Shown in pieces: positions 1 through 64,000 of a stretch of DNA of 64,000 nucleotides. The notes under the pieces are model-generated. The model saw only the letters and a list, made by a program, of their open reading frames with translations, was not told where the DNA came from and did not search any database. Made by a program: the position numbers and the translations under genes. The first letter of the stretch is position 1, and each line of letters starts with the position of its first letter. The DNA comes from a bacterium HR16 (GTDB taxonomy: Bacteria; Armatimonadota; HRBIN16). The stretch spans positions 7,106-71,105 of the forward strand of contig BEHS01000001.1 of the NCBI GenBank assembly GCA_002898895.1, given 5' to 3'.

Positions 1-154
1 ACAAACACCGCCCCTAAGAACAGCACGCCAACCGTGCCCACCCAGGACCAGACCGGTCGGGTGAGAAACTCCGTTACCAGAAACGCCAGCCCAATAAAGG
101 TGAACAGTACGGTAGCATAGGGCGTTTGCAGCCATTGCATGAAGCCTTCGATGC
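1..154 (-). CDS. partial membrane protein. N-terminal 51 aa visible, rest off-window
   Basis: ATG at 154 on minus strand preceded by GGGGTG. Hydrophobic N-terminus MAVSIEGFMQWLQTPYATVLFTFIGLAFLV. Lies 9 nt downstream of the anti-sigma stop. Confidence 0.3.
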
Positions 155-163
155 TCACCGCCA

Positions 164-565
164 TCACCCCTGTGCCGAGCGACCGTAAGCCGGACGCTCT
201 GGCTCCACGATGTAGCGCGATAGCGTGATGGTCAGCTGGTACGTCACCACCTGCAGGAACAGGATGATGCCGTAGCAGACCTGCGATACCAGACGGCTCC
301 ACTGGCGGCGCAGCCGCTGGGCAAAAGGCAACCGTTGCTCGGCGATAATCTCGGCGAGCATCGGCTGAAACTCTCGCCACAGGTCAATCCGGGGCTCCGG
401 CGCTTCCAGCTGCCGGCAGAACTCCACAAACCGGCGCAGTTCCTGATATTCCCGAGAGCACGCTTCGCAAGCGTACAGGTGCTGCAGCACCTGTTCCCGC
501 TCTGTCTGGCTCAGCTGCTCGTCAATCAGCGCGCTCAGTCGTTCCTGTACCTCTTCGCAACGCAT
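164..565 (-). CDS. zinc-finger (ZAS/zf-HC2-like) anti-sigma factor
   Basis: Immediately follows the ECF sigma gene with a 2-nt gap. HxxxCxxC motif (HLYACEACSREY). C-terminal hydrophobic segment. Confidence 0.6.
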   Translation of the reverse strand: MRCEEVQERLSALIDEQLSQTEREQVLQHLYACEACSREYQELRRFVEFCRQLEAPEPRIDLWREFQPMLAEIIAEQRLPFAQRLRRQWSRLVSQVCYGIILFLQVVTYQLTITLSRYIVEPERPAYGRSAQG

Positions 566-567
566 GG

Positions 568-1215
568 TTACTCACCTACCCCCTGCCAGTAAGTTCGATA
601 ATAAGGTTCAAAAAGACGTTTAAAAGCCAATCGGGCACGATGCAAGCGCGATTTCACGTTCGCAATCGTCAAGCCGGTGATGTGACTGATTTCCTCATAG
701 GAGAGCTGCTCGAAGTCACGTAGCACCAGCATTGTCCGGTAGTCTTCGGGCAAGCGCGCCAGCACCTCACGCACTTTCCGTTGCAGTTCCTCGCGCTCCA
801 CGTGTGCCTGTAAATCCTCGTCCGACACCGGCTCATAACCACCGTTTTCGCGCTCCGCCATCTCTTCCAGCGAATCGGTCCTCTCTCGCTTCATGTCGCG
901 CAGGCGATTACAGCACAGGTTGTGCGCGATACGCAGTAGCCACGCGCGGAAGCTGCTGTCTCCGCGGAAGGAGCGGATGTTTTTGAACGCCCGGATAAAC
1001 ACCTCCTGCGTCAGGTCGTGCGCTTCCTCACCGGGCACCATCCGGTACACCACACTGTATACCAGCCTCATGTACTTCTGGTACAGCTTCTCAAAGGCGG
1101 ACGAGTCGCCGTCGCTGCATCGGCGTACCAGCAAGATGTCTTCGTCCAGTGGCGCGATCATGTTGAACGTAATCTCTTGCGTTGCCTCCGTGGGCGTGCC
1201 AGCTGTCAGTACCAT
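568..1215 (-). CDS. ECF-type RNA polymerase sigma-70 factor
   Basis: Region-2 and region-4 signatures (FEKLYQKYMRLVYSVVYRMV; SYEEISHITGLTIANVKSRLHRAR). Paired with the downstream anti-sigma. Confidence 0.8.
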   Translation of the reverse strand: MVLTAGTPTEATQEITFNMIAPLDEDILLVRRCSDGDSSAFEKLYQKYMRLVYSVVYRMVPGEEAHDLTQEVFIRAFKNIRSFRGDSSFRAWLLRIAHNLCCNRLRDMKRERTDSLEEMAERENGGYEPVSDEDLQAHVEREELQRKVREVLARLPEDYRTMLVLRDFEQLSYEEISHITGLTIANVKSRLHRARLAFKRLFEPYYRTYWQGVGE

Positions 1216-1272
1216 TCGTCACCTTCCCCTTGCCAGGCGTTGTGGAAGGCGCGAATGCGCGCCTTCCGATTT

Positions 1273-2199
1273 TTACCGTCCGGGCGCAGGTGGACCGGGA
1301 GGAGGTCCTCCCATCATCTGCTGGAACATCTGCATCCCCTGCTCCATCAGCATCCTTCGCTCTTCGGGCGACATGTTCATGAACATGCGCAACCCTTCTT
1401 GCATCATCTGCATCCGCAGTGACGGGTCCATGTTCATGAACATCTGGATACCCATGCGCATCGCCCTCTGGCGCTCTTCCGGCGACATCTGCATGAACAA
1501 CTGCATTCTCTGCTGCTCCAGCGCCAGGAAGTCCTCTGCGCGTACTTGTCCCTGCCTGCCACGTTGCCCCGCTTGCTGGGCAACCATCGGTTGCTGGTAA
1601 AACACCACGTATACCGGGCGCGTCTTAAACGCCGGAACCATCTCGTCCAGCTGCTGTTCGAAGTCCGACGATACGGTCACGTTGCGCACGAAGGAGGTAA
1701 TCCGGTTACCGGTAGTATCTGCAACAATCAGCCCCTGCGCTTCGAGGTTTACAATGGAGCGCACCCAGTTGACCAGCGTCTCAGAAGCGGGCAACTCCAT
1801 ATCCGCACGCAGGTACACCTTGCGCCAGACTACGCCGGGTATCTGTTTGACGACCGCATCCAGCGCAGACTGAGCGTCCTTTGCCTGCGCGGGCGGCGTC
1901 ACACGTCCCTGCAACAGCGGGTCCACCACCACCTGCAGTCGAAACCGCTGGGCGATGTCTGCCAGAACCTGTCGCACGTCACTACCGGTTTGCCGCGCTT
2001 GCTGAGGCAGTTGCTGCTGGAACTGTGCTGCAGGCGGCTGAAAATCGGCGGGCGGCGGTGGCGGCATCACCGGCTCCGCCGGCACATCCACTGGCGGTTC
2101 CGGTGGGGGTTCAGGCTCACCCGGGGCGGGCTGTGCCCAGAGCGGGATGAGGGCATACACAGATAACGCCACGATAGCCGCTATCGTTCTCCACCACAT
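1273..2199 (-). CDS. secreted protein with Pro-rich linker and C-terminal Met-rich repeats (MFMNMSPEERR-like)
   Basis: N-terminal signal/TM, PEPPPEPP stretch, then 4-5 repeats of MQMFMNM..SPEER. First gene of the sigma/anti-sigma operon. Confidence 0.6.
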   Translation of the reverse strand: MWWRTIAAIVALSVYALIPLWAQPAPGEPEPPPEPPVDVPAEPVMPPPPPADFQPPAAQFQQQLPQQARQTGSDVRQVLADIAQRFRLQVVVDPLLQGRVTPPAQAKDAQSALDAVVKQIPGVVWRKVYLRADMELPASETLVNWVRSIVNLEAQGLIVADTTGNRITSFVRNVTVSSDFEQQLDEMVPAFKTRPVYVVFYQQPMVAQQAGQRGRQGQVRAEDFLALEQQRMQLFMQMSPEERQRAMRMGIQMFMNMDPSLRMQMMQEGLRMFMNMSPEERRMLMEQGMQMFQQMMGGPPPGPPAPGR

Positions 2200-2420
2200 C
2201 TTAAAACGACCTCCTCGTTTCCTTCATTTCTTATTAGACACCGGGCGCGTTCGAAAAGTTGCGCTCCGTGAGGAATTATGCCAGCTATCGCGATTTTCCT
2301 CACTGTGTACATTGTACCCCCTGTTTTTAGCGACGGGCATCGGGCAGGCTGAACGCGCCGACCGTTCGTGCAGGAACCGCTTCTTCCACGAAAGAATCAG
2401 GTGAGATCAGGAGGAACCTT

Positions 2421-4445
2421 GTGATGCCAAGAGCTATTACCATCGACGACCTGTTTCGGCTCCGGCTGGTCAGCGATGCGCAGATTGCGCCCGATGGTGA
2501 ACGGGTGGTCTGTGTGGTGAAGAACGCTGATCGCGAGAAGAACAAATACTTCAGCCATCTGTACCTGTGTGACCTGCGCACGCGCGAGGTGCGCCAGTTC
2601 ACCAGCGGCGAGGTCGCCGATAGCCAGCCACGCTGGTCCCCGGACGGCAAGACCATCGCCTTTGTCAGCAATCGCCAGAAGCCCAAATCACAGATATTCC
2701 TGATACCGGTGGACGGCGGCGAGGCGCGTGCACTCACCTCGCTGGAGGAAGGTAGCATCGGCGAAATCGCCTGGTCGCCGGACGGCACGAAGATAACGTT
2801 TACCTTCCGCCTCACGCCCGAGCAGTGGCGCGAACAGGTGGTGAAAGAGCGGAAGGAGAAAGGCCTGTCTACCCCGCCCCGTATCATCACCCGTCCGTTT
2901 TACCGGCTGGACGGCGCTGGCTACTTCGACGGCGAGTACTATCAGGTGTGGGTAGCGGACGCCCGTACCGGCGAAGCAAAGCAACTTACGAACGAAGCGA
3001 CATCCTGCGGTAGCCTGAGCTGGTCCCCGGACAGCAGCAAGGTTGCCTTTGTGTGCAACCGCAGTGAAGACCCCGACCTGAACCCCAATCTCGAGGATAT
3101 CTGGCTGGTCCCTGCCGGAGGCGGCGACCTGCAACGGGTAGAGACTCCGAAGGGACCCAAGGGCGGACTCGCTTTCTCGCCCGATGGCACGTGCATCGCC
3201 TACATCGGACATACGAAAGTAGAGGACATCTGGGGTGTTACGAATGACCACCTGTGGATAGCCGACCTGAGCAACGGCACAGCGCGAGACATCATGGAGG
3301 GATTTGACCGTTCGCTGGGCAACCTGACGCTCAGCGATATGCGCGACGTGGGCGGAGGTAGCCGTCCAACGTGGACGCCTGACGGCAAACGGCTGCTGTT
3401 CCTCGCCAGCGACAGGGGCAGCACGAAGCTCTACAGCATCTCCGCCGACGGAGGCGAACCCGTTGCTCTGCGTGGAGAGCGTGCAGACATCACAACGTTC
3501 TCTCTCAGCGCGGACGGCAAGTGCCTCGCATGGTGCGAAGGCACTGCTACGCAACCGCATGAGGTATTCACCGGCACGCTGGAAGACGGGGCGATACAAA
3601 ACGCCAGCGCCGTTACCTGCTTCAATGCCGAGTGGTTGGCGGAAGTGCAGGTACAGGCTCCCGAAGAGTTTACCTGTACCTCGCCCGAGGGCAACGAGGT
3701 GCATGGATGGATTCTGCATCCCCCCGACTTTGACCCGGCGAAGAAATATCCCCTCATCCTGGAGATACATGGTGGACCGCACGCGCAGTACGGCTGGGTA
3801 TTTTTCCACGAGTTCCAGCTGCTGGCGGCGCAGGGCTACGTGGTACTGTACACCAACCCGCGCGGCAGCAAGGGATATGGCGAGGCGCACACGGCGGCGA
3901 TTAAAGGCACATGGGGCGGACCCGACTACACCGACCTGATGGCAGCGGTAGATGCGCTGCTGGCACGCGGGTATATTGACGAGACGCGCATGGGCGTGAT
4001 GGGCGGTTCCTATGGCGGCTACATGACCAACTGGGTGGTGTCGCATACCGACCGCTTCCGCGCCGCCATCACCGACCGCAGCGTGGTTAACCTGCACAGC
4101 ATGGCGGGAACCTGCGACTTCCCCCTGCTACCCGGCGGCGACTACTTCCGGGGCAACGCCTGGGCAGAACCGCAAGACCTGTGGGAGCACTCGCCGCTGA
4201 AGTACGCGGATAATATCCACACCCCGTTGCTTATCATCCATAGCGAGGGCGACCTGCGCTGCCCTATCGAGCAAGCAGAGCAGCTGTTCGCCGCGTTGAA
4301 GGTGCAAAAGAAGGAAGCGGTGCTGGTGCGCTATCCGCTGGAGAGCAGCCATGGGCTATCCCGTTCCGGTCCGCCCGACCTGCGCGTGCACCGACTGCAA
4401 CAGATTGTGGAGTGGTGGAAGAGGTATCTGGCGCAGGATGGGTAG
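2421..4445 (+). CDS. S9 family serine peptidase (prolyl oligopeptidase/acylaminoacyl-peptidase-like) with N-terminal beta-propeller
   Basis: TolB-like WSPDG repeats in the N-terminal half. C-terminal catalytic GGSYGGYMT nucleophile elbow plus conserved D/H region. Confidence 0.85.
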   Translation: MMPRAITIDDLFRLRLVSDAQIAPDGERVVCVVKNADREKNKYFSHLYLCDLRTREVRQFTSGEVADSQPRWSPDGKTIAFVSNRQKPKSQIFLIPVDGGEARALTSLEEGSIGEIAWSPDGTKITFTFRLTPEQWREQVVKERKEKGLSTPPRIITRPFYRLDGAGYFDGEYYQVWVADARTGEAKQLTNEATSCGSLSWSPDSSKVAFVCNRSEDPDLNPNLEDIWLVPAGGGDLQRVETPKGPKGGLAFSPDGTCIAYIGHTKVEDIWGVTNDHLWIADLSNGTARDIMEGFDRSLGNLTLSDMRDVGGGSRPTWTPDGKRLLFLASDRGSTKLYSISADGGEPVALRGERADITTFSLSADGKCLAWCEGTATQPHEVFTGTLEDGAIQNASAVTCFNAEWLAEVQVQAPEEFTCTSPEGNEVHGWILHPPDFDPAKKYPLILEIHGGPHAQYGWVFFHEFQLLAAQGYVVLYTNPRGSKGYGEAHTAAIKGTWGGPDYTDLMAAVDALLARGYIDETRMGVMGGSYGGYMTNWVVSHTDRFRAAITDRSVVNLHSMAGTCDFPLLPGGDYFRGNAWAEPQDLWEHSPLKYADNIHTPLLIIHSEGDLRCPIEQAEQLFAALKVQKKEAVLVRYPLESSHGLSRSGPPDLRVHRLQQIVEWWKRYLAQDG

Positions 4446-4488
4446 TCTATCCGACGAATCAAAAACTGATGAAAAGGAGGTGACTTTC

Positions 4489-4869
4489 ATGCGCATCCAG
4501 CAAACTGTGGCGTGTCTGCTGGCGGTGCTTCTCTTGCTGAACATCGCGGCGCAGGCGCAAAAGAGTGCCAAACCCAAGGCGGACAAGAACGTTCCCAAGT
4601 ACGTCTGCCTGATGTGTAAGGTGGGGGCAGATAAACAGGGGAAATGCCCCATCTGCAACCTGCCGATGGCAAAGGCAGGGGTATACGTGTGCACCGAGTG
4701 CGGTGCCATGGCGGATAAAAAGGGCGACTGCCCACACTGCAAAAAGCCGATGGTCAAGCTGTCCAGCCTGGCGAAGAAGTGCAAAGTGTGTGGCTATTAC
4801 AGCGACAAGAACAAGAAAGAGTGTCCGGTGTGCGAGTACCGTAAGAAGATGAAATCGAAGAAGCCTTAG
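4489..4869 (+). CDS. secreted small protein with three Cys4 zinc-ribbon-like repeats (CxxC-x9-CPxC-x-PM)
   Basis: RBS AAAGGAGG 8 nt upstream of the ATG. Signal peptide ending AQAQ. Triplicated C-x2-C ... C-P-x-C unit. Confidence 0.55.
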   Translation: MRIQQTVACLLAVLLLLNIAAQAQKSAKPKADKNVPKYVCLMCKVGADKQGKCPICNLPMAKAGVYVCTECGAMADKKGDCPHCKKPMVKLSSLAKKCKVCGYYSDKNKKECPVCEYRKKMKSKKP

Positions 4870-4902
4870 CCCGTGACGTGCCGATCCTGAGGTGTCTCAT
4901 GT

Positions 4903-5036
4903 GAAGGGCGAGCCTCCCGGTGAGCCAGAACGCCCCACCTGACCTCCCTGCACGCGGGGAGGAGTATGGATATTGTCTCCCTGCAAGCAGGGGGACGAGA
5001 GGGGTGGCTAACGGCTCGGCAGGAGTCTCGCCCTCC
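4903..5036. repeat. MITE-like composite hairpin element (family-2 terminal inverted repeats GGAGGGCGAGGCTCC..CCGAGCC)
   Basis: GAAGGGCGAGCCTCCCGGTGAGCC at the left end and its inverted complement CGGCTCGGCAGGAGTCTCGCCCTCC at the right end. Related copies at 31974-32110 and 39647-39773. Confidence 0.6.
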
Positions 5037-5045
5037 GAATGTTTG

Positions 5046-5071
5046 TCCTGGAGGATCGTGCTCCGTCGCGA
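5046..5071. repeat. family-3 short hairpin repeat (GGAGGATCGTGCTCCGTCGCGACC)
   Basis: Near-identical copies at 39780-39803, 61875-61897 and 61915-61937, and inverted at 23657-23681. Confidence 0.5.
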
Positions 5072-5082
5072 CCAAAAACAGA

Positions 5083-5292
5083 CTACTCTTGCTTTTTCTC
5101 CCCCGGTGCCTGCACGATAACCGGCCCCATGCCCTGATACTGCTTATGGGTGCCGTCGCAGAAGGGGAACTTGCTGGATTTGAAACATCGACACAGCGCT
5201 ACCCGTTCACCGGGCTCCAGCTCTACGACCGTACGTGGTCGTCCTTCAATCTCCTCTGTAGAGTGCTTCGCCATAGCTGTACTCCTCACCAT
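5083..5292 (-). CDS. CDGSH iron-sulfur domain protein (mitoNEET-like zinc finger)
   Basis: Canonical CRCFKSSKFPFCDGTH motif. Confidence 0.8.
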   Translation of the reverse strand: MVRSTAMAKHSTEEIEGRPRTVVELEPGERVALCRCFKSSKFPFCDGTHKQYQGMGPVIVQAPGEKKQE

Positions 5293-5452
5293 ACGAATTG
5301 ACAGTTTTTCTCTACGCTCTCCACGCTTCTATCTCCTGCTATCGGTGTTCGCCAGCGGTTGCGCAAAGGGTTGCCGATATGATATACTTATGTTGGTTGA
5401 GGGTATGATGAGCAGGTAGGGCGGCATAAGGGGGTAGCAATAATCTCGGAAG

Positions 5453-5483
5453 AGAGTGGGCAGGCTCGCCCACTCTTTTTCTT
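5453..5483 (+). terminator. intrinsic-terminator-like hairpin in the nusA leader
   Basis: 9-bp perfect stem AGAGTGGGC/GCCCACTCT, 6-nt loop, followed by TTTTTCTT. Sits 40 nt upstream of the nusA start. Confidence 0.45.
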
Positions 5484-5522
5484 ACCCTGTGAAGAGGTAA
5501 CTAGCTAGGATAGAGGGCAGCC

Positions 5523-6602
5523 ATGAACAGTGAATTCATCGAGATACTGCGTGCGCTGGAACGCGAGAGGGACATCCCGCTGGCGGTGCTCTGGGAGGCG
5601 CTGGAAACCGCTTTGACCAACGCCTACAAGAAGCACTGTGGCGCTGTCGGCGATGTGCGTCTTCGCCTCGATTCCAGTAAGGCGGGGGTTCGGTTGTTCT
5701 GTGAGCGTACCGTGGTGGAAGAGGTGGAGAACCCGCATACCCAGATTAGCCTGGAAGAGGCGCGGAAGTTTAAACCGGAAGCGGAGATTGGGGACACCGT
5801 GTCTGTACCGGTGGACCTGGATGACTTTGGTCGCATCGCTGCGCAAACCGCCAAGCAGGTAATCGTCCAGCGCATTCGTGAAGCGGAGCGGGAGCAGATA
5901 TATCAGGAGTTTCAAGAGCGAGTAGGCGAGATACTCTCCGGCTTCGTGCAGCGCAGGGAAGGTCCGAACGTGATTATCGACCTCGACAGGGTAGAAGCCA
6001 TCCTGCCGCCTGAGGAGCAAGTTCCCAATGAACCGTATCGCCCGCACGACCGCCTGCGCGTGTATCTGTTGCGGGTGGAGCGCACCACGAAGTCGCCACG
6101 CATTATCGTGTCGCGCAGTCACCCCAGCCTCATCCGTCGTCTGTTCGAGCTGGAGGTGCCCGAGGTGCGTGAGGGAAGCGTAGTGATTAAGGCGGTGGCA
6201 CGAGAGCCGGGAGCGCGCTCCAAAATCGCCGTGTGGGCGAAGGAGTCGAACATCGACCCGGTGGGTAGCTGTGTAGGGCTTCGGGGGACCCGGGTGCAGG
6301 CGGTGGTAAACGAGCTGTACGATGAAAAAATAGACATCATCCGCTGGTATCCCGACCCGGCGCAGTTTATCGCGGAGGCGCTGAGCCCGGCGAAGGTTTC
6401 GAGAGTGTATCTGAACGAGAAAGAGAAGAGCGCGCTGGTCATCGTGCCCGACGACCAGCTCTCGCTGGCGATTGGCAAAGCGGGGCAGAATGTGCGGCTG
6501 GCGGCACGCTTAACCGGCTGGAAGATAGATATTCGAAGTGAATCGCAGATCGCCCAGGACGCGCTGAAGACGGACAAAGAGGAACAGGAAAGCGTATCCT
6601 GA
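5523..6602 (+). CDS. nusA: transcription termination/antitermination factor NusA
   Basis: Full-length NusA N-terminal, S1 and KH domains (e.g. GDTVSVPVDLDDFGRIAAQTAKQVIVQRIREAERE). Conserved operon context. Confidence 0.95.
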   Translation: MNSEFIEILRALERERDIPLAVLWEALETALTNAYKKHCGAVGDVRLRLDSSKAGVRLFCERTVVEEVENPHTQISLEEARKFKPEAEIGDTVSVPVDLDDFGRIAAQTAKQVIVQRIREAEREQIYQEFQERVGEILSGFVQRREGPNVIIDLDRVEAILPPEEQVPNEPYRPHDRLRVYLLRVERTTKSPRIIVSRSHPSLIRRLFELEVPEVREGSVVIKAVAREPGARSKIAVWAKESNIDPVGSCVGLRGTRVQAVVNELYDEKIDIIRWYPDPAQFIAEALSPAKVSRVYLNEKEKSALVIVPDDQLSLAIGKAGQNVRLAARLTGWKIDIRSESQIAQDALKTDKEEQESVS

Positions 6603-6628
6603 GCAGAAAAACAGTTCTGGAGTGCACG

Positions 6629-6922
6629 ATGCCTGCACGCAAACATACGCCGATACGGACGTGCGTGGCGTGTCGAACCGCCGCGCCAAAGAGGGGATTA
6701 ATGCGCGTCGTACGCACCCCTGAAGGCGCAGTGGTTGTAGACCCCACCGGTAAAAGGGCGGGGCGTGGGGCATACGTCTGTCGGAATGTGTCCTGCGTGC
6801 AGACGGCACTGAAGGCGAAAAAGCTGGAGCGGTCGCTGAAAGTACCGTTGCCAGCGGATACTGCGCAGGAGCTGCTGCAGCTGGCTGCGCAGGCAGAAGA
6901 GGAGGAGGTGACTCGCTCGTGA
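6629..6922 (+). CDS. ylxR: YlxR/DUF448 family RNA-binding protein
   Basis: RTCVACR...GRGAYVC motif. Located between nusA and infB. Confidence 0.8.
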   Translation: MPARKHTPIRTCVACRTAAPKRGLMRVVRTPEGAVVVDPTGKRAGRGAYVCRNVSCVQTALKAKKLERSLKVPLPADTAQELLQLAAQAEEEEVTRS

Positions 6923-8883
6923 ACCGGATTCGCGTTGGTGATTTGGCAAAAGACCTGCAGATGAGTGTTGCCGAGCTGCTCAGCACGCTGACCGACCTGG
7001 GCGTGGAGGTGCGAAACGCTGATAGTCTGATAGATATCTCCACAGCGCAGGCGGTGCGCGAGGTGCTCGACAAAGGGCACCCGGTGGTGGAACTACCACC
7101 GTCACTGACCGTGCGCGAGCTGGCTCAGGCACTGGGCGTGCAGTCCACGCAGGTGCAGCAAAAGCTGATGAAAGTAGGCATACTGGCGGGGCTGAACCAG
7201 CAGCTCTCCGCCGACCAGATCGAGCGAGTTGCCTACGAGCTGGGCTACAGTGTCCGCTGGACAGAGGCGAAAGAGCCGGAAGTGCCCGAAAGCGCACGCC
7301 CCCGCACCGCATCGTCAGGAGGGCCGCAACCCCGCCCGCCGGTGGTGACCATTCTCGGGCACGTAGACCACGGAAAGACCACCTTGCTGGATGCCATCCG
7401 GCGCACCAACGTGGCAGAAGGCGAATACGGTGGTATTACCCAGCATATCGGCGCGTATCAGGTAGAGGTGGAGCATGCCGGCGAGAAGGCAAAAATCACC
7501 TTCTTGGACACCCCCGGACATGAAGCCTTCACCGCTATGCGAGCGCGAGGCGCGCAGGTCACCGACATCGCGGTGCTGGTGGTTGCCGCCGACGACGGCG
7601 TGATGCCCCAGACCGTGGAAGCGCTGAACCACGCCAAAGCTGCCAATGTGCCTATCATCGTTGCCATCAACAAGATAGACAAACCCGAAGCCAACCCCGA
7701 CCGGGTGAAACAGCAGCTGGCGGAGCTGGGCGTGATGCCGGAGGAATGGGGCGGTGACACCATCTTCGTGCCCGTATCGGCGAAACAGCGCATCGGGTTA
7801 GGCGACCTGCTCGAGGCCATCCTGCTGGTCGCCGAGGTGCAGGAGTTGAAAGCCGACCCCAACGCTCCAGCCCAGGGGGTGGTCATCGAGTCCAAACTGG
7901 ATAAGGGCAGAGGTCCTGTTGCCACGATTATCGTTCAGCAAGGAACCTTCAAGCAGGGCGACGCGGTGGTAGCAGGGGAAGCTTATGGGCGCATCAAGGC
8001 ATTGCTGGACGATAGAGGCAACCGCGTGCCCAAAGCGACACCGGCTATGCCCGTAGAGGTCATCGGCTTGTCGGCAGTGCCCAATGCAGGCGAAAAGATG
8101 GAAGTGGTGAAAGATGAGCGCACCGCCCGACAAATCGCTATGGAGCGCGAGCAACGCCACCGCCAGGAGAAGCTCGCCAGCCAGCGTGCCCGTGTGACCA
8201 TGAAAGACCTCAGCCGGCTGATTAAGGAGGGCGAGATCAAGGAGCTGCTGGTGGTGCTGAAGGCGGACGTGCACGGCTCGGTGGAAGCGGTGCGCAGCTC
8301 GCTGGAGCGACTGGAACATCCCGAAGTGCGCCTGCGGGTTCTGCACGCGGCTGTGGGTAACATCACCGAGTCCGACATTATGCTGGCGTCGGCATCCAAC
8401 GCACTGGTTATCGGCTTTAACGTGCGGGTGGAACCGGAAGCACAGCGCGTTGCGGAGCAGGAGCGCGTGGAAGTGCGCACCTACCGCATCATCTACGAGC
8501 TGGTAGAGGACATCAAGGCGGCGATGCTGGGTATGCTACAGCCGGTTCTGGAGGAGTTTCCGCTGGGTAAAGCGGAGGTGCGTGCGGTGTTCAATCTGCC
8601 GCGTGGCACGGTCGCAGGGTGCTATGTTACCGAGGGCAAGATAGTGCGCAACGCCGAGGCGCGCATCTGGCGCAAGAAGGAGTTGCTGTATACCGGCAAA
8701 ATCGTTTCCCTGCGCCACCTGAAGGAGGACGTCCGCGAAATCGCTCAGGGCTACGAATGCGGTATCATGGTGGACGGTTTCTCGGACTTCGAGGAGGGTG
8801 ACACCATCGAATGCTTCGAGAGGCGGGAAGTCTCTCGCGCCGGACATACGATTACCCAGCGGAGCGCAACAGCGGTTTCGTAG
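6919..8883 (+). CDS. infB: translation initiation factor IF-2
   Basis: GTPase G1-G4 motifs ([24 protein letters not shown]). Typical IF-2 C-terminal domains. Confidence 0.95.
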
Positions 8884-8893
8884 AAGATACTGA

Positions 8894-9193
8894 ATGACAG
8901 CAGGTGCAATGATGGTCGTCGGCGTGCTGACGGTAGAATTGCATCTTTACGAAGCGACCTCTCTGAAAGAGAAGCGTCACGTGGTGCGTAGTACTTTGGA
9001 CACCCTGCGCAACAAGTTCAACCTCTCTGCTGCCGAGGTAGACCATCTGGACGAATGGCAGCAGGCAACGCTGGGCTTTTCCTGCGTGGGCAACGACAAA
9101 CAGCACGTGAACAGCGTGCTGAACAAGGCGCTGGACTTTTTATACGCCGACCCACGCATTGAAGTGATCGCAGTCAATATGGAGTTGTGGTGA
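8894..9193 (+). CDS. DUF503 (YlxP-like) family protein
   Basis: Size and position between infB and rbfA. SLKEKRHVVRSTLDTLRNKF motif. Confidence 0.7.
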   Translation: MTAGAMMVVGVLTVELHLYEATSLKEKRHVVRSTLDTLRNKFNLSAAEVDHLDEWQQATLGFSCVGNDKQHVNSVLNKALDFLYADPRIEVIAVNMELW

Positions 9194-9196
9194 AAA

Positions 9197-9541
9197 ATGA
9201 GCAGCAACAGAGTATCCAAGATAGAGAGCTTGCTGGTTAGCGAAATCAGCGACATCGTACGACACGAGTTGAAGGACCCGCGTCTTGCGGGAGTGACCAT
9301 CACCCAGGCAAGGGTATCGCGCGATTTAAGCCACGCCAAGGTGTATGTGAGCGCGCTGGGGGGCGTGGAGGCGCGAGACAAAGCGCTGGAAGTATTGCGC
9401 GCGCTTGCCGGGCGTATTCGAGGCGAGTTTGGTCGTCGCGCGCACCTGCGTATTGTGCCGGAAATCCAGTTCGAGCCGGATGAGGGCATCGAGGCAGGAA
9501 TGCGCGTGCACGAACTGTTGCGACAGCTGGAACAGGGATGA
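9197..9541 (+). CDS. rbfA: ribosome-binding factor A
   Basis: RbfA signature (KDPRLAGVTITQARVSRDLSHAKVYVS). Confidence 0.9.
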   Translation: MSSNRVSKIESLLVSEISDIVRHELKDPRLAGVTITQARVSRDLSHAKVYVSALGGVEARDKALEVLRALAGRIRGEFGRRAHLRIVPEIQFEPDEGIEAGMRVHELLRQLEQG

Positions 9542-10533
9542 TTCGCCGCCATCTACAACAGGTTGCTCAGGTGTTGCGGGAGGCAAAGAGCGTGGTTCTT
9601 GCCTGCCATCTCAACCCCGACGGCGATACGCTGGGATGCGCGCTGGCTCTTCAGGCGACGCTGGAGGGGTTGGGCAAGCGAGTAATCACCCTGAGCAGTG
9701 ACGGCGTGCCGGAGATATATCGCTTCTTGCCTGGCGCGGAAAAGATACTCACCTCCACCGAGCAACGCGGCTTCGATGTGGCGGTGGTGTGTGATACCGG
9801 TATGCCCGAGCGCATCGGGAAGGCGAAAGATGCGGTGTTCTCGGCGCGAATCGTCGTGGATATCGACCACCATGTCACCGAAGGCGCGTTCGGCGACATC
9901 CGTATCCAGCAGCCCAAAGCTGCCGCCACTGCCGAAATCGTCTACCGCCTGCTGAAAGTGATGGATGTACCGATTACGCCCGCCATCGCCACCTGTCTGC
10001 TCACCGGCATCATCACCGATACCGGTCTCTACCGTTACATGAACGTCTCGCCCACCACCTTCCGCTTAAGCGCAACCCTGATGGAGGCGGGGGCATCGCC
10101 TGCGCAGATTGCCGAAGAGGTTTTTGAACGACGCTCCTTCCCCAGCGTGAAACTGCTGGGGCGCGCCCTCGAACACATCCGGCAGGAAGAGGATGGACGG
10201 CTGGTGTGGTCCTACCTGAGCCACGAGGATTTCGCCGAGCTGGGCGCCACAGACGAAGACACTGAAGGCATCATCACCCAGCTGCGAGCAGTGCGTGATA
10301 GCGTGGTGCTGGCGCTGTTGCGGGAAGTGAAGCCCGGGCGTGTGCGCGTGAGCGTGCGCAGCCGCGACGAGCGTATCGACATGGCAAAGCTGGCAGAGAA
10401 GTTCGGAGGGGGCGGGCATCGGCTGGCGGCAGGGTTCTGGGTGGAAGGTAACATCGCCGAGGTGAAACAGAAAGTGATTGAGACACTGCGAGAATGGATG
10501 CACTGCTCAACCTCTACAAGCCAGCGGGCATGA
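9538..10533 (+). CDS. nrnA: DHH-family phosphoesterase (NrnA-like oligoribonuclease/pAp phosphatase)
   Basis: DHH motifs (HLNPDGDTLGCALAL, VDIDHH) and DHHA1 C-terminal GGGH. Confidence 0.8.
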   Translation: MIRRHLQQVAQVLREAKSVVLACHLNPDGDTLGCALALQATLEGLGKRVITLSSDGVPEIYRFLPGAEKILTSTEQRGFDVAVVCDTGMPERIGKAKDAVFSARIVVDIDHHVTEGAFGDIRIQQPKAAATAEIVYRLLKVMDVPITPAIATCLLTGIITDTGLYRYMNVSPTTFRLSATLMEAGASPAQIAEEVFERRSFPSVKLLGRALEHIRQEEDGRLVWSYLSHEDFAELGATDEDTEGIITQLRAVRDSVVLALLREVKPGRVRVSVRSRDERIDMAKLAEKFGGGGHRLAAGFWVEGNIAEVKQKVIETLREWMHCSTSTSQRA

Positions 10534-11432
10534 CCTCGCGCGAGGCAGTAGACGCCGTACGCCGAATACTGGGTGTACGACGGGCTGGACACACCGGCAC
10601 GCTGGACCCCGGTGCGGAAGGGGTGTTGCTCATCTGTCTGGGCAAAGCCACCCGCCTGAACGAGTTTCTGCAATGGCTCCCCAAAACCTATCGCGCGACG
10701 ATGGTGCTGGGTGTGCAGACCGATACGCAGGACATGGAAGGGAAGGTGATTGCCAGCACCGATGCCGGCGGTATTACGCGCGAGATGCTGGAAGCTGTGC
10801 TGCCCCGCTTCACGGGAGAGATCGAGCAGATTCCGCCCATGCACTCGGCGGTACACCACGAGGGAAGGCGGCTGTACGAGCTTGCTCGAGAAGGGAAGGT
10901 GGTGTCCAGAGAGGCTCGTAAGGTGCAGGTATATCGTCTGGAGCTATTGCGCTTCTCGCCCGGCGAACACCCTGAAGCGGAAATCGAGGTGGAGTGTTCC
11001 ACCGGAACCTATATCCGCACCCTGTGCGCGGACATCGGTGACGCGCTGGGCGCAGGAGGAGCCATGAAGTCGTTGGTGCGCACCGCAATCGGTGCCTTCC
11101 GCGTTGAAAACGCGGTGACCCTTCAGCAGCTGGAAGCGGGCGACGCTGCAGACCATCTCATCCCGATGGCGAAGGCGGTGGAGGATATTCTTCCTGTCTG
11201 GACACCTCATCCTCGCGTGCTGCGCCTGTTTCGGCTGGGTAGATTCGTGAAGCCGAAACCTTTTCCACCTGTGCCTCTGCCGGAAGATAAACCTCCTTAC
11301 ATCGCCGTACTGGATGCGGCAGGCGATTTGTTCGCCATCGCAACCGTACGCCGTGATGAGGTATGGCCCTACAAGGTCTTCGGTGAGCATGTGCTGTATC
11401 ACCCACGTAGCGTGGAGGAGGATTTGGGGTGA
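10494..11432 (+). CDS. truB: tRNA pseudouridine(55) synthase TruB
   Basis: LYKPAGMTSREAVD...GHTGTLDP catalytic Asp motif and PUA-like C-terminus. True start may be a later in-frame codon. Confidence 0.9.
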   Translation: MDALLNLYKPAGMTSREAVDAVRRILGVRRAGHTGTLDPGAEGVLLICLGKATRLNEFLQWLPKTYRATMVLGVQTDTQDMEGKVIASTDAGGITREMLEAVLPRFTGEIEQIPPMHSAVHHEGRRLYELAREGKVVSREARKVQVYRLELLRFSPGEHPEAEIEVECSTGTYIRTLCADIGDALGAGGAMKSLVRTAIGAFRVENAVTLQQLEAGDAADHLIPMAKAVEDILPVWTPHPRVLRLFRLGRFVKPKPFPPVPLPEDKPPYIAVLDAAGDLFAIATVRRDEVWPYKVFGEHVLYHPRSVEEDLG

Positions 11433-12349
11433 GAGGCTCCGACCCGCGCCCGTTGAGCCTGCGTGCCAGCGTCGTGACCATCGGCTCTTTCGACGGGGTG
11501 CACCGGGGACATCAGGCAATTATTCGTGTGGCTATCCAGCGCGCGCAGGAACTGCATATACCTGCTGTTGCGGTCACCTTTGACCGCCATCCACAGGAAG
11601 CCATTCAACCCGATAACGCGCCACCCTATTTAACCACCCTGACCAGTCGTCTGCGCCTGTTACTGAACACCGGGCTTCACGATGTGCTGGTTCTACGCTT
11701 CGACCGCGAGTTTTCCTCACTGCCTCCCGAAGCGTTTTTGCACTCGGTTCTGCAGAAGCACCTGAACGCGCGTCGTATCGTGGTGGGCAGGGATTTCCGC
11801 TTCGGGCATCGGCGGATGGGCAGTGTAGACTATTTACGGGAAGTGCAGGCGCGTTTCGGCTTCGAGGTGGAGGACGTACCGGACGTGCTGTACCGCGGCG
11901 AGCGCATCAGCAGTAGCCGAATCCGCCAGGCGTTGCTGGACGGCGAAGTGCAGGAGGCATCGGCTATGCTGGGCAGGGCGTATGTACTGGAGGGGATAGT
12001 GGTGCGCGGGAAACAGCTGGGCAGGAAACTGGGCTATCCGACGGTAAACCTGAGCCTGCGCGCGCCCCAGCTGGTACCGAAAGATGGAATCTACGCAGGA
12101 AAACTACTACACCCGCGTACGGGCAACAGCTACACGGCGGCGATTAGCATCGGCGTGCGCCCTACCGTGGACGGCACGAAGCGCACCATCGAAGCGTACC
12201 TGCTTGGTTTTTCAGGCAGTCTGTATGGTGAGGAGGTGCACCTTGCCTTCTTTCACCGCCTGCGTGACGAACGCAAGTTCGAGTCTTTACAGGCGCTGAG
12301 GGCGCAGATGGATAAAGACGTGCAACAGGTGGTGGAGCTGATGGGGTAA
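11429..12349 (+). CDS. ribF: bifunctional riboflavin kinase / FAD synthetase
   Basis: GSFDGVHRGHQ nucleotidyltransferase motif. Riboflavin-kinase C-terminal domain. Confidence 0.9.
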   Translation: MRGSDPRPLSLRASVVTIGSFDGVHRGHQAIIRVAIQRAQELHIPAVAVTFDRHPQEAIQPDNAPPYLTTLTSRLRLLLNTGLHDVLVLRFDREFSSLPPEAFLHSVLQKHLNARRIVVGRDFRFGHRRMGSVDYLREVQARFGFEVEDVPDVLYRGERISSSRIRQALLDGEVQEASAMLGRAYVLEGIVVRGKQLGRKLGYPTVNLSLRAPQLVPKDGIYAGKLLHPRTGNSYTAAISIGVRPTVDGTKRTIEAYLLGFSGSLYGEEVHLAFFHRLRDERKFESLQALRAQMDKDVQQVVELMG

Positions 12350-12363
12350 GAGTTCACCACATG

Positions 12364-12388
12364 GAGGGCGAGGCTCCGTCCGAGCCGA
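12364..12388. repeat. family-2 hairpin repeat (GGAGGGCGAGGCTCCGTCCGAGCCG), solo copy
   Basis: Same 25-mer at 46616-46640 and inverted at 62025-62052. GGCTC/GAGCC stem. Confidence 0.55.
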
Positions 12389-12409
12389 CATACGGGCAAG
12401 AATAAAGGG

Positions 12410-14935
12410 GTGATAAGCATGAGAAAGCAACCTGTCTTCGTCGTTTTACTATACATACTTTTCGTTTCTCTGTCCTGGGGGCAAGCACAAAAGCCCCCTG
12501 CTGCGCCTCCGCAGCTCTCCGAGAAGGACAAAAAGATTATCGCCCTGTTTGAAAAGGCGGTCTCGCTGCAGCGAGCAGGCAAGGCAAAGGAAGCAATTGC
12601 GGCGTATCAGGAGCTGCTCAATCTGCAACCCAACACGCCGATGGCGCGTTTCAATCTGGGCGAGATTTACATGGCGCAGGGGGACTTCTCAGCCGCCGAG
12701 GCGCAGTTCCGGCAAGTGGTAAAAGCCCTGCCTAAACTGCCGGAGGGCTATTTCCGGCTTGCAACCGCCCTTGCCCAGCAAAAGAAATGGCGTGAGGCGA
12801 CACAGATGGCACAGAAGGGCGTGCAGCTTGCCCCCAAAAGCGCGGAAGGGCATTTCGTGCTGGGAGTAATCTACCTCTCTCAGAAGCGTTTTGCGGAGGC
12901 GGAGAAAAGCCTCCTGCGCAGCAGCCAGCTGAACCCCAAAGCGACCAACACGCAGTTTAACCTTGCTTACGTGTACCTGCAGATGCGCCAGCCGCGCAAG
13001 GCTATACCCATTCTGAAAAAGATTACCGAGCAGGAGCCGAAAAACCCCGCGGCGTGGGCGGGGCTGGGAATGGCATGCGACATTGCGGGTGATTTACTCC
13101 AAGCACGCGATGCCTACCGCCGCGCTCTGTCTTTGCAACCCCAGAACGAGGACCTGACCCTGCGCCTGGCGATGGTACTGGGGCGCATGAATCAGCATAA
13201 GGAGTCACTGCAGCTGCTGGAGAGGTTGGTGAAGGCACACCCCAACGATGCCGGACTGTGGTTTGCCATCGGGCAGACGCATTTCAACATGCGGCAGTAT
13301 CGCGAGGCGGAAATCGCCTTTCGCAAGGTATTGCAATCGCAGCCGAAAAACGTGGCCGCGCAGGCAAACCTTGCGTTGTGTCTGCTGAATCAGAACCAGC
13401 TGGACAACGCCAAGCGTGAGTACGAAAAGCTGCGCCAGATGCGCCCGCAGGACGTGAACGCGCTGATGGGGCTGGCATACATTGCCGAAATGCAGGGACG
13501 CTGGGATGATGCCCTGAAGGAGTATGAGCAGTGGCAAAAGCAGGAGCCAAACAACCCCGAGCCGTTGCTGCGCAGTGCTCGTGTATGGCTACAGCGGGAT
13601 AAGGTCCCGCAGGCGATCAGCGTGCTGGAGAAGGCAGAGCGTCAGTTCCCCAGTAACGCGGGCGTGCTGATGCAGGTGGCAGATGTGCTGGCGCAGGCGA
13701 ATCAGTATGAAGAGGCACTCAAACGCTACCAGCGCATTCTGAAAATCGACTCCAAACATCTGGGCGCGCTGAACGGCGCAGGGCTGATGTGTGCTCGACT
13801 GAAGCGCAGCAAGGACGCGCTCGGCTACTACCGGCAGGTGCTGGATATTCAGCCCGACAACTCACAGGTGCTGTTCTTCATTGCCGACCTGTACGAGCAG
13901 GATAAAGACTACGCCGGGCTGGCAACCGAGATGCGTCGGGTGGTGCAGAGGAACCCCAAAAACGTGGTGGCGTGGTGGCGGCTGTCCATCGCTCTGGAGC
14001 GGCAAAACAAGATGGATGAAGCGCTTGCAGCGCTTCGGGAGATCGAGAAGCTGACACCCAACGATATGTTCTATCTGGTCAACATCCCCCGCCTGCTGGA
14101 CAATCAGGGTAAAACCGAGGAGGCGGCGAAAGAGTACCGCAAGCTGATTGCCCGCCAGCGCAAGGAGCCGCGCCTTTACGGGATGCTTGCCGCCCTGTAC
14201 AAAAAACATAACCGCCCCGACGAGGCGATAGCGGTGTACCAAGAGGGAATCAAGGAGCTGCCCAAGGACACCTACCTGCGCACTCTGCTGGCACGCACCT
14301 ACGAAGAACAGCAAAAGTGGGAAGAGGCAAAGCAGGTTTACGGACAGATTCTGCAGGTCGCGCCCACCGAACCCGGGGCATACAGCGGTTTGCAGAGGTG
14401 TCTTGTGCAACTGAAGCAAGAAGAGCAGTTCTCCGCTCTGGTTATGCCCATTATCGAACGCGATGCTTCGAATGAGGCGGCGGTGCGCGCTCTGGCGAAC
14501 TTTTACCGCGACCGGGGCAAACCCGCCGATGGAATACCACTTCTGGCTTCGCTATCGCAGAAGCACCCGAAACAGAAGGGCATATGGTTGACGCTGGCTC
14601 AGCTACAGCAGGAGGCAGGCAAAGAGGAGGACGCCCTCAAGAGCTACGAGCAGGTACTGCGGATAGACGGCACCGACCTGCAGGCGCTGCGCAGTATCGC
14701 GCAGATACATGAGAAGCGCAACGAGATCCTCAAAGCCGCAGGCATCTACGAGCGCATTCTGGCGGGCTATCCGCAGGACATCCCTACCCGCCTGCGTCTG
14801 GCGGGGATGTACGAGCAGGCAGGGCAAAAGCAGAAAGCTATCGAGCAGTATCGCGAGGTGCTCAAGCGCGATGCGAACAACACTATCGCGAAGGAGAGCC
14901 TGCAGAGATTAGGAGCCTCTTCTGCAGGAGGATAG
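12410..14935 (+). CDS. secreted tetratricopeptide (TPR) repeat protein
   Basis: Signal peptide followed by about 20 consecutive 34-residue TPR units. RBS AAAGGGGTG. Confidence 0.8.
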   Translation: MISMRKQPVFVVLLYILFVSLSWGQAQKPPAAPPQLSEKDKKIIALFEKAVSLQRAGKAKEAIAAYQELLNLQPNTPMARFNLGEIYMAQGDFSAAEAQFRQVVKALPKLPEGYFRLATALAQQKKWREATQMAQKGVQLAPKSAEGHFVLGVIYLSQKRFAEAEKSLLRSSQLNPKATNTQFNLAYVYLQMRQPRKAIPILKKITEQEPKNPAAWAGLGMACDIAGDLLQARDAYRRALSLQPQNEDLTLRLAMVLGRMNQHKESLQLLERLVKAHPNDAGLWFAIGQTHFNMRQYREAEIAFRKVLQSQPKNVAAQANLALCLLNQNQLDNAKREYEKLRQMRPQDVNALMGLAYIAEMQGRWDDALKEYEQWQKQEPNNPEPLLRSARVWLQRDKVPQAISVLEKAERQFPSNAGVLMQVADVLAQANQYEEALKRYQRILKIDSKHLGALNGAGLMCARLKRSKDALGYYRQVLDIQPDNSQVLFFIADLYEQDKDYAGLATEMRRVVQRNPKNVVAWWRLSIALERQNKMDEALAALREIEKLTPNDMFYLVNIPRLLDNQGKTEEAAKEYRKLIARQRKEPRLYGMLAALYKKHNRPDEAIAVYQEGIKELPKDTYLRTLLARTYEEQQKWEEAKQVYGQILQVAPTEPGAYSGLQRCLVQLKQEEQFSALVMPIIERDASNEAAVRALANFYRDRGKPADGIPLLASLSQKHPKQKGIWLTLAQLQQEAGKEEDALKSYEQVLRIDGTDLQALRSIAQIHEKRNEILKAAGIYERILAGYPQDIPTRLRLAGMYEQAGQKQKAIEQYREVLKRDANNTIAKESLQRLGASSAGG

Positions 14936-15027
14936 ACTGCTTGCGCTTTTGTGGTGTTTGTAATATACTTTTGATACCGGTGGTATAACCATAGCATTCT
15001 CAATCCCGAAAGGAGGAGGTACTCAGG

Positions 15028-17064
15028 ATGTCTCGTGTTCCTCGTTTGGTCGCGGGTCTACTGAGCTGGGCGTTTATCGTGTTTGTTGTTGCTCCCGCGC
15101 TCGCACAGATTAACTACCCCAACTTCAGCTCCTCAGCGGGGCTGAATCTGGTAGGCAACGCGCAGGTCACGGCGAACAGGCTCCGCCTCACCGAGAACCG
15201 TATGAGTCAGCAAGGGGCTGCGTGGTACGCCACCAAGCAGAACCTGACGAATGGCTTCTCGACCACCTTCCAGTTCCAGTTGCATGGGCCGTCCCCTGAG
15301 GATGGTCTGGGCTACGGATTGGGGTTCCACATTCAGAACGTCTCGGCGACCCTGAACGTCAATGAGACGGGCACTACCGGAACCGTCACCGTGAGCTTCG
15401 CCACCTTCTACCAGACGCCGGAGGGCGACTTCCCCAACGTAGTAGCGGTTTACGTGAACGGCACGCTGACAGGCGCCACCAGCCTCTTCCCCAACACCAT
15501 TAACATCAATGACGAAGGCGTGCACACCGCACGCATTGACTACGCAGGGGGCTGGCTGACCGTCTCCGTGGACAACGAAGCGGTGCTTTCGCTGGCTGTT
15601 GACCTCGCAGCCGCCGGCGCGATCGATAGCTCCGGCGCTGCATGGGTAGGCTTCAGCGGACGCACGGTATACGCTTACGAGAACACCGATGTGCTCAACT
15701 GGACGCTGACTCCGTTCATCTCGCCCGCCCGCACGTTGATTATTCTGGGCGACAACCCGTATGAGGGAGCAAACGTCACCGTATCGCCCACCGACCTGGT
15801 AAACACGGGCGACGGAGTGACCCCCTTCGTGCGCGTGTATCCTGCAGGTACACCCGTTACGTTGAACGCAGCAACCCTCGCGCCTGATGGCAACGAGTTC
15901 GAGAAATGGCAGATTGACGGCGTCGACTACTCCGGCGACCCCGAACTGCAGATAACGCTGGATGACAACCACATCGTGACGGCGGTGTACGAGTCCACCA
16001 AAGCCCCTGTGTGGGATACCGGCGCGCCGAAGACGGTCATCTTCAACAACCAGGAAGTGTACCTGGGCTACGTCTCCGGCAACTATTCAGCGACGCTACC
16101 CCAGCGGTGGTCCGCCATTCCCTTCCGTATCCCGACAGGCGGTGCGCTCGTCAGCCAGGTAGATGCGGACTGGTTCGTGGTGGATGGCTATCAGGGCGCG
16201 AACGTACGCTACATCATCTGGCGACGTACCGGCTTGAACCGACCGGTGGATGGAGACCAGGTGGCGCAGGGCGTGCTGGGTGCATACTCCGCAGGCATGG
16301 ACGACCCACGCGTCCCGGGTGGCGAGGACTGGCTGCACCGCTACTCTAACCTGAACATCCTCCTGCCGGAGGGCGATTACTACCTGACCATCTACGCGGA
16401 CGGCATCGGAGCCGGAAACACAACCGGTTTTAACGCGCTTGCGTGGCTGACCGGTGCCGACCTGCAGCCCTCAGAGGTGGAGCAGGACTTCATGTGGCGG
16501 TCGCGTTACTTCCCCAACCCCGGCTTCGAAGTGTACGCGCCAAACGCTATCCAGCCCAAAGCAGGACAAGACCCGAAGGACCGCTGGAACTGCGCCTTTG
16601 TGCTGTACGGCAAGCTGGCGGTCATTCGTGGAAACGTGGCGCTGGGCGACTACGGCGGCGACCCCTCGCTGGTTCCCATCTCCGTGCGCCTGCGTAAAGA
16701 GGGCGGCGGCGAGGAGACCCGCACCGTCTTCACCGACCGCAACGGCAACTACTCGCTGTGGGTAGAGCCGGGCACCTACGAGGTTTCCTTCAAAGCCAGC
16801 CACTGGCTGCGCGTGAATCTGACGGATGTCACGCTTGGACTGGCGGAAGAGGTCACCGGACAGAATGCCACGCTGACCAACGGCGACATCGACGGCGACA
16901 ACGAGGTCACGCTGTTCGACTTCGGTGGACTGGTGGCAGCGTTTGGCTCGATGCCCGGCGATAGCAACTGGAACCCCGATGCCGATCTGGACGGAGATTT
17001 AGAGGTCACCCTGTTCGACTTCGGCATCCTGGTTCGCAATTTCGGCGCGATTGGAGACGAGTAA
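15028..17064 (+). CDS. secreted protein: legume(L)-type lectin-like domain, carboxypeptidase-regulatory-like domain and C-terminal dockerin-like double repeat
   Basis: Signal peptide. N-terminal lectin-like segment. C-terminus TLTNGDIDGDNEVTLFDFGGLV...DADLDGDLEVTLFDFGILVRNFGAIGDE, near-identical to the C-terminus of the 35417-36916 product. Confidence 0.6.
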   Translation: MSRVPRLVAGLLSWAFIVFVVAPALAQINYPNFSSSAGLNLVGNAQVTANRLRLTENRMSQQGAAWYATKQNLTNGFSTTFQFQLHGPSPEDGLGYGLGFHIQNVSATLNVNETGTTGTVTVSFATFYQTPEGDFPNVVAVYVNGTLTGATSLFPNTININDEGVHTARIDYAGGWLTVSVDNEAVLSLAVDLAAAGAIDSSGAAWVGFSGRTVYAYENTDVLNWTLTPFISPARTLIILGDNPYEGANVTVSPTDLVNTGDGVTPFVRVYPAGTPVTLNAATLAPDGNEFEKWQIDGVDYSGDPELQITLDDNHIVTAVYESTKAPVWDTGAPKTVIFNNQEVYLGYVSGNYSATLPQRWSAIPFRIPTGGALVSQVDADWFVVDGYQGANVRYIIWRRTGLNRPVDGDQVAQGVLGAYSAGMDDPRVPGGEDWLHRYSNLNILLPEGDYYLTIYADGIGAGNTTGFNALAWLTGADLQPSEVEQDFMWRSRYFPNPGFEVYAPNAIQPKAGQDPKDRWNCAFVLYGKLAVIRGNVALGDYGGDPSLVPISVRLRKEGGGEETRTVFTDRNGNYSLWVEPGTYEVSFKASHWLRVNLTDVTLGLAEEVTGQNATLTNGDIDGDNEVTLFDFGGLVAAFGSMPGDSNWNPDADLDGDLEVTLFDFGILVRNFGAIGDE

Positions 17065-17067
17065 CCC

Positions 17068-18045
17068 TCATCCCCGTGCCCCCTCTCCCGAAGCTTCAGG
17101 AGAGGGGGCTACACCTGCGCTGGCAATCAGCGTGCGTGGGGGGATAAAAGCGATGTCCTCCCGGGCGGTCTCCAGTGTCTGCACGGGAACATGCTCATGC
17201 CCCTTCAGCAGTTCACCGATGATTGCCTCCACCGAGCTTTCCGGCGTGGAGGCGCCACTCGTGATACCCACCGAGCGGTAGTCGGTGCGCCATTCGGGAA
17301 GCACCTCTTCGGGCTCCAGCAGCAGGTATGCGGGCACACCCGCCTCCTGTGCCACCTCGCGAAGCCGGTTGGAATTACTGCTGGAGCGGCTGCCGATGAC
17401 CAGTATCAGGTCGCATACCTTCGCCAGCTCCTTCACCGCGTTCTGGCGGTTGGTGGTCGCGTAGCAGATGTCCTCTTTGGGAGGCGTTTCGAGGTGCGGG
17501 AAACGTCGTCTCAGCACCGCCATGATACGCTCCACCTCGTATACGCTCAGGGTGGTCTGCGTGGCAACCGCAAGTTTGCCGTCCGGTACCTGCACGCGCT
17601 CGGCATCCTCTACCGTCTGCACCAGCGTGATTTGCCCGGGTGCGTGTCCCATCGTGCCTAAGGCTTCTACGTGTCCGGCGTGTCCGATGTAAATAATGTG
17701 GTAGTCCTGCGAAGCGAAACGCTGTACCTCGCGGTGCACCTTGGAGACCAGGGGACAGGTAGCATCGATTACCCGCAGGTTGCGCTCCGCCGCCGCCTGT
17801 CGCACTGCGGGCGACACACCATGTGCGCTGAAGACCACCGTCGAGCCCGGCGGGATTTCCGATACCTCTTCCACAAAGATAACCCCGCGTCGCTCGAACG
17901 AGTGCACCACATGCTCGTTATGTACAATCGCGTGGCGCATGTATATCGGTGTGCCGTACGCCTTAATCGCCAGGTCCAGTACTTCTATCGCGTACGACAC
18001 GCCGGCGCAAAACCCGCGCGGCGAAGCCAGAACGATACGCTCCAT
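17068..18045 (-). CDS. ispH: 4-hydroxy-3-methylbut-2-enyl diphosphate reductase IspH/LytB
   Basis: SPRGFCAGV, ATCPLV and conserved Cys ligands. About 15-residue C-terminal tail (SPEASGEGARG) encoded by the hairpin. Confidence 0.9.
   Translation of the reverse strand: MERIVLASPRGFCAGVSYAIEVLDLAIKAYGTPIYMRHAIVHNEHVVHSFERRGVIFVEEVSEIPPGSTVVFSAHGVSPAVRQAAAERNLRVIDATCPLVSKVHREVQRFASQDYHIIYIGHAGHVEALGTMGHAPGQITLVQTVEDAERVQVPDGKLAVATQTTLSVYEVERIMAVLRRRFPHLETPPKEDICYATTNRQNAVKELAKVCDLILVIGSRSSSNSNRLREVAQEAGVPAYLLLEPEEVLPEWRTDYRSVGITSGASTPESSVEAIIGELLKGHEHVPVQTLETAREDIAFIPPRTLIASAGVAPSPEASGEGARG
17080..17107. terminator. GC-rich hairpin (CCCCTCTCC-N10-GGAGAGGGG) between convergent genes
   Basis: Perfect 9-bp stem. 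The same CCCCTCTCCC...GGGAGAGGGG hairpin follows the paralogous dockerin gene at 36928-36956. No U-tract. Confidence 0.4.
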
Positions 18046-18104
18046 TGCGTCCTTTCCCTTTGCTCTATGTTTACTCTGGGCGAATGCGCATTGCCGTCCA
18101 TTTT

Positions 18105-18245
18105 GTTATGCTGAACGAAGTGAAGCATCTCCGAGATTCTTCGCTTCGCTCAGAATGACAACCTTTTACTGTCGTGCTGAGCGTCAGCGAAGCATCTCAG
18201 CGTGACGATAAAACGAGATTCTTCGCTCCCCCTCAGAATGACAGG
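18105..18245. repeat. family-1 hairpin repeats (GTCATTCTGAGCGAAGCGAAGAATCTC paired with GAGATGCTTCGCT..CTCAGCATGAC), two units
   Basis: Imperfect inverted 27-nt arms. Further clusters at 22157-22294, 23423-23603, 38174-38250 and 46481-46592. Confidence 0.65.
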
Positions 18246-18398
18246 GAAATTAAACCCGTCATCCTCTACACACTTCACCCGCTGATACTCAGATTGTACC
18301 TCAATCAATACTTTTTGGTGAGCAATATTTGCGCATTCTTAAACCTCGATGTATAATGGAAATGCTTCAAGCACGCAACCTTACTGGTGGGGGAAAGC

Positions 18399-19049
18399 AT
18401 GGCTATCGCAGCAGCGCATCGTACATCGGTCATTGCAGCCGACAATCATATCCTGCACAGGCTGCACTCGTTGTCCGGTATTGTGCCTGTTGGTATCTTT
18501 CTGGTTCAGCATTTGACGCTCAACTCCTTCGCGCTCGCCAGTCCTGCGCACTACAACGCGGTGATTGACTTCTTCAACGAGACGATGCCCCGCCATCTGT
18601 TGCATATCCTGGAATGGGGCTTCATCTTTATCCCCATCTTGTTCCACGCGCTGTATGGGCTGGTAATCACCGCGCATGGACAGGTGAACGTGGGACGGTA
18701 CGGCTACTGGCGCAACTGGATGTACCTGTGGCAACGCATCACGGGTATCATCCTGGTCATCTACATCGCGGCGCACGTATGGGGCACCACCATTAGCCAC
18801 CGGCTATACGGTACGAACCTCCACTACGACGGTATGGTTCAGTATTTTGGCAACCCATGGGTGGTGGCTTTCTACCTGCTGGGAATTACCTCTGCAACTT
18901 TCCACCTGTCCAACGGCATCTGGAACTTCTGCATTCGCTGGGGCATTACCATCAGCGAGCGGGCGCAGCGCGGGTGTGCGAAGGTGTGTGCGGTCATTTT
19001 TGTGCTGTTGACCGCGCTGGGGTGGTCGGCACTGTTCGCATTTCGCTAA
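18399..19049 (+). CDS. sdhC: succinate dehydrogenase / fumarate reductase cytochrome b subunit
   Basis: Five predicted TM helices with conserved His. RBS GGTGGGGGAAAG. Upstream of sdhA and sdhB. Confidence 0.8.
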   Translation: MAIAAAHRTSVIAADNHILHRLHSLSGIVPVGIFLVQHLTLNSFALASPAHYNAVIDFFNETMPRHLLHILEWGFIFIPILFHALYGLVITAHGQVNVGRYGYWRNWMYLWQRITGIILVIYIAAHVWGTTISHRLYGTNLHYDGMVQYFGNPWVVAFYLLGITSATFHLSNGIWNFCIRWGITISERAQRGCAKVCAVIFVLLTALGWSALFAFR

Positions 19050-19070
19050 AGGCTTAAGAGGTGATACTCG

Positions 19071-20960
19071 ATGGCAAAGCAACGTGCAATCGTCGTCGGC
19101 GGCGGGCTTGCCGGACTGATGACGGTCATCAAAATCGCCGAGCAAGGGCTGCCGGTAGACCTGTTTTCGCTGGTTCCGGTGAAGCGCAGTCACTCGGTGT
19201 GCGCGCAGGGAGGCATTAACGGCGCAGTAAATACCAAAGGTGAGGGCGATAGCCCCGAAGAGCATTTTGACGACACCGTTTACGGCGGCGACTTCCTCGC
19301 GCACCAGCCTCCTGTCAAAAGCATGTGCTACCGCGCTCCGGGCATTATCTACCTGCTCGACCGCATGGGCGTGCCCTTTAACCGCACACCGGAGGGCTTT
19401 CTGGACTTCCGTCGCTTCGGAGGAACCAAACACCACCGTACCGCCTTCGCCGGCTCTACCACCGGTCAGCAACTGCTGTACGCGCTGGACGAGCAGGTGC
19501 GTCGCTTTGAGGTGGAAGGGTTGGTTAATAAGTACGAAGGCTGGGAGTTTCTGGGCATCGTGCGCGATGAGGAGGGCAGGTGCCGGGGCATCGTGGCGCA
19601 GAACCTGCACACGATGGAGATTCGCGCCTTCCGTGCGGATGCGGTGGTGATGGCGACAGGTGGACCGGGATACCTCTTCGGTAAGTCCACCAACTCCATC
19701 ATCAACACCGGTTCCGCAGCGAGCATCTGCTATCAGCAGGGGGCGTACTACGCGAACGGCGAGTTTATCCAGGTGCACCCGACCGCCATTCCGGGCGAGG
19801 ACAAGCTGCGCCTGATGTCGGAGGCGATTCGCGGCGAGGGCGGACGTGTCTGGGTACCCAAAGACCCTTACGACAAGCGACCGCCTCGCGAAATCCCTGA
19901 GAGCGACCGCTGGTACTTCCTGGAAGAGAAGTATCCCGCATACGGCAACCTGGTGCCGCGCGACATCGCCACGCGGGAGATATTCGAAGTGTGCGTTACC
20001 CAGAAGCGTGGCATCATGGGACGCAACGAGGTGTATCTGGACATCACGCACCTGCCTCGTGACCTGATAGAGCGCAAACTGCTGGGCATCATCGAAATCT
20101 ACACCAAGTTTGTGGGCGATGACCCGCGCGAGGTGCCGATGCGGGTGTTCCCGGCAGTGCACTACTCGATGGGCGGACTGTGGGTGGACTATGAGCGCAC
20201 GCCTGACGGCTTCCTGCACCCCGAGAGCACGCGCAATCAGATGACCAACATCCCCGGTCTCTACGCAGCGGGCGAATGCGAGTATCAGTATCACGGCGCG
20301 AACCGCCTGGGCGCGAACGCCCTGCTATCGTGCATCTTCGGCGGTGAGGTGGCGGGCAACGCGGTGGTGCGCTATGTGCAGGGGTTGGAGAGCTCCGCCG
20401 ATAGCCTGCCGGCATCGCTGTATGAGAGCGAACGCCAGCGCCATGAGCAGGACTATCAGCAGCTGCTGAAGATGACCGGCGACGAGAACCCGTACAAACT
20501 GCATCAGGAGCTGGGCGAGTGGATGACCGACAACGTCACCGTGGTGCGCTATAACGACCGGCTCCAGAAGACCGAAGAGAAGATACTGGAGCTGATGGAG
20601 CGGTGGAAGCGCATCAACATCAACGACTCGTCGCTGTGGACGAATCAGATTGTGCCGTTTACCCGCGCCCTGCGCAATATGCTGATACTGGCGCAGGTGA
20701 TTACGCGCGGCGCGTTGTTGCGCAACGAGAGCCGGGGTGCCCATTACAAACCCGAGTATCCCGAACGCAACGATGCGGAATGGCTCAAGACCACGATGGC
20801 CAGCTACACGCCTGACGGTCCGCACATCTTCTATGAACCGGTGGATACCTCGCTGATTCCGCCGCGCATCCGCAAGTACGACGTGGACAAGAAAGTGACC
20901 ATCACTACCGCAGCCCAACCCGCCGAACTTGTCGGCGTAAAGGATGATAAGGGAGAATAG
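19071..20960 (+). CDS. sdhA: succinate dehydrogenase / fumarate reductase flavoprotein subunit
   Basis: FAD-binding GGGLAG fold, SHSVCAQGGING and HYSMGG motifs. Confidence 0.95.
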   Translation: MAKQRAIVVGGGLAGLMTVIKIAEQGLPVDLFSLVPVKRSHSVCAQGGINGAVNTKGEGDSPEEHFDDTVYGGDFLAHQPPVKSMCYRAPGIIYLLDRMGVPFNRTPEGFLDFRRFGGTKHHRTAFAGSTTGQQLLYALDEQVRRFEVEGLVNKYEGWEFLGIVRDEEGRCRGIVAQNLHTMEIRAFRADAVVMATGGPGYLFGKSTNSIINTGSAASICYQQGAYYANGEFIQVHPTAIPGEDKLRLMSEAIRGEGGRVWVPKDPYDKRPPREIPESDRWYFLEEKYPAYGNLVPRDIATREIFEVCVTQKRGIMGRNEVYLDITHLPRDLIERKLLGIIEIYTKFVGDDPREVPMRVFPAVHYSMGGLWVDYERTPDGFLHPESTRNQMTNIPGLYAAGECEYQYHGANRLGANALLSCIFGGEVAGNAVVRYVQGLESSADSLPASLYESERQRHEQDYQQLLKMTGDENPYKLHQELGEWMTDNVTVVRYNDRLQKTEEKILELMERWKRININDSSLWTNQIVPFTRALRNMLILAQVITRGALLRNESRGAHYKPEYPERNDAEWLKTTMASYTPDGPHIFYEPVDTSLIPPRIRKYDVDKKVTITTAAQPAELVGVKDDKGE

Positions 20961-20963
20961 CGT

Positions 20964-21734
20964 ATGGACGGCATCCAGAGCGTGGTACTGAAGATAAAGC
21001 GACAGGCGAACCCCCAGAGCTCACCCTACTGGGAAGAGTTCGAGGTGCCCTACACGCCTCGCATGAACATCATCTTCTGCCTGATGCAGATTCAGCGCAA
21101 CCCGGTCAACCGTCAAGGGAAACCTACCACCGCCCCAGCATGGGAAGCCGCCTGTCTGGAAGAGGTATGTGGTACCTGCACGATGGTGATTAACGGCAGG
21201 GTACGCCAGGCTTGTTCTACGCTGGTGGACGAGGTGGGTAAGCGGGCCGGTGAACATCTCGAAATCACCCTGGAGCCCATGACCAAATTCCCTGTGGTGC
21301 GAGACTTAATCGTAGACCGCAGCGAGATGTTCGAAACGCTCAAGCGCATTCGGGCATGGGTTCCTATCGATGGCACACATGACCTGGGACCCGGTCCGCG
21401 CATTCCCGACAGCATCCGCGAGCTGCGCTACGAGTTCGCCCGGTGCATGACCTGCGGCTGTTGCCTGGAAGCCTGCCCGAACGTGAATTCACACTCTGGC
21501 TTCATCGGTCCCGCTGCGCTGGGACAGGTGAGATTGTTCAATCTGCACCCGGTGGGGGCTACTCTGGAAGATGAGCGGTTTGACGTGCTGGCAGGACCCG
21601 ATGGGTTGACCGGTTGTGGCAACGCCCAGAACTGCGTGCAGGTCTGTCCGAAAGAGATTCCATTGACCCGTGCCATCGCCGAGCTGAACCGCGACATCAC
21701 CATTAACCGGCTGCGCAAATGGTTGGCGAAGTAA
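20964..21734 (+). CDS. sdhB: succinate dehydrogenase / fumarate reductase iron-sulfur subunit
   Basis: 2Fe-2S and CxxCxxCxxxCP 4Fe-4S/3Fe-4S cysteine clusters. Confidence 0.9.
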   Translation: MDGIQSVVLKIKRQANPQSSPYWEEFEVPYTPRMNIIFCLMQIQRNPVNRQGKPTTAPAWEAACLEEVCGTCTMVINGRVRQACSTLVDEVGKRAGEHLEITLEPMTKFPVVRDLIVDRSEMFETLKRIRAWVPIDGTHDLGPGPRIPDSIRELRYEFARCMTCGCCLEACPNVNSHSGFIGPAALGQVRLFNLHPVGATLEDERFDVLAGPDGLTGCGNAQNCVQVCPKEIPLTRAIAELNRDITINRLRKWLAK

Positions 21735-21736
21735 AC

Positions 21737-22063
21737 ATGCAAGCGGGGGGAATACAGGAAGATCCCCCCGCTTCTATTACCCACCAGGAGTTCTATACCG
21801 CCACCGACGGCAGTCAGTGGCTGATGGAGGTTGCTGTACAGTGGTCTCCGTATTTTGAGAGCCATGTGCGCTTGCTGAAAATGCCGGACCGTGCCCCTGT
21901 CTATCTTCCCTCGAATCTACCCTATCTGGATGTGGTTCCCCAGAACATCCGCGAAGCGGCACTGGACGGTCGCTTTGACCTGCAGGCGATCACGCGCTAT
22001 TGCTTGCAACGTTGCCTCGTCATGCTACGGGAGTACGTGGAACGCTTCGGTAACACCCTGTAA
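21737..22063 (+). CDS. hypothetical protein
   Basis: ORF immediately after sdhB. No recognisable motifs. Confidence 0.35.
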   Translation: MQAGGIQEDPPASITHQEFYTATDGSQWLMEVAVQWSPYFESHVRLLKMPDRAPVYLPSNLPYLDVVPQNIREAALDGRFDLQAITRYCLQRCLVMLREYVERFGNTL

Positions 22064-22156
22064 GTAAACTGTCCATCTTCCGATAATATAAGATGTCGTG
22101 CCGAAGCGACCGCTGGGTGTTTGTAGCGTTACACCTGTGGTGCGGCAGAATCTATC

Positions 22157-22294
22157 TTGTCATGCTGAGCGTTGGCGAAGCATCTCGCTCTTTTTGTCAT
22201 GCTGAACGCAGTGAAGCATCCCGGAGATTCTTCGCTCCGCTCAGAATGACAGGGAAACCAGCCCATCGTGCCATGCTGAGCGAGGCATCTCATT
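22157..22294. repeat. family-1 hairpin repeat cluster (four arms)
   Basis: TTGTCATGCTGAGCG..GAAGCATCTC and GAGATTCTTCGCTCCGCTCAGAATGACAGG. Confidence 0.6.
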
Positions 22295-22307
22295 ATCTCG
22301 ATCGGGA

Positions 22308-23408
22308 ATGGGAAGTCTAATGAAAACCGCTATTGCAACTCAATCTCGCGTGCTGGTTGTGGACGACGAGCCGCTGGTGGTTGAAGCCATCGAGCGTACC
22401 CTGCGCTCGTACGGCTATGCGGTTAGCACAGCGTACAGTGGTCAGGAAGCCTTGCAGGTACTGGCGCAACAGCGAGTGGATTTATGCTTGTCAGACCTGC
22501 ATATGCCCGGCATCGGAGGCAAAATGCTCGCCAGGCAGGTGCGCCAGCAGTATCCTGAAATCCCGATTGTTATCATGACCGGAGATGATTCGGTCGAGGT
22601 GCTACGCGAGGTGCTTGATAGCGGAGCCAGTGACTTCATCACCAAGCCGTGGCGCGCGCACGAACTGCCCATCGTGATAGAGCGCAACATCCGCCGCCAC
22701 AGTATCTGGATGGAGGAGCAGAAGCTGTATCTACGCAAACTGAACGAAGCGTATTCCGACATGCTGGAGGCGCTGTTGAGTGCGCTCGAGACACGTGAGC
22801 GAGAGATAGAGGGACACTGCGAGCGCGTCACCACCTACACGATGATACTTGCCGAAGCCATGGGCGTTCCACACCAGCAGCATCCCAACATCGAGCGCGG
22901 TGCCTTATTACACGACGTGGGCAAAATCGGCATCCCCGACAGCATTCTCTTCAAAAACGGTCCGCTGAACGCCGCCGAGTGGGAAATTATGCGCCAGCAC
23001 CCCGTTATCGGATATCGAATGTGTATGAAGGTGCGTTCTCTGCAAGACGCGGCGCGCGAGGTGGTACTGTGCCACCACGAGCAGTGGGACGGTAACGGTT
23101 ATCCCCAGGGTTTGCGCGGCGAGGAGATTCCGCTCGGCGCACGCATCTTCGCCGTCGCGGACGCGCTTGATGCCATGACCTCCGACCGTCCCTATCGCAA
23201 GGCTCTCTCTCTGGAGGAGGCGTCCGCCGAACTGGAGAGATGCGCGGGCACGCAGTTCGACCCTCAGGTGGTCAAAGCGTTTCTCAGCATTCCCGCCGGT
23301 GTGTGGGAGATGGTGATACAAAACCTTCAAGCCACATCCAGAACGAGCGCGCCGGACGATGACATTTTCTCCCTCCCCGCTCAGGAACCGCTGAGAAAGG
23401 CAGCGTAG
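22308..23408 (+). CDS. response regulator with HD-GYP domain (probable c-di-GMP phosphodiesterase)
   Basis: N-terminal REC domain (LVVDDEP...DLCLSDLHMPG). HD-GYP motifs (HDVGKIGIP, HHEQWDGNGYP). Alternative start at 22320. Confidence 0.85.
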   Translation: MGSLMKTAIATQSRVLVVDDEPLVVEAIERTLRSYGYAVSTAYSGQEALQVLAQQRVDLCLSDLHMPGIGGKMLARQVRQQYPEIPIVIMTGDDSVEVLREVLDSGASDFITKPWRAHELPIVIERNIRRHSIWMEEQKLYLRKLNEAYSDMLEALLSALETREREIEGHCERVTTYTMILAEAMGVPHQQHPNIERGALLHDVGKIGIPDSILFKNGPLNAAEWEIMRQHPVIGYRMCMKVRSLQDAAREVVLCHHEQWDGNGYPQGLRGEEIPLGARIFAVADALDAMTSDRPYRKALSLEEASAELERCAGTQFDPQVVKAFLSIPAGVWEMVIQNLQATSRTSAPDDDIFSLPAQEPLRKAA

Positions 23409-23422
23409 TAATCCACCATTTC

Positions 23423-23603
23423 CCTGTCATTCTGAGCGCAAGCGAAGAATCTCGCTCCATCGCCACAAAAAGATGCTTCGCTCACGCTCAGCATGACAGT
23501 AAACGGTTGTCATTCTGAGCGAAGCGAAGAATCTCCAAGATGCTTCACTTCGTTCAGCATGACAAAAAGGCGGGATGCCGAGCGTCAGCGGAGCATGACA
23601 AAA
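23423..23603. repeat. family-1 hairpin repeat cluster (five arms)
   Basis: CCTGTCATTCTGAGCGCAAGCGAAGAATCTCGC ... GATGCTTCACTTCGTTCAGCATGACAAA. Confidence 0.6.
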
Positions 23604-23623
23604 AACACGCCGAACCTGCTTGG

Positions 23624-23720
23624 GAGGGTGAGGCTCCTGCCGAGCCGTTCGATTTCGGTCGCGACGGAGCGCGATCCCTCCAATCCAGTTGCGGGGAGGG
23701 CGAGGCTCTTGCCGAGCCGA
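23624..23720. repeat. family-2 / family-3 / family-2 composite hairpin repeats
   Basis: GGGAGGGTGAGGCTCCTGCCGAGCCG, inverted GGTCGCGACGGAGCGCGATCCCTCC, then GGGGAGGGCGAGGCTCTTGCCGAGCCG. Confidence 0.55.
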
Positions 23721-23772
23721 TTTCGCCTGAAGCCGTTCCCCTGCAGACGAAGCCAGCCTGCGCTGGCTGTGT

Positions 23773-23801
23773 AACCCTGCGAAGGCAGGGTTTGGTTTGA
23801 A
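23773..23801 (+). terminator. hairpin AACCCTGC-GAAG-GCAGGGTT followed by TTTGGTTTG
   Basis: 8-bp stem with GNRA-like loop and T-rich tail in the convergent intergenic region. Confidence 0.35.
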
Positions 23802-23883
23802 GAGGTGCGGCTTCAGCTGCAGGTTTGGTGCGCGATGTGCAGCTTGCGATAGATGCGTTGAACATTCCGTGCGCACCCACGGA

Positions 23884-25344
23884 TTACCTGCTCACCAGAC
23901 TAAGCTGCACCTGCAGCTGGCGTTGCTGGTAGCTCCACAGAATGCGTGGCTGGATGCAGTGCGCCGGTAGCGATAAAGCAACCTGCCAGTCGCGCCAGCG
24001 GTGGTGTTCGATATCCCATATCCCGAGAACGTCCACGCCCCAGCGTTCGGTCAGGCGTAAACGGAAGCGTGCCTCTCTTCGCGTCTCCAGCCGGTCGAAT
24101 ACAAACGGGCTATTACCCCTTGTGGCGGCAAGGGCTAATCCCGCTCCCATCTGTGCGCCTTCTCCCGCATTCCAGTAAACGCCCCACTGCGCCCGCACCC
24201 AGCCGTACATCTCAGAGCCGGAGTACGCGCCCGCTCTCGCCTCCAGAACAATATCAGAGCCAACCTGCCTGCCTATCTCCAGCGTCCGGGATTGCCAGCG
24301 CAGCAGAGCAAGCGCACGACTGGCGGTAACCAGAGTGGGGCTTTCCTGCAGTCGCCCCAGCTTCCACTCTGTTTCCAGCAATCCGCCGCCCACGGGGTGA
24401 ACGGTCTGGTAACCCAGTTCCGCACCGCGCAAATAAAGGTCGGTGCGCTGGAGATTCTCCACTGGTGAATTCGCCTGCACAGAGAGGAACGCACCTTGCT
24501 TCATCTCTCTGTCCAGCGATGTACGCCAGCTGTAAGTGCCGATAGTCTCCAGAAAAGACACTCCGGGTCGCTCGGTGGGTTCCAGACGACGCAGGGGTTC
24601 TTGGTCACCGGCACGGTCCAGCCTGCGCAGCAGGTCCACTCGTATCTCGGGGTCATGTCGGGTGAATACCCGCAACCTGTAGCGCACCTGTCCCCACCTC
24701 TGCGGCAGCAGGTCGCCATAGTACACCATCAGCCCGCGCCGGCGCGAATAGCCTATCTGCGGTAACAGCGGTTCGCCCGGCTCGCGCCTGCCGATCCGCC
24801 GGCTCAGGTACGGCACGGTGACCCACCGATGCCCCCACGCCGACAGTGACACCTGGCGGGCACGCAGCCGCAAAGCAGGGCTCAGACTCAGGCTGCGCGC
24901 GGACAGCAGGAAATCGGGGGTCTGCTTGTCGCAGGTGGTCAGCGTCACCTCTTGCATGGTCAACATGCTGCCATCGGAGCGCAGCGACTCGGCGGTGATG
25001 AAGATGCCCTCTATCTCACCGCGGACATCGGACAGGTCGCCTTCGCGTGTCTTTAAATTAAAGCGCATCTGCGAGGCGCGAAGCGTTCCACGCTCATCTG
25101 CTAAGAACACATCGCCTGTGGCTGTAATCCAGCCGCTCTCCATATCGCCCTCGATGCGCTGCGCCCGCACACGCCGGCTGCCCCACTGCACCTCGGCATC
25201 CCCTTCCGCAGTGAAATGGCGGAACTGCTGAGCCTCTACACGACGCGCCAGCAGTCGCCATGCGTCGTCTTCCGAGGGGGAGGGAGCTGACCTTGCACCG
25301 CTGACCAGCATCCCCAGCAAGAGCAGCACGGCAAACCGGCACAT
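23884..25344 (-). CDS. LptD/OstA-like outer-membrane protein (LPS-assembly related)
   Basis: Signal peptide MCRFAVLLLLGMLVSGARSA. OstA-like N-terminal beta-jellyroll signature (AEGDAEVQWG...ATGDVFLAD...TLTTCD). Adjacent to gmhB. Alternative upstream start at 25383 would overlap gmhB. Confidence 0.5.
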   Translation of the reverse strand: MCRFAVLLLLGMLVSGARSAPSPSEDDAWRLLARRVEAQQFRHFTAEGDAEVQWGSRRVRAQRIEGDMESGWITATGDVFLADERGTLRASQMRFNLKTREGDLSDVRGEIEGIFITAESLRSDGSMLTMQEVTLTTCDKQTPDFLLSARSLSLSPALRLRARQVSLSAWGHRWVTVPYLSRRIGRREPGEPLLPQIGYSRRRGLMVYYGDLLPQRWGQVRYRLRVFTRHDPEIRVDLLRRLDRAGDQEPLRRLEPTERPGVSFLETIGTYSWRTSLDREMKQGAFLSVQANSPVENLQRTDLYLRGAELGYQTVHPVGGGLLETEWKLGRLQESPTLVTASRALALLRWQSRTLEIGRQVGSDIVLEARAGAYSGSEMYGWVRAQWGVYWNAGEGAQMGAGLALAATRGNSPFVFDRLETRREARFRLRLTERWGVDVLGIWDIEHHRWRDWQVALSLPAHCIQPRILWSYQQRQLQVQLSLVSR

Positions 25345-25349
25345 GCGCG

Positions 25350-25943
25350 CTATTCTGAACTGTTCAGCTGGTTTAGAATCCACTCCGTCGCCCCTTTAAG
25401 GTCCGGCGCAATGTGGTCGGGTGGGTGGTTCGTCACTTCGGGGGAATCGAGCATCTCCGGCTTCACGTGTCCGCTCAGCACCAGCACGGTCCTTACGCCC
25501 GCTGCGCGTCCCGCAATGATGTCCCTCCATGAATCACCCACGAACACCGATTTCTCCAGCGCGATAGCGTGTTCCCTCGCCGCTCGAAGTAGCAGACCCG
25601 GTTTGGGCTTCCGGCAGTCGCAGTTGTCCGCGTCATCGTGCGGGCAATAGTAGAAGGCGTCGATATGCGCATGGTAATCGCGCAGCATCTCCTGTAGCCG
25701 TTCGCTGATTTGTTTCAGCGCCTCCAGCGTGTACAGCCCTTTTGCCACTCCTGACTGGTTCGAGCAAACAATCACCGGCACGCCCAGCGCATTGAAATGC
25801 GCTATCGCCTCCGCCGAGGAAGGCAACAGATGCAGCTCCTCCGGTTTGGTGACGAACTCTACCGGATCGGCGTTAATCACACCGTCTCTGTCCAGAAACA
25901 GAGCGGGGCGGGTTGTTTTCTCGCTCAAGCGTTCACCTCTCAT
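25350..25943 (-). CDS. gmhB: D-glycero-D-manno-heptose 1,7-bisphosphate phosphatase (HAD family)
   Basis: FLDRDGVIN HAD motif I. CxHxxxDxCxCRKP zinc-binding loop typical of GmhB. Confidence 0.8.
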   Translation of the reverse strand: MRGERLSEKTTRPALFLDRDGVINADPVEFVTKPEELHLLPSSAEAIAHFNALGVPVIVCSNQSGVAKGLYTLEALKQISERLQEMLRDYHAHIDAFYYCPHDDADNCDCRKPKPGLLLRAAREHAIALEKSVFVGDSWRDIIAGRAAGVRTVLVLSGHVKPEMLDSPEVTNHPPDHIAPDLKGATEWILNQLNSSE

Positions 25944-26019
25944 GACATTCTCTAAAAGGACTATATCGGAGCTGAGGACGAATCGTCAAGAGGATACCGT
26001 ACACAGGAGGTGGCTTCGC

Positions 26020-26769
26020 ATGGCACCGCGTGTGCTTATCGGCACTTCCGGCTGGAGCTACGATCACTGGCAGGGTATCTTCTATCCACCAGAACTGGAA
26101 CGCGAAGGGTGGCTTGCCTTCTACGCACGAGCGTTTCCTACCGTCGAGATTAACAGCAGTTTTTACCGTCTGCCCTTTGAGAACATGGTACTCAGCTGGC
26201 ACCGGCGGACACCGGAGCACTTTGTGTTTGCTGCCAAGTTCTCCAGACAGGCAACGCACGTGCAACGCCTGCATGACTGCCAGACGGTCGTACAGCGATG
26301 GATGGAGCGCCTGAGGTTGCTGGAGGAAAAATTGGGCGTGGTTCTGGTGCAGCTGCCGCCCGGACTGCACAAAGATGTGCCGCTGCTGGAAGGATTCCTC
26401 CGGTTGTTCCCCGAGGGCGTGCGCGTGGCGGTGGAGTTTCGCCATCCATCATGGGAGTGCGACGAGGTATACGAGATGCTCCGCGCGCTGGGGGTGGCGC
26501 ACTGCACCATCAGTTACCCACGCTATCCGGTAAACTGGACGGTGACCGCCCCGTTTGCCTACATCCGTTTGCATGGGGTAACGCAGGCGTATGACTACTG
26601 TTACAGCACAGAGGAGCTGCACGACCTCGCCGCACATATCCGCGCTCTGCTCCAGCAGGTACAGCAAGTATACGTGTACTTTAACAACGACACCAACGGC
26701 TACGCTCCCGACAACGCTCGCCAACTGCAAACCATTCTCTCGCTCGACCCCGAGATTGCAGGAACCTGA
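26020..26769 (+). CDS. DUF72 (YecE-like) family protein
   Basis: IGTSGWSYDHWQGIFYP N-terminal signature. RBS GGAGG upstream of ATG 26020. Confidence 0.75.
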   Translation: MAPRVLIGTSGWSYDHWQGIFYPPELEREGWLAFYARAFPTVEINSSFYRLPFENMVLSWHRRTPEHFVFAAKFSRQATHVQRLHDCQTVVQRWMERLRLLEEKLGVVLVQLPPGLHKDVPLLEGFLRLFPEGVRVAVEFRHPSWECDEVYEMLRALGVAHCTISYPRYPVNWTVTAPFAYIRLHGVTQAYDYCYSTEELHDLAAHIRALLQQVQQVYVYFNNDTNGYAPDNARQLQTILSLDPEIAGT

Positions 26770-26813
26770 GCGGCGGAGGCGAATAGCCATATCAACAACC
26801 GTAAGGAGGAAGG

Positions 26814-29800
26814 GTGAAGTTGCGAACGGATTGGCCGCTTGTTCTTGTGCTTTTATTGGTGTTTGCGCTACCGGGCGAGTCAAAGCGTCGTCTTAGCGTC
26901 ACACACCTTCTCACGGAATGGCTGGAAAACCCTCTGGGGATAGATGCTCCACAGCCGCATTTCTCGTGGCAGATGCAACATCAGGAGCGTGGTGCCAGCC
27001 AGAGCGCGTACCAGATTCAGGTCGCTAGTAGACCGGAGCTGCTTCGTGATGGCAAAGCGGATATGTGGGACAGCGGGAAGGTCGTATCCTCGCAGAATCT
27101 GCACATCCGCTATGAGGGCAAACCTCTGCAGAGCAGAACCACTTACTACTGGCGTGTGCGGATATGGGACCACAACGACGTTACCAGCGCGTACAGCCAG
27201 CCTGCCACCTTCGAAACCGCCCTTCTGCACCCTGACGAGTGGCAGGCGAAGTGGATTGCAGTGCCCCGAGCGGGTGGAAACGGCTGGCACTCACAGTTCG
27301 CGGACAGCGTGGACGTGACCAAATGGGTGCAGCTAGACCTGCGCCAGCCGGTGGAGTTCCGACGGGTGGTGCTTTACCCCGCCCGCCCGCATAACTGGGT
27401 GCGTGACGAACCCGGCTTTGGCTTTCCTGTGCGCTTCCGCCTCGAAGCCAGCGATGAGCCCGACTTCACCCACTCGCGCGTTCTCGCCGACTACACGCAA
27501 GCCGACGTGCCCAACCCGGGCGCGAAACCGTTCTCCATCGACGTGGGCAATCAGAAGGCGCGCTATGTGCGACTGGTGATTACAAAACTACACCATCCCG
27601 CCGATACGCGCCCGCTGGCGGCGCTGGCGGAGATGGAGGTGCAGGACGCTAAAGGCAATAACCTCGCTCTCTACGCCACCGTAACCACCGACGGCTGGAA
27701 CATGGATAGCATCGAGGAAAACGACTGGGGTCGGGCGATGCTCACCGATGGGGTGCGCGAATCCCGTCCGTCGGATACATACGCCCCTATGCTGCGACGC
27801 GAGTTCAGAGTGGCAGGCAGGGTAAAACGCGCCCGCGCCTACGTCACCGGTTTGGGTTATTACGAGCTCTATCTCAACGGACAGAAGGTAGGCGACCGCG
27901 TGCTGGATCCGCCCTACACGAACTTTCATAAGCGCATCTACTACAGCACCTACGATGTGACTCCCTTGCTTCGTCGGGGTGACAACTGTGTGAGCGCACT
28001 GCTGGGCAACGGCTGGTGGAAGGGCAAACCCCATCTCCTGTTGCAGATGCATATCGAATACACCGACGGCACCGAGCAGACTATCCTCAGCGACGGCGAG
28101 TGGCGCTGGGCAAAGAGTCCAATTCTGGACAACAGCCTGTATCACGGCGAGACGTACGACGCCCGGCTGGAGCAATCCGGCTGGTGCGAGCCCGGCTTTG
28201 CCGAGCAGCAGGGGGAATGGCAACCGGTGCTGGTTAGCGAACTGTCGGGCGTGACGCTTTCGGCGCAGATGATGCCGCCTGTCAAGGTCACGCAAACCCT
28301 CAAGCCCAGATGGATTTCCGAGCCGCGCCCCGGTGTGTTTGTGGTGGATTTCGGACAGAACTTCTCCGGCTGGTGTCGGCTGAAAGTGAAAGGTAGCGCA
28401 GGCACTACCGTGACGCTCAAACATGCCGAAGTGCTGTTCGAGAACGGGCTGGTGAATCAGCAGAACCTGCGCTCCGCCAGAGCTACCGACACCTACATCC
28501 TGAAAGGCGAGGGGGTGGAGGTTTACGAGCCGCGCTTCACCTATCACGGCTTCCGCTACGTGCAGGTGGAAGGCTATCCGGGAACCCTGAAGCCAGAGGA
28601 TATTGAGGGAAGAGTGGTTCATACCTCCTTCACACAACGCGGGCAGTTCGAGTGCTCTAACGAGCTGCTCACCCAGATTCAGCGCAACGCGCAATGGGGC
28701 TACCGCACCAACTGGCATAGCATTCCAACCGACTGCCCCCAGCGCGACGAACGACAGGGCTGGATGGGCGACGCCCAGATGACCGCCAACATGGGCTTGT
28801 ACAACTTCACCGCCGAATCCGCCTACGTGAAGTTCCTGCGCGACATCGCCGACGCCCAGGGTGAGGACGGGCGTATTCCCGACACCGTGCCCCACGTGTG
28901 GGGAACCAACCCGGGCGACCCGCAGTGGGCAGGGGCATACCTCTTTATCGCTTGGGACATGTACCGCCATACGGGGGCGAAGCATCTGCTGGAAGCGCAC
29001 TACGAGGGCTTCAAGCGCTATGTGGAGATGCTGCGTCGGGAGGCAGGAGAGAGCTACATCCTCACCCGCAACAACTACGGCGACTGGGTGGCGGTGGTGG
29101 AAACGCCCAAAGACCTTATCTCCACAGGCACGTACTACCTGAGCGTGAAGGTGCTGGCAGACATCGCGCGCGTGCTGGGCAAACACACCGACGAGCGAGA
29201 GTACCGTGCTCTGTGCGAACGCATCGCTGACGCCTTCAATAAACGCTTCTGGAACGCGCAGACCGGTCAATACGGCAACGGCAGTCAATTCTCTAATATC
29301 TTCCCGCTCTATCTGGGCATTGTGCCGGAGGAACACCGGCAGAAGGTGCTGGATAATGTGATACACGACATCACCGTGAACCACAAAGGACACCTCAGCA
29401 CAGGGTTCATCGGCACACGCTATTTGCTGGATACGCTGACCATGCTGGGGCGTGCCGACATCGCCTATCTGGTCGCCTCACAGGACACCTACCCGAGCTG
29501 GGGCTACATGGTGCGTATGGGAGCAACCACGATATGGGAGCTGTGGAAGTACGAGGTCGGCCCGGGCATGAATTCACACAACCACCCTGCGTTTGGACTG
29601 GTTAGTGGGTGGTTCTATGAGACACTGGCGGGTATTCAGCCCGATGCTTCGCGAGGCGATTGGGAGCATTTCATCGTGCGCCCGCATCCTGTTGGCGACC
29701 TGCGCTGGGCGCAAGCCTCCGTAGATACCGTTCGCGGCAGGGCAGGGGTACGCTGGGAGAGGCGCCCCGACGCTTTTCTGCTGAGCGTCATCGTGCCCGC

Positions 29801-29999
29801 CAACAGCTCCGCAACAGTATACATCCCCAAGCTGGGCATCGCCAACCCCGTCCTGACAGAAGCGGAAGGCAGAGTATGGCGCAACGGCGCGTTTATACCC
29901 AGAGTACCCGGCGTGAAAAGTGCACGTGATGAGGGCGACTGGATGATAGTGGAAGTCGGCTCCGGCGACTATCATTTTAAGCTACAGGCAGACAGATGA
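26814..29999 (+). CDS. alpha-L-rhamnosidase (GH78) with N-terminal carbohydrate-binding domains
   Basis: GTG start with RBS AAGGAGGAAGG. Signal peptide. GH78 N-domain, concanavalin-like and (alpha/alpha)6 catalytic regions (e.g. GLGYYELYLNGQKVGDRVLDP, DCPQRDERQGWMGD). Confidence 0.9.
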   Translation: MKLRTDWPLVLVLLLVFALPGESKRRLSVTHLLTEWLENPLGIDAPQPHFSWQMQHQERGASQSAYQIQVASRPELLRDGKADMWDSGKVVSSQNLHIRYEGKPLQSRTTYYWRVRIWDHNDVTSAYSQPATFETALLHPDEWQAKWIAVPRAGGNGWHSQFADSVDVTKWVQLDLRQPVEFRRVVLYPARPHNWVRDEPGFGFPVRFRLEASDEPDFTHSRVLADYTQADVPNPGAKPFSIDVGNQKARYVRLVITKLHHPADTRPLAALAEMEVQDAKGNNLALYATVTTDGWNMDSIEENDWGRAMLTDGVRESRPSDTYAPMLRREFRVAGRVKRARAYVTGLGYYELYLNGQKVGDRVLDPPYTNFHKRIYYSTYDVTPLLRRGDNCVSALLGNGWWKGKPHLLLQMHIEYTDGTEQTILSDGEWRWAKSPILDNSLYHGETYDARLEQSGWCEPGFAEQQGEWQPVLVSELSGVTLSAQMMPPVKVTQTLKPRWISEPRPGVFVVDFGQNFSGWCRLKVKGSAGTTVTLKHAEVLFENGLVNQQNLRSARATDTYILKGEGVEVYEPRFTYHGFRYVQVEGYPGTLKPEDIEGRVVHTSFTQRGQFECSNELLTQIQRNAQWGYRTNWHSIPTDCPQRDERQGWMGDAQMTANMGLYNFTAESAYVKFLRDIADAQGEDGRIPDTVPHVWGTNPGDPQWAGAYLFIAWDMYRHTGAKHLLEAHYEGFKRYVEMLRREAGESYILTRNNYGDWVAVVETPKDLISTGTYYLSVKVLADIARVLGKHTDEREYRALCERIADAFNKRFWNAQTGQYGNGSQFSNIFPLYLGIVPEEHRQKVLDNVIHDITVNHKGHLSTGFIGTRYLLDTLTMLGRADIAYLVASQDTYPSWGYMVRMGATTIWELWKYEVGPGMNSHNHPAFGLVSGWFYETLAGIQPDASRGDWEHFIVRPHPVGDLRWAQASVDTVRGRAGVRWERRPDAFLLSVIVPANSSATVYIPKLGIANPVLTEAEGRVWRNGAFIPRVPGVKSARDEGDWMIVEVGSGDYHFKLQADR

Positions 30000-30003
30000 A
30001 CAG

Positions 30004-30032
30004 TTGCCCTCCCGCGGAAGGTGTGATATAAT
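30004..30032 (+). promoter_or_regulatory. sigma-70-type promoter with extended -10 (TTGCCC-N17-TGaTATAAT)
   Basis: Near-consensus -10 TATAAT at 30027-30032 with TGn. 17-nt spacer. 26 nt upstream of the ATG at 30058. Confidence 0.5.
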
Positions 30033-30057
30033 CGGTGACACTGCTGGGGGTGCTGAG

Positions 30058-30375
30058 ATGGAGGAGCAGCAGCCACAATCTGAACAAGCCACGCAGGAAG
30101 AACAGGCTCAAAAACAGCCTGTAGATGTGGTGACCTTCGTCTTGTGGCTGATCGATGAGCTGCAGGCCCAGGCATGGATTAAAATGGGCTTGTGGAAAGA
30201 CCCCATCTCGGGGGAGTTGCATACAGACCTGCCACAGGCGAAGATTGCTATCGATGGTGTGGCGGCGCTGGCAGAGGTACTGAAACCCCACATAACAGAC
30301 TCACAGCGTCGCGATTTGGAGCGTTTGCTGACCGACTTACGGCTCAATTTTGTGCAGCGCAGTGCGGGTGGCTAG
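30058..30375 (+). CDS. DUF1844-like acidic protein
   Basis: Acidic Gln/Glu-rich N-terminus then FVLWLIDELQAQAWIKMG signature. Confidence 0.55.
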   Translation: MEEQQPQSEQATQEEQAQKQPVDVVTFVLWLIDELQAQAWIKMGLWKDPISGELHTDLPQAKIAIDGVAALAEVLKPHITDSQRRDLERLLTDLRLNFVQRSAGG

Positions 30376-30414
30376 TTATCTGCACTGCGAATCGAAAGAG
30401 AGAAGGAGGCGACC

Positions 30415-30981
30415 ATGCATCGTTCGCAAGAAAGCGCTGAGGTTCGCTGGCTACGTGCGCAGTGGGCGCGCTATTATTTTGTCCGACGCTGTTATCTATG
30501 GGCAGTACGGGGGGTCAGGGCGTTTACCGCGTGGGTACAGGACGGGGTGTCTCTGGTGGCGCACTGGATTCTGGAGCGCACCGACCCGCTGGCACAGTAC
30601 CGGCGCCAGCGCGAGCAGTTTCTTGCTTTCTACGAACAGTATGAGCAGCTGGTAGACGTGTTGTGCTGGGCAGCGCGTGACACCGTGCACGACGGTTGCG
30701 ACGAACAGTATCAACAGGTGCGAAACTGGTTCACAAAGCACTACGCCCCCGTGCGCCGCGCGATGGCTCCCTTTATCCGACAGGTGCTCTCCGAGGGGGA
30801 CGGCAACTCGCAAGAAGACCCCTTCGAGAAGCTGTTCGCACCGGCGCATGTGATGCAGGTAATCGAAGGCGATGAGGGTGACCTGCTGGGGCGCATTATC
30901 CTGACGCGCGAGATCGTGGCTCGCTATGATGCCCATTTACGAGCGCAAATAGATAAATACGGGCAAAGAGCGGGACACTGA
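30415..30981 (+). CDS. hypothetical protein
   Basis: ORF with RBS GGAGG upstream. No recognised motifs. Confidence 0.4.
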   Translation: MHRSQESAEVRWLRAQWARYYFVRRCYLWAVRGVRAFTAWVQDGVSLVAHWILERTDPLAQYRRQREQFLAFYEQYEQLVDVLCWAARDTVHDGCDEQYQQVRNWFTKHYAPVRRAMAPFIRQVLSEGDGNSQEDPFEKLFAPAHVMQVIEGDEGDLLGRIILTREIVARYDAHLRAQIDKYGQRAGH

Positions 30982-30983
30982 AG

Positions 30984-31961
30984 ATGCAGATACGCCTTTT
31001 GCGCGCGGGAGACGAACCTGCGGTTTTGACACTGTGGGACCGGTGTATGGGGGAGCAGTTCCCGCTGGATTCCGCTCTGTTCGAGCAGAACGTGCTGAGG
31101 GACGCTCACTTTGACCCGGAGGCGGTTTGGGTAGCGGAAGACAATGGGGGAAACCTGCTTGCGTATGCGCACGCGAAGGTGTGCAGAGAACCGCTGGGTT
31201 CGGCGGGTATGATGCCCGAGCAGGGGTGGATCGGCGCACTTGCTTTCCTGCCCAATGAAGAGGGCTTACAGGCGGCTCGCCTGCTCCTGCAAACTGCGCT
31301 GGAGTGGCTGAAAGCGAAGGGGAGAAAGCGGGTAAACTATGGTTCCGACCCTGCCCACTTCTTCCCCGGCGTTCCCACCGAGCAAACCCTCCATCAGCAG
31401 CTCTTGCGGGAGGCGGGGTTCACCATCGGCGAACATGTGGCGGTGGACCTGGTGCGTGAACTGGCGGACTATCGCGTGCCTGAAGAGGTGGAAGCGAATC
31501 TGCAACGCCTGCACGAGGAATACGCCATACGCTCCTGCACCCCCGATGATGTGCCTGCCCTGCTCCGCTTCTTACAGCAGGAGTTCCCCGGCAGGTGGTA
31601 CTACGAGACCGCAAAGAGGCTGGAGGTAGAGGACACCCCTCGCGACATCCTTATCCTCACGCATGGGGACGAGGTAGTGGGATTCTGCCACACTTTTCAT
31701 CGCGGCTCCAAGCGCATTGGGCCATCCATCTACTGGCGCAAGTTGTTGGGTGAAGCGTACGGCGGATTGGGACCCATCGGTCTTGCAGGGAGCACGCGGG
31801 GGAAAGGGTTGGGACTGGCTCTGCTCTGCAAAGGCGTGGAATATGTCAAGCAGCAGGGTGCACAGCGCATGGCGATTGACTGGACCGACCTGGTGGACTT
31901 CTACGGCAAAATCGGCTTCCGCGTGTGGAAGCGATACCATCCGGCGTCTCGACGGATTTAG
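30984..31961 (+). CDS. GNAT family N-acetyltransferase (tandem GNAT domains)
   Basis: Two acetyl-CoA binding Q/RxxGxG/A-like segments (LKAKGRKRV, RGKGLGLALL). Confidence 0.7.
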   Translation: MQIRLLRAGDEPAVLTLWDRCMGEQFPLDSALFEQNVLRDAHFDPEAVWVAEDNGGNLLAYAHAKVCREPLGSAGMMPEQGWIGALAFLPNEEGLQAARLLLQTALEWLKAKGRKRVNYGSDPAHFFPGVPTEQTLHQQLLREAGFTIGEHVAVDLVRELADYRVPEEVEANLQRLHEEYAIRSCTPDDVPALLRFLQQEFPGRWYYETAKRLEVEDTPRDILILTHGDEVVGFCHTFHRGSKRIGPSIYWRKLLGEAYGGLGPIGLAGSTRGKGLGLALLCKGVEYVKQQGAQRMAIDWTDLVDFYGKIGFRVWKRYHPASRRI

Positions 31962-31973
31962 CACATCCGCGTG

Positions 31974-32110
31974 GAGGGCGCACCTGCCGGCAAGCCGGTT
32001 TAGCCCCCACCCCAGCCCTTCCCGCGAGCGGTGAGGGAGCGGTTCCTCCCCCGTCCACGGGGGAGGTCAGGAGGGGGCTTCACACGGCTCGGCAGGAGCC
32101 TCGCCCTCCA
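31974..32110. repeat. MITE-like composite element (137 bp) with about 25-bp terminal inverted repeats and central CCTCCCCC-GTCCAC-GGGGGAGG hairpin
   Basis: About 85% identical to 39647-39773. TIR GGAGGGCGCACCTGCCGGCAAGCCG / CGGCTCGGCAGGAGCCTCGCCCTCC. Confidence 0.65.
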
Positions 32111-32117
32111 TGCGGGC

Positions 32118-32837
32118 TTATATTGTTATCCGCCGCCTCAACAGTCTACCCGTACCCAGCAACCCGGCTAGCATCAGCGAGAGCGTCCCTCCTTCAGGAA
32201 CCGCTTGAGGGGTAAATCCCCCTTCCGGCGTCAGGATGAAATCCTGCGAGCGTGTGCCGTTGCCGGGCAAGGGCGCGTCGTACAGAACACCGTTGAGAAC
32301 GCCCAGGCCGTTCCATGCCTGCAGATAGCTCTGCGCCAGCGTAAGGGTCAGGCTATCGATAGAGCTGCGGTTTGTGCCGTTGAACACGTTCGTCACGCGA
32401 AAGCGTCCGCTGCCGAACGGGTCCGCCCCAAAGCCATCATACAGAGCCTCCCAGATGGCTAACTGCAGGGCGGCACGACCGCGTGCATCCGTAGCGGATG
32501 GACGGTTCTTCCACAACGCCCCCATCGCCCAGTCCGCGCGGCGCCCGTCGTCCAGCGCAGTAGCAGCGGTGTTCTTTTGCACAGCATCCCACGAACCACT
32601 CGCCACCGCCTGCTTCAGGTCTACACACCATGCTTCCTTTGGCAAGGGGTATCCCCCAACATTCAGGCGCACTGCGCCGATATATACCCAACGGGTGCTA
32701 CCGTCCAGAACGGTATCGGCGGTGTAGCTGTTATCGTAATTGTGCAGGCTGATAGTAACTGCGCTGGCGCTACTGGCGAGCACAAACCCAATCACCAGGC
32801 TCAAAATCCATCTCCTCATCAGACACTCCTCCTTCAC
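32118..32837 (-). CDS. PEP-CTERM sorting-domain secreted protein
   Basis: Signal peptide. C-terminal VPEGGTLSLMLAGLLGTGRLLRRR (PEP-like motif, TM helix, Arg-rich tail). Probable start at 32819. Confidence 0.6.
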   Translation of the reverse strand: MKEECLMRRWILSLVIGFVLASSASAVTISLHNYDNSYTADTVLDGSTRWVYIGAVRLNVGGYPLPKEAWCVDLKQAVASGSWDAVQKNTAATALDDGRRADWAMGALWKNRPSATDARGRAALQLAIWEALYDGFGADPFGSGRFRVTNVFNGTNRSSIDSLTLTLAQSYLQAWNGLGVLNGVLYDAPLPGNGTRSQDFILTPEGGFTPQAVPEGGTLSLMLAGLLGTGRLLRRRITI

Positions 32838-32931
32838 GGTGTACTGGCACCCATATATGCTGCAAGAGGAGTGCCATACCTGTTGCGCACTTTGCGGGGA
32901 TTGAACGAAAAACGGTAAAGTAACGGGGATA

Positions 32932-34026
32932 CTACTCCTCCTCTACGTCCCTCTCCACCCACACGAATCGCGGCGTTTTCGCGTCGGCGAAGTTCAGCTC
33001 CACCAGCCGACGGAACAGCTGCTCCTCCATCACCTGCTCTGCGAGATCCCTTCGCAAGACGCGAAAATAGAGCTGCATCACGCGATAGTGCACCTTGCCT
33101 AACGCCAACGACCCCGTGCGCATCCCCTCGTCGGTCGCCAGCGTCTGCCCCAATACCGCCCGCGCAATCTCCTTGTTATGAAACTGCACCGCCTGCAGAT
33201 ACGCCGCGCCAACAGGTGACTTGCCCTCTAACAACTCGATCTGCACGTCCTCCGGCAGCACTACCGCCGTCTCCTGCTGGATACGGTCCAGCACCTCCAG
33301 CAGCTCTCGCCGTTCGGCTTCGGGCACATGGCGCGGAACCACCCCCTTCACCGTCGGCGCACCGAACTTCTCCAGCGACAACAGCCAGAACTTCAGCAGC
33401 AACCCCTTCGCCCACCAGTGCTTGTACGCCGCGCGCAGGTCACTGCGCCCCGTCGGCGATTCGTAACTGCCGTTGTAGGAATACACCACGAACTTCTCGG
33501 CGGGCAGAGGCTTCTCCTCACCCGCAGGCGTGCGCAGGTACAATGCCTTCAGGTTTCGGAACTCATCTGTCTCCAGCCGGAACAGGCGGGGCGGTTTGCT
33601 CTTGATGCTCTGCCATATCACCATCCCGCTCCACGGCTCCTGCTCGCACAGCGTGTAGTTAATCTCCTGCACCGAGTAGCCGTGCGCTAAGGCGTCCAGC
33701 GCGTTCAGCAGGATGCGGATCACCGAACCGCGCAGCTGCCCCAGCGCAAAGCGCACCAGCTCCGCCGCCCGTTGTGATGGCGCGTCTTCGCCACCGGGCA
33801 CGATTTGCCAGTCCGCGTCCAGCACGCCGAACTTCTTGGTGGTGAGCGCAGACTGCACCTGCGCATCGGTGAGCATCTCCTCGTACACCCGCTCTCCGCG
33901 CGTGCGAAGCAGGTCGTTCGCATCCCCTGCGCCACCAAAACGAAGGGCGGCGATGGGTTCCACCGCCGCCTGCTCCCGGTCCAGTCCGCGCCGCCTCACG
34001 CGACGCCATAGCTGCGAAAACACCAT
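32932..34026 (-). CDS. hypothetical protein, possibly phage portal-like (DUF935/Mu gp29-like)
   Basis: Weak recollection-based similarity (KFWLLSLEKFGAPTVKG region). Prophage head genes are nearby at 36978-41976. Confidence 0.3.
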   Translation of the reverse strand: MVFSQLWRRVRRRGLDREQAAVEPIAALRFGGAGDANDLLRTRGERVYEEMLTDAQVQSALTTKKFGVLDADWQIVPGGEDAPSQRAAELVRFALGQLRGSVIRILLNALDALAHGYSVQEINYTLCEQEPWSGMVIWQSIKSKPPRLFRLETDEFRNLKALYLRTPAGEEKPLPAEKFVVYSYNGSYESPTGRSDLRAAYKHWWAKGLLLKFWLLSLEKFGAPTVKGVVPRHVPEAERRELLEVLDRIQQETAVVLPEDVQIELLEGKSPVGAAYLQAVQFHNKEIARAVLGQTLATDEGMRTGSLALGKVHYRVMQLYFRVLRRDLAEQVMEEQLFRRLVELNFADAKTPRFVWVERDVEEE

Positions 34027-34051
34027 ACGCTGCCTCCTGTTACCACCGAAG

Positions 34052-35308
34052 TTATCCCAACACCACCAGCGCGTCCTCCGGCGTGGTGACCACCTGCGCC
34101 CCGCTTGCCTTCAGCCGCTCTATGATTTCCATCGCCTGCCCGCTGGTGAAGTCGCGCTCCTGCCAGTTGCAGTCCGCCAGCAGCACCCGTTTGCCCGCCC
34201 GTTGCGCCTCCTCTACCGCCTGCAGGTTCGCCAGGTTGCCGTATCCAAACGCCACCGGCGCAACGAGTATCGCATCCGCCCTCGCCAGCGCGTCGCGCAG
34301 TAGGGCAAGGCTCTCGGCTGAGATGGGCGTGAACGGCGCCTCCGTGATGACCTCTGCGCCCAGCTCCTGCGCTACCTCCTCGTCGCTATCCAGCAGGTGC
34401 AACACCCCCACCGAAAGATGCCATCCCGCCCGCGCCAGCGCGCCAATCCATCCCGCGCCCGTCCCTCCACCGCAGATCACGTGCACACGCCTGCCGTTGC
34501 CCGCCTGCGACTCCACGTGCTGTAACGTGCGTGGCAACACATGCGGACGCCCCGTCGCCGGATTCACCCGTACCCACGCATCCAGACCGAACACCCGCGC
34601 CAGCAGGGAGGGGGTAATCACCTCCGACGGCGCACCGTCCGCCACCAGCTGCCCCTGTCGAAGCACAACCAGCCTGTCGCAGAACTCTGAAGCGAGGTTG
34701 ATGTCGTGTAGCGCCGCCAGCACCGTCAACCCCTCTTCGCGATTGAGCTGGCGCAGTAGCGAAAGCGTGCCCACCTGATGCGCTACGTCTAGGTGCGTCA
34801 ACGGCTCGTCCAGAAACAGCAAGGGCGTCTCCTGCGCTAACCCACGCGCCAGCACCACCCGCTGACGCTCGCCACCGCTGAGCGTGCCGAAAGCGCGTTC
34901 CGCCAGCGACAGGCTGTCCGTGCGCTCCATCGCCCGCCGAGTCGCCTGCATGTCCTCCGCGCGCTCTTTGCCCCACCAGCCGATGTACGGCGCGCGCCCC
35001 AGCAACACCACCTCCCACGCGGTGAAACCGAACGCCACGTCCTCACGCTGGGGCACAAACGCCAGCCTCTGCGCCACATCCTTCGCCCGCAGCTGAGCCA
35101 GCGGTTGTCCGTCCAGCCACACCTGTCCCTTTTGCGGCTTTAACACTCCGCTGAGCACGCGCAACAGCGTGGACTTGCCGCTGCCGTTCGGTCCCAGCAA
35201 GCCCACAAACTCACCGCGCGAGATACACAGGTTGATGCCCTTCAATACAGGCGTTGCACCGTATCCCGCCCAGATATCTTCAGCACGTACGATTTCTGTA
35301 TTCACCAT
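34052..35308 (-). CDS. ABC transporter ATP-binding protein (FecE/BtuD-like) fused to a C-terminal about 170-aa domain of unknown function
   Basis: Walker A GPNGSGKST, ABC signature LSGGERQR, Walker B LLFLDEP, H-loop. C-terminal extension with GGGTGAG Gly-rich loop. No adjacent permease or substrate-binding genes. Confidence 0.75.
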   Translation of the reverse strand: MVNTEIVRAEDIWAGYGATPVLKGINLCISRGEFVGLLGPNGSGKSTLLRVLSGVLKPQKGQVWLDGQPLAQLRAKDVAQRLAFVPQREDVAFGFTAWEVVLLGRAPYIGWWGKERAEDMQATRRAMERTDSLSLAERAFGTLSGGERQRVVLARGLAQETPLLFLDEPLTHLDVAHQVGTLSLLRQLNREEGLTVLAALHDINLASEFCDRLVVLRQGQLVADGAPSEVITPSLLARVFGLDAWVRVNPATGRPHVLPRTLQHVESQAGNGRRVHVICGGGTGAGWIGALARAGWHLSVGVLHLLDSDEEVAQELGAEVITEAPFTPISAESLALLRDALARADAILVAPVAFGYGNLANLQAVEEAQRAGKRVLLADCNWQERDFTSGQAMEIIERLKASGAQVVTTPEDALVVLG

Positions 35309-35311
35309 TGC

Positions 35312-35340
35312 TTGACAATCCGCTTGTCCGGTGCTATGAT
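35312..35340 (+). promoter_or_regulatory. sigma-70 consensus promoter TTGACA-N17-TATGAT
   Basis: Perfect -35, 17-nt spacer, -10 TATGAT. About 75 nt upstream of the HAF-protein start. Confidence 0.5.
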
Positions 35341-35416
35341 TGCTCCGCCAGCTCGGCATAAGTTTCGCCCGTTCCCACCCGGGCGAGCCTCACTGTGAGA
35401 AAGGAGTGGAAACGAA

Positions 35417-36916
35417 ATGGTTCGCCTATCAACCCTTTACGTTTTCGCCTGCGCGTTCTCCTTCGCGCTGAGCCTCTCTGCCGTCCACGCTCAGTATACC
35501 ATCACCGACCTGGGCGCGATCACCGCTAACGGGCAAAGCCGCGGCTACGGCATCAACAACCTCGGCGAAGTCGCCGGATGGTCGGATGGACACGCCTTCT
35601 TCTGGACAGGCGGTGTGCTCATAGACCTCGGCGTGCTGTCGGGTACCGCCAGCGAAGGGCGCGATGTCAACGACCTCGCACAGGTGGTCGGCTGGAGCGA
35701 TGCCGCACAGGCGCGCCATCCCTTTATCTGGAAAGACCTCAACGGCAACCGCCTCGCCGACCCGGGCGAGATGGTGGACCTGCGTCCCATCCCCAATACC
35801 TGGCAGGGCAGAGCGTACGGCATCAACAACGCCGGGCACGTGGTAGGGTGGTCTGCTATCAACCCCGATGGGGTGTACCACGCCTTCCGCTGGAGTTACA
35901 ACACAGGCGGCTGGTGGGACTGGTTTGACCTCGGCAACATCACCGGCAATCCCGACGAAATCAGCCTCGCTAACGACATCAACAACCTCGGACAGGTGGT
36001 GGGAGGCTCCGGCTCGGCGGGCAGCCGACGCGCTTTCCGTACACAACCCTACGCCGCTATCAACCCGCTCACCGATGCCCTGCCCTATCTGCCCAACGGC
36101 ACAACCGCCGAAGCCTTCGGCATTAACGACCGGGGTCAGGTAGTGGGCTTCTCCAACACGCGCGTGGGAACCAGCACCCTCACCCGTCCCGTACTGTGGG
36201 AGGGCAGTTCTGTTATCGATCTGGGCACACTGGGAGGCAATATCGGACGCGCGTACGGCATTAACAACCTCGGGCACGTCGTGGGACACTCCTATCTGTC
36301 GGACAACATCTCCTTACGCGCCTTCCTGTGGGTGAACGGTGTGCTTCGCGACCTCAACGACCTCCTGCCGCCAGGTTCCGGCTGGGTGCTCAACGAGGCG
36401 CGCGCCATCAACAACTTCGGACAGATTACCGGCTACGGCGCACACAACGGCATTACTCGCGCGTTCCTGATGACACCTGTGCCTACCACCGTCACCGTAA
36501 ATCTGGACGGCTACACGGGCGATTACTCCAGATTGCCCCTGCAGGTGGAGGTGCGCTCGACAACAGGGGAGACTCTGCTTACGTTCAGCCCAGCACTGAA
36601 CGCCGACGGTACGTTTCCCCTCACCCTCACGCCGACGACCTATACCCTCGCCTTCAAGGCAGACCGCTCCCTGCGCCGCGTGCTGACAGGCATCACCGTG
36701 CCGGCGGGAACCCTGGCGGTGAACCTCGTCAACGGCGACGCCGACGGCGATAACGAGGTCAGCCTGTTCGATTTCGGTAAACTGGTCGGCGCGTTCGGTA
36801 AGCTGGATGGAGAGGAGGGCTTTGAACCCACCGCCGACTTCGACGGCGACGGCGAAATCAGCCTGTTCGATTTCGGCATCCTGGTGCGTAACTTCGGGGA
36901 AGTAGGAGATGAATAA
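35417..36916 (+). CDS. secreted HAF-family repeat protein with C-terminal carboxypeptidase-regulatory-like and dockerin-like domains
   Basis: Signal peptide. Six or more GINNxGxVVGWS HAF repeats. C-terminus NGDADGDNEVSLFDFGKLV...DFDGDGEISLFDFGILVRNFGEVGDE paralogous to the 15028-17064 C-terminus. Confidence 0.7.
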   Translation: MVRLSTLYVFACAFSFALSLSAVHAQYTITDLGAITANGQSRGYGINNLGEVAGWSDGHAFFWTGGVLIDLGVLSGTASEGRDVNDLAQVVGWSDAAQARHPFIWKDLNGNRLADPGEMVDLRPIPNTWQGRAYGINNAGHVVGWSAINPDGVYHAFRWSYNTGGWWDWFDLGNITGNPDEISLANDINNLGQVVGGSGSAGSRRAFRTQPYAAINPLTDALPYLPNGTTAEAFGINDRGQVVGFSNTRVGTSTLTRPVLWEGSSVIDLGTLGGNIGRAYGINNLGHVVGHSYLSDNISLRAFLWVNGVLRDLNDLLPPGSGWVLNEARAINNFGQITGYGAHNGITRAFLMTPVPTTVTVNLDGYTGDYSRLPLQVEVRSTTGETLLTFSPALNADGTFPLTLTPTTYTLAFKADRSLRRVLTGITVPAGTLAVNLVNGDADGDNEVSLFDFGKLVGAFGKLDGEEGFEPTADFDGDGEISLFDFGILVRNFGEVGDE

Positions 36917-36927
36917 CTGACTGAACG

Positions 36928-36956
36928 CCCCTCTCCCGTCTGCGACGGGAGAGGGG
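36928..36956. terminator. GC-rich hairpin CCCCTCTCCCGTC-TGC-GACGGGAGAGGGG
   Basis: 13-bp perfect stem with 3-nt loop 11 nt after the stop. Same stem sequence as the hairpin at 17080-17107. Confidence 0.45.
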
Positions 36957-36977
36957 GCAGCCGACGAGGGCAGCTTC

Positions 36978-37295
36978 CTACCGGCTCCACACCGCCACCT
37001 TCACTGCGGGGGCGTTTCCTATTTTCAGCGTGACCACCCTCCGCACCGTGTAGCCTGCTCCGTCGCGGGAGATACTGTCGCCCTCGTTCAGCACCTCGTC
37101 TGCCGCTGTGACCCCTGCCCACATCGGACGGCTGAAACCCAGCAGGTCGTTGTCGGTAAACAGACTGCGCAACAGCCCGCTCGTCGCCACAAATACCACC
37201 ATGCGCACCGTGCGCGTGCCGTTCACTGTCACATCCTCACCGTGCCGCTTCACCAGCGACCTCAGCCGTTCTGCTCGCGTCGACATCTGCCTCAC
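36978..37295 (-). CDS. phage head-tail adaptor-like protein
   Basis: Size and position at the distal end of the head module. Weak recollection-based similarity. Confidence 0.3.
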   Translation of the reverse strand: MRQMSTRAERLRSLVKRHGEDVTVNGTRTVRMVVFVATSGLLRSLFTDNDLLGFSRPMWAGVTAADEVLNEGDSISRDGAGYTVRRVVTLKIGNAPAVKVAVWSR

Positions 37296-37715
37296 CTACC
37301 AGCCCAGCATCGACTGCTCAGAAACCTGCCGCTCCCGATGGCGCGTGGTGGATTGCGTGTATATCGGCTTCAGGAACGGCATGAGCCTCGCCCATCCACG
37401 CTGAATCAGACCGTACGGGTCGCCCAAATCGGCACGCGACTGAGGGCTTTCACCCACTCGTACACCGCCCGCCTCGAACGCCTCTGTTGCTCCTTCCTCG
37501 CGCAACCGCTGTGCCAGAAACTCACCCGCGATAATCTCCGTCGCGCCCCGACTGAGCACCGTATCCAGCGTGCTATCCGCCAGCGCGTCCGATGACAGCG
37601 TGTACTCTATCACAGGAACCAGGTCGGCAATGAGCGCATCGATCTGCGCGTCGTAAGCGGTGGACGATACCGCTGCCGTGCGCTTCACCGCCTCTCGTGT
37701 GACCGTAATCGCCAT
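37296..37715 (-). CDS. phage gp6-like head-tail connector protein
   Basis: Typical size. N-terminal MAITVTREAVKRTAAVSSTAYDAQIDALIADLVPVIE pattern resembles gp6-like connector proteins. Confidence 0.4.
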   Translation of the reverse strand: MAITVTREAVKRTAAVSSTAYDAQIDALIADLVPVIEYTLSSDALADSTLDTVLSRGATEIIAGEFLAQRLREEGATEAFEAGGVRVGESPQSRADLGDPYGLIQRGWARLMPFLKPIYTQSTTRHRERQVSEQSMLGW

Positions 37716-37728
37716 CTGCCACCTCCCC

Positions 37729-37932
37729 CTACGCCTGCTGCACTACCTGCCACTTGCGGAAGTTCTCGGCGATGTCGTCCAGCTTAACGGCGCGGAAGTC
37801 CCATACGTCGCCTTCCTGCACGGCAACCCCGAACAGCTTCTGGATAGCTGTAGCGGAGACAGATACTCGCTCTCCGGTGTCTATGTCCACGAAGACGATG
37901 TTCGTTCCAGCGGTCTTCACGTATGCTCTCAT
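37729..37932 (-). CDS. hypothetical phage-module protein
   Basis: Small ORF co-directional within the phage block. Confidence 0.3.
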   Translation of the reverse strand: MRAYVKTAGTNIVFVDIDTGERVSVSATAIQKLFGVAVQEGDVWDFRAVKLDDIAENFRKWQVVQQA

Positions 37933-37935
37933 GGC

Positions 37936-38244
37936 TCACCACTCCTGTACTTGCTTGATGATGTGTTCACGTATCGCTTCTTCGATGGCGTAAACGAGCG
38001 CAACGTCCACCTTCAACCTGTCCGCTAACCTCTCTCTCGTAGCCTGCGGTAACCGTAGCGCCCGCTCTTCCAGCCATCGCAGTACCAGCTGTTTCAGAAC
38101 TCTCTTCACCGTTGTCTCTCCTGATAGTCTGTCAGGTGTGATTCTCGTGGCTGTGGCGAGGCGGTCTTGCCTTGCTGTCATTCTGAGCGAAGCGAAGAAT
38201 CTCGTGTTATCGCCACTCCGAGGTGCTTCGCTGATGCTCAGCAT
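37936..38244 (-). CDS. hypothetical phage-module protein (N-terminal part of ORF overlaps a family-1 repeat, so true start probably internal)
   Basis: First about 30 codons are the translated family-1 repeat (SISEAPRSGDNTRFFASLRMT). Likely starts near VKRVLKQLV. Confidence 0.25.
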   Translation of the reverse strand: MLSISEAPRSGDNTRFFASLRMTARQDRLATATRITPDRLSGETTVKRVLKQLVLRWLEERALRLPQATRERLADRLKVDVALVYAIEEAIREHIIKQVQEW

Positions 38245-38250
38245 GACAAG
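38174..38250. repeat. family-1 hairpin repeat unit
   Basis: GCTGTCATTCTGAGCGAAGCGAAGAATCTCG ... AGGTGCTTCGCTGATGCTCAGCATGACAAG. Confidence 0.6.
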
Positions 38251-38305
38251 GGTGCCAAACTACTCTGCCTGCATCTAAACAATCAGGTTCGACGCGCTCG
38301 CGTCA

Positions 38306-39379
38306 CTAGAGTTGAGTCGCTACCAGCGTGCCCCTGAAGGTCCCCGCAGCAGCGCCAGTGTTCTTCACCTTCACGCGGAAGTTACGAGAACCGTATATCT
38401 GCATGATAGGCGACGACACATAGTACCGAACCACAGCATCTGTCGTGGCATCGGTGCTTGTGCCGTACCACACTACCTGCCAGTTGCTGCCGTCTACCTG
38501 CGCTTCTACCCATGCACTGAACGGCTGGTCTCCCATGAAGTGCGCCTGGATGTGACACTGCTCGGTGTAGAATGCGCGGCTGCTTCCTGTACCCACCGAA
38601 CCCGCAGCGAGAGCGGAGAAGGTGTCCGTTACGCTCTGGATGGAACCCAGGCTGGAAGTGCTGGGGACAGAAGCGAACGGCGTATTCGTGAGCCTGACGG
38701 GAAGTGCCATTGCGTCCACATGATGCCCCAGTGCCCCAGGTGGAATGATATCCGCCAGCTGATATGCGGTCACACGATGCACCTTCAGCGTACTGGTTCC
38801 CGCAAGACCAGCAAGCCGAACGCGGAACGGTCCATCGGGAATACCGCTTTCCACATACCGATACACTTCATTGCGGGTGTTCAGGCTGTTGATAGCGCGA
38901 TACGCCCAGATGGCTTCACCAAACCCGACGTAGATGGTCGCCAGCCTGTAGGTGTTGTTGGCTGCACCGACGCTCATGCTGGTCTGGTCTGAAACCACAC
39001 CACCAGCACTCATCCGCGCATCCATGTAGCTGCTGGTGGTACCTGTTGCGCCCCACTCCACCAGGTTGCCGTCGTCGGTATAGAAACCGAAGCGGAAGTT
39101 ATCGGTAGATGCGCGGGCAGTCATGGTCTCCACCACTTCTATCAGGCAGGGCGGCTGGAAACTCTGCTTGCTGAGCAGCACGACGCCGCTGGTGATGGAT
39201 AGCTCGCCGTTCAACGGAATGGGACTGCCTGATACCACTTCCCACTTGTCGGCGTTCAGCGCACCGTTGAAGTCGTCACTCAGCCAGTGCAGAACCTGTC
39301 CACCCGCTACCGGAAAGGGCGTGTCACTCCGCACCGCCTGCCATCGCCCCATCGTATCTGTGAAGCGCAACCTCCTCAC
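38306..39379 (-). CDS. phage-module structural protein of unknown function (357 aa)
   Basis: Large ORF immediately downstream of the major head gene block. No recognisable motifs. Confidence 0.4.
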   Translation of the reverse strand: MRRLRFTDTMGRWQAVRSDTPFPVAGGQVLHWLSDDFNGALNADKWEVVSGSPIPLNGELSITSGVVLLSKQSFQPPCLIEVVETMTARASTDNFRFGFYTDDGNLVEWGATGTTSSYMDARMSAGGVVSDQTSMSVGAANNTYRLATIYVGFGEAIWAYRAINSLNTRNEVYRYVESGIPDGPFRVRLAGLAGTSTLKVHRVTAYQLADIIPPGALGHHVDAMALPVRLTNTPFASVPSTSSLGSIQSVTDTFSALAAGSVGTGSSRAFYTEQCHIQAHFMGDQPFSAWVEAQVDGSNWQVVWYGTSTDATTDAVVRYYVSSPIMQIYGSRNFRVKVKNTGAAAGTFRGTLVATQL

Positions 39380-39621
39380 TCCTTTCTGCTTGTCGCCCGG
39401 CGTGCATGGTTCAACTTCACGCAGGCAAGAGTTTCTTTCAGAGCCTGAAGTGCCTCAGTGTTTCCCCGCACCGCCTGCTCCAGCCGTGTCAGATGCTCCC
39501 GAAGCGTCTGCTCCTGTGCCTGAATGATGCGCTCCAGCGCGCGCAGCGTCAACCGCGCAAACGCCCATTGCGCCGACACCATCGCCCCGATGAGCGTCAA
39601 AACCTGTACTCCGATCTCCAT
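39376..39621 (-). CDS. small membrane-anchored coiled-coil protein (phage module)
   Basis: ATG at 39621 (MEIGVQVLTLIGAMVSAQWAFA TM helix, then heptad-like region). Longer track ORF upstream is translated MITE repeat. Confidence 0.35.
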   Translation of the reverse strand: MEIGVQVLTLIGAMVSAQWAFARLTLRALERIIQAQEQTLREHLTRLEQAVRGNTEALQALKETLACVKLNHARRATSRKE

Positions 39622-39646
39622 GATGCACCTCCTCTGCCCCCTGTCT

Positions 39647-39773
39647 GGAGGGCGAACCTGCCGGTGAGCCGATTTAGCCCCCACCGCGCGCAGGGAGAGA
39701 GCGGTTCCTCCCCCGTCCACGGGGGAGGTCAGGAGGGGATATTTCGTACGGCTCGGCGGGAGCCTCGCCCTCC
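39647..39773. repeat. MITE-like composite element (second near-identical copy)
   Basis: About 85% identity to 31974-32110 including TIRs and the central GGGGGAGG hairpin. Followed by a family-3 repeat at 39780-39803. Confidence 0.65.
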
Positions 39774-39835
39774 CCCATTGGAGGGTCGTGCTCCGTCGCG
39801 ACCACAAACGCACCCGACAGGTTCACCGCGAATCG

Positions 39836-40762
39836 CTAGCTCGCGTTACTGCCGTAAGCAGTCTGCCACAAACCGTAGCCCACGCCGTAACGCGCTCGCG
39901 CGCCGTAATACACCACGTCCCGCAGGAACACACTCTCGCTCACCGACGGGTCCTCCAATGCCGAGAACTCCACCGGCACATCCGACCGCTCCTGCAGAAT
40001 CACCGCACGCACCGCCCGGCTGGTGTCCAGCACAAACCACTGATTGCCTGTGATATACGGGCTGACCACCAGCCTCAGCGCACCTTGCAGCACGTTGCGA
40101 TACGGTGTGTTGTCACCCGTGCCCGCTTTGACCACCACCACCTGCGACTCCAGCAGCTCCATCGCCGCCCAGCGCAGGCGTGGACCCACCAGCAACGTAT
40201 CCGGCAGGATGCCCAGCGGCACGCCCTGATCGTCCTTGAACAGCATCATGCTGGAGATAGCGCTCTGCAGGCTGTCGGGATTCAGCGGTTGGGTGGTGAC
40301 GTTGCTCTGTGTGCCGCTCTCGCCCTCCGAGTGTGCGCTGGAGAAGAGCGGTTGACCGTCGTAGCACGTCTGGCTGAACCCGTCCAGTAACGCTTTCACC
40401 ACCAGATAGTCCTTGTGCCGTGCCGCCTCGCGCCCCAAATCCTGCACCCGCAGTCGGATGGCTCCAATCTGTTCGTCCTCCAGAGCGCGTCTCTCTACCG
40501 CTATTGTGCTCTCCCACACCGTGTCCTGAATGGTGTAGTTATATGCCCGTAAGCCCTTCGGCATGCGCTCGTCCACAAACTCGCGCATCGCAGGCACACT
40601 GCCCAGCCACCCGTACTTCTGCACAGGCAGCTCGGTCTGAATCACCGTTGCAATCTGCGGATAAATCGCCGACTCCACCTGCCGTCGATACGCCTCAAAA
40701 AAGTCTGCACGCAAACCCGCCTCCAGCAAGGCGCCCATTTCGCTCCGTGTAATCGCTGGCAT
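39836..40762 (-). CDS. Mu-like prophage major head subunit (gpT family)
   Basis: Length about 305 aa and conserved gpT-like blocks (YPQIATVIQTELPVQKYGWLG..., QGVPLGILPDTLLVGP, NQWFVLD). Confidence 0.7.
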   Translation of the reverse strand: MPAITRSEMGALLEAGLRADFFEAYRRQVESAIYPQIATVIQTELPVQKYGWLGSVPAMREFVDERMPKGLRAYNYTIQDTVWESTIAVERRALEDEQIGAIRLRVQDLGREAARHKDYLVVKALLDGFSQTCYDGQPLFSSAHSEGESGTQSNVTTQPLNPDSLQSAISSMMLFKDDQGVPLGILPDTLLVGPRLRWAAMELLESQVVVVKAGTGDNTPYRNVLQGALRLVVSPYITGNQWFVLDTSRAVRAVILQERSDVPVEFSALEDPSVSESVFLRDVVYYGARARYGVGYGLWQTAYGSNAS

Positions 40763-40776
40763 TGTCTCTCCTCCTC

Positions 40777-41190
40777 TTACCGCACCGCGTTATCGATACG
40801 AATGCGTGCTTGCGTCGCCGAAAGCACCTCCACCACGTAACCCACCAGCTGGTTGTTGGTGGAAGTGGTGGTCAGCGTGTTGTCGTCCGCTGCGTACATC
40901 GCCTGCCCCACGCTTGCCTGCGTGAAGCCGCTCCCGTTATACACGTAAGTGCCACTCTTCCACACGCGCACCGACCTCGCGCCCGCCGCACCGCCTGTGT
41001 TGTCCACACCTTCAAACGCTACTCCCACGAACACATCGCTGCTTGTGCCGCTGCGCGATGGGTAGGCGTAACCGTCACTGCGCACGCTCACCAGCGCACC
41101 TTTGTAAATCACCGTGTTCGCGCCCACCTTGTAACTCACCAGCTCGCCCGGCTTGTCCTGTGGGTCGTACGCGCTCGTCAACGCTGCCAT
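40777..41190 (-). CDS. phage head decoration/cement-like protein (DUF2190-like)
   Basis: Gly/Ala-rich 137-aa protein directly upstream of the major head gene. Typical GALV..G..Y motif pattern. Confidence 0.4.
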   Translation of the reverse strand: MAALTSAYDPQDKPGELVSYKVGANTVIYKGALVSVRSDGYAYPSRSGTSSDVFVGVAFEGVDNTGGAAGARSVRVWKSGTYVYNGSGFTQASVGQAMYAADDNTLTTTSTNNQLVGYVVEVLSATQARIRIDNAVR

Positions 41191-41193
41191 CTC

Positions 41194-41976
41194 CTATCGC
41201 CTCCTTCCTTCCGACAGATAACGGGCAATCTGCTCGGGGGACAGGTCGCCCCAGTACTTGCGCAGGAACGCCTCCTCTTCCACGCTCAGCGTGTGCTCCT
41301 GCTCGCCTGCAGGTGCGATCTCGCCAAAACGCACAGTCGGCGGCAACGCCTCCACAAAACGGGCGAACACCTCCGCCACGCTCGCGCTACCGCCTGCAAA
41401 GGTCACTGCCTGCGTGCCCTGCAGGAGCAGTGTCTTCGCCATCTCGCGCGTCGCCGGCGTCAGCTTCCCCTGCCTAAGCCATCGCTGCAACGTCTCCTCT
41501 ACCTGTCGCTCGCGCAGGGCAAACTCTGCCGCCTCCGCCCGCCGACGCAACGCCTCCATGTCCTGTTCCAACGCGGTCACCTCCGTCAAAAGTATCTCGC
41601 CCGAAAAAGCCACCGCGCCCGCACTCAGCAGGCGCGCATCCGCCACACGCGGAGTCGCGGTCACCGACACCTCCACAATCCGCTTCAGGTCGGGCGTCAC
41701 CGCCACGCTGATGCCGCGAATGCCCAGCCGTTTCAGCAACGCCTCCGCTTCCGGCAGCAGGGTCAGCCGCCCGAACAGCTCCTTGCCCCGTCGCCACAAC
41801 CGCTTCAGCTCTCCAATCTGCCATCCCTGCGACAGGTGCTCCACCATCAGCGGAACCGGCGCGGTGAAGCCCTCCACCAGCGATTGCAACTGCTCCTCGC
41901 CCACTTCCAGCCCCTTGTCGGGATAGGAGCCGGCTTCAAACAGCTTCGCCTCTCGCTCCACTTCCAACGCGCTCAC
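41194..41976 (-). CDS. Mu-like prophage protease/scaffold (gpI-like)
   Basis: Position directly upstream of decoration and major head genes. Central coiled-coil (ALEQDMEALRRRAEAAEFALRERQVEETLQRW) typical of scaffold. Confidence 0.45.
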   Translation of the reverse strand: MSALEVEREAKLFEAGSYPDKGLEVGEEQLQSLVEGFTAPVPLMVEHLSQGWQIGELKRLWRRGKELFGRLTLLPEAEALLKRLGIRGISVAVTPDLKRIVEVSVTATPRVADARLLSAGAVAFSGEILLTEVTALEQDMEALRRRAEAAEFALRERQVEETLQRWLRQGKLTPATREMAKTLLLQGTQAVTFAGGSASVAEVFARFVEALPPTVRFGEIAPAGEQEHTLSVEEEAFLRKYWGDLSPEQIARYLSEGRRR

Positions 41977-42195
41977 CTCCTTCCACCCTGTACAGCAGAA
42001 AAGCAGACATTTGTCAACCTTTTTCTAATCGAAGGGCGAGGATCCCCCAATCGCCTGTCTTACGGTTCAGACTTTGAATAACCAGGCGATTTGCAGGATT
42101 GCGGGAAAAATCGGCGAAAAAACCGTCAAGTGATGGTACAATGATTGTGCATATATAACGTGGGACAAAGCGCGTCGGGTTGAGGCTATAGAAGC

Positions 42196-42978
42196 ATGGA
42201 GGAGCTGACAGTAACAATCGGAGCAGGAGGGGAACAGGTTGACTTAAATGACATCAGTCAACTTGCGAACCATTTCTGCAAGGCGATACGGGAATTGGCG
42301 CGCGAGCTCACAGGTCAGGAAAAACCCCGTGTCGACATACCTGTCGTACGGGTCGCATCTGGCAGTGTTGCAATGACAATAGGGCCAATGTCCCGTACGC
42401 AAAGCAGTGAGAGCCTCCCGCTGGCGAAATACGTGTTTGAAGACCTGTCTGGCATTCTCGCCCAAACACCGCGTCCTACTATGTCCGTCGACCTGTACAG
42501 GGCTTACACCGAAGTTATTCGTGCACCCCGCAATACCATACCGTACTCCGTGCTGTACGGGAAACGCTTTATCGAAGTCAACGAGCAGGTCAGGCAGCAG
42601 GTGCATCAGATGTCCGAGTACATTCGCGTTCCGCATGCTTCCGTGGTCGGCACTATCGAGAGTGTAAACATTCACAGGATGCCTTATGTTTTCATGCTTT
42701 ATACAAAAGTGGAGCCACGCCAGCACGTCGAATGCCGATTCAGAGACGACGAGTTCCTTCCTGCGGTCACCGACATCCTGAAATCCAGAAAGATGGCAGA
42801 GATAAAAGGAACCGCATACTATGCTCCTGTAGGCATCTTTCCTCTCAGGATAGATGTAGAGGAGCAACCCATGAAGCTGGAATATTCCCCTGAAGACCTC
42901 CTGAGCTATGTGGGACGATTACACATTGTCCCCGAGGGCGTGACAGTGGAGAAATATCTGGAACGAGAGTGGGAGTAA
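42196..42978 (+). CDS. hypothetical protein (260 aa), partner of downstream PIN-domain protein
   Basis: ORF in a lower-GC segment preceded by an extended -10-like TGgTACAAT at 42134-42142. 8-nt gap to the PIN gene. Confidence 0.5.
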   Translation: MEELTVTIGAGGEQVDLNDISQLANHFCKAIRELARELTGQEKPRVDIPVVRVASGSVAMTIGPMSRTQSSESLPLAKYVFEDLSGILAQTPRPTMSVDLYRAYTEVIRAPRNTIPYSVLYGKRFIEVNEQVRQQVHQMSEYIRVPHASVVGTIESVNIHRMPYVFMLYTKVEPRQHVECRFRDDEFLPAVTDILKSRKMAEIKGTAYYAPVGIFPLRIDVEEQPMKLEYSPEDLLSYVGRLHIVPEGVTVEKYLEREWE

Positions 42979-42985
42979 CCTATCG

Positions 42986-43501
42986 ATGCCAGAAGGTTCT
43001 GATAATAAACCTCGCTATTATTGGGACACTTGCTGTTTCATTCACGTTCTGGACGTTCACAGCAGGAAACGGGCAGCGCAAGATGAGCAGGCGCAGCAGA
43101 TGGTCTTTTTTCTGGAGCAGGCGTTCCGCGAGGCTGTGGAAGGCAAGGTACAACTGGTCACGGCTGAATTGCTTCTGGCAGAGATCCTACCTGTAGATGA
43201 TGACCATAAGAACTTTCTGAAACAGGTTAAAGCCTGCCCCTACATCGAGCTGTTAGCGGTAAGCAGGCAAGTTTTTGAACTGGCTGGACGTCTACGTGCG
43301 GAGTGGCGCACGCACAGCAGGAGCGACCTCAAAACGCCCGATGCCGTTCACATTGCTACTGCGCTACTCTTTAAGCCCGATGAGATGTGGACTACTGATG
43401 ACCGCATCTTGAAATTGTGTAATCCGAGCGAGGGCACATACGGAGAATTGCGGATTGTGCGCCCCCATGCCCTTCCACAAATGCGTCTCCCTGACCTATA
43501 G
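42986..43501 (+). CDS. PIN-domain protein (VapC-like ribonuclease)
   Basis: Acidic PIN residues in YYWDTCCFI, DAVHIATAL and TTDDRIL motifs. Confidence 0.8.
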   Translation: MPEGSDNKPRYYWDTCCFIHVLDVHSRKRAAQDEQAQQMVFFLEQAFREAVEGKVQLVTAELLLAEILPVDDDHKNFLKQVKACPYIELLAVSRQVFELAGRLRAEWRTHSRSDLKTPDAVHIATALLFKPDEMWTTDDRILKLCNPSEGTYGELRIVRPHALPQMRLPDL

Positions 43502-44307
43502 GAGGTGCGTGGCGGATGAACACCCTCTACTACGGCGATAACCTCGACATCCTGCGTAAACACCTGCAGGATGAAACAATAGACCTCATCTACCTCGACC
43601 CGCCCTTCAACAGCGCACGTGACTATAACGTGCTCTTCCGCGAGCAGTCGGGTGAACCCGCGCAGGCGCAAATCAAAGCCTTCACCGACACATGGCAATG
43701 GAGCGAACGCACCTACGTGCAGTTCTGCGAGGAGTGTCCCAAACCCGCCCTTGTGGAACTGCTACAGGGCTTCGTCAAAACACTGGGGCGCAACGATGTC
43801 ACCGCCTATCTGGTGATGATGGCGCCCCGACTGGTGGAACTGCACCGCGTGCTCAAACCCACCGGAAGCCTCTACCTGCACTGCGACCCCACCGCCAGCC
43901 ATTACCTCAAGGTGATGCTCGACGTCATCTTCGGAGCGCGTAACTTCAAAAACGAGATCGTGTGGAAACGCACCAGCGCACATAGTGGGGCAAAAAGATG
44001 GGGACCTGTTCATGACACCGTTCTGTTCTATACAAAGAGCGATACATACACGTGGAACAAAGTTTTCAGCCAGTTTGATGCTAAGTACGTCGAGGAGTTC
44101 TACAGATACGAGGACGATAGAGGCAGGTATCAGCTGGTAGACCTTACAGGAGCGGGAGTTCGCTATGGGGAGTCAGGTCAGCCTTGGAAAGGGGTGAACC
44201 CCACTGCTGTTGGCAGGCATTGGGCAGTTCCGCAAAAGCTGGTAGAGGAAGTGGTTGGGAGGGAACGCGCGTCGCAATTAAGTGTGCAAGAGAAACTGGA
44301 TGCACTA

Positions 44308-45492
44308 GTACTTGACCTCTCATCAATCTTGTGGTATAATCTCGCTAATTTGCTAACAGGAGTGCAACCATGCGAAAATACAGCGTCCAATTGACCGAGC
44401 AAGAACACGAGCAACTGACCGACATCATCCGCAAAGGCAAAGCACCTGCCAGACAGATCACCCGCGCCCACATCCTGCTCAAAGCACACAACGGCGAACG
44501 CTACGCCGACATCGCCCACGCTGTGGGGGTCAGCGAGGTCACCGTCACCACCGTCTGTCGGGAGTTCCAGACGCTGCGCACCGACGCCATCTATCGCAAA
44601 CGCCCCAATCGCGTGTATGCCCGCCGACTGGACGGCGCAGCAGAAGCGCAGTTAATTGCTCTGGCTTGCAGTGCGCCACCGGAGGGACGGGCTTCGTGGA
44701 CGATGCAGTTGCTGGCAGACCGGATGGTGCAGTTGGAGGTGGTGGAGACCATCTCCGCCGAGACAGTGCGTCGTACGCTGAAAAAAACGACCTTAAGCCT
44801 TGGCAGAAGCGTTTCTACTGCATCCCCCCAGAGGCAAACGCGGCGTTTGTAGCGGGGATGGAGGACGTGTTAGACGTGTATCAGCGTGCTTACGACCCCC
44901 ACAGACCGGTGTTATGCCTGGATGAGTTGCCGGTGCAGTTAGTGGGTGAAGTGTTCACGCCGTTGCCGATGGAGCGAGGCAAGCCGAAGCGCGAGGATTA
45001 CGAGTATAAGCGGGAGGGCACAGCGAGCGTGTTCATGGTGTTTGAGCCGCTGGCAGGCAAGCGTTATCTGTTTGTGCGCTCCCGTCGCACAGCGTGTGAT
45101 TGGGCGGAGGTGATGCAGCAGATAGCAGACGAGTTATATCCTGAAGCGGAGCGGATAGTGATGGTGATGGACAATCTGAACACGCACGATGTGGCGTCGC
45201 TGTATAAGCGTTTTGTGCCTTCGGAGGCGTGGCGATTGCGTCAGCGTTTTGAGATACACCACACACCGGTTCACGGTAGTTGGTTAAACGTGGCGGAGAT
45301 CGAGTTAAGCGTGTTAGTGCGTCAGTGTTTGGAACGTCGGATAGGGGATATAGGGGCGTTAGACCGGGAGGTACAGGCGTGGGCGCGGTTGCGCAATGAG
45401 GCGTGCGCTTGTGTGGACTGGCAGTTCACGACGGCGGACGCCCGCATCAAGTTGAAGCGTCTCTACCCAAAGATTGAGGAGAGGTGATGTAC
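44308..45492 (+). mobile_element. IS630/Tc1-mariner family insertion sequence (1185 bp) with TA target-site duplication
   Basis: Imperfect 23-bp terminal inverted repeats GTACTTGACCTCTCATCAATCTT / AAGATTGAGGAGAGGTGATGTAC flanked by TA (44306-44307 and 45493-45494). Two overlapping transposase ORFs. Confidence 0.85.
44370..45487 (+). CDS. IS630-family transposase (orfA HTH plus orfB DDE, joined by programmed -1 frameshift)
   Basis: Slippery A7 run A_AAA_AAA_C at 44782-44788. orfA ...LKKTTLSLG in frame 0, and -1 frame continues [18 protein letters not shown]... with the DDE region. Confidence 0.75.
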
Positions 45493-46480
45493 TAGAAGAG
45501 GCAGGCTATATTGTATGGCCCGAGAAAGGGCGAGTGCCCCGCTACAAACGGTATCTGGACATGAACCCCGGTAACCTCATTCAGGACGTTATCACCGACA
45601 TCAACCCGATTTCCTCTCAAGCCCGTGAGCGTCTTGGCTATCCCACACAGAAACCTATCGCCCTGCTGGAGCGAATCATTCTCGCGTCCAGTAACGAGGG
45701 CGACGTAGTGCTGGACCCCTTCTGCGGATGCGGAACCGCCATCGTCGCCGCCCAGAAGTTGAAACGCCACTGGGTCGGCATCGACATCACTCATCTTGCC
45801 ATTGCGCTCATCAAATACCGTCTCGCCGACATGTTTGACCTGCGTGAGGGCAAAGACTACCTCGTTGTCGGCGAACCCACCACCGTCGAGGACGCCCGTG
45901 CCCTTGCCCATCATGACCGCGACGAGTTTCAGCGGTGGGCAATCGGGCTTATCCCCCGTGCCCGTCCCTATCAAGACAAAAAAGGCGCGGACACCGGCAT
46001 CGATGGCGTGCTCTTTTTCAAAGACGACCCAGACGACCCCAAGAAGGTGGTGATTCAGGTCAAAAGCGGGCACGTGGGTGTGAAGGACATTCGCGACTTT
46101 CGTGGGGTGATGGAGCGCGAGAAAGCCACTCTCGGCTTGTTCGTTACCCTTGACGAACCCACCCGCGCCATGCAGACCGAAGCGGAGAGCGTCGGCTTCT
46201 ACGTCACCCCGCTGGGCAAACTGCACCTGCCTCGCCTGCAGATTCGCACCGTCGAGCAGCTCCTGCGCGGCGAGGGTTTCCAGATACCCGGTGCGGCGAT
46301 GCTGATGGGCGTCTCCCGTGCCGAGCGCGTGCAAGAACAGTTCCGCCAGGGCGAGCTGGAGATGTAATCACGCGGACAGTGTTCACCTGCCCTGTCTTGT
46401 CCGGCAGCCGATGCTATAGACCCTGTACTGTAGAGCGCCAAGGCACGACTGCTTGAATGGGAGCAGACCGTTTCCACTTA

Positions 46481-46592
46481 CTTGTCATTCTGAGCGAAGC
46501 GAAGAATCTCGTTGTATCGCCACCCTGAGATGCTTCACTTCGTTCAGCATGACAACAAAATCCTGTCATTCTGAGCGAAGCGAAGAATCTCA
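46481..46592. repeat. family-1 hairpin repeat cluster (three arms)
   Basis: CTTGTCATTCTGAGCGAAGCGAAGAATCTCG / GAGATGCTTCACTTCGTTCAGCATGACAAC / CCTGTCATTCTGAGCGAAGCGAAGAATCTC. Confidence 0.6.
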
Positions 46593-46615
46593 AATGGCAA
46601 CGCGACCATCCTTCT

Positions 46616-46640
46616 GGAGGGCGAGGCTCCATCCGAGCCG
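46616..46640. repeat. family-2 hairpin repeat, solo copy
   Basis: GGAGGGCGAGGCTCCATCCGAGCCG. Confidence 0.5.
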
Positions 46641-46930
46641 TTGAGGGCATTGTGTTCGGCTGTAGCCGCAGGCTTATGGACTTTGAAAAAATAAAGCGAT
46701 TTAACCTCTCCCCCGGCCCCTCTCCTACAAGGAAAGGGGGGCCTCGCGTCGAATGCCCCCTTCCCTCGTAGGGAAGGGGGACAGGGGGTTAGGTTGAATA
46801 CACCTCGCCTCCAAGACCCTTCCCGAAGCTGCGGGAAAGGAGATGAGGGGATAAATACGACTATTTTTCAAAACTCATTAGCCTGCGCTTCTCCAAACAG
46901 AAGACGACTATTAGCGCACGCGCCCCCTTG

Positions 46931-47611
46931 CTACTTATTCCTTATCCGAAACAGCCTCTTCGTCGCCTGAGCAGGAGCACGCCCGTCCAGCAGGATGCGG
47001 GCGATATCGGCGTACATACGCAGGCGAGCCATCGTGCCGCGCAGTCGCCCCAGCTTCTCCTCCTTCATCGGATGGGTGACGCCATACAGCGCGACGTACT
47101 TTACCCGCCACCGCTGGCGCACCGCCCAGCGCGTGATTTGCGTCTCCACGCCAAAGCGGGCGAACTGCACGTTGGGCACCTCAAGGAACAGCTCCCGCCG
47201 GATAGCCCTCTGCCCGCTCACGAAGGGAAACAGCTTCTGCGCGAGGTCGGTAGCACGTCTGCCACCACGAAACACCCCAAGCGTCATATCCGCATCGCCA
47301 CAGCGTACCGGTTCCACAAGGCTATCCACGTGTTCAGGAGTCAGCCCGATCAGGTCGGCATCCAGAAACACAATCACAGGCGACTCGGTGTGGCACGCCC
47401 CAACGTGCATCGCTCCCCCCTTGCCAAGATTCTGAGGAAGCTGTAGCGCACGCACCCCGTCGAACCGGCGAGCAACCTCGTAAGTGCCGTCCAGAGAACC
47501 GTCGCTGACCACCACAATATCGTCCACCAGCGACGCTGCGCGCACCGCCTCCAGCACCCGGGGCAGGCGTGTCTCCTCGTTATAGGCGGGGATAATGGCG
47601 GTAACTCTCAT
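46931..47611 (-). CDS. GT2 family glycosyltransferase
   Basis: IPAYNEE...VVVSDGSLDGT...LDADL motifs (DxD). Last gene of a minus-strand operon. Confidence 0.75.
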   Translation of the reverse strand: MRVTAIIPAYNEETRLPRVLEAVRAASLVDDIVVVSDGSLDGTYEVARRFDGVRALQLPQNLGKGGAMHVGACHTESPVIVFLDADLIGLTPEHVDSLVEPVRCGDADMTLGVFRGGRRATDLAQKLFPFVSGQRAIRRELFLEVPNVQFARFGVETQITRWAVRQRWRVKYVALYGVTHPMKEEKLGRLRGTMARLRMYADIARILLDGRAPAQATKRLFRIRNK

Positions 47612-48384
47612 TGCCCCGGCGTCGCGCTCGGAGATTGCCGATTAGGCAACTGAGCAATCAGCTTCTTCGCCCGCAGGATGCGGTTCTCTGTTAACGGGTG
47701 GGTGCGCAAGTTCGCCAGCAGTCCCTTCATGGGGCTTTTCTCCAGCTTCTGCAGCTTCTCGAAGAAGCGCACCAGCCCTTCCGGGTCGTAACCGGCGGCA
47801 TGGGTGTACAGGATGCCTCGACGGTCGGCATCGTACTCGTCGTCGCGGCTGTATTGTAGCATCACCAGCGAGGTAGCAATGCTTGCCACCTTCTGTGCGC
47901 TGCCCTTTGTGCCCAGCGAGATAGCGATGTCCGCCAGGATACTGCTGGAAATCTGCTTCGCTGCATGATGCGCCACGATGTGCCCCACCTCGTGCGCAAC
48001 TACCGCCGCCAGCATATCTTTGTCATCGCCAACCTGCTCCATCAGCCCACGAAAAACGTACACCGGACCCCCTGGCAAAGAGACCGCGTTGATCTCCTTG
48101 GTATCGAGCACCTTGAAGGTGAAGGGGAAATCCGGTGCGCGCTTGCCCTCCGTCTGGCGCATTCCCTGTAGCACACGCTGCCCGATTTCCTGCACCAGCG
48201 CCACGCGCTCGGGGTTGGTGTCCAGCCTGTACTCCTTCTCAATCGCCGCCGAGCCCTCTTTACCGATTTGAATCTCGTCCTGCTTGCTCAACAGGTTCGT
48301 GCCGCGACAGCTCATTAGCGAGAGCATCGCCGACACGACGAGAAAAAGCAACCCGATCCGCCCGAACCATATTGTGCGTGTCAT
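47608..48384 (-). CDS. M48 family zinc metallopeptidase (lipoprotein-like)
   Basis: HEVGHIVAHH zinc-binding motif. Signal peptide/lipobox-like LSLMSC. Confidence 0.8.
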   Translation of the reverse strand: MTRTIWFGRIGLLFLVVSAMLSLMSCRGTNLLSKQDEIQIGKEGSAAIEKEYRLDTNPERVALVQEIGQRVLQGMRQTEGKRAPDFPFTFKVLDTKEINAVSLPGGPVYVFRGLMEQVGDDKDMLAAVVAHEVGHIVAHHAAKQISSSILADIAISLGTKGSAQKVASIATSLVMLQYSRDDEYDADRRGILYTHAAGYDPEGLVRFFEKLQKLEKSPMKGLLANLRTHPLTENRILRAKKLIAQLPNRQSPSATPGQ

Positions 48385-48749
48385 GGCGTTTTCTCCTGTT
48401 TGCCTGACCAGAAGCGCGCCAGCTCCTTGCGTGCGCTCTCCATCATCTGTTGCAGCTGCTGCAGGGTGTGCTGGGTATCGCCGTTTCGGTTGGCGACCTC
48501 CGCAAGCGCTTTACCGCCCTGTTCCAGCTCCCTCTTCGCCTCATCCAGCTTCCCTGCGCTCATCAGCTGCAGAGCACGTTGCAGATGCTGTTTCGCCTCG
48601 GCGATGCCTGCAGGTTCTGTGCCCTTTTGCTGGCTGGCAAGCTTCACCTGTATCTGCTCCACCTGCTGGCGAAGCTCGCGCAGCTGCTGGTAATTATACA
48701 CTACCCCCACACACGCTGCCACCGCCAGCAGGAACGTGATAAACCGCAT
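48381..48749 (-). CDS. membrane-anchored coiled-coil protein, hypothetical
   Basis: N-terminal TM helix, then Gln-rich coiled-coil. Confidence 0.4.
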   Translation of the reverse strand: MRFITFLLAVAACVGVVYNYQQLRELRQQVEQIQVKLASQQKGTEPAGIAEAKQHLQRALQLMSAGKLDEAKRELEQGGKALAEVANRNGDTQHTLQQLQQMMESARKELARFWSGKQEKTP

Positions 48750-49865
48750 CTACGATGCCCCCTTCCCGTGCAGACGCGCCTGTAACCACCACCACAACCG
48801 GGTTTCCCAGTCTACCCGTTTGCGCCATGCCCATGCAAGTGCACCTCGCGCAGAGCACGCCCGCCGATGCCACTGTATGCGCGGCTTCCACCGATACTTG
48901 TACGGTTCGTCGCCGCGCAGGAAGTCGAACACCACACACCCCTCTTCTATCGCCCGACGGATGGCGTAGGCGGTCAGTACCGTGCCCATGCTATAGCGAG
49001 CCAGCGCGGGGTCAAAGCCTCCCAGATAGTAATACGCACGCCGCCCAAAATGAAACACGTACAGCACCGCCCGAACCGCCCCGCCCGCCCGCAGCGTGTG
49101 AAGGCGCAACCAGCCATTTTGCAAAGCACACTGCGCCCATTCACGATGGAACTGCCGCACGCGCGGATGAAAGAACCCGCCGGGCAACATTCTCTGTCGC
49201 CACCGGCGCGTGTGCAGGTCGAACAGCGCCTCCAGCACGGCTGGTAACTCCTCTGGATCGGCGGTATCCAGGCGCACGTCACCCAAATCTCGCTGCATCT
49301 GCCTCTGGGCATAGCCGATGTTGAAGCGCGTCTTTTTACTTAAAGACCCCCAGTAGGCATCCCACGTTTCGGGCAACACCACATACGGACACTTCTCTTG
49401 CCCCACCACGTGCCAGCCTCGCGCCTCCGCAACACGAGCCATCCACGAGCCGTCTGCCATCTGGTGCAGGTCGGCGCAGCATCGGCTTTCCAGCCACTCC
49501 GCCACCCGCTCGGCGACAGTTCGTTCAGATTCGGGCGCCGCGATGATGCCCAGCCTGTCCGAAATGCCAGTGCCCATCCAGCGCAGCACTTTACCCATGC
49601 CCGTCCGGCTGGCATACAACGGGGCAACGCCTGCCACTTCGCCGTCCTCCTGCACGCACAGCACCTGTGCCCTTTTGCCCTTGCCAAAGTGCTTCCACCA
49701 CAGGCTCGTCCATTCCCACGTCTGAAAGGGCGAAACCTGCAGGTTTACCGCCTGTAGCTCGCGCCACGCGGAGCACAGGCTCTCCTCCCAATCCTCACCA
49801 GCAACGACGACTCGAATGCCAGCCTCCTCCTCCTGCCGAGTGATTATAACCTGCCACCGGGCAGG
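48750..49865 (-). CDS. CelD/BcsL-like GNAT protein (FemAB-like, Acetyltransf_6-type)
   Basis: Open frame continues upstream of the track ORF to the stop at 49869-49871. N-terminal SPFQTWEWTSLWWKHFG motif typical of the family. Start codon uncertain. Confidence 0.55.
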   Translation of the reverse strand, partial: PARWQVIITRQEEEAGIRVVVAGEDWEESLCSAWRELQAVNLQVSPFQTWEWTSLWWKHFGKGKRAQVLCVQEDGEVAGVAPLYASRTGMGKVLRWMGTGISDRLGIIAAPESERTVAERVAEWLESRCCADLHQMADGSWMARVAEARGWHVVGQEKCPYVVLPETWDAYWGSLSKKTRFNIGYAQRQMQRDLGDVRLDTADPEELPAVLEALFDLHTRRWRQRMLPGGFFHPRVRQFHREWAQCALQNGWLRLHTLRAGGAVRAVLYVFHFGRRAYYYLGGFDPALARYSMGTVLTAYAIRRAIEEGCVVFDFLRGDEPYKYRWKPRIQWHRRACSARGALAWAWRKRVDWETRLWWWLQARLHGKGAS

Positions 49866-49883
49866 GCGTCAACCATTATCCGT

Positions 49884-50165
49884 TCATACCCCCGTCCGCA
49901 GCAGAAGATACAGCGACACCATCAACCACACTCCACCCACAAAACCCATCACCAGCCCCGCAATGCCCAGTACGTCCAGTCGCGTTGCTGTGCCCGTCAT
50001 CCCCAGCGCATAGCCGAGCAATACCGTCACACCCGACGCTACTACCTGCCTCTGGTATCGCTTGCGCTGGGGATGTTCGATCACATAACCGCATTGCGGA
50101 CACGGTTGCGTGGGGTCGCTGACCTCTGCCGCACATTTCGGGCAACGCACACTCTGATCCATCAC
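49884..50165 (-). CDS. zinc-ribbon membrane protein
   Basis: CPKC...CPQCG ribbon followed by two TM helices. Confidence 0.45.
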   Translation of the reverse strand: MMDQSVRCPKCAAEVSDPTQPCPQCGYVIEHPQRKRYQRQVVASGVTVLLGYALGMTGTATRLDVLGIAGLVMGFVGGVWLMVSLYLLLRTGV

Positions 50166-50972
50166 TCAATACCTTTCCAAAAACTCTCGCCCCTGCCGTA
50201 GAGACTCTACCACATCCTGCCCGCTTTCGTCTTCCACCGCGTACCACCCATCGTAACCGATGGACTTCAGCAGGGAGATATACTCATTCCAGGGTACTGC
50301 TCCTTGCCCGACAGTGGGTCTGCCTGTTTCGGGATGGCGGTCCTTGGCGTGCGTATGCACGATGTGTGGAGCCAGCTCGCGCACACCTTCCAGCACGCCA
50401 TACCACAGCATGTTCGCCGGGTCGTAATTTACCCTCAGCGCAGGGCTGCCGATGTCCTCGATAAACTGCCTCAACACGGGCGCAGGTTCCATGCCCGTCT
50501 CGATGCAGAAGATACCTCCTACCTTCTCGGCGTGTTTGGCTATCTGCTCTATCGCGTCGCGAATAATGGGGTAGACAGGGTCGCTCTTGTGCTCGGGGAT
50601 AACGCCCGGATGCGTCGTGACGATAGGCGAGCCCATGTCCACCGCCAGTTCGATACACCGTTGCGTCTTTGCGATGCGTTCCTCAATGCCTTCCGCCTCA
50701 TCGAATCCGCCAAAGCGCGTGGGGCCGGACATTTGCGCACAGAATCCGCTGATTTGCAACCCGAACGATTCTACCCGCCTGCGCCACTCGGCGCGCTGTG
50801 CGCCTTGGCACACATCGGGGTCTAACACACAGGGTCCGTAGCTGGCAACGTTCCACATCTGCACGCCCTGAAAACCCAGCTCAGCTGCCGTCTGCAGAGC
50901 GTTCATCAGCCTCTCCTCCGTCTCCCCTGCCGACAGCGACCACAATGCAACTCCAATCTTCAATGAACCCAT
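50166..50972 (-). CDS. sugar phosphate isomerase/epimerase (xylose-isomerase-like TIM barrel)
   Basis: RBS GGAGA then ATG at 50972 (MGSLKIGVALWSL). Conserved E/H/D metal ligands pattern. Confidence 0.75.
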   Translation of the reverse strand: MGSLKIGVALWSLSAGETEERLMNALQTAAELGFQGVQMWNVASYGPCVLDPDVCQGAQRAEWRRRVESFGLQISGFCAQMSGPTRFGGFDEAEGIEERIAKTQRCIELAVDMGSPIVTTHPGVIPEHKSDPVYPIIRDAIEQIAKHAEKVGGIFCIETGMEPAPVLRQFIEDIGSPALRVNYDPANMLWYGVLEGVRELAPHIVHTHAKDRHPETGRPTVGQGAVPWNEYISLLKSIGYDGWYAVEDESGQDVVESLRQGREFLERY

Positions 50973-51091
50973 TCTCCTGCTCCTCGCTGGCAAAGTGTGT
51001 ATGGATATAGTTTCACAAAAGGCAAGAGAGTTCCTGTTTGGCAGGATTCACCACCGCCTGACGGGGAAAAGAATTCCGTCAGGGAGTACCG

Positions 51092-52690
51092 ATGGTTGAG
51101 CAGCAAGCGACAGAGAGCGTATCGCAACAAGTGCTTCGTCATCCTGTACCTGCCGGCGCGTGGTGGGTGCTGATGATTGCGCTGAGCATTCAAATTGCCT
51201 TCATCCAGAAACCCTTTCACGTCGACGATACGGTGGTACTGCATATCGCCCAGCAGGTGCTGCAAAACCCGCTGAATCCGCTGTCCGGCGAGCTGGACTG
51301 GGACGGCATGGTCAAACCCACCTTCCACGTCACCACCAACCCGCCCCTGCTCAGCTACTATCTCGCCCTGTGGATGCTCGTGGGCGGAGAGCGCGAGTGG
51401 CTGATGCATACCGCCATGCTGATATGGCAGATTCTGCTCTGGTGGGGTGTGGTGCTGCTGGCGCGGCGTTTCGAGGTCAATGAAACCCTCGCCACCGCAC
51501 TGGTCATGCTGAATCCGGCAACCATCGTCTCACCCAACCTGATGCGCGACGTGCCGATGGTCGCTCTGTGGACGCTGGGTACGGCGGTGTTCTTACTGGG
51601 AAGTGGCGCAGAAGATGCCAGACGTATGGGCTGGGGCGCGCTGGTGACCGGTTGCGCCGCGCTGATGAAGTACTCAGGCCTGGGAGCAGTGCTGCTACTG
51701 GGGGCGTACGCGCTCCTGCAGAGACGCCCTCGCCATCTGTGGTGGGTGTTGCTCGCACTGCTGCCTTTCGCTCTGTGGTGTGTGCAGAATCTGATAGTGC
51801 ACGAACAGCTGCACTTCTGGGCAACTATGCAGCGCGTCGATATCAGCACTCCAGTGAGCGACCGCCTGTGGGGCACGCTGGCAGCGCTGGGCGGAGTGTG
51901 GCTACTGTGGCTGTGGGCGGGTATCGTTTGCAGGCGGTGGCAGGTGGTCTCCATTGCGCTGATAACCGCTCTTGCCGTCGGCTGGTGGCGAGGGCAGCAG
52001 TTTATGCCTGCAGGGGATGCGGAAGCCGCCTTCTGGAGCGCGGCGGGGGCGTTCCTGCTGGTGTTGACCCTCTTCCGCGCGTGGGAGGCTTGGCGAGAGC
52101 AGGCTTTTCCTGTGCTGTGGACGGGGTGGGTGCTCCTCGCGATTGGTATCGGCGCGCCCTTCGCGGCGGCAAGGCATCTCCTGCCCGCCATTGCACCGCT
52201 GGTGTCGCTGTGGCTTCCCAAATGGCAGCTGCGCTGGGGCAAACGGCAGGCTCTCTCGGCGGTAGTAGCGGTGCAAACCGCCTTTGGCATCTATGCGGGC
52301 TGGTGCGACATGCAGATAGCGGACGTTTACCGACGCGGAGCGCGGTTACTGGCGCAGGAACACGGCGCACAGGCGTTTGTGGGGCACTGGGGGTGGATGT
52401 ACTACGCCCGAGCTGCCGGATTACAGCAGGTGAGCGCAAACCGCCTGCCCCACGAAGGTACTCTGGTGGCGATACCCACAGAGGGCGGTGATGCGACAGT
52501 GCCTCCCTCGCTGGTGCCGCACCTGATGTACGAGGACAGTGTGGAACTGAGTGTCCCGGCGCATCTGGCGACTCTTCCTCCCAGAGCGGGCTTTTACGCC
52601 TCGCTCCGAGGTGCGCCCCCGTTCCGATGGCTACCCGACGGCTATCGCGAGCAGTTTGACCTCTTCCGTGTGGAGGCGAAGCCGCAATGA
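51092..52690 (+). CDS. GT39/GT83-like integral-membrane glycosyltransferase (PMT/ArnT-like)
   Basis: About 12 TM helices. First-loop acidic motif (HVDDTVV). Translationally coupled to a polyprenol-phosphate glycosyltransferase. Confidence 0.7.
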   Translation: MVEQQATESVSQQVLRHPVPAGAWWVLMIALSIQIAFIQKPFHVDDTVVLHIAQQVLQNPLNPLSGELDWDGMVKPTFHVTTNPPLLSYYLALWMLVGGEREWLMHTAMLIWQILLWWGVVLLARRFEVNETLATALVMLNPATIVSPNLMRDVPMVALWTLGTAVFLLGSGAEDARRMGWGALVTGCAALMKYSGLGAVLLLGAYALLQRRPRHLWWVLLALLPFALWCVQNLIVHEQLHFWATMQRVDISTPVSDRLWGTLAALGGVWLLWLWAGIVCRRWQVVSIALITALAVGWWRGQQFMPAGDAEAAFWSAAGAFLLVLTLFRAWEAWREQAFPVLWTGWVLLAIGIGAPFAAARHLLPAIAPLVSLWLPKWQLRWGKRQALSAVVAVQTAFGIYAGWCDMQIADVYRRGARLLAQEHGAQAFVGHWGWMYYARAAGLQQVSANRLPHEGTLVAIPTEGGDATVPPSLVPHLMYEDSVELSVPAHLATLPPRAGFYASLRGAPPFRWLPDGYREQFDLFRVEAKPQ

Positions 52691-53541
52691 GTGTGCCGCA
52701 GGTAAGCGTTATCGTGCCCATGTACAACGAGGAAGCGAACCTCCCCGAGCTGCACGCCCGTCTGACGAAGGTGCTGACCGGCATAGACGCCTCCAGCGAA
52801 ATCATCTATGTGGACGACGGCAGCACCGACAGCACGCCGGACCAGCTGGAGATGCTGTTGCAACAGCCTCAACCGGTGTGCGTGCGCGCGGTGCGGTTGC
52901 CTCGCAGGCGTGGGAAGACCGCCGCGCTGTCCGCCGGTTTCGCCATCGCGCGGGGAAGCATCCTGGTGACCACAGACGCCGACCTGCAGGAACCTCCCGA
53001 AGTGCTACCCATGCTTCTCTCACGAGTGCGGTCCGGCGAGGCGCATCTGGTGGTGGCGTGGCGACAACAGAGGCAGGATACCCTCTTCCGTGTGCTTGCC
53101 TCGCGCCTGTTCAACACCACCCTGCACTGGCTGACCGGTCTCTCCCTGCACGATGTGAACTGCGGCACCAAAGCCATGAAGCGCGAAGTGGCGGAGAACC
53201 TGGAAGGCTGGATGATTTCCGATATGCACCGCTACCTGCCTGTTCTGGCAGCGCGAATGGGATACCGTGTCGCGGAGGCTCCGGTGCCTCATGTGGCGCG
53301 TCGTCGCGGGCACAGCCGCTTTGGAGCCAGTCGGTACCTTCGAGCAATAGTGGACCTGTTGCCTGTCTCGCTGATGTGGTGGCGCGGATGGCAGGTGTGG
53401 CTGACGCTGGTGGCGGTATCCATCTGGCTGACGGCGACGCATCATCCGGTCGGCTGGCTCGGTCTGGCGATGGCGGTGGCATGGGCAGGAAGCGCACTGG
53501 CGTTCTGGTGGAAGTATGACTTTCCATCACCGGGGCGTTGA
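52687..53541 (+). CDS. GT2 polyprenol-phosphate glycosyltransferase (Ppm1/GtrB/ArnC-like)
   Basis: VSVIVPMYNEE...IYVDDGSTD...DADLQ motifs plus two C-terminal TM helices. ATGA overlap with upstream gene. Confidence 0.85.
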   Translation: MSVPQVSVIVPMYNEEANLPELHARLTKVLTGIDASSEIIYVDDGSTDSTPDQLEMLLQQPQPVCVRAVRLPRRRGKTAALSAGFAIARGSILVTTDADLQEPPEVLPMLLSRVRSGEAHLVVAWRQQRQDTLFRVLASRLFNTTLHWLTGLSLHDVNCGTKAMKREVAENLEGWMISDMHRYLPVLAARMGYRVAEAPVPHVARRRGHSRFGASRYLRAIVDLLPVSLMWWRGWQVWLTLVAVSIWLTATHHPVGWLGLAMAVAWAGSALAFWWKYDFPSPGR

Positions 53542-54111
53542 CGAGGACGACGCGCCTGGCGGGCGCACCAGCTTCCTTTCGCCCGTTATGATGCTCTGCG
53601 TATAGTACCCCGGCACGCCGTAGCGTTCCGCCACTGTCCAGTACGAAGGCGCTCTGTTGTCCAGGCGGTAGGTCAGCGCATTCATCACCGCCATCATTTG
53701 GCTCAAAGAGAGATACCACCGGCCATCCTCGGTCTGATAAACCGGGATGACAAGGTCCGGTTTCTGCGACAGAGGCACGAGCCAACGGAGCTGGTCGCGA
53801 GGCTGTGGTTGTGGCAACACCGGTTCGCCCCGAGGTTTGGGGTAGCCTTTGTACCAGACGCCGGTTCGCAACAGGGCGTCTATTGCCTGCGGGGTCAGGT
53901 TCAAAGAGCGTATCTCTTCAGGGTGGGTGAGGCGATACAGCGTCTGTACGTCTCCTCTTTGCAGAGCGATCAAGGTGGCACGCATTACCTCCTCTGCCGA
54001 TGGAGGCGATAGCCACCTGTAGAGAAAGTAGCCCAGAACCAGTATCCCCACGCCTGCGAGTAGCGCATGAACCTTGTGCTTACGTAGATACACAGAACAT
54101 CTCGCCAGCAT
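53527..54111 (-). CDS. membrane-anchored hypothetical protein
   Basis: N-terminal TM helix. Last gene of the 55196 to 53527 minus-strand block. Confidence 0.4.
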   Translation of the reverse strand: MLARCSVYLRKHKVHALLAGVGILVLGYFLYRWLSPPSAEEVMRATLIALQRGDVQTLYRLTHPEEIRSLNLTPQAIDALLRTGVWYKGYPKPRGEPVLPQPQPRDQLRWLVPLSQKPDLVIPVYQTEDGRWYLSLSQMMAVMNALTYRLDNRAPSYWTVAERYGVPGYYTQSIITGERKLVRPPGASSSSTPR

Positions 54112-54119
54112 TGTACACC

Positions 54120-54581
54120 TCAGTGATAAGGCTCGCTGGAGATGTTGTCCCCAGCAAGCCGGTTTTTAGCATTAAGAACGTAAATAGGAGGCGGTGGCGG
54201 CGGAGGTGGCTGTGGTTCTATGCACTGATTGGAACTGCACACCCCTCCAACCAAGGCTGAGGCAAACGTACAAATCACCCACTGCACATTCTGGCATTCG
54301 GGTGCTGTCCCTATCAGCGTCCATGTTCTGCAGCCATACTGGCAACATCCGCCTTCACGTGTGGCACAGGCGGGCCAGACGCCGCTAACAGTGAAGCCAC
54401 ACTGATTGGGGATTGCAGGAGGGCAGGGGTTGGTTCCCACACAGGTTTGTGCGGGACAGGTAAGAACCTGAGGTACACCCAATGCCTGAAAGAAGATGAG
54501 GAGCGTAGCCACGAGTATACCGGCATCCAGCATCCTCAGAATGTGTTGTTCGCGAATGCTCATATTCAATACCCTCCTCAT
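54120..54581 (-). CDS. Cys-rich secreted/membrane-anchored protein with poly-Pro tract
   Basis: TM helix then about 20 Cys in 100 residues and a PPPPPPPPP run. Confidence 0.4.
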   Translation of the reverse strand: MRRVLNMSIREQHILRMLDAGILVATLLIFFQALGVPQVLTCPAQTCVGTNPCPPAIPNQCGFTVSGVWPACATREGGCCQYGCRTWTLIGTAPECQNVQWVICTFASALVGGVCSSNQCIEPQPPPPPPPPIYVLNAKNRLAGDNISSEPYH

Positions 54582-54590
54582 GTAGCGATA

Positions 54591-55196
54591 TTACCAACTC
54601 TCCACCTCCACGACGGTGGAGCGGAGTGGCACCCACTTTGATTCCACTTGCTGGCTGAGACGCAGGATGTTCACGCGCTTGCGCGCGGTACTTGGGGCAT
54701 CAAGGGATGCCGGAGGATTATGCACCTCGCAAATGCACACCACAACCCGGTCTCCCATTCTGGCGACCCTCTTCGCAAATCGATACTCCTCAGGAACAGG
54801 CATGTCCTCACTTTCCACGCACCACTGGTAGGTGTTGACACGTTGCAAGGGCAACCCTGCATAGGTAAAAGGGTCTATCCAGCCGAAATAGCCCGGGCAA
54901 TGGAATACCCCATCGTCCTTCACGTACTGCCTGCGAAACTGTTCAAACTGAGAGAAAGAAGGTACGCCCAGCTGCCAGTATTCCATCTCTTGCCCGGAGA
55001 CGGCATCCGCCCCGTTATAGTCTTGCCGGTAGAGGGCGAGAGCCATTCCAATTTGCCTCAGGTTGGAGAGACACGTGGTGACCTTGGAGCGTTCTCTGAC
55101 GGTGTGGAATGCTGCCAGCAAAATACCTGCGAGCACCCCGATAATAGCAACCACGATAAGCAGTTCTAAGACGGTAAATGCCCCCGATCGCTTCAT
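54591..55196 (-). CDS. DUF1559-type protein with prepilin-type N-terminal cleavage/methylation domain
   Basis: GAFTVLELLIVVAIIGVLAGILL prepilin motif. RBS GGAGAG then ATG at 55196. Confidence 0.7.
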   Translation of the reverse strand: MKRSGAFTVLELLIVVAIIGVLAGILLAAFHTVRERSKVTTCLSNLRQIGMALALYRQDYNGADAVSGQEMEYWQLGVPSFSQFEQFRRQYVKDDGVFHCPGYFGWIDPFTYAGLPLQRVNTYQWCVESEDMPVPEEYRFAKRVARMGDRVVVCICEVHNPPASLDAPSTARKRVNILRLSQQVESKWVPLRSTVVEVESW

Positions 55197-55533
55197 TGGT
55201 TTCTCTCCGGCATCCTCGCGTTCGTCCGCGATGTCTGAGGAGGGATAGTGACGATGAAAGTCGCGCACGGCTGCTCTCACCACCCGTCCACATAAAGAAG
55301 ATGATAAGTTGTCATGCTTACACATATCTGCATCTCCATTACACATCACGGTAACGTCGTAAGAACCTTTTTACGTGTTGTTACCCGCATTATAAATCAC
55401 CACACGAAAAGATGCAATATACCCCCCGCACCTCCAGAAAACCAGCGGTTCTGCCCTCTGTCCCGCGCAGACAGGAGACTTTTGCTTCGTCGCGAATACA
55501 ATTTGCACTGCTTGTCTTTCCGGTGATGCAACC

Positions 55534-57078
55534 ATGACCCGTGTGAGCGTGTGGGACGGCGCAGGTTGTGTTGGAGGCAATAAAATCCTGCTACAGGATG
55601 ACGACCTGACTCTGTGGCTGGACTTCGGGCAGAACCTCAGCCGCCTGATGGACTATTATGAGGAGTACCTGAAACCCCAGAAGGGGCGCGGGCTGTACGA
55701 GCTGTTTGTAATGGAATTACTGCCCCCCGTGTACGGCATCTATCACGAACGCTTTCTGGACGATTATCCCTTCGACGACTGGCGCGTCCGACTGGATGGG
55801 GTGGACAGTGTACTGCTCTCGCACGCGCATTCCGACCATGCGGGCGACCTGCAATACCTCCTGCCTGACATCCCGCTGGTCTGCTCCGCCGAGAGCGCGC
55901 TGTTACTGCGCGCCCTGCAGGACTGCAGCAGCCTCGACGACGGCACGATTTACGTACGCCGGTTCGAACTCAAGGAGGGCGAGTTCAGGAAGCTGGCGTG
56001 GAACCGCAGAGAGTCGCCCCTCGCCACTTTCCGCCCCGTACTGACCGCCGACGGCGACACGGAAGCGATGCAATCCTTCTGGAGCGAACTGCCCGGCGGA
56101 CACCATGACAAATGCGACCTGCAGCCGCTGGAGGCGTTCAACGGGCGGATAAAGGACTACGAGGTGCGCTTCTTCCCATTAGACCACTCCATCCCCGGCG
56201 CGGGTGCGTGGGCGGTGCAGACGAGCGCGGGATGGGTGGTATATACAGGCGACCTGCGCTTTCGAGGCGAGCGCAAACACCTCACCGAGCGATTTATGGA
56301 AGAGGCAGCACGGCTACAACCGGTTGCACTCATCATCGAGGGCACGCGCATCACGCGCACCGGCTCCGGCCACACCGAAGACGATGTGCAGGAAGAGTTC
56401 GCCAGACTGCTAAAACAGCACGCCCAACGGCTGGTGAGTGCAAACTTCTCGATGACCCATCTGGAACGTCTGAAGCGGTTCTGGCATACCGCCCGCGAAT
56501 GCGGCAGGCAGGTGGTGGTGAACCCCAAAGACCTGTACCTGCTCCATGCGTGGCGCCAGAGCGGATACGAGCTGCCGTTAGACGACGGCTCCTTGCGCGT
56601 GTATCAGGGCGTGGGCAAACCGCCTTCCGAATCGTGGGAGAAGGCTCTGCACGAACTGTATGGCAACCTGTGCATCACCGCACAGCAAATCTCGCGCCAT
56701 CCCGACCAGTACCTGCTCTGCTTCGGCTACTTCGACCTCAACGAGCTGCCGTACCTGAAGGTTTCAAATGGGTTATGGATACAATCCTTCAGCGAGCCGA
56801 TGACGGAGGAACAGCGTATCGACGACCGACGGCTCAACCGGTGGCTACAGCACTTCGGTTTCACACGCGAACCACCGCAGGGCGACCCGGACGATGAAAG
56901 GGTGCCCCTGCACGTGTCAGGACACGCCTCCGGCGAGGAGCTGGCAAGGGTGATAGAGACCATCCGCCCGAAGACGCTGATTCCGGTGCACACTACCGAA
57001 CCGGCAGCTTTCGTGGAGCGGTTCTCGGGTATAAGTAAGGTGATACTCCCTGAAATCGGAGAGGAGATACGCTTATGA
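55534..57078 (+). CDS. MBL-fold beta-CASP ribonuclease (RNase J-like)
   Basis: HAHSDHAGD metallo-beta-lactamase motif and beta-CASP HVSGHASGEEL motif. Confidence 0.7.
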   Translation: MTRVSVWDGAGCVGGNKILLQDDDLTLWLDFGQNLSRLMDYYEEYLKPQKGRGLYELFVMELLPPVYGIYHERFLDDYPFDDWRVRLDGVDSVLLSHAHSDHAGDLQYLLPDIPLVCSAESALLLRALQDCSSLDDGTIYVRRFELKEGEFRKLAWNRRESPLATFRPVLTADGDTEAMQSFWSELPGGHHDKCDLQPLEAFNGRIKDYEVRFFPLDHSIPGAGAWAVQTSAGWVVYTGDLRFRGERKHLTERFMEEAARLQPVALIIEGTRITRTGSGHTEDDVQEEFARLLKQHAQRLVSANFSMTHLERLKRFWHTARECGRQVVVNPKDLYLLHAWRQSGYELPLDDGSLRVYQGVGKPPSESWEKALHELYGNLCITAQQISRHPDQYLLCFGYFDLNELPYLKVSNGLWIQSFSEPMTEEQRIDDRRLNRWLQHFGFTREPPQGDPDDERVPLHVSGHASGEELARVIETIRPKTLIPVHTTEPAAFVERFSGISKVILPEIGEEIRL

Positions 57079-57560
57079 AGATAGGCATCATGGCGGACAG
57101 TCACGATAACCTGCCCAAAATCCGCGCGGCGATGGAGCTGTTCGAGCGCGAGGGCGTGGGGCTGATACTGCACGCGGGCGATTTCGTAGCGCCCTTTGCG
57201 GTGCGGGCGATGCACGACGCGCCCTGCCGGGTGGTGGCGGTGTTCGGCAACAACGATGGCGAGCGCATTGGGTTATCCAGAGCCTTCGAGCCCATCGGCG
57301 AGGTGCATCCCCGAATCGCCGTCGTGGAGGCGGACGGCAAGCGGGTCGGCGTGGTGCATCAGGACGAGCTGGTTGCGCCCATCGCGGCGGGCAATGCGCT
57401 GGACATGCTGGTGTACGGACACACCCACCGGCTGGACATCCGCCGCGAGGGTCAGGTGCTGGTGGTCAATCCGGGCGAAGTGGGCGGCTGGCTCACGGGC
57501 AAGTGTACGGTGGTTATACTGGATACGCAAACGATGGAGCCGAGGGTGTGGGAGGTGTGA
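57075..57560 (+). CDS. YfcE/MJ0936-family metallophosphoesterase
   Basis: MADSHDN, GDFV, GNND, GHTH motifs. ATGA overlap with upstream gene. Confidence 0.8.
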   Translation: MKIGIMADSHDNLPKIRAAMELFEREGVGLILHAGDFVAPFAVRAMHDAPCRVVAVFGNNDGERIGLSRAFEPIGEVHPRIAVVEADGKRVGVVHQDELVAPIAAGNALDMLVYGHTHRLDIRREGQVLVVNPGEVGGWLTGKCTVVILDTQTMEPRVWEV

Positions 57561-57573
57561 GCAGAGGCGAGGT

Positions 57574-60352
57574 CTACCAGAAGTGCATGCGCCTGCGGCA
57601 ACGCTCGGCGTCTGCGGTCGACCCTGCTTTCTCATAGTTCAGTATGGCTAAGTAATACAGTCGTGCTCGCTCGTAGCACCGAGCAGCCTCCAGAGGCATA
57701 TCAGCCTTTTCAAACCACTGCCCAGCCTCTGACCAGTTTCCCTGTTGCATGTTCCACACCCCCCCAACACCAAAAAGAGTCTCTCCCTCTGCCTGCTTGT
57801 CCGTAGCACTGAGCCGCCTTCGCGTAATCTTCCGCTCGTACGTAGCAGCTGGCCGCCTTTGCGTAATCCCCTAACCGCTGATAGCAACCGGCCGCCTTCG
57901 CGTAATCCCCTGCTCTTATATAGCAACTAGCAGCATCTGGAAGCAAATAAGCTTTTTCAAACCACTGCCCTGCTTCTAACCAGTTGCCTTGTCCTTCGTA
58001 AAACTTCCCCCAACACTGTGCGGCATCCCTTGTCCTGCTGGTTTGCTCGTAACATCTTGCAGCATTGGAGTAGTCCTTCGCTTGCTCATAACACCGACCC
58101 GCGTTGGAGTAGTCCTTCGCTTGCTCATAACACCGACCCGCGCTGGAGTAGTCCTTCGCTTGCTCATAACACCGACCCGCGTTGGCATACTGCCTTTCCT
58201 TCTAGTACAACTCCGCAGCTTCCTCGAGACGTCCAGACCATTCCATCCGCCGTGCCCTAGTCCAGATAGCTGGGTTTGTTGTCAATGCCTCATAGCTCCT
58301 CACCACCACCCTCTCCGCCGCCTCCCACGCGCTCAGCCATTGCTTGCTCAGCTTCGGCAGCGAAGGGGGCAAGCTCTGGGGGGTGTCTTCCACAACCACC
58401 AGCCCCCTCCGCGCTCGCGTCAGAGCCACATACAGGCGCGAGAAAGCCTGCAGACGGAGCACCGGAGACCTTCGCACCTGTTCGTGCATCCGGGAATAGA
58501 TGTTGAACAAAATGACCCGGTCGAACTCCAGGCCCTTTGCCTCTTCCACAGAACACAGCAGCGCGCCGTGCTGACCCAATTGCTGTGCTATGGGAATGTT
58601 TTTATCGCTTTCATCCCACACGATAACCGCTCCCTGGTCGCCAAGCCACTCCGCCAGCTGTTGCGCGCTGAGGGCAGGTGAATCGAGCGTTGCAGCAGCA
58701 GGAGGCAGTCCATCTAACAGCGCCGTCACATGGTAATCCGGCATTTCATCGAGGTCGTATTCCCTCTTGATCCGTTCGAGCTCCCCCTGCACGAACAGGG
58801 CAATCTGTCGGCTGTTGCGCAGGTTCAACTTCAGCGAGCCTTCCAGAACCGTTACCTCTTGCGAAAGCCTCCTGACAAGCCTGTTCCAGTGGAAACCGGA
58901 CGGACGCAACGCCTGGAAGGGGTCACCGGTGAGGAACAGCCCCGCGGGATGCCGTACCAGGCGCATGAGCAACATCCACTGCACTTCGCACAGGTCCTGA
59001 ATCTCGTCCACATATACGCCGTCGTATGAAGCGACGACCTTTTCGGGTTGTTCCCACAGCTTACGGCTCAGGTCCAGCTCGTCCGATCCGCCGATTGGGA
59101 ACCAGGTTTGGATGGCAGCAAAGATTGCCTCGCGCTCTTGCACAGAGAAGTCACTCGCCGCATTGTGCAAATAGCCTTCGCGGTCCAGTAATTGGCGCGT
59201 TTGCCAGTTGAGCTGACCTTTGATGACGTCCCAGTATTCTGCCCACAATGTCTCCTCATCCCAGGGGAACTCCCTGTGGCGACGCTTCCACGACCTGAGA
59301 GGCTCTTTCAGGTTCCCCATCTTCCAGACCTCTTTGACACGCTGGTACGCCTCATGAAACTGCCTGCGCATCTCGGTGTAGCTCTCTATCCGTACGTTGG
59401 GGAACCAGCGGCTTAACATATCTTCGTAGCTGAGAATATCTACCCTCTCCAGTAACTCCCGTCCTCTCGGTAAGTGCTCAAAGAGCAGCTGACACAGGGA
59501 GGTTAACGTCGGCGAATAGGTGACCACCAGATACCTGCCGGCGGGGTTCGCTCGAGCCTGACGATATAAGTGATAGAGCAGGATGGTGGTTTTGCCGCTA
59601 CCTACCGTTCCGCTCAGCAGTAGCGGACCCGGCTTCCGCACGAACTCCATCTGCTCCGGCAAGAGGTGCAGCAGGAAATCTTCGTCGCTCTGCGCGAGAT
59701 GCTCGATATCCTGCTCAATACGGTCCAGGCCGATCTCCAAAAACTCCTGCGCGTCATACAGGCTCTCCTGCTCCACCGATGACGCTTGCTCCAGCCACCA
59801 TTCCTCACCCCTGTAGTGCGGGCGGATGTACTGGTTGAGCACACTCTTACCTGTCTTAACCTCCCTTTCCACTATCGAGAGAGGCACGGTAGGATACTCG
59901 GGCAGTTTGCTGATGCCTATTTCCTCCAGTATGCCTTGTTCGTGCAGGCTGCTCGCAAGGCACAGCTCTTCCGCCTGATGGAGCGAATCATACGAGATAC
60001 GGCGGGCGGCGCTCAGGGCATCGTCATGATGGTCTACGTCCCACACAACAATACGGTCGCGCAAGTGGTTGCCATCCGAGCGACCTGTCCCTCCGTTTGC
60101 ACCGCCGTACTCGTGGGCGGGTTGTATGGTGAAGATGAGGCGCACATCACGGTTGACTCGCGCCTCGAACACGGGACGGTCAACACCTTTGAGACGTTTC
60201 ATGCGCAAGCCGAGGTGGTCGGTTTGCCCTTCGCAGAGCAAACGCACGCATTTGCTCACCTGGTCGTGTGGTAAAGCCTTTTCTCTCAGTTTCTTCTGTA
60301 CCCTGCGATGGAGGACGACGCTGCGCTTCATGAGCACCCTCTCTGGAGACAA
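57574..60352 (-). pseudogene. UvrD-like SF1 helicase with RelE/ParE-like N-terminal domain and C-terminal 13-residue repeat array, interrupted by in-frame TAG (58202-58204) and a frameshift (about 57740)
   Basis: Walker A GTVGSGKTT, motif II DEIQD, motif VI VALTRARRGL. After TAG the same frame continues KERQYANAGRCYEQAKDYSSAGRCYEQAKDYS... to 57710, then a shifted frame continues to 57574. Confidence 0.6.
58067..58183. repeat. perfect 39-bp tandem repeat x3 (GGAGTAGTCCTTCGCTTGCTCATAACACCGACCCGCGYT), coding for 13-aa units
   Basis: Three head-to-tail copies differing at one position. Degenerate 39-bp units continue to about 57780. Confidence 0.85.
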
Positions 60353-60552
60353 ACTCTTGTCACATCATAGCATATCCCTTAAACACTTTGCAAGCGGTTC
60401 GTGAACAAAAAGGCAGGATTCTCGCACTCCTACAGGAACTGTGCTCTCCGCCACGAAAAGAGTAGCCGCAGGCTTCAGCCTGTGCCAGTGATACGCAACC
60501 TGAAGGTTGAGGCTGCGTTTGGAATCACATTTGATGCTCTAGGAGGGCGGGC

Positions 60553-61869
60553 ATGAGCGTTCTGTTTGTCCTACTCCCCGCGCTGGCGATGTGCCTGGGG
60601 TGGGGTATTCGTGGACAGTTTGGTGGCGAGACGGGCGCGATGGTGCCCGGCGCGATGGTGGGGCTCGCGCTGGCGATGCTGGCAGGCTGGAGGGGCAAAG
60701 AGGCAGCGCGTCTGGCAGCGGTAGCAGCCTTCGCCTGCTCGTTGGGCGGAATGATGACCTACGGGCAGACCATCGGGCTGGTGCAAAACCAGTACCCCTC
60801 ACCGACCTACTGGTGGGGGCTGCTGGGATTGGCTATCAAGGGTGGCGTGTGGATTGGCATTACCGGTGCGTTTCTGGCGATAGCCACCAGTGACCGCTAT
60901 CGTCCGGGGGAACTGCTGGCGATGATTGTCGGCATGTTCGTGCTGGGCGCGATTGGCATGCAGCTGCTCAACCGCCCGCATAACCCACCGGAGCAGTTGC
61001 CCCTCATCTACTTCTCCGCGCGGAACGACCCCAAGCCGCGTGTGGAGTGGTGGGGTGGACTGTGGTTCGCGCTCATCGGCTTGATGGCGTACACCGGCGC
61101 GTTCAAGAAGCACCGGCAGGCGGTGGCGATGGCGCTATGGGGCATCGTGGCGGGAGCCATCGGTTTCAGCTTCGGCGAGGTGCTGCAGGCATGGGGAACG
61201 CACCAGAAACCCTTCGGCGAGGCGGTTCAACGCTGGATGGACTGGTGGAAGGTAATGGAGATGACCTTCGGCTTCATCGCAGGCGCAGGGCTGGGCATCG
61301 GCTGGAAGGTTACCGGACTATCGGCTACTCCGCCCCCCAAACCCCAAACCTGGCACCGCCGCTGGGACGACCTCACCATCTTGCTCTGGCTGATACCGGT
61401 GCTGGCGGTGGAACTGGGCATCGGCTGGGCGAAAGGATGGGAAAAACTGCCTGCGATATGGATGCTGATTGGACTGCTGGGCAGTCTGGCAGGTAGCGGC
61501 TGGGCGCCGTTCGGCACGGGCGTGGCGGTCACGCTGGTTTCTGCGAGCAATACGGTGCTTTATCTGGTGGACGAGCGCAAACTGCTCGCCTTCGGCTGGG
61601 GCTTCGCCGGTTTGGTGGTTCTGTTGTTCATCACCGCCTACCTCTCCGCGCTCTGGCATCGGCGGGAGGTGCCTGCGCGCACCTGGTGGCTGTGGACGGT
61701 ATGGATGCAGACGGGGCTGACGTGGGCGAAGTATCTGCCGGAGGTACTTTTGAAACCCGACGAGCGCAACTGGTTCGTGCGCTGGGGTTCGGGAGGCGTA
61801 GTAGAGATGAGTTTTGTGGTGCTGGCGGTGATACTTACCCTGCTGGTCTCCACACGCAAGGAGGTTTAA
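60553..61869 (+). CDS. polytopic integral membrane protein, unknown function
   Basis: About 12 predicted TM helices, Trp/Gly-rich. No soluble domains. Confidence 0.5.
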   Translation: MSVLFVLLPALAMCLGWGIRGQFGGETGAMVPGAMVGLALAMLAGWRGKEAARLAAVAAFACSLGGMMTYGQTIGLVQNQYPSPTYWWGLLGLAIKGGVWIGITGAFLAIATSDRYRPGELLAMIVGMFVLGAIGMQLLNRPHNPPEQLPLIYFSARNDPKPRVEWWGGLWFALIGLMAYTGAFKKHRQAVAMALWGIVAGAIGFSFGEVLQAWGTHQKPFGEAVQRWMDWWKVMEMTFGFIAGAGLGIGWKVTGLSATPPPKPQTWHRRWDDLTILLWLIPVLAVELGIGWAKGWEKLPAIWMLIGLLGSLAGSGWAPFGTGVAVTLVSASNTVLYLVDERKLLAFGWGFAGLVVLLFITAYLSALWHRREVPARTWWLWTVWMQTGLTWAKYLPEVLLKPDERNWFVRWGSGGVVEMSFVVLAVILTLLVSTRKEV

Positions 61870-61874
61870 CCCGT

Positions 61875-62052
61875 TGGAGGGACGCGCTCCGTCGCATCCG
61901 CAAAATCAACCTGTTGGAGGGACGCGCTCCGTCGCGTCCTGAATACAGCGGTCACGATGGAGCGTGACCCTCCAGCAGGGCAATCGGTGAGAGTACAGTT
62001 ACAGCCGCAGATACCTGATCGGATGGACGGCTCGGACGGAGCCTCGCCCTCC
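61875..62052. repeat. cluster of family-3 (x2 direct, x1 inverted) and family-2 (inverted) hairpin repeats
   Basis: GGAGGGACGCGCTCCGTCGC at 61875 and 61915. GGTCACGATGGAGCGTGACCCTCC at 61950. CGGCTCGGACGGAGCCTCGCCCTCC at 62028. Confidence 0.55.
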
Positions 62053-62059
62053 GTCAGCG

Positions 62060-62296
62060 TTACGTTGTCGCAGGTTTCTCGCCTTGCGAGGTTCCTCCCT
62101 CCTTCAGCGTACGGATGCCCAGCACTTTATACAGCGGGCAGAAAGCCACAATGCTCGTTACCAGCAGTATCAGCGCGATGATGCCGAGCACCCACGCCGC
62201 AATCGCTTTCACCGTGCCCAGTGCAATGAGCACGGCGAGCACGACCGCAATCACTACCCGAATCACGCGGTCCACAACGCCCATGTTCTTTTCCAT
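62060..62296 (-). CDS. DUF2892 (YgaP-like) small membrane protein
   Basis: D-R-x-I-R motif, two TM helices and conserved FCPLYKVLGI. Confidence 0.6.
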   Translation of the reverse strand: MEKNMGVVDRVIRVVIAVVLAVLIALGTVKAIAAWVLGIIALILLVTSIVAFCPLYKVLGIRTLKEGGTSQGEKPATT

Positions 62297-62356
62297 AGAA
62301 GCACACCTCCTCCCAGAGGATGTATTCCCGCTCCCCTCTTTATATACGGTGTATCC

Positions 62357-63175
62357 CTACACCGGCGTGCCCACCTCCAGCTCTTCGGGATTCAGTGCGC
62401 CCTTGCCGAAGATAATGGGAAAGGTTCCACCGTCGCTCAGACGGCGCGTGCGCCCATCCATATAACACACGCTGAACGCCCGTCGCGGGATGTCTATGGT
62501 GTTGACGCCGGAACCGTGCAACAGCCAGTTATGCAACAGGATGGCTTCGCCCGCTTCCGCCTCCAGATAGACCACTTTCTCCTCCGGGCAGTACATCGCT
62601 TCCTGCTCAGGGGTAATCGTGTGCCCCCACTCGCTGAGCAAGCCCAGCCGATGCGTGCCCGGCACCACGCGCACACAGCCGTTTTCTTTAGTAGCCGGGT
62701 CCAGCGCGGTCCAGATGGTCACGACCGGGTCGCGGTCCAGACCCCACTGTAGCCCTGCATCCTGGTGCCAGGGCAGAATCGTTCCCTTCTGAGCGGGCTT
62801 GTTCATGAACATCGCACGATAGCAGGCGATGGGCGCGTGCGCTCCGTAAACGGTTGCGCAAATCTCGCGAAAGATGGGCTTCTGCATGTAGCGCAGGAAC
62901 ACGGGGTCGTACTCCAGATTCTGAATCTTGCGGTAGCTGAGTGTGGGCCCCTTAAAGCCCAGCGTCTGTTCGGGCAGGTCCTCGTAACGCCCCGTTTCGC
63001 CATCCAGCTGCATTAACAGGCGGTCGTAGTTGATGTTCGCCTTGCCCAGCATGATGTCGTCGATGCGCTGGCGCATCTGCTCCAGCTCCTGCTCGGTCAT
63101 TACCTTGCCCAGGCGCAGGTAGCCGTTTTTAAAGTATTCGCACCACTGCTCGTCGGTAATGAAGGTATTGAACAC
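62357..63175 (-). CDS. phytanoyl-CoA dioxygenase (PhyH) family Fe(II)/2-oxoglutarate oxygenase
   Basis: HQD...H 2-His-1-carboxylate pattern (LPWHQDAG, LLHGSGVN) and family-typical length. Confidence 0.8.
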   Translation of the reverse strand: MFNTFITDEQWCEYFKNGYLRLGKVMTEQELEQMRQRIDDIMLGKANINYDRLLMQLDGETGRYEDLPEQTLGFKGPTLSYRKIQNLEYDPVFLRYMQKPIFREICATVYGAHAPIACYRAMFMNKPAQKGTILPWHQDAGLQWGLDRDPVVTIWTALDPATKENGCVRVVPGTHRLGLLSEWGHTITPEQEAMYCPEEKVVYLEAEAGEAILLHNWLLHGSGVNTIDIPRRAFSVCYMDGRTRRLSDGGTFPIIFGKGALNPEELEVGTPV

Positions 63176-63413
63176 GCTGAACCCTCCTCCTCGTACAGTG
63201 CGTTTATTGATGCTAAATTATACGTTGGCAGGCACCCTTTGTCAACCGTTCGAGGGGGCAACGTTGTTTGAGCGATAGAGTACAGCGTGCGCGGGAAAAT
63301 CCTCAAGAATTTTTCAAAAAATTCCGAAAACTCTTGCAATTTTTATGAGGATATGCTAGGATATAACTAGCGTAGCAAAACACTCCCGTGCGGGACCATG
63401 GTGGAGGTTAGCC

Positions 63414-64000
63414 ATGAAGCACACTGACAAAGGGCTTCTGCTCGCAGTGTGGGCAATTATCACCATGTTGCTCACCGGTACAGCGCTACTGCCGGCGCAG
63501 GCGAAGAAGAAGCCTCCTTCCCACACCCAATCGGCAGTTACCCTCTTAGGCAAAGCGCGTGGGGAGCCAATTCCCGGCTATCAGTTTCCCCTGCGGTATG
63601 AGACCTCTGTAGCACACACCCGTCCTGAGAAAGCCAACTCTGGTTTCCTTACCGGTCCCCAATACCTGCGGGAAGGGCAGGTTCTGGGCAATGAGGGCGT
63701 GGTGGAGGCAGGTCGCTTCATCCTCCCCTTCGGCACCAAGGGCGAGAAGGTCGCGCTGGCTTTCCTCAGCGGAGAATACGTGCCACCACAGGGCGAAAAA
63801 CTGCAACCCGCGCTGGCACAACTGGCGCAACAGCGCGCCGCGCAACTCTCCACGCAAGGCTCCAGCGCCAGACCAAGCGTGTACGCGCTCATCCTGCTCA
63901 ACGGCAGGCTGGACGAAGGCTTGCAGGCGTGGCTGGCAGAGCGCGGAGTGGAACTGTTTGGCTTTTACCCGTATACCGCCTATCAGGCGCGCATCCCCGT
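63414..64000 (+). CDS. secreted protein, partial (continues off-window)
   Basis: RBS GGAGG 6 nt upstream of ATG 63414. Signal peptide LLTGTALLPAQA. Confidence 0.4.
   Translation, partial: MKHTDKGLLLAVWAIITMLLTGTALLPAQAKKKPPSHTQSAVTLLGKARGEPIPGYQFPLRYETSVAHTRPEKANSGFLTGPQYLREGQVLGNEGVVEAGRFILPFGTKGEKVALAFLSGEYVPPQGEKLQPALAQLAQQRAAQLSTQGSSARPSVYALILLNGRLDEGLQAWLAERGVELFGFYPYTAYQARIP

What the first reader, a model, noticed from the sequence alone, without database searches (positions are those of the whole stretch)
58067..58183. Perfect 39-bp tandem repeats inside the helicase C-terminal region: a likely slippage-prone, length-variable tract
Three head-to-tail 39-bp units are identical except for one C/T. 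Upstream, down to about 57780, the units become progressively degenerate. Because 39 = 3 x 13 the repeats add or remove whole 13-aa units without frameshifting. Such young perfect repeats imply recent expansion or contraction and could make this protein phase- or length-variable. The nearby frameshift may be a by-product of repeat instability or of assembly collapse.
Basis: seen in the sequence. Interest (0 to 1): 0.55.

Follow-up and report, generated by a model that had tools for sequence, protein, structure and literature searches.

The report
Variable 13-residue repeats in helicase tail
The perfect 39-bp repeats are real and encode single-helix units of a TPR-like tail on an uncharacterised helicase of a hot-spring bacterium; the tail differs in unit number between close strains, an ordinary kind of coding-repeat variation and not an on/off switch.

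Summary
Three head-to-tail 39-bp units sit at 58065-58181 with one C/T difference, against 0 matches expected by chance.

The coding strand is minus. Each unit encodes AGRCYEQAKDYS(N/S), which an AlphaFold model of a homologue predicts as a 10-residue helix plus a 3-residue turn. The units belong to a roughly 210-residue TPR/SNAP-like solenoid (57574-58219). This is the C-terminal domain of a RelE-fold + UvrD-like SF1 helicase family found at a conserved chromosomal locus in Armatimonadota. The window is bacterium HR16.

Length variability is supported:
- Contigs 99.9-100% identical outside the array differ by one unit or by three units.
- Homologues carry tails of about 250 to about 730 residues, many with their own near-perfect 39/90/129-bp repeats.

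Phase variation is not supported, because 39 = 3 x 13.

The helicase ORF here ends at an in-frame TAG (58202-58204), 21 nt before the perfect units. A 99.96%-identical contig from another run reads GAG there, so the stop is private to this assembly (SNP or error).

The "nearby frameshift" is a +1 insertion in a C7 run (57759-57765), about 300 bp from the perfect repeats. Five independent contigs reproduce it, so it is real and is not an assembly artefact of this MAG.

The exact copy number remains unresolved, because all short-read contigs break inside the array.

The parts
58064..58180 (-). Three near-identical 39-bp units (units 2-4) encoding AGRCYEQAKDYSS / AGRCYEQAKDYSN / AGRCYEQAKDYSN.
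58181..58219 (-). Unit 1 of the array (AAELY*KERQYAN). It is the degenerate first unit and contains the in-frame stop.
58202..58204 (-). In-frame TAG that ends the 709/716-aa helicase ORF. Position 58204 is A here but C (codon GAG, Glu) in the 99.96%-identical contig L013. The sister strains L001 and L005 also read GAG.
58025..58063 (-). Unit 5 (AARCYEQTSRTRD), a diverged unit preceding module 1. The alternative allele L010 departs from the window in this stretch and in the codons just 3' of it (from about 58017 upward on the + strand).
57935..58024 (-). Module 1, 30 aa: AAQCWGKFYEGQGNWLEAGQWFEKAYLLPD. It is an interspersed longer-helix module found throughout the family.
57818..57934 (-). Second 39-bp sub-array, three diverged units: AASCYIRAGDYAK / AAGCYQRLGDYAK / AASCYVRAEDYAK. 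Conserved residues carry synonymous differences between units.
57759..57765 (-). C7 (G7 on the coding strand) homopolymer with one base too many, giving a +1 frameshift. Removing one G restores module 2 (CWGVWNMQQGNWSEAGQWFEKA) in exact register with module 1.
57710..57712 (-). TGA that ends the array reading frame after the frameshift. An allele with GAG at 58202-58204 would therefore give an 873-aa product.
57574..57759 (-). Stranded terminal part of the array in the +1 frame: module 2, the last units and the family-type C-terminus ...AERCRRRMHFW*. It remains open for 61 codons.
58205..60331 (-). Helicase ORF. It is 709 aa from the ATG, as annotated for bacterium HR16, or 716 aa from a TTG at 60352. 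It has a UvrD/PcrA-like SF1 core with Walker A GSGKTT and a DExQD motif.
60011..60331 (-). N-terminal domain of about 107 residues with a predicted RelE/YafQ/YoeB/ParE-type fold.

Best explanation
The 39-bp repeats are codons, not a DNA-level signal. Read on the minus strand, each unit encodes 13 residues with consensus A-[AG]-R-C-Y-E-Q-A-x-D-Y-x-x. An AlphaFold model of a full-length homologue predicts each unit as one 10-residue helix plus a 3-residue turn. Stacked units form a TPR/SNAP-like alpha-solenoid in which every helix is equivalent, so single units can be gained or lost.

This solenoid is the C-terminal domain of a three-part protein: an N-terminal RelE-fold domain, a UvrD-like SF1 helicase, and the repeat tail. 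The gene sits at a conserved chromosomal position in Armatimonadota. By analogy with other TPR-like arrays, the tail most likely serves as a partner-binding scaffold (inferred).

Because neighbouring units are nearly identical at the DNA level, replication slippage or unequal recombination adds and removes whole units in frame (mechanism inferred). This produces strain-to-strain length and order variation and keeps units within one genome more alike than units between lineages (shown by comparison). The three perfect copies here are the newest product of that process.

In this particular assembly the tail is cut off from the helicase by a single-base GAG-to-TAG change. A 99.96%-identical contig from another run lacks that change, so it is a private SNP or a consensus error. 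Separately, the whole lineage carries a real one-base insertion in a G7 run that truncates the last ~60 residues of the tail.
For: Repeat reality and frame:
- The repeats are real and far beyond chance.
- The frame and the unit table are shown.
- Conserved residues in the diverged units carry synonymous changes (GCG/GCA, GCC/GCT, TAT/TAC), which indicates selection on the protein.

Repeat type and fold:
- Pfam hits above the curated cut-offs on the tail: TPR_2 53.5 bits, SNAP 28.6, AdAR repeat PF02071 28.9.
- AF2 model of the full-length homologue P0013: mean pLDDT 84.7, tail about 90, helices of 10 residues every 13 residues.

The tail belongs to the helicase gene:
- Homologues read straight through from the helicase into the array, for example P0001 AAELYEGVRHYSNAARCYEQ....
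- Tails measured from the ALTRARRG helicase motif span about 250-730 residues, with spacings of 13 and 30 residues.

Strain-level variation:
- L005 has +117 bp (3 units) relative to L001, at 99.9% identity.
- L010 is 100% identical to the window for 2.3 kb and then shows a different array allele.
- L007 has one more unit than P0016.
- The window has 4 canonical 13-residue units after degenerate unit 1 and before module 1, where L001 has 7 and L005 has 10.
- Flanks between the window and L001 are 98.3-98.5% identical, while the array cannot be aligned.

Family-wide pattern:
- Near-perfect 39/90/129-bp repeats occur in L002, L003, L004 and L007.
- Mean unit identity within one protein is 0.60-0.66, against 0.40-0.55 between lineages.

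Stop codon and frameshift:
- The TAG is private to the window. L013 differs from the window at only 2 of 5630 positions, and one of them is 58204 A>C, giving GAG.
- The frameshift is real. L008, L009, L011 and L012 are 100% identical to the window across the C7 run, and L010 also carries it.

Selection on the helicase:
- dN/dS is 0.26 for the helicase part between the window and L001.
Against: - No read-level data were available. Every copy-number comparison is between short-read metagenome assemblies, which can collapse or mis-thread tandem repeats.
- L001 lacks a 117-bp block whose flanks are 78 bp of exact duplication in L005. That is exactly the kind of loop an assembler can drop.
- All Logan contigs end inside the array (58156, 58128, 57988, 57944, 57882). 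The count of three perfect units in the window therefore has no independent confirmation.
- The partner-binding role of the tail and the slippage/recombination mechanism are inferences from the repeat type, not tested.
- If the TAG is real in HR16, the perfect repeats are untranslated in that genome. There is no in-frame start before 57946.
Confidence: 0.8

Rival explanations
1. Decaying pseudogene. The tail, and perhaps the whole gene, is being lost in this lineage, and the perfect repeats are a neutral, untranslated relic behind a nonsense codon and a frameshift.
For: - The window has an in-frame TAG 21 nt before the perfect units and a +1 frameshift further on.
- The frameshift is fixed in all five contigs of the lineage.
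- Tail-less relatives of about 690-720 aa exist, so a helicase without the array is viable as a protein.
Against: - The TAG is absent from a contig that differs from the window at only 2 of 5630 positions.
- The 709-aa helicase part is uninterrupted, with dN/dS 0.26 against the sister strain.
- Between the TAG and the frameshift the 165-codon array frame has no other lesion. After the frameshift the +1 frame stays open for 61 codons up to the family-type terminus.
- C-terminal ends inside arrays also occur in other members, for example ...AEQGGQP* in P0008, P0011 and P0014. Truncation of a solenoid therefore need not mean loss of function.
Confidence: 0.15
2. Assembly artefact. The number of perfect 39-bp units in the window (and in L001, L005 and L010) is set by how assemblers threaded a repeat, not by biology. 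The true array may be longer and may be invariant.
For: - All Logan contigs break inside the array. L013 ends at 58156, exactly at the first 31-mer shared between units (the k-mer reasoning is my inference).
- L006 ends 86 bp past the matched helicase segment.
- L001 has only 5.5x coverage, judging from its contig name.
- The L001/L005 difference is a loop flanked by 78 bp of exact repeat.
Against: - The units themselves are seen independently from both sides: L013 reaches into unit 2, and L010 reaches into a canonical EQAKDYSN unit.
- The L010 allele differs by about 25 substitutions over roughly 110 bp as well as by one unit. That is not what repeat collapse produces.
- L005's extra block contains a unit (AARCYEQAQDYPD) that is found nowhere in L001.
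- Lineage-specific unit consensus sequences and very different array architectures across the family cannot all be artefacts.
Confidence: 0.3
3. Contingency (phase-variable) locus. Expression of the tail is switched on and off by slippage in the repeats or in the G7 tract.
For: A 7-nt G/C homopolymer inside the ORF carries the frameshift. Perfect tandem repeats lie nearby.
Against: - A 39-bp unit is a multiple of 3 and cannot change the frame.
- The homopolymer has the same length (7) in all five contigs from five runs, so no tract-length polymorphism is seen.
- Seven bases is short for a contingency tract (general knowledge).
- Restoring the frame needs a +1 shift, whereas the G_GGG_GGU context would favour -1 (my reading).
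Confidence: 0.03
4. DNA- or RNA-level element, such as a protein-binding array, a CRISPR-like array or a regulatory repeat, that merely overlaps a coding region.
For: None beyond the perfect tandem arrangement.
Against: - There are no spacers and no inverted repeats.
- The periodicity, the reading frame and the residue pattern (A..CY..A..Y) are conserved in dozens of homologues whose DNA has diverged.
- The same repeat type is found in 1495 representative proteins, attached to helicases and to kinases.
Confidence: 0.01

Closest known systems
Intragenic variable-number tandem repeats in bacterial repeat-protein genes, for example the 108-bp repeats in Legionella pneumophila TPR/Sel1-family and enhC genes (PMC2639597)
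   Same: In-frame tandem DNA repeats encode helical repeat units. Copy number differs between strains. The unit length is a multiple of three, so the outcome is length variation and not on/off switching.
   Different: - The unit here is 39 bp (13 aa, one helix), against 108 bp (36 aa, a helix pair).
- The host protein here is a cytoplasmic helicase of an uncultured thermophile, not a secreted or eukaryote-like effector.
- Variation here is inferred from metagenome assemblies and not from PCR sizing.
TPR / SNAP (aromatic-di-alanine, AdAR, PF02071) helical repeats
   Same: Pfam TPR_2, TPR_7, SNAP and AdAR models hit the tail above their cut-offs. The predicted structure is a stack of antiparallel helices. 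The tail shows the Y-x-x-A-A signature of the 12-residue AdAR repeat.
   Different: - The period is 13 residues per helix (26 per hairpin), not 34.
- All helices are of one sequence type, so there is no A/B alternation and single-unit indels are tolerated.
- There is an almost invariant Cys-Tyr pair in every unit.
- 30-residue CW...QGNW..A.QW[FY]E.A modules are interspersed.
UvrD/PcrA/Rep SF1A helicases and the RNA-polymerase-recycling ATPases HelD/HelR
   Same: Pfam UvrD-helicase and UvrD_C_2 score above their cut-offs. Walker A and DExQD motifs are invariant. The Foldseek top hits are PcrA, UvrD, HelD and Rep.
   Different: - Identity to solved helicases is only 12-17%.
- The protein scores far below every NCBIfam equivalog cut-off, for example HelR 29 bits against 750.
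- It carries an N-terminal RelE-fold domain and a C-terminal repeat solenoid, which none of those families have.
TPR-type sensor arrays of STAND/Avs-like defence NTPases, and GajB-type defence helicases
   Same: An NTPase is fused to a C-terminal helical repeat array that differs between strains. PADLOC GajB models hit the helicase motifs.
   Different: - The PADLOC hits are partial and generic (E about 1e-12, over 50-80 residues).
- There is no GajA/OLD partner gene.
- The gene sits in conserved chromosomal synteny across genera (Metallophos_2 + MBL/RMMBL downstream, a membrane protein upstream), not in a defence island.

Membership tests
Length-variable intragenic tandem repeat (coding VNTR) | Head-to-tail copies with high identity, beyond chance | tested here: met
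   3.1 copies at 97% identity, TRF score 235. Three hits with at most 1 mismatch, against 0.00 expected.
Length-variable intragenic tandem repeat (coding VNTR) | Unit length is a multiple of 3 and lies in the reading frame of a protein-coding gene | tested here: met
   39 = 3 x 13, and the frame is continuous with the helicase. In this assembly a TAG intervenes; the 99.96%-identical L013 reads GAG.
Length-variable intragenic tandem repeat (coding VNTR) | Copy number differs between strains or within a population | tested here: inconclusive
   Differences of 1 and 3 units between contigs that are 99.9-100% identical in their flanks. These are assembly-level data only. No long reads or PCR were available.
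Phase-variable contingency locus | Repeat changes shift the reading frame or promoter spacing | tested here: not met
   The unit is a multiple of 3 and lies inside the ORF.
Phase-variable contingency locus | Homopolymer tract length is polymorphic among cells or samples | tested here: not met
   The C7 run at 57759-57765 is identical in five contigs from five runs. Within-sample read data were not available.
TPR / SNAP-AdAR helical repeat | Significant match to the family profiles | tested here: met
   TPR_2 53.5 bits (cut-off 27), TPR_7 44.5 (27.9), SNAP 28.6 (25), AdAR PF02071 28.9 (27).
TPR / SNAP-AdAR helical repeat | Canonical 34-residue helix-turn-helix unit | tested here: not met
   The dominant Cys-to-Cys spacing is 13 residues, with 30-residue modules. 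The model shows 10-residue helices every 13 residues.
TPR / SNAP-AdAR helical repeat | Antiparallel alpha-helical solenoid fold | tested here: met
   In the AF2 model of P0013 the tail is all helix-turn-helix, with pLDDT about 89-94. This is a prediction only.
UvrD/PcrA/Rep-type SF1 helicase | Helicase motifs and profile matches above cut-off | tested here: met
   UvrD-helicase 33.2 bits (cut-off 23) and UvrD_C_2 30 (27.4). GSGKTT, DExQD and the other motifs are invariant in 12 members.
UvrD/PcrA/Rep-type SF1 helicase | Fold | tested here: met
   Foldseek top hits are PcrA 1pjr, UvrD 4c2t/2is4, HelD 6yxu and Rep 1uaa, with E from 3e-11 to 4e-10.
UvrD/PcrA/Rep-type SF1 helicase | ATP-dependent unwinding or translocation | not testable with these tools
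   This needs biochemistry.
RelE/ParE toxin superfamily (N-terminal domain) | Fold | tested here: met
   AF2 model with pLDDT 79.6. The top 22 Foldseek PDB hits are all RelE/YafQ/YoeB/ParE-type toxins apart from rank 18 (8phj_X, ribosome-bound Cami1). TM-scores normalised to the target are about 0.53-0.72.
RelE/ParE toxin superfamily (N-terminal domain) | Sequence-family membership (curated cut-off) | tested here: not met
   ParE_like scores 14.2 bits against a cut-off of 24.4. HigB-like matches 3 of 12 members at best E 1.4e-4. PDB profile hits have E 0.04-0.5.
RelE/ParE toxin superfamily (N-terminal domain) | Catalytic residues and a cognate antitoxin | not tested
   No antitoxin-like gene is adjacent in the window or in the related loci. 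Catalytic residues were not analysed.
Gabija GajB / defence-island helicase | Partner gene (GajA OLD nuclease) and a variable defence-island context | tested here: not met
   Neighbours are Metallophos_2, MBL/RMMBL and a membrane protein, conserved across genera. The PADLOC hits are partial.

The most novel reading that the evidence does not exclude
The repeat tail is a fast-diversifying recognition module. In two strains whose flanking genes are 98.4% identical, the helicase gene is a mosaic of 67-100%-identical blocks and the tail is completely rebuilt. This pattern would fit a RelE-fold/helicase/solenoid protein engaged in a conflict, for example sensing or resisting a phage or mobile-element protein as the TPR sensor arrays of Avs/STAND systems do. 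In that reading, unit gain and loss would generate new specificities.
Probability: 0.1. Interest if true: 0.6.

Novelty: new member of a known kind. Interest (0 to 1): 0.35.

Why it matters
The main value is as a worked example and a caution. A perfect coding minisatellite in a MAG turned out to be:
- a genuine protein repeat;
- variable between near-identical strains;
- a place where assemblies break and where single-base calls (here a TAG) can make a gene look truncated.

It also defines an uncharacterised, lineage-wide protein architecture in Armatimonadota: a RelE-fold domain, a UvrD-like helicase, and a solenoid of single-helix 13-residue Cys-Tyr units. Its tail evolves by unit turnover.

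If the tail sets partner specificity, its strain-level variability would be functionally meaningful. At present nothing indicates a new mechanism.

Tried and rejected
- **Pseudogene reading.** I first took the locus as a pseudogene (TAG plus frameshift). This was downgraded after anchoring on exact neighbour proteins recovered same-strain Logan contigs: GAG replaces TAG in L013, and the frameshift is fixed in five contigs.
- **TAG recoding.** Rejected. TAG ends 12 of 38 long ORFs in the window, including this gene's own ancestral end.
- **Programmed frameshifting at the G7 run.** The direction needed is +1, and the context G_GGG_GGU would favour -1. There is no support.
- **Defence-system membership.** PADLOC gives only partial GajB-like helicase-motif hits, and the synteny is chromosomal and conserved.
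- **Exact look-up of the annotated 709-aa product.** Nothing was found.
- **The P0005 group as 'strains'.** L002 and L004 are only about 91% identical in DNA, so they are related species and not strains.
- **L004 frameshifts.** L004 has several split genes, so its array frameshifts are probably sequencing errors.
- **Literature searches.** No paper on this helicase-repeat family was found.
- **Alternative ORFs over the repeats.** The + strand ORFs (57989-58681 and 58018-58260) and the +1-frame minus ORF (57976-58188, MPTRVGVMSKRRTTP...) have no support from homologues. I treat them as spurious.
Full report
**1. The observation**

- The plus strand carries three adjacent copies of TTGGAGTAGTCCTTCGCTTGCTCATAACACCGACCCGCG at 58065-58103, 58104-58142 and 58143-58181. 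The only difference is C for T at 58143.
- None of 100 dinucleotide-preserving shuffles of the window gave a single match.
- TRF scores the array at 235 (period 39, 3.1 copies, 97%). It finds one other period-39 array in the 64 kb, immediately beside it at 57813-57927 (2.9 copies, 72%).

**2. What the repeats encode**

- The minus strand holds a 716-aa ORF (58202-60352; 709 aa from the ATG at 60331), which is a UvrD-like helicase.
- Continuing in the same frame past its stop codon, the translation reads ...AAELY*KERQYAN AGRCYEQAKDYSS AGRCYEQAKDYSN AGRCYEQAKDYSN AARCYEQTSRTRD AAQCWGKFYEGQGNWLEAGQWFEKAYLLPD AASCYIRAGDYAK AAGCYQRLGDYAK AASCYVRAEDYAK AAQCYGQAGRGRDSFWCWG....
- Each 39-bp unit is thus one 13-residue unit with the pattern A-x-x-C-Y-x-x-A-x-x-Y-x-x.
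- In coding register the three young units (58180-58064) differ at two sites, one non-synonymous (AGC/AAC, Ser/Asn) and one synonymous (AAC/AAT).
- In the older units the conserved residues carry synonymous differences (GCG/GCA, GCC/GCT, TAT/TAC). This shows that the protein sequence has been under selection, not the DNA.
- The layout is modular rather than a smooth gradient: 4-5 units, a 30-residue 'CWG...QGNW.EAGQWFEKA' module, 3-4 units, a second copy of that module (81% identical at DNA level, family D3), and terminal units ending at 57574.

**3. Two lesions in this assembly**

*The in-frame stop.*
- The helicase ORF ends at an in-frame TAG (plus-strand CTA at 58202-58204), 21 nt before the first perfect unit and inside degenerate unit 1.
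- TAG is an ordinary stop codon in this genome, ending 12 of 38 long ORFs.

*The frameshift.*
- After ...FWCWG the frame is lost in a run of seven G (C7 at 57759-57765 on the plus strand).
- Deleting one G gives CWGVWNMQQGNWSEAGQWFEKADMPLEAARCYERA...AERCRRRMHFW*.
- This puts module 2 in exact register with module 1. It ends with the C-terminus typical of the family (compare ...ARCRKLALQGHQ...TRCRKLARQW and ...DRCRRKARRWWW in P0004, P0010 and P0016).
- The ancestral gene therefore ran from 60331 to 57574, about 920 residues.

**4. Identity of the genome and the family**

- The 709-aa helicase is 100% identical to 'ATP-dependent helicase/nuclease subunit A [bacterium HR16]'.
- HRBIN16 is used as a family-level clade name within Armatimonadales (PMC9671151).
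- About 20 close homologues (51-77% identity) share one architecture:
  - an N-terminal domain of about 110 residues;
  - an SF1 helicase core;
  - a tail of 13-residue units interspersed with 30-residue modules, spanning about 250 to 730 residues when measured from the ALTRARRG helicase motif.
- All of them read straight from the helicase into the array. The closest, P0001, has AAELYEGVRHYSNAARCYEQ where the window has AAELY*KERQYANAGRCYEQ, so TAG corresponds to GAG.
- The locus is syntenic in every contig examined. The gene converges on a 161-aa Metallophos_2 gene and a 514-aa MBL/RMMBL gene, and in most loci a membrane-protein gene of about 440 aa lies upstream.
- One named source genome is Chthonomonadia bacterium Ch118.
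- This is a vertically inherited chromosomal gene, not an island.

**5. Structure**

- An AlphaFold model of the full-length homologue P0013, built with a 24-sequence alignment, has mean pLDDT 84.7.
- Its tail (pLDDT about 89-94) is a regular series of 10-residue helices separated by 3-residue turns. Each 13-residue unit is one helix, and the 30-residue modules contribute 14-residue helices.
- The core superposes on PcrA, UvrD, Rep and HelD.
- The tail scores above Pfam cut-offs for TPR_2, TPR_7, SNAP and the 12-residue aromatic-di-alanine repeat PF02071.
- All helices are of one sequence type, so there is no A/B alternation as in 34-residue TPRs. Adding or removing a single unit simply lengthens or shortens the solenoid. 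This fits the odd-numbered unit differences described in section 6.
- The repeat type is not rare. A search with the 146-residue window array found 1495 cluster representatives at E <= 1e-3 and 351 at E <= 1e-10. The sampled hits were UvrD-like helicases and Ser/Thr protein kinases.

**6. Is the array length-variable?**

*Closest strains.*
- L001 (ENA) and L005 (JGI) are syntenic with the window, with flanks 98.3-98.5% identical.
- The helicase part is only 90.6% identical and the array cannot be aligned.
- After degenerate unit 1 and before module 1 the window has 4 canonical units, L001 has 7 and L005 has 10.

*L001 versus L005.*
- They are 99.9% identical over 11 kb and differ by a 117-bp block of three units. 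One unit of that block, AARCYEQAQDYPD, is unique to L005.

*Same-strain contigs.*
- Exact look-up of the window's own neighbour proteins recovered same-strain Logan contigs.
- L010 (DRR101365) is 100% identical to the window from 55683 to about 58016. It then continues with a different array allele, ...EQAKDYSNAVRCHEKAKDYAKAAKCCERAGKEGDAARCWGKFYEG..., where the window has ...EQAKDYSNAARCYEQTSRTRDAAQCWGKFYEG....
- That is one extra unit plus about 25 substitutions.

*Other lineages.*
- In another lineage the NCBI MAG (L007) has one more unit than the Logan-derived P0016.
- Proteins whose helicase parts are 97-99.6% identical carry tails of 196-651 residues with different unit orders. At least some of these come from related species and not strains, since L002 and L004 are about 91% identical in DNA.
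- Near-perfect 39-, 90- and 129-bp repeats (93-100% matches) occur in L002, L003 and L004, and an 80% array in L007.
- Mean unit identity within a protein (0.60-0.66) exceeds that between lineages (0.40-0.55). This is the signature of ongoing unit turnover.
- Two members, P0004 and P0006, have old, diverged arrays (0.36-0.44).

*Caveat.* All of this rests on short-read assemblies. Every Logan contig ends inside the array (58156, 58128, 57988, 57944, 57882), and L013 ends exactly where the first 31-mer shared between units begins (my inference). The number of perfect units in the window therefore has no independent confirmation.

**7. Are the stop codon and the frameshift real?**

- L013 (ERR14790943) matches the window from 58156 to 63785 with two mismatches. 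One is at 58204 (A in the window, C in L013), which turns TAG into GAG. Its gene call runs on through ...AAELYEKERQYANAGRCYEQA to the contig end.
- The nonsense codon is therefore private to the HR16 assembly. It is either a real SNP in that population or a consensus error, and reads are needed to decide.
- By contrast, L008, L009, L011 and L012 (four different runs) are 100% identical to the window across the C7 run, and L010 also has C7.
- The frameshift is thus a genuine, apparently fixed feature of this lineage. It lies about 300 bp from the perfect repeats and is unrelated to assembly of the 39-mers.
- With GAG, the lineage's product would be 873 aa, ending at the TGA at 57710-57712 and lacking the last ~60 ancestral residues.
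- Ends inside 'CW' modules are also seen in other members (...AEQGGQP* in P0008, P0011 and P0014). The solenoid's end therefore seems tolerant of truncation.
- The helicase part shows purifying selection against the sister strain (dN/dS 0.26).

**8. Interpretation**

- The best-supported reading is an ordinary but clear case of a coding minisatellite. Identical 39-bp units are substrates for replication slippage or unequal recombination (inferred), which changes the number of helices in a TPR-like solenoid without touching the frame.
- 'Length-variable' is supported at the level of assemblies.
- 'Phase-variable' is not supported. The unit is a multiple of three, and the only frame-changing tract (G7) shows no length polymorphism among five runs.
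- The tail's function is unknown. By analogy with TPR/SNAP-type arrays it is most likely a protein-binding scaffold attached to the helicase (inference).
- PADLOC gives only generic helicase-motif hits to GajB models, and the conserved chromosomal synteny argues against a defence island.
- The strongly mosaic divergence of the helicase gene between strains with 98.4%-identical flanks (100-bp blocks from 67% to 100% identity; local dS up to 0.95) leaves room for a conflict-driven reading. I rate that at about 10%.

**9. Comparison with what is known, and novelty**

- Copy-number-polymorphic in-frame repeats in bacterial TPR/Sel1-type genes are documented, for example the 108-bp repeats in Legionella pneumophila (PMC2639597).
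- The present case is a new member of that kind. Its distinctive details are a 13-residue single-helix unit with a Cys-Tyr pair, and a RelE-fold + UvrD-like helicase host protein.
- I found no literature on this family.
- Interest is moderate to low for the repeat itself. The practical lesson is that the MAG's 'truncated helicase' is probably an artefact or a private allele, and that the array's copy number cannot be trusted without long reads.

Noticed in passing
window 60011-60331 (-): The first ~107 residues of the helicase form a domain whose AF2 model matches RelE/YafQ/YoeB/ParE toxins: 21 of the top 22 Foldseek PDB hits, with TM-scores normalised to the target of about 0.53-0.72. Sequence profiles stay below the Pfam cut-offs. 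No antitoxin-like gene is adjacent.
   Followed up: partly
window 58205-60331 versus L001 219-2350: Between two strains whose flanking genes are 98.3-98.5% identical, the helicase gene is a mosaic of 100-bp blocks ranging from 67% to 100% identity. Local dS reaches 0.95 and overall dN/dS is 0.26. This suggests recombination with divergent alleles. The divergent blocks are not closer to L003 or L002.
   Followed up: partly
window 53458-53511 versus L001 7612-8349 and L005 4976-5713: The sister strains carry an insertion of about 740 bp that is absent from the window. It holds two small genes (105 aa and 103 aa, the second with HTH_3/MqsA-antitoxin-like hits), so it looks like a toxin-antitoxin-like cassette indel flanked by a 54-bp duplicated stretch.
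   Followed up: no
L001 2990-3437 (P0001 residues ~925-1072): In the sister strain the gene does not end at the family-type ...RCR... terminus. It continues for about 130 residues through a glycine-rich, membrane-helix-like segment (GAAIGLLLGAAIGELLFGLLGVLLGGFLGAAVG). The window has nothing equivalent.
   Followed up: no
window 57976-58188 (-): A 70-codon ORF in the +1 frame of the repeats (MPTRVGVMSKRRTTP repeated) starts at an ATG preceded by AAGGAAAGG, directly after the TAG. No homologue supports it, so it is probably a by-product of the repeat.
   Followed up: partly
window 55534-57560 (+), and L001-L004, L007: The helicase-repeat gene always converges on a Metallophos_2 (161 aa) plus MBL/RMMBL (about 514 aa, RNA-metabolising beta-lactamase-type) gene pair. 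This holds across lineages whose helicases are only 51-77% identical. A functional link was not examined.
   Followed up: no
P0008, P0011, P0014 (C-termini); L004 10697-11026: Several family members end abruptly inside a 'CW' module (...AEQGGQP*). In L004 the array continues out of frame past the called stop. L004 also has other split genes (SRP54, a UvrD homologue), which suggests an error-prone assembly.
   Followed up: partly
window 62203: This is the only other difference between the window and the Logan contigs L013 and L014 in the region both cover (T in the window, C in both contigs). L014 also differs from the window at 59573, which L013 does not. At 62203 the HR16 assembly therefore differs from two independent runs, as it does at 58204.
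   Followed up: no
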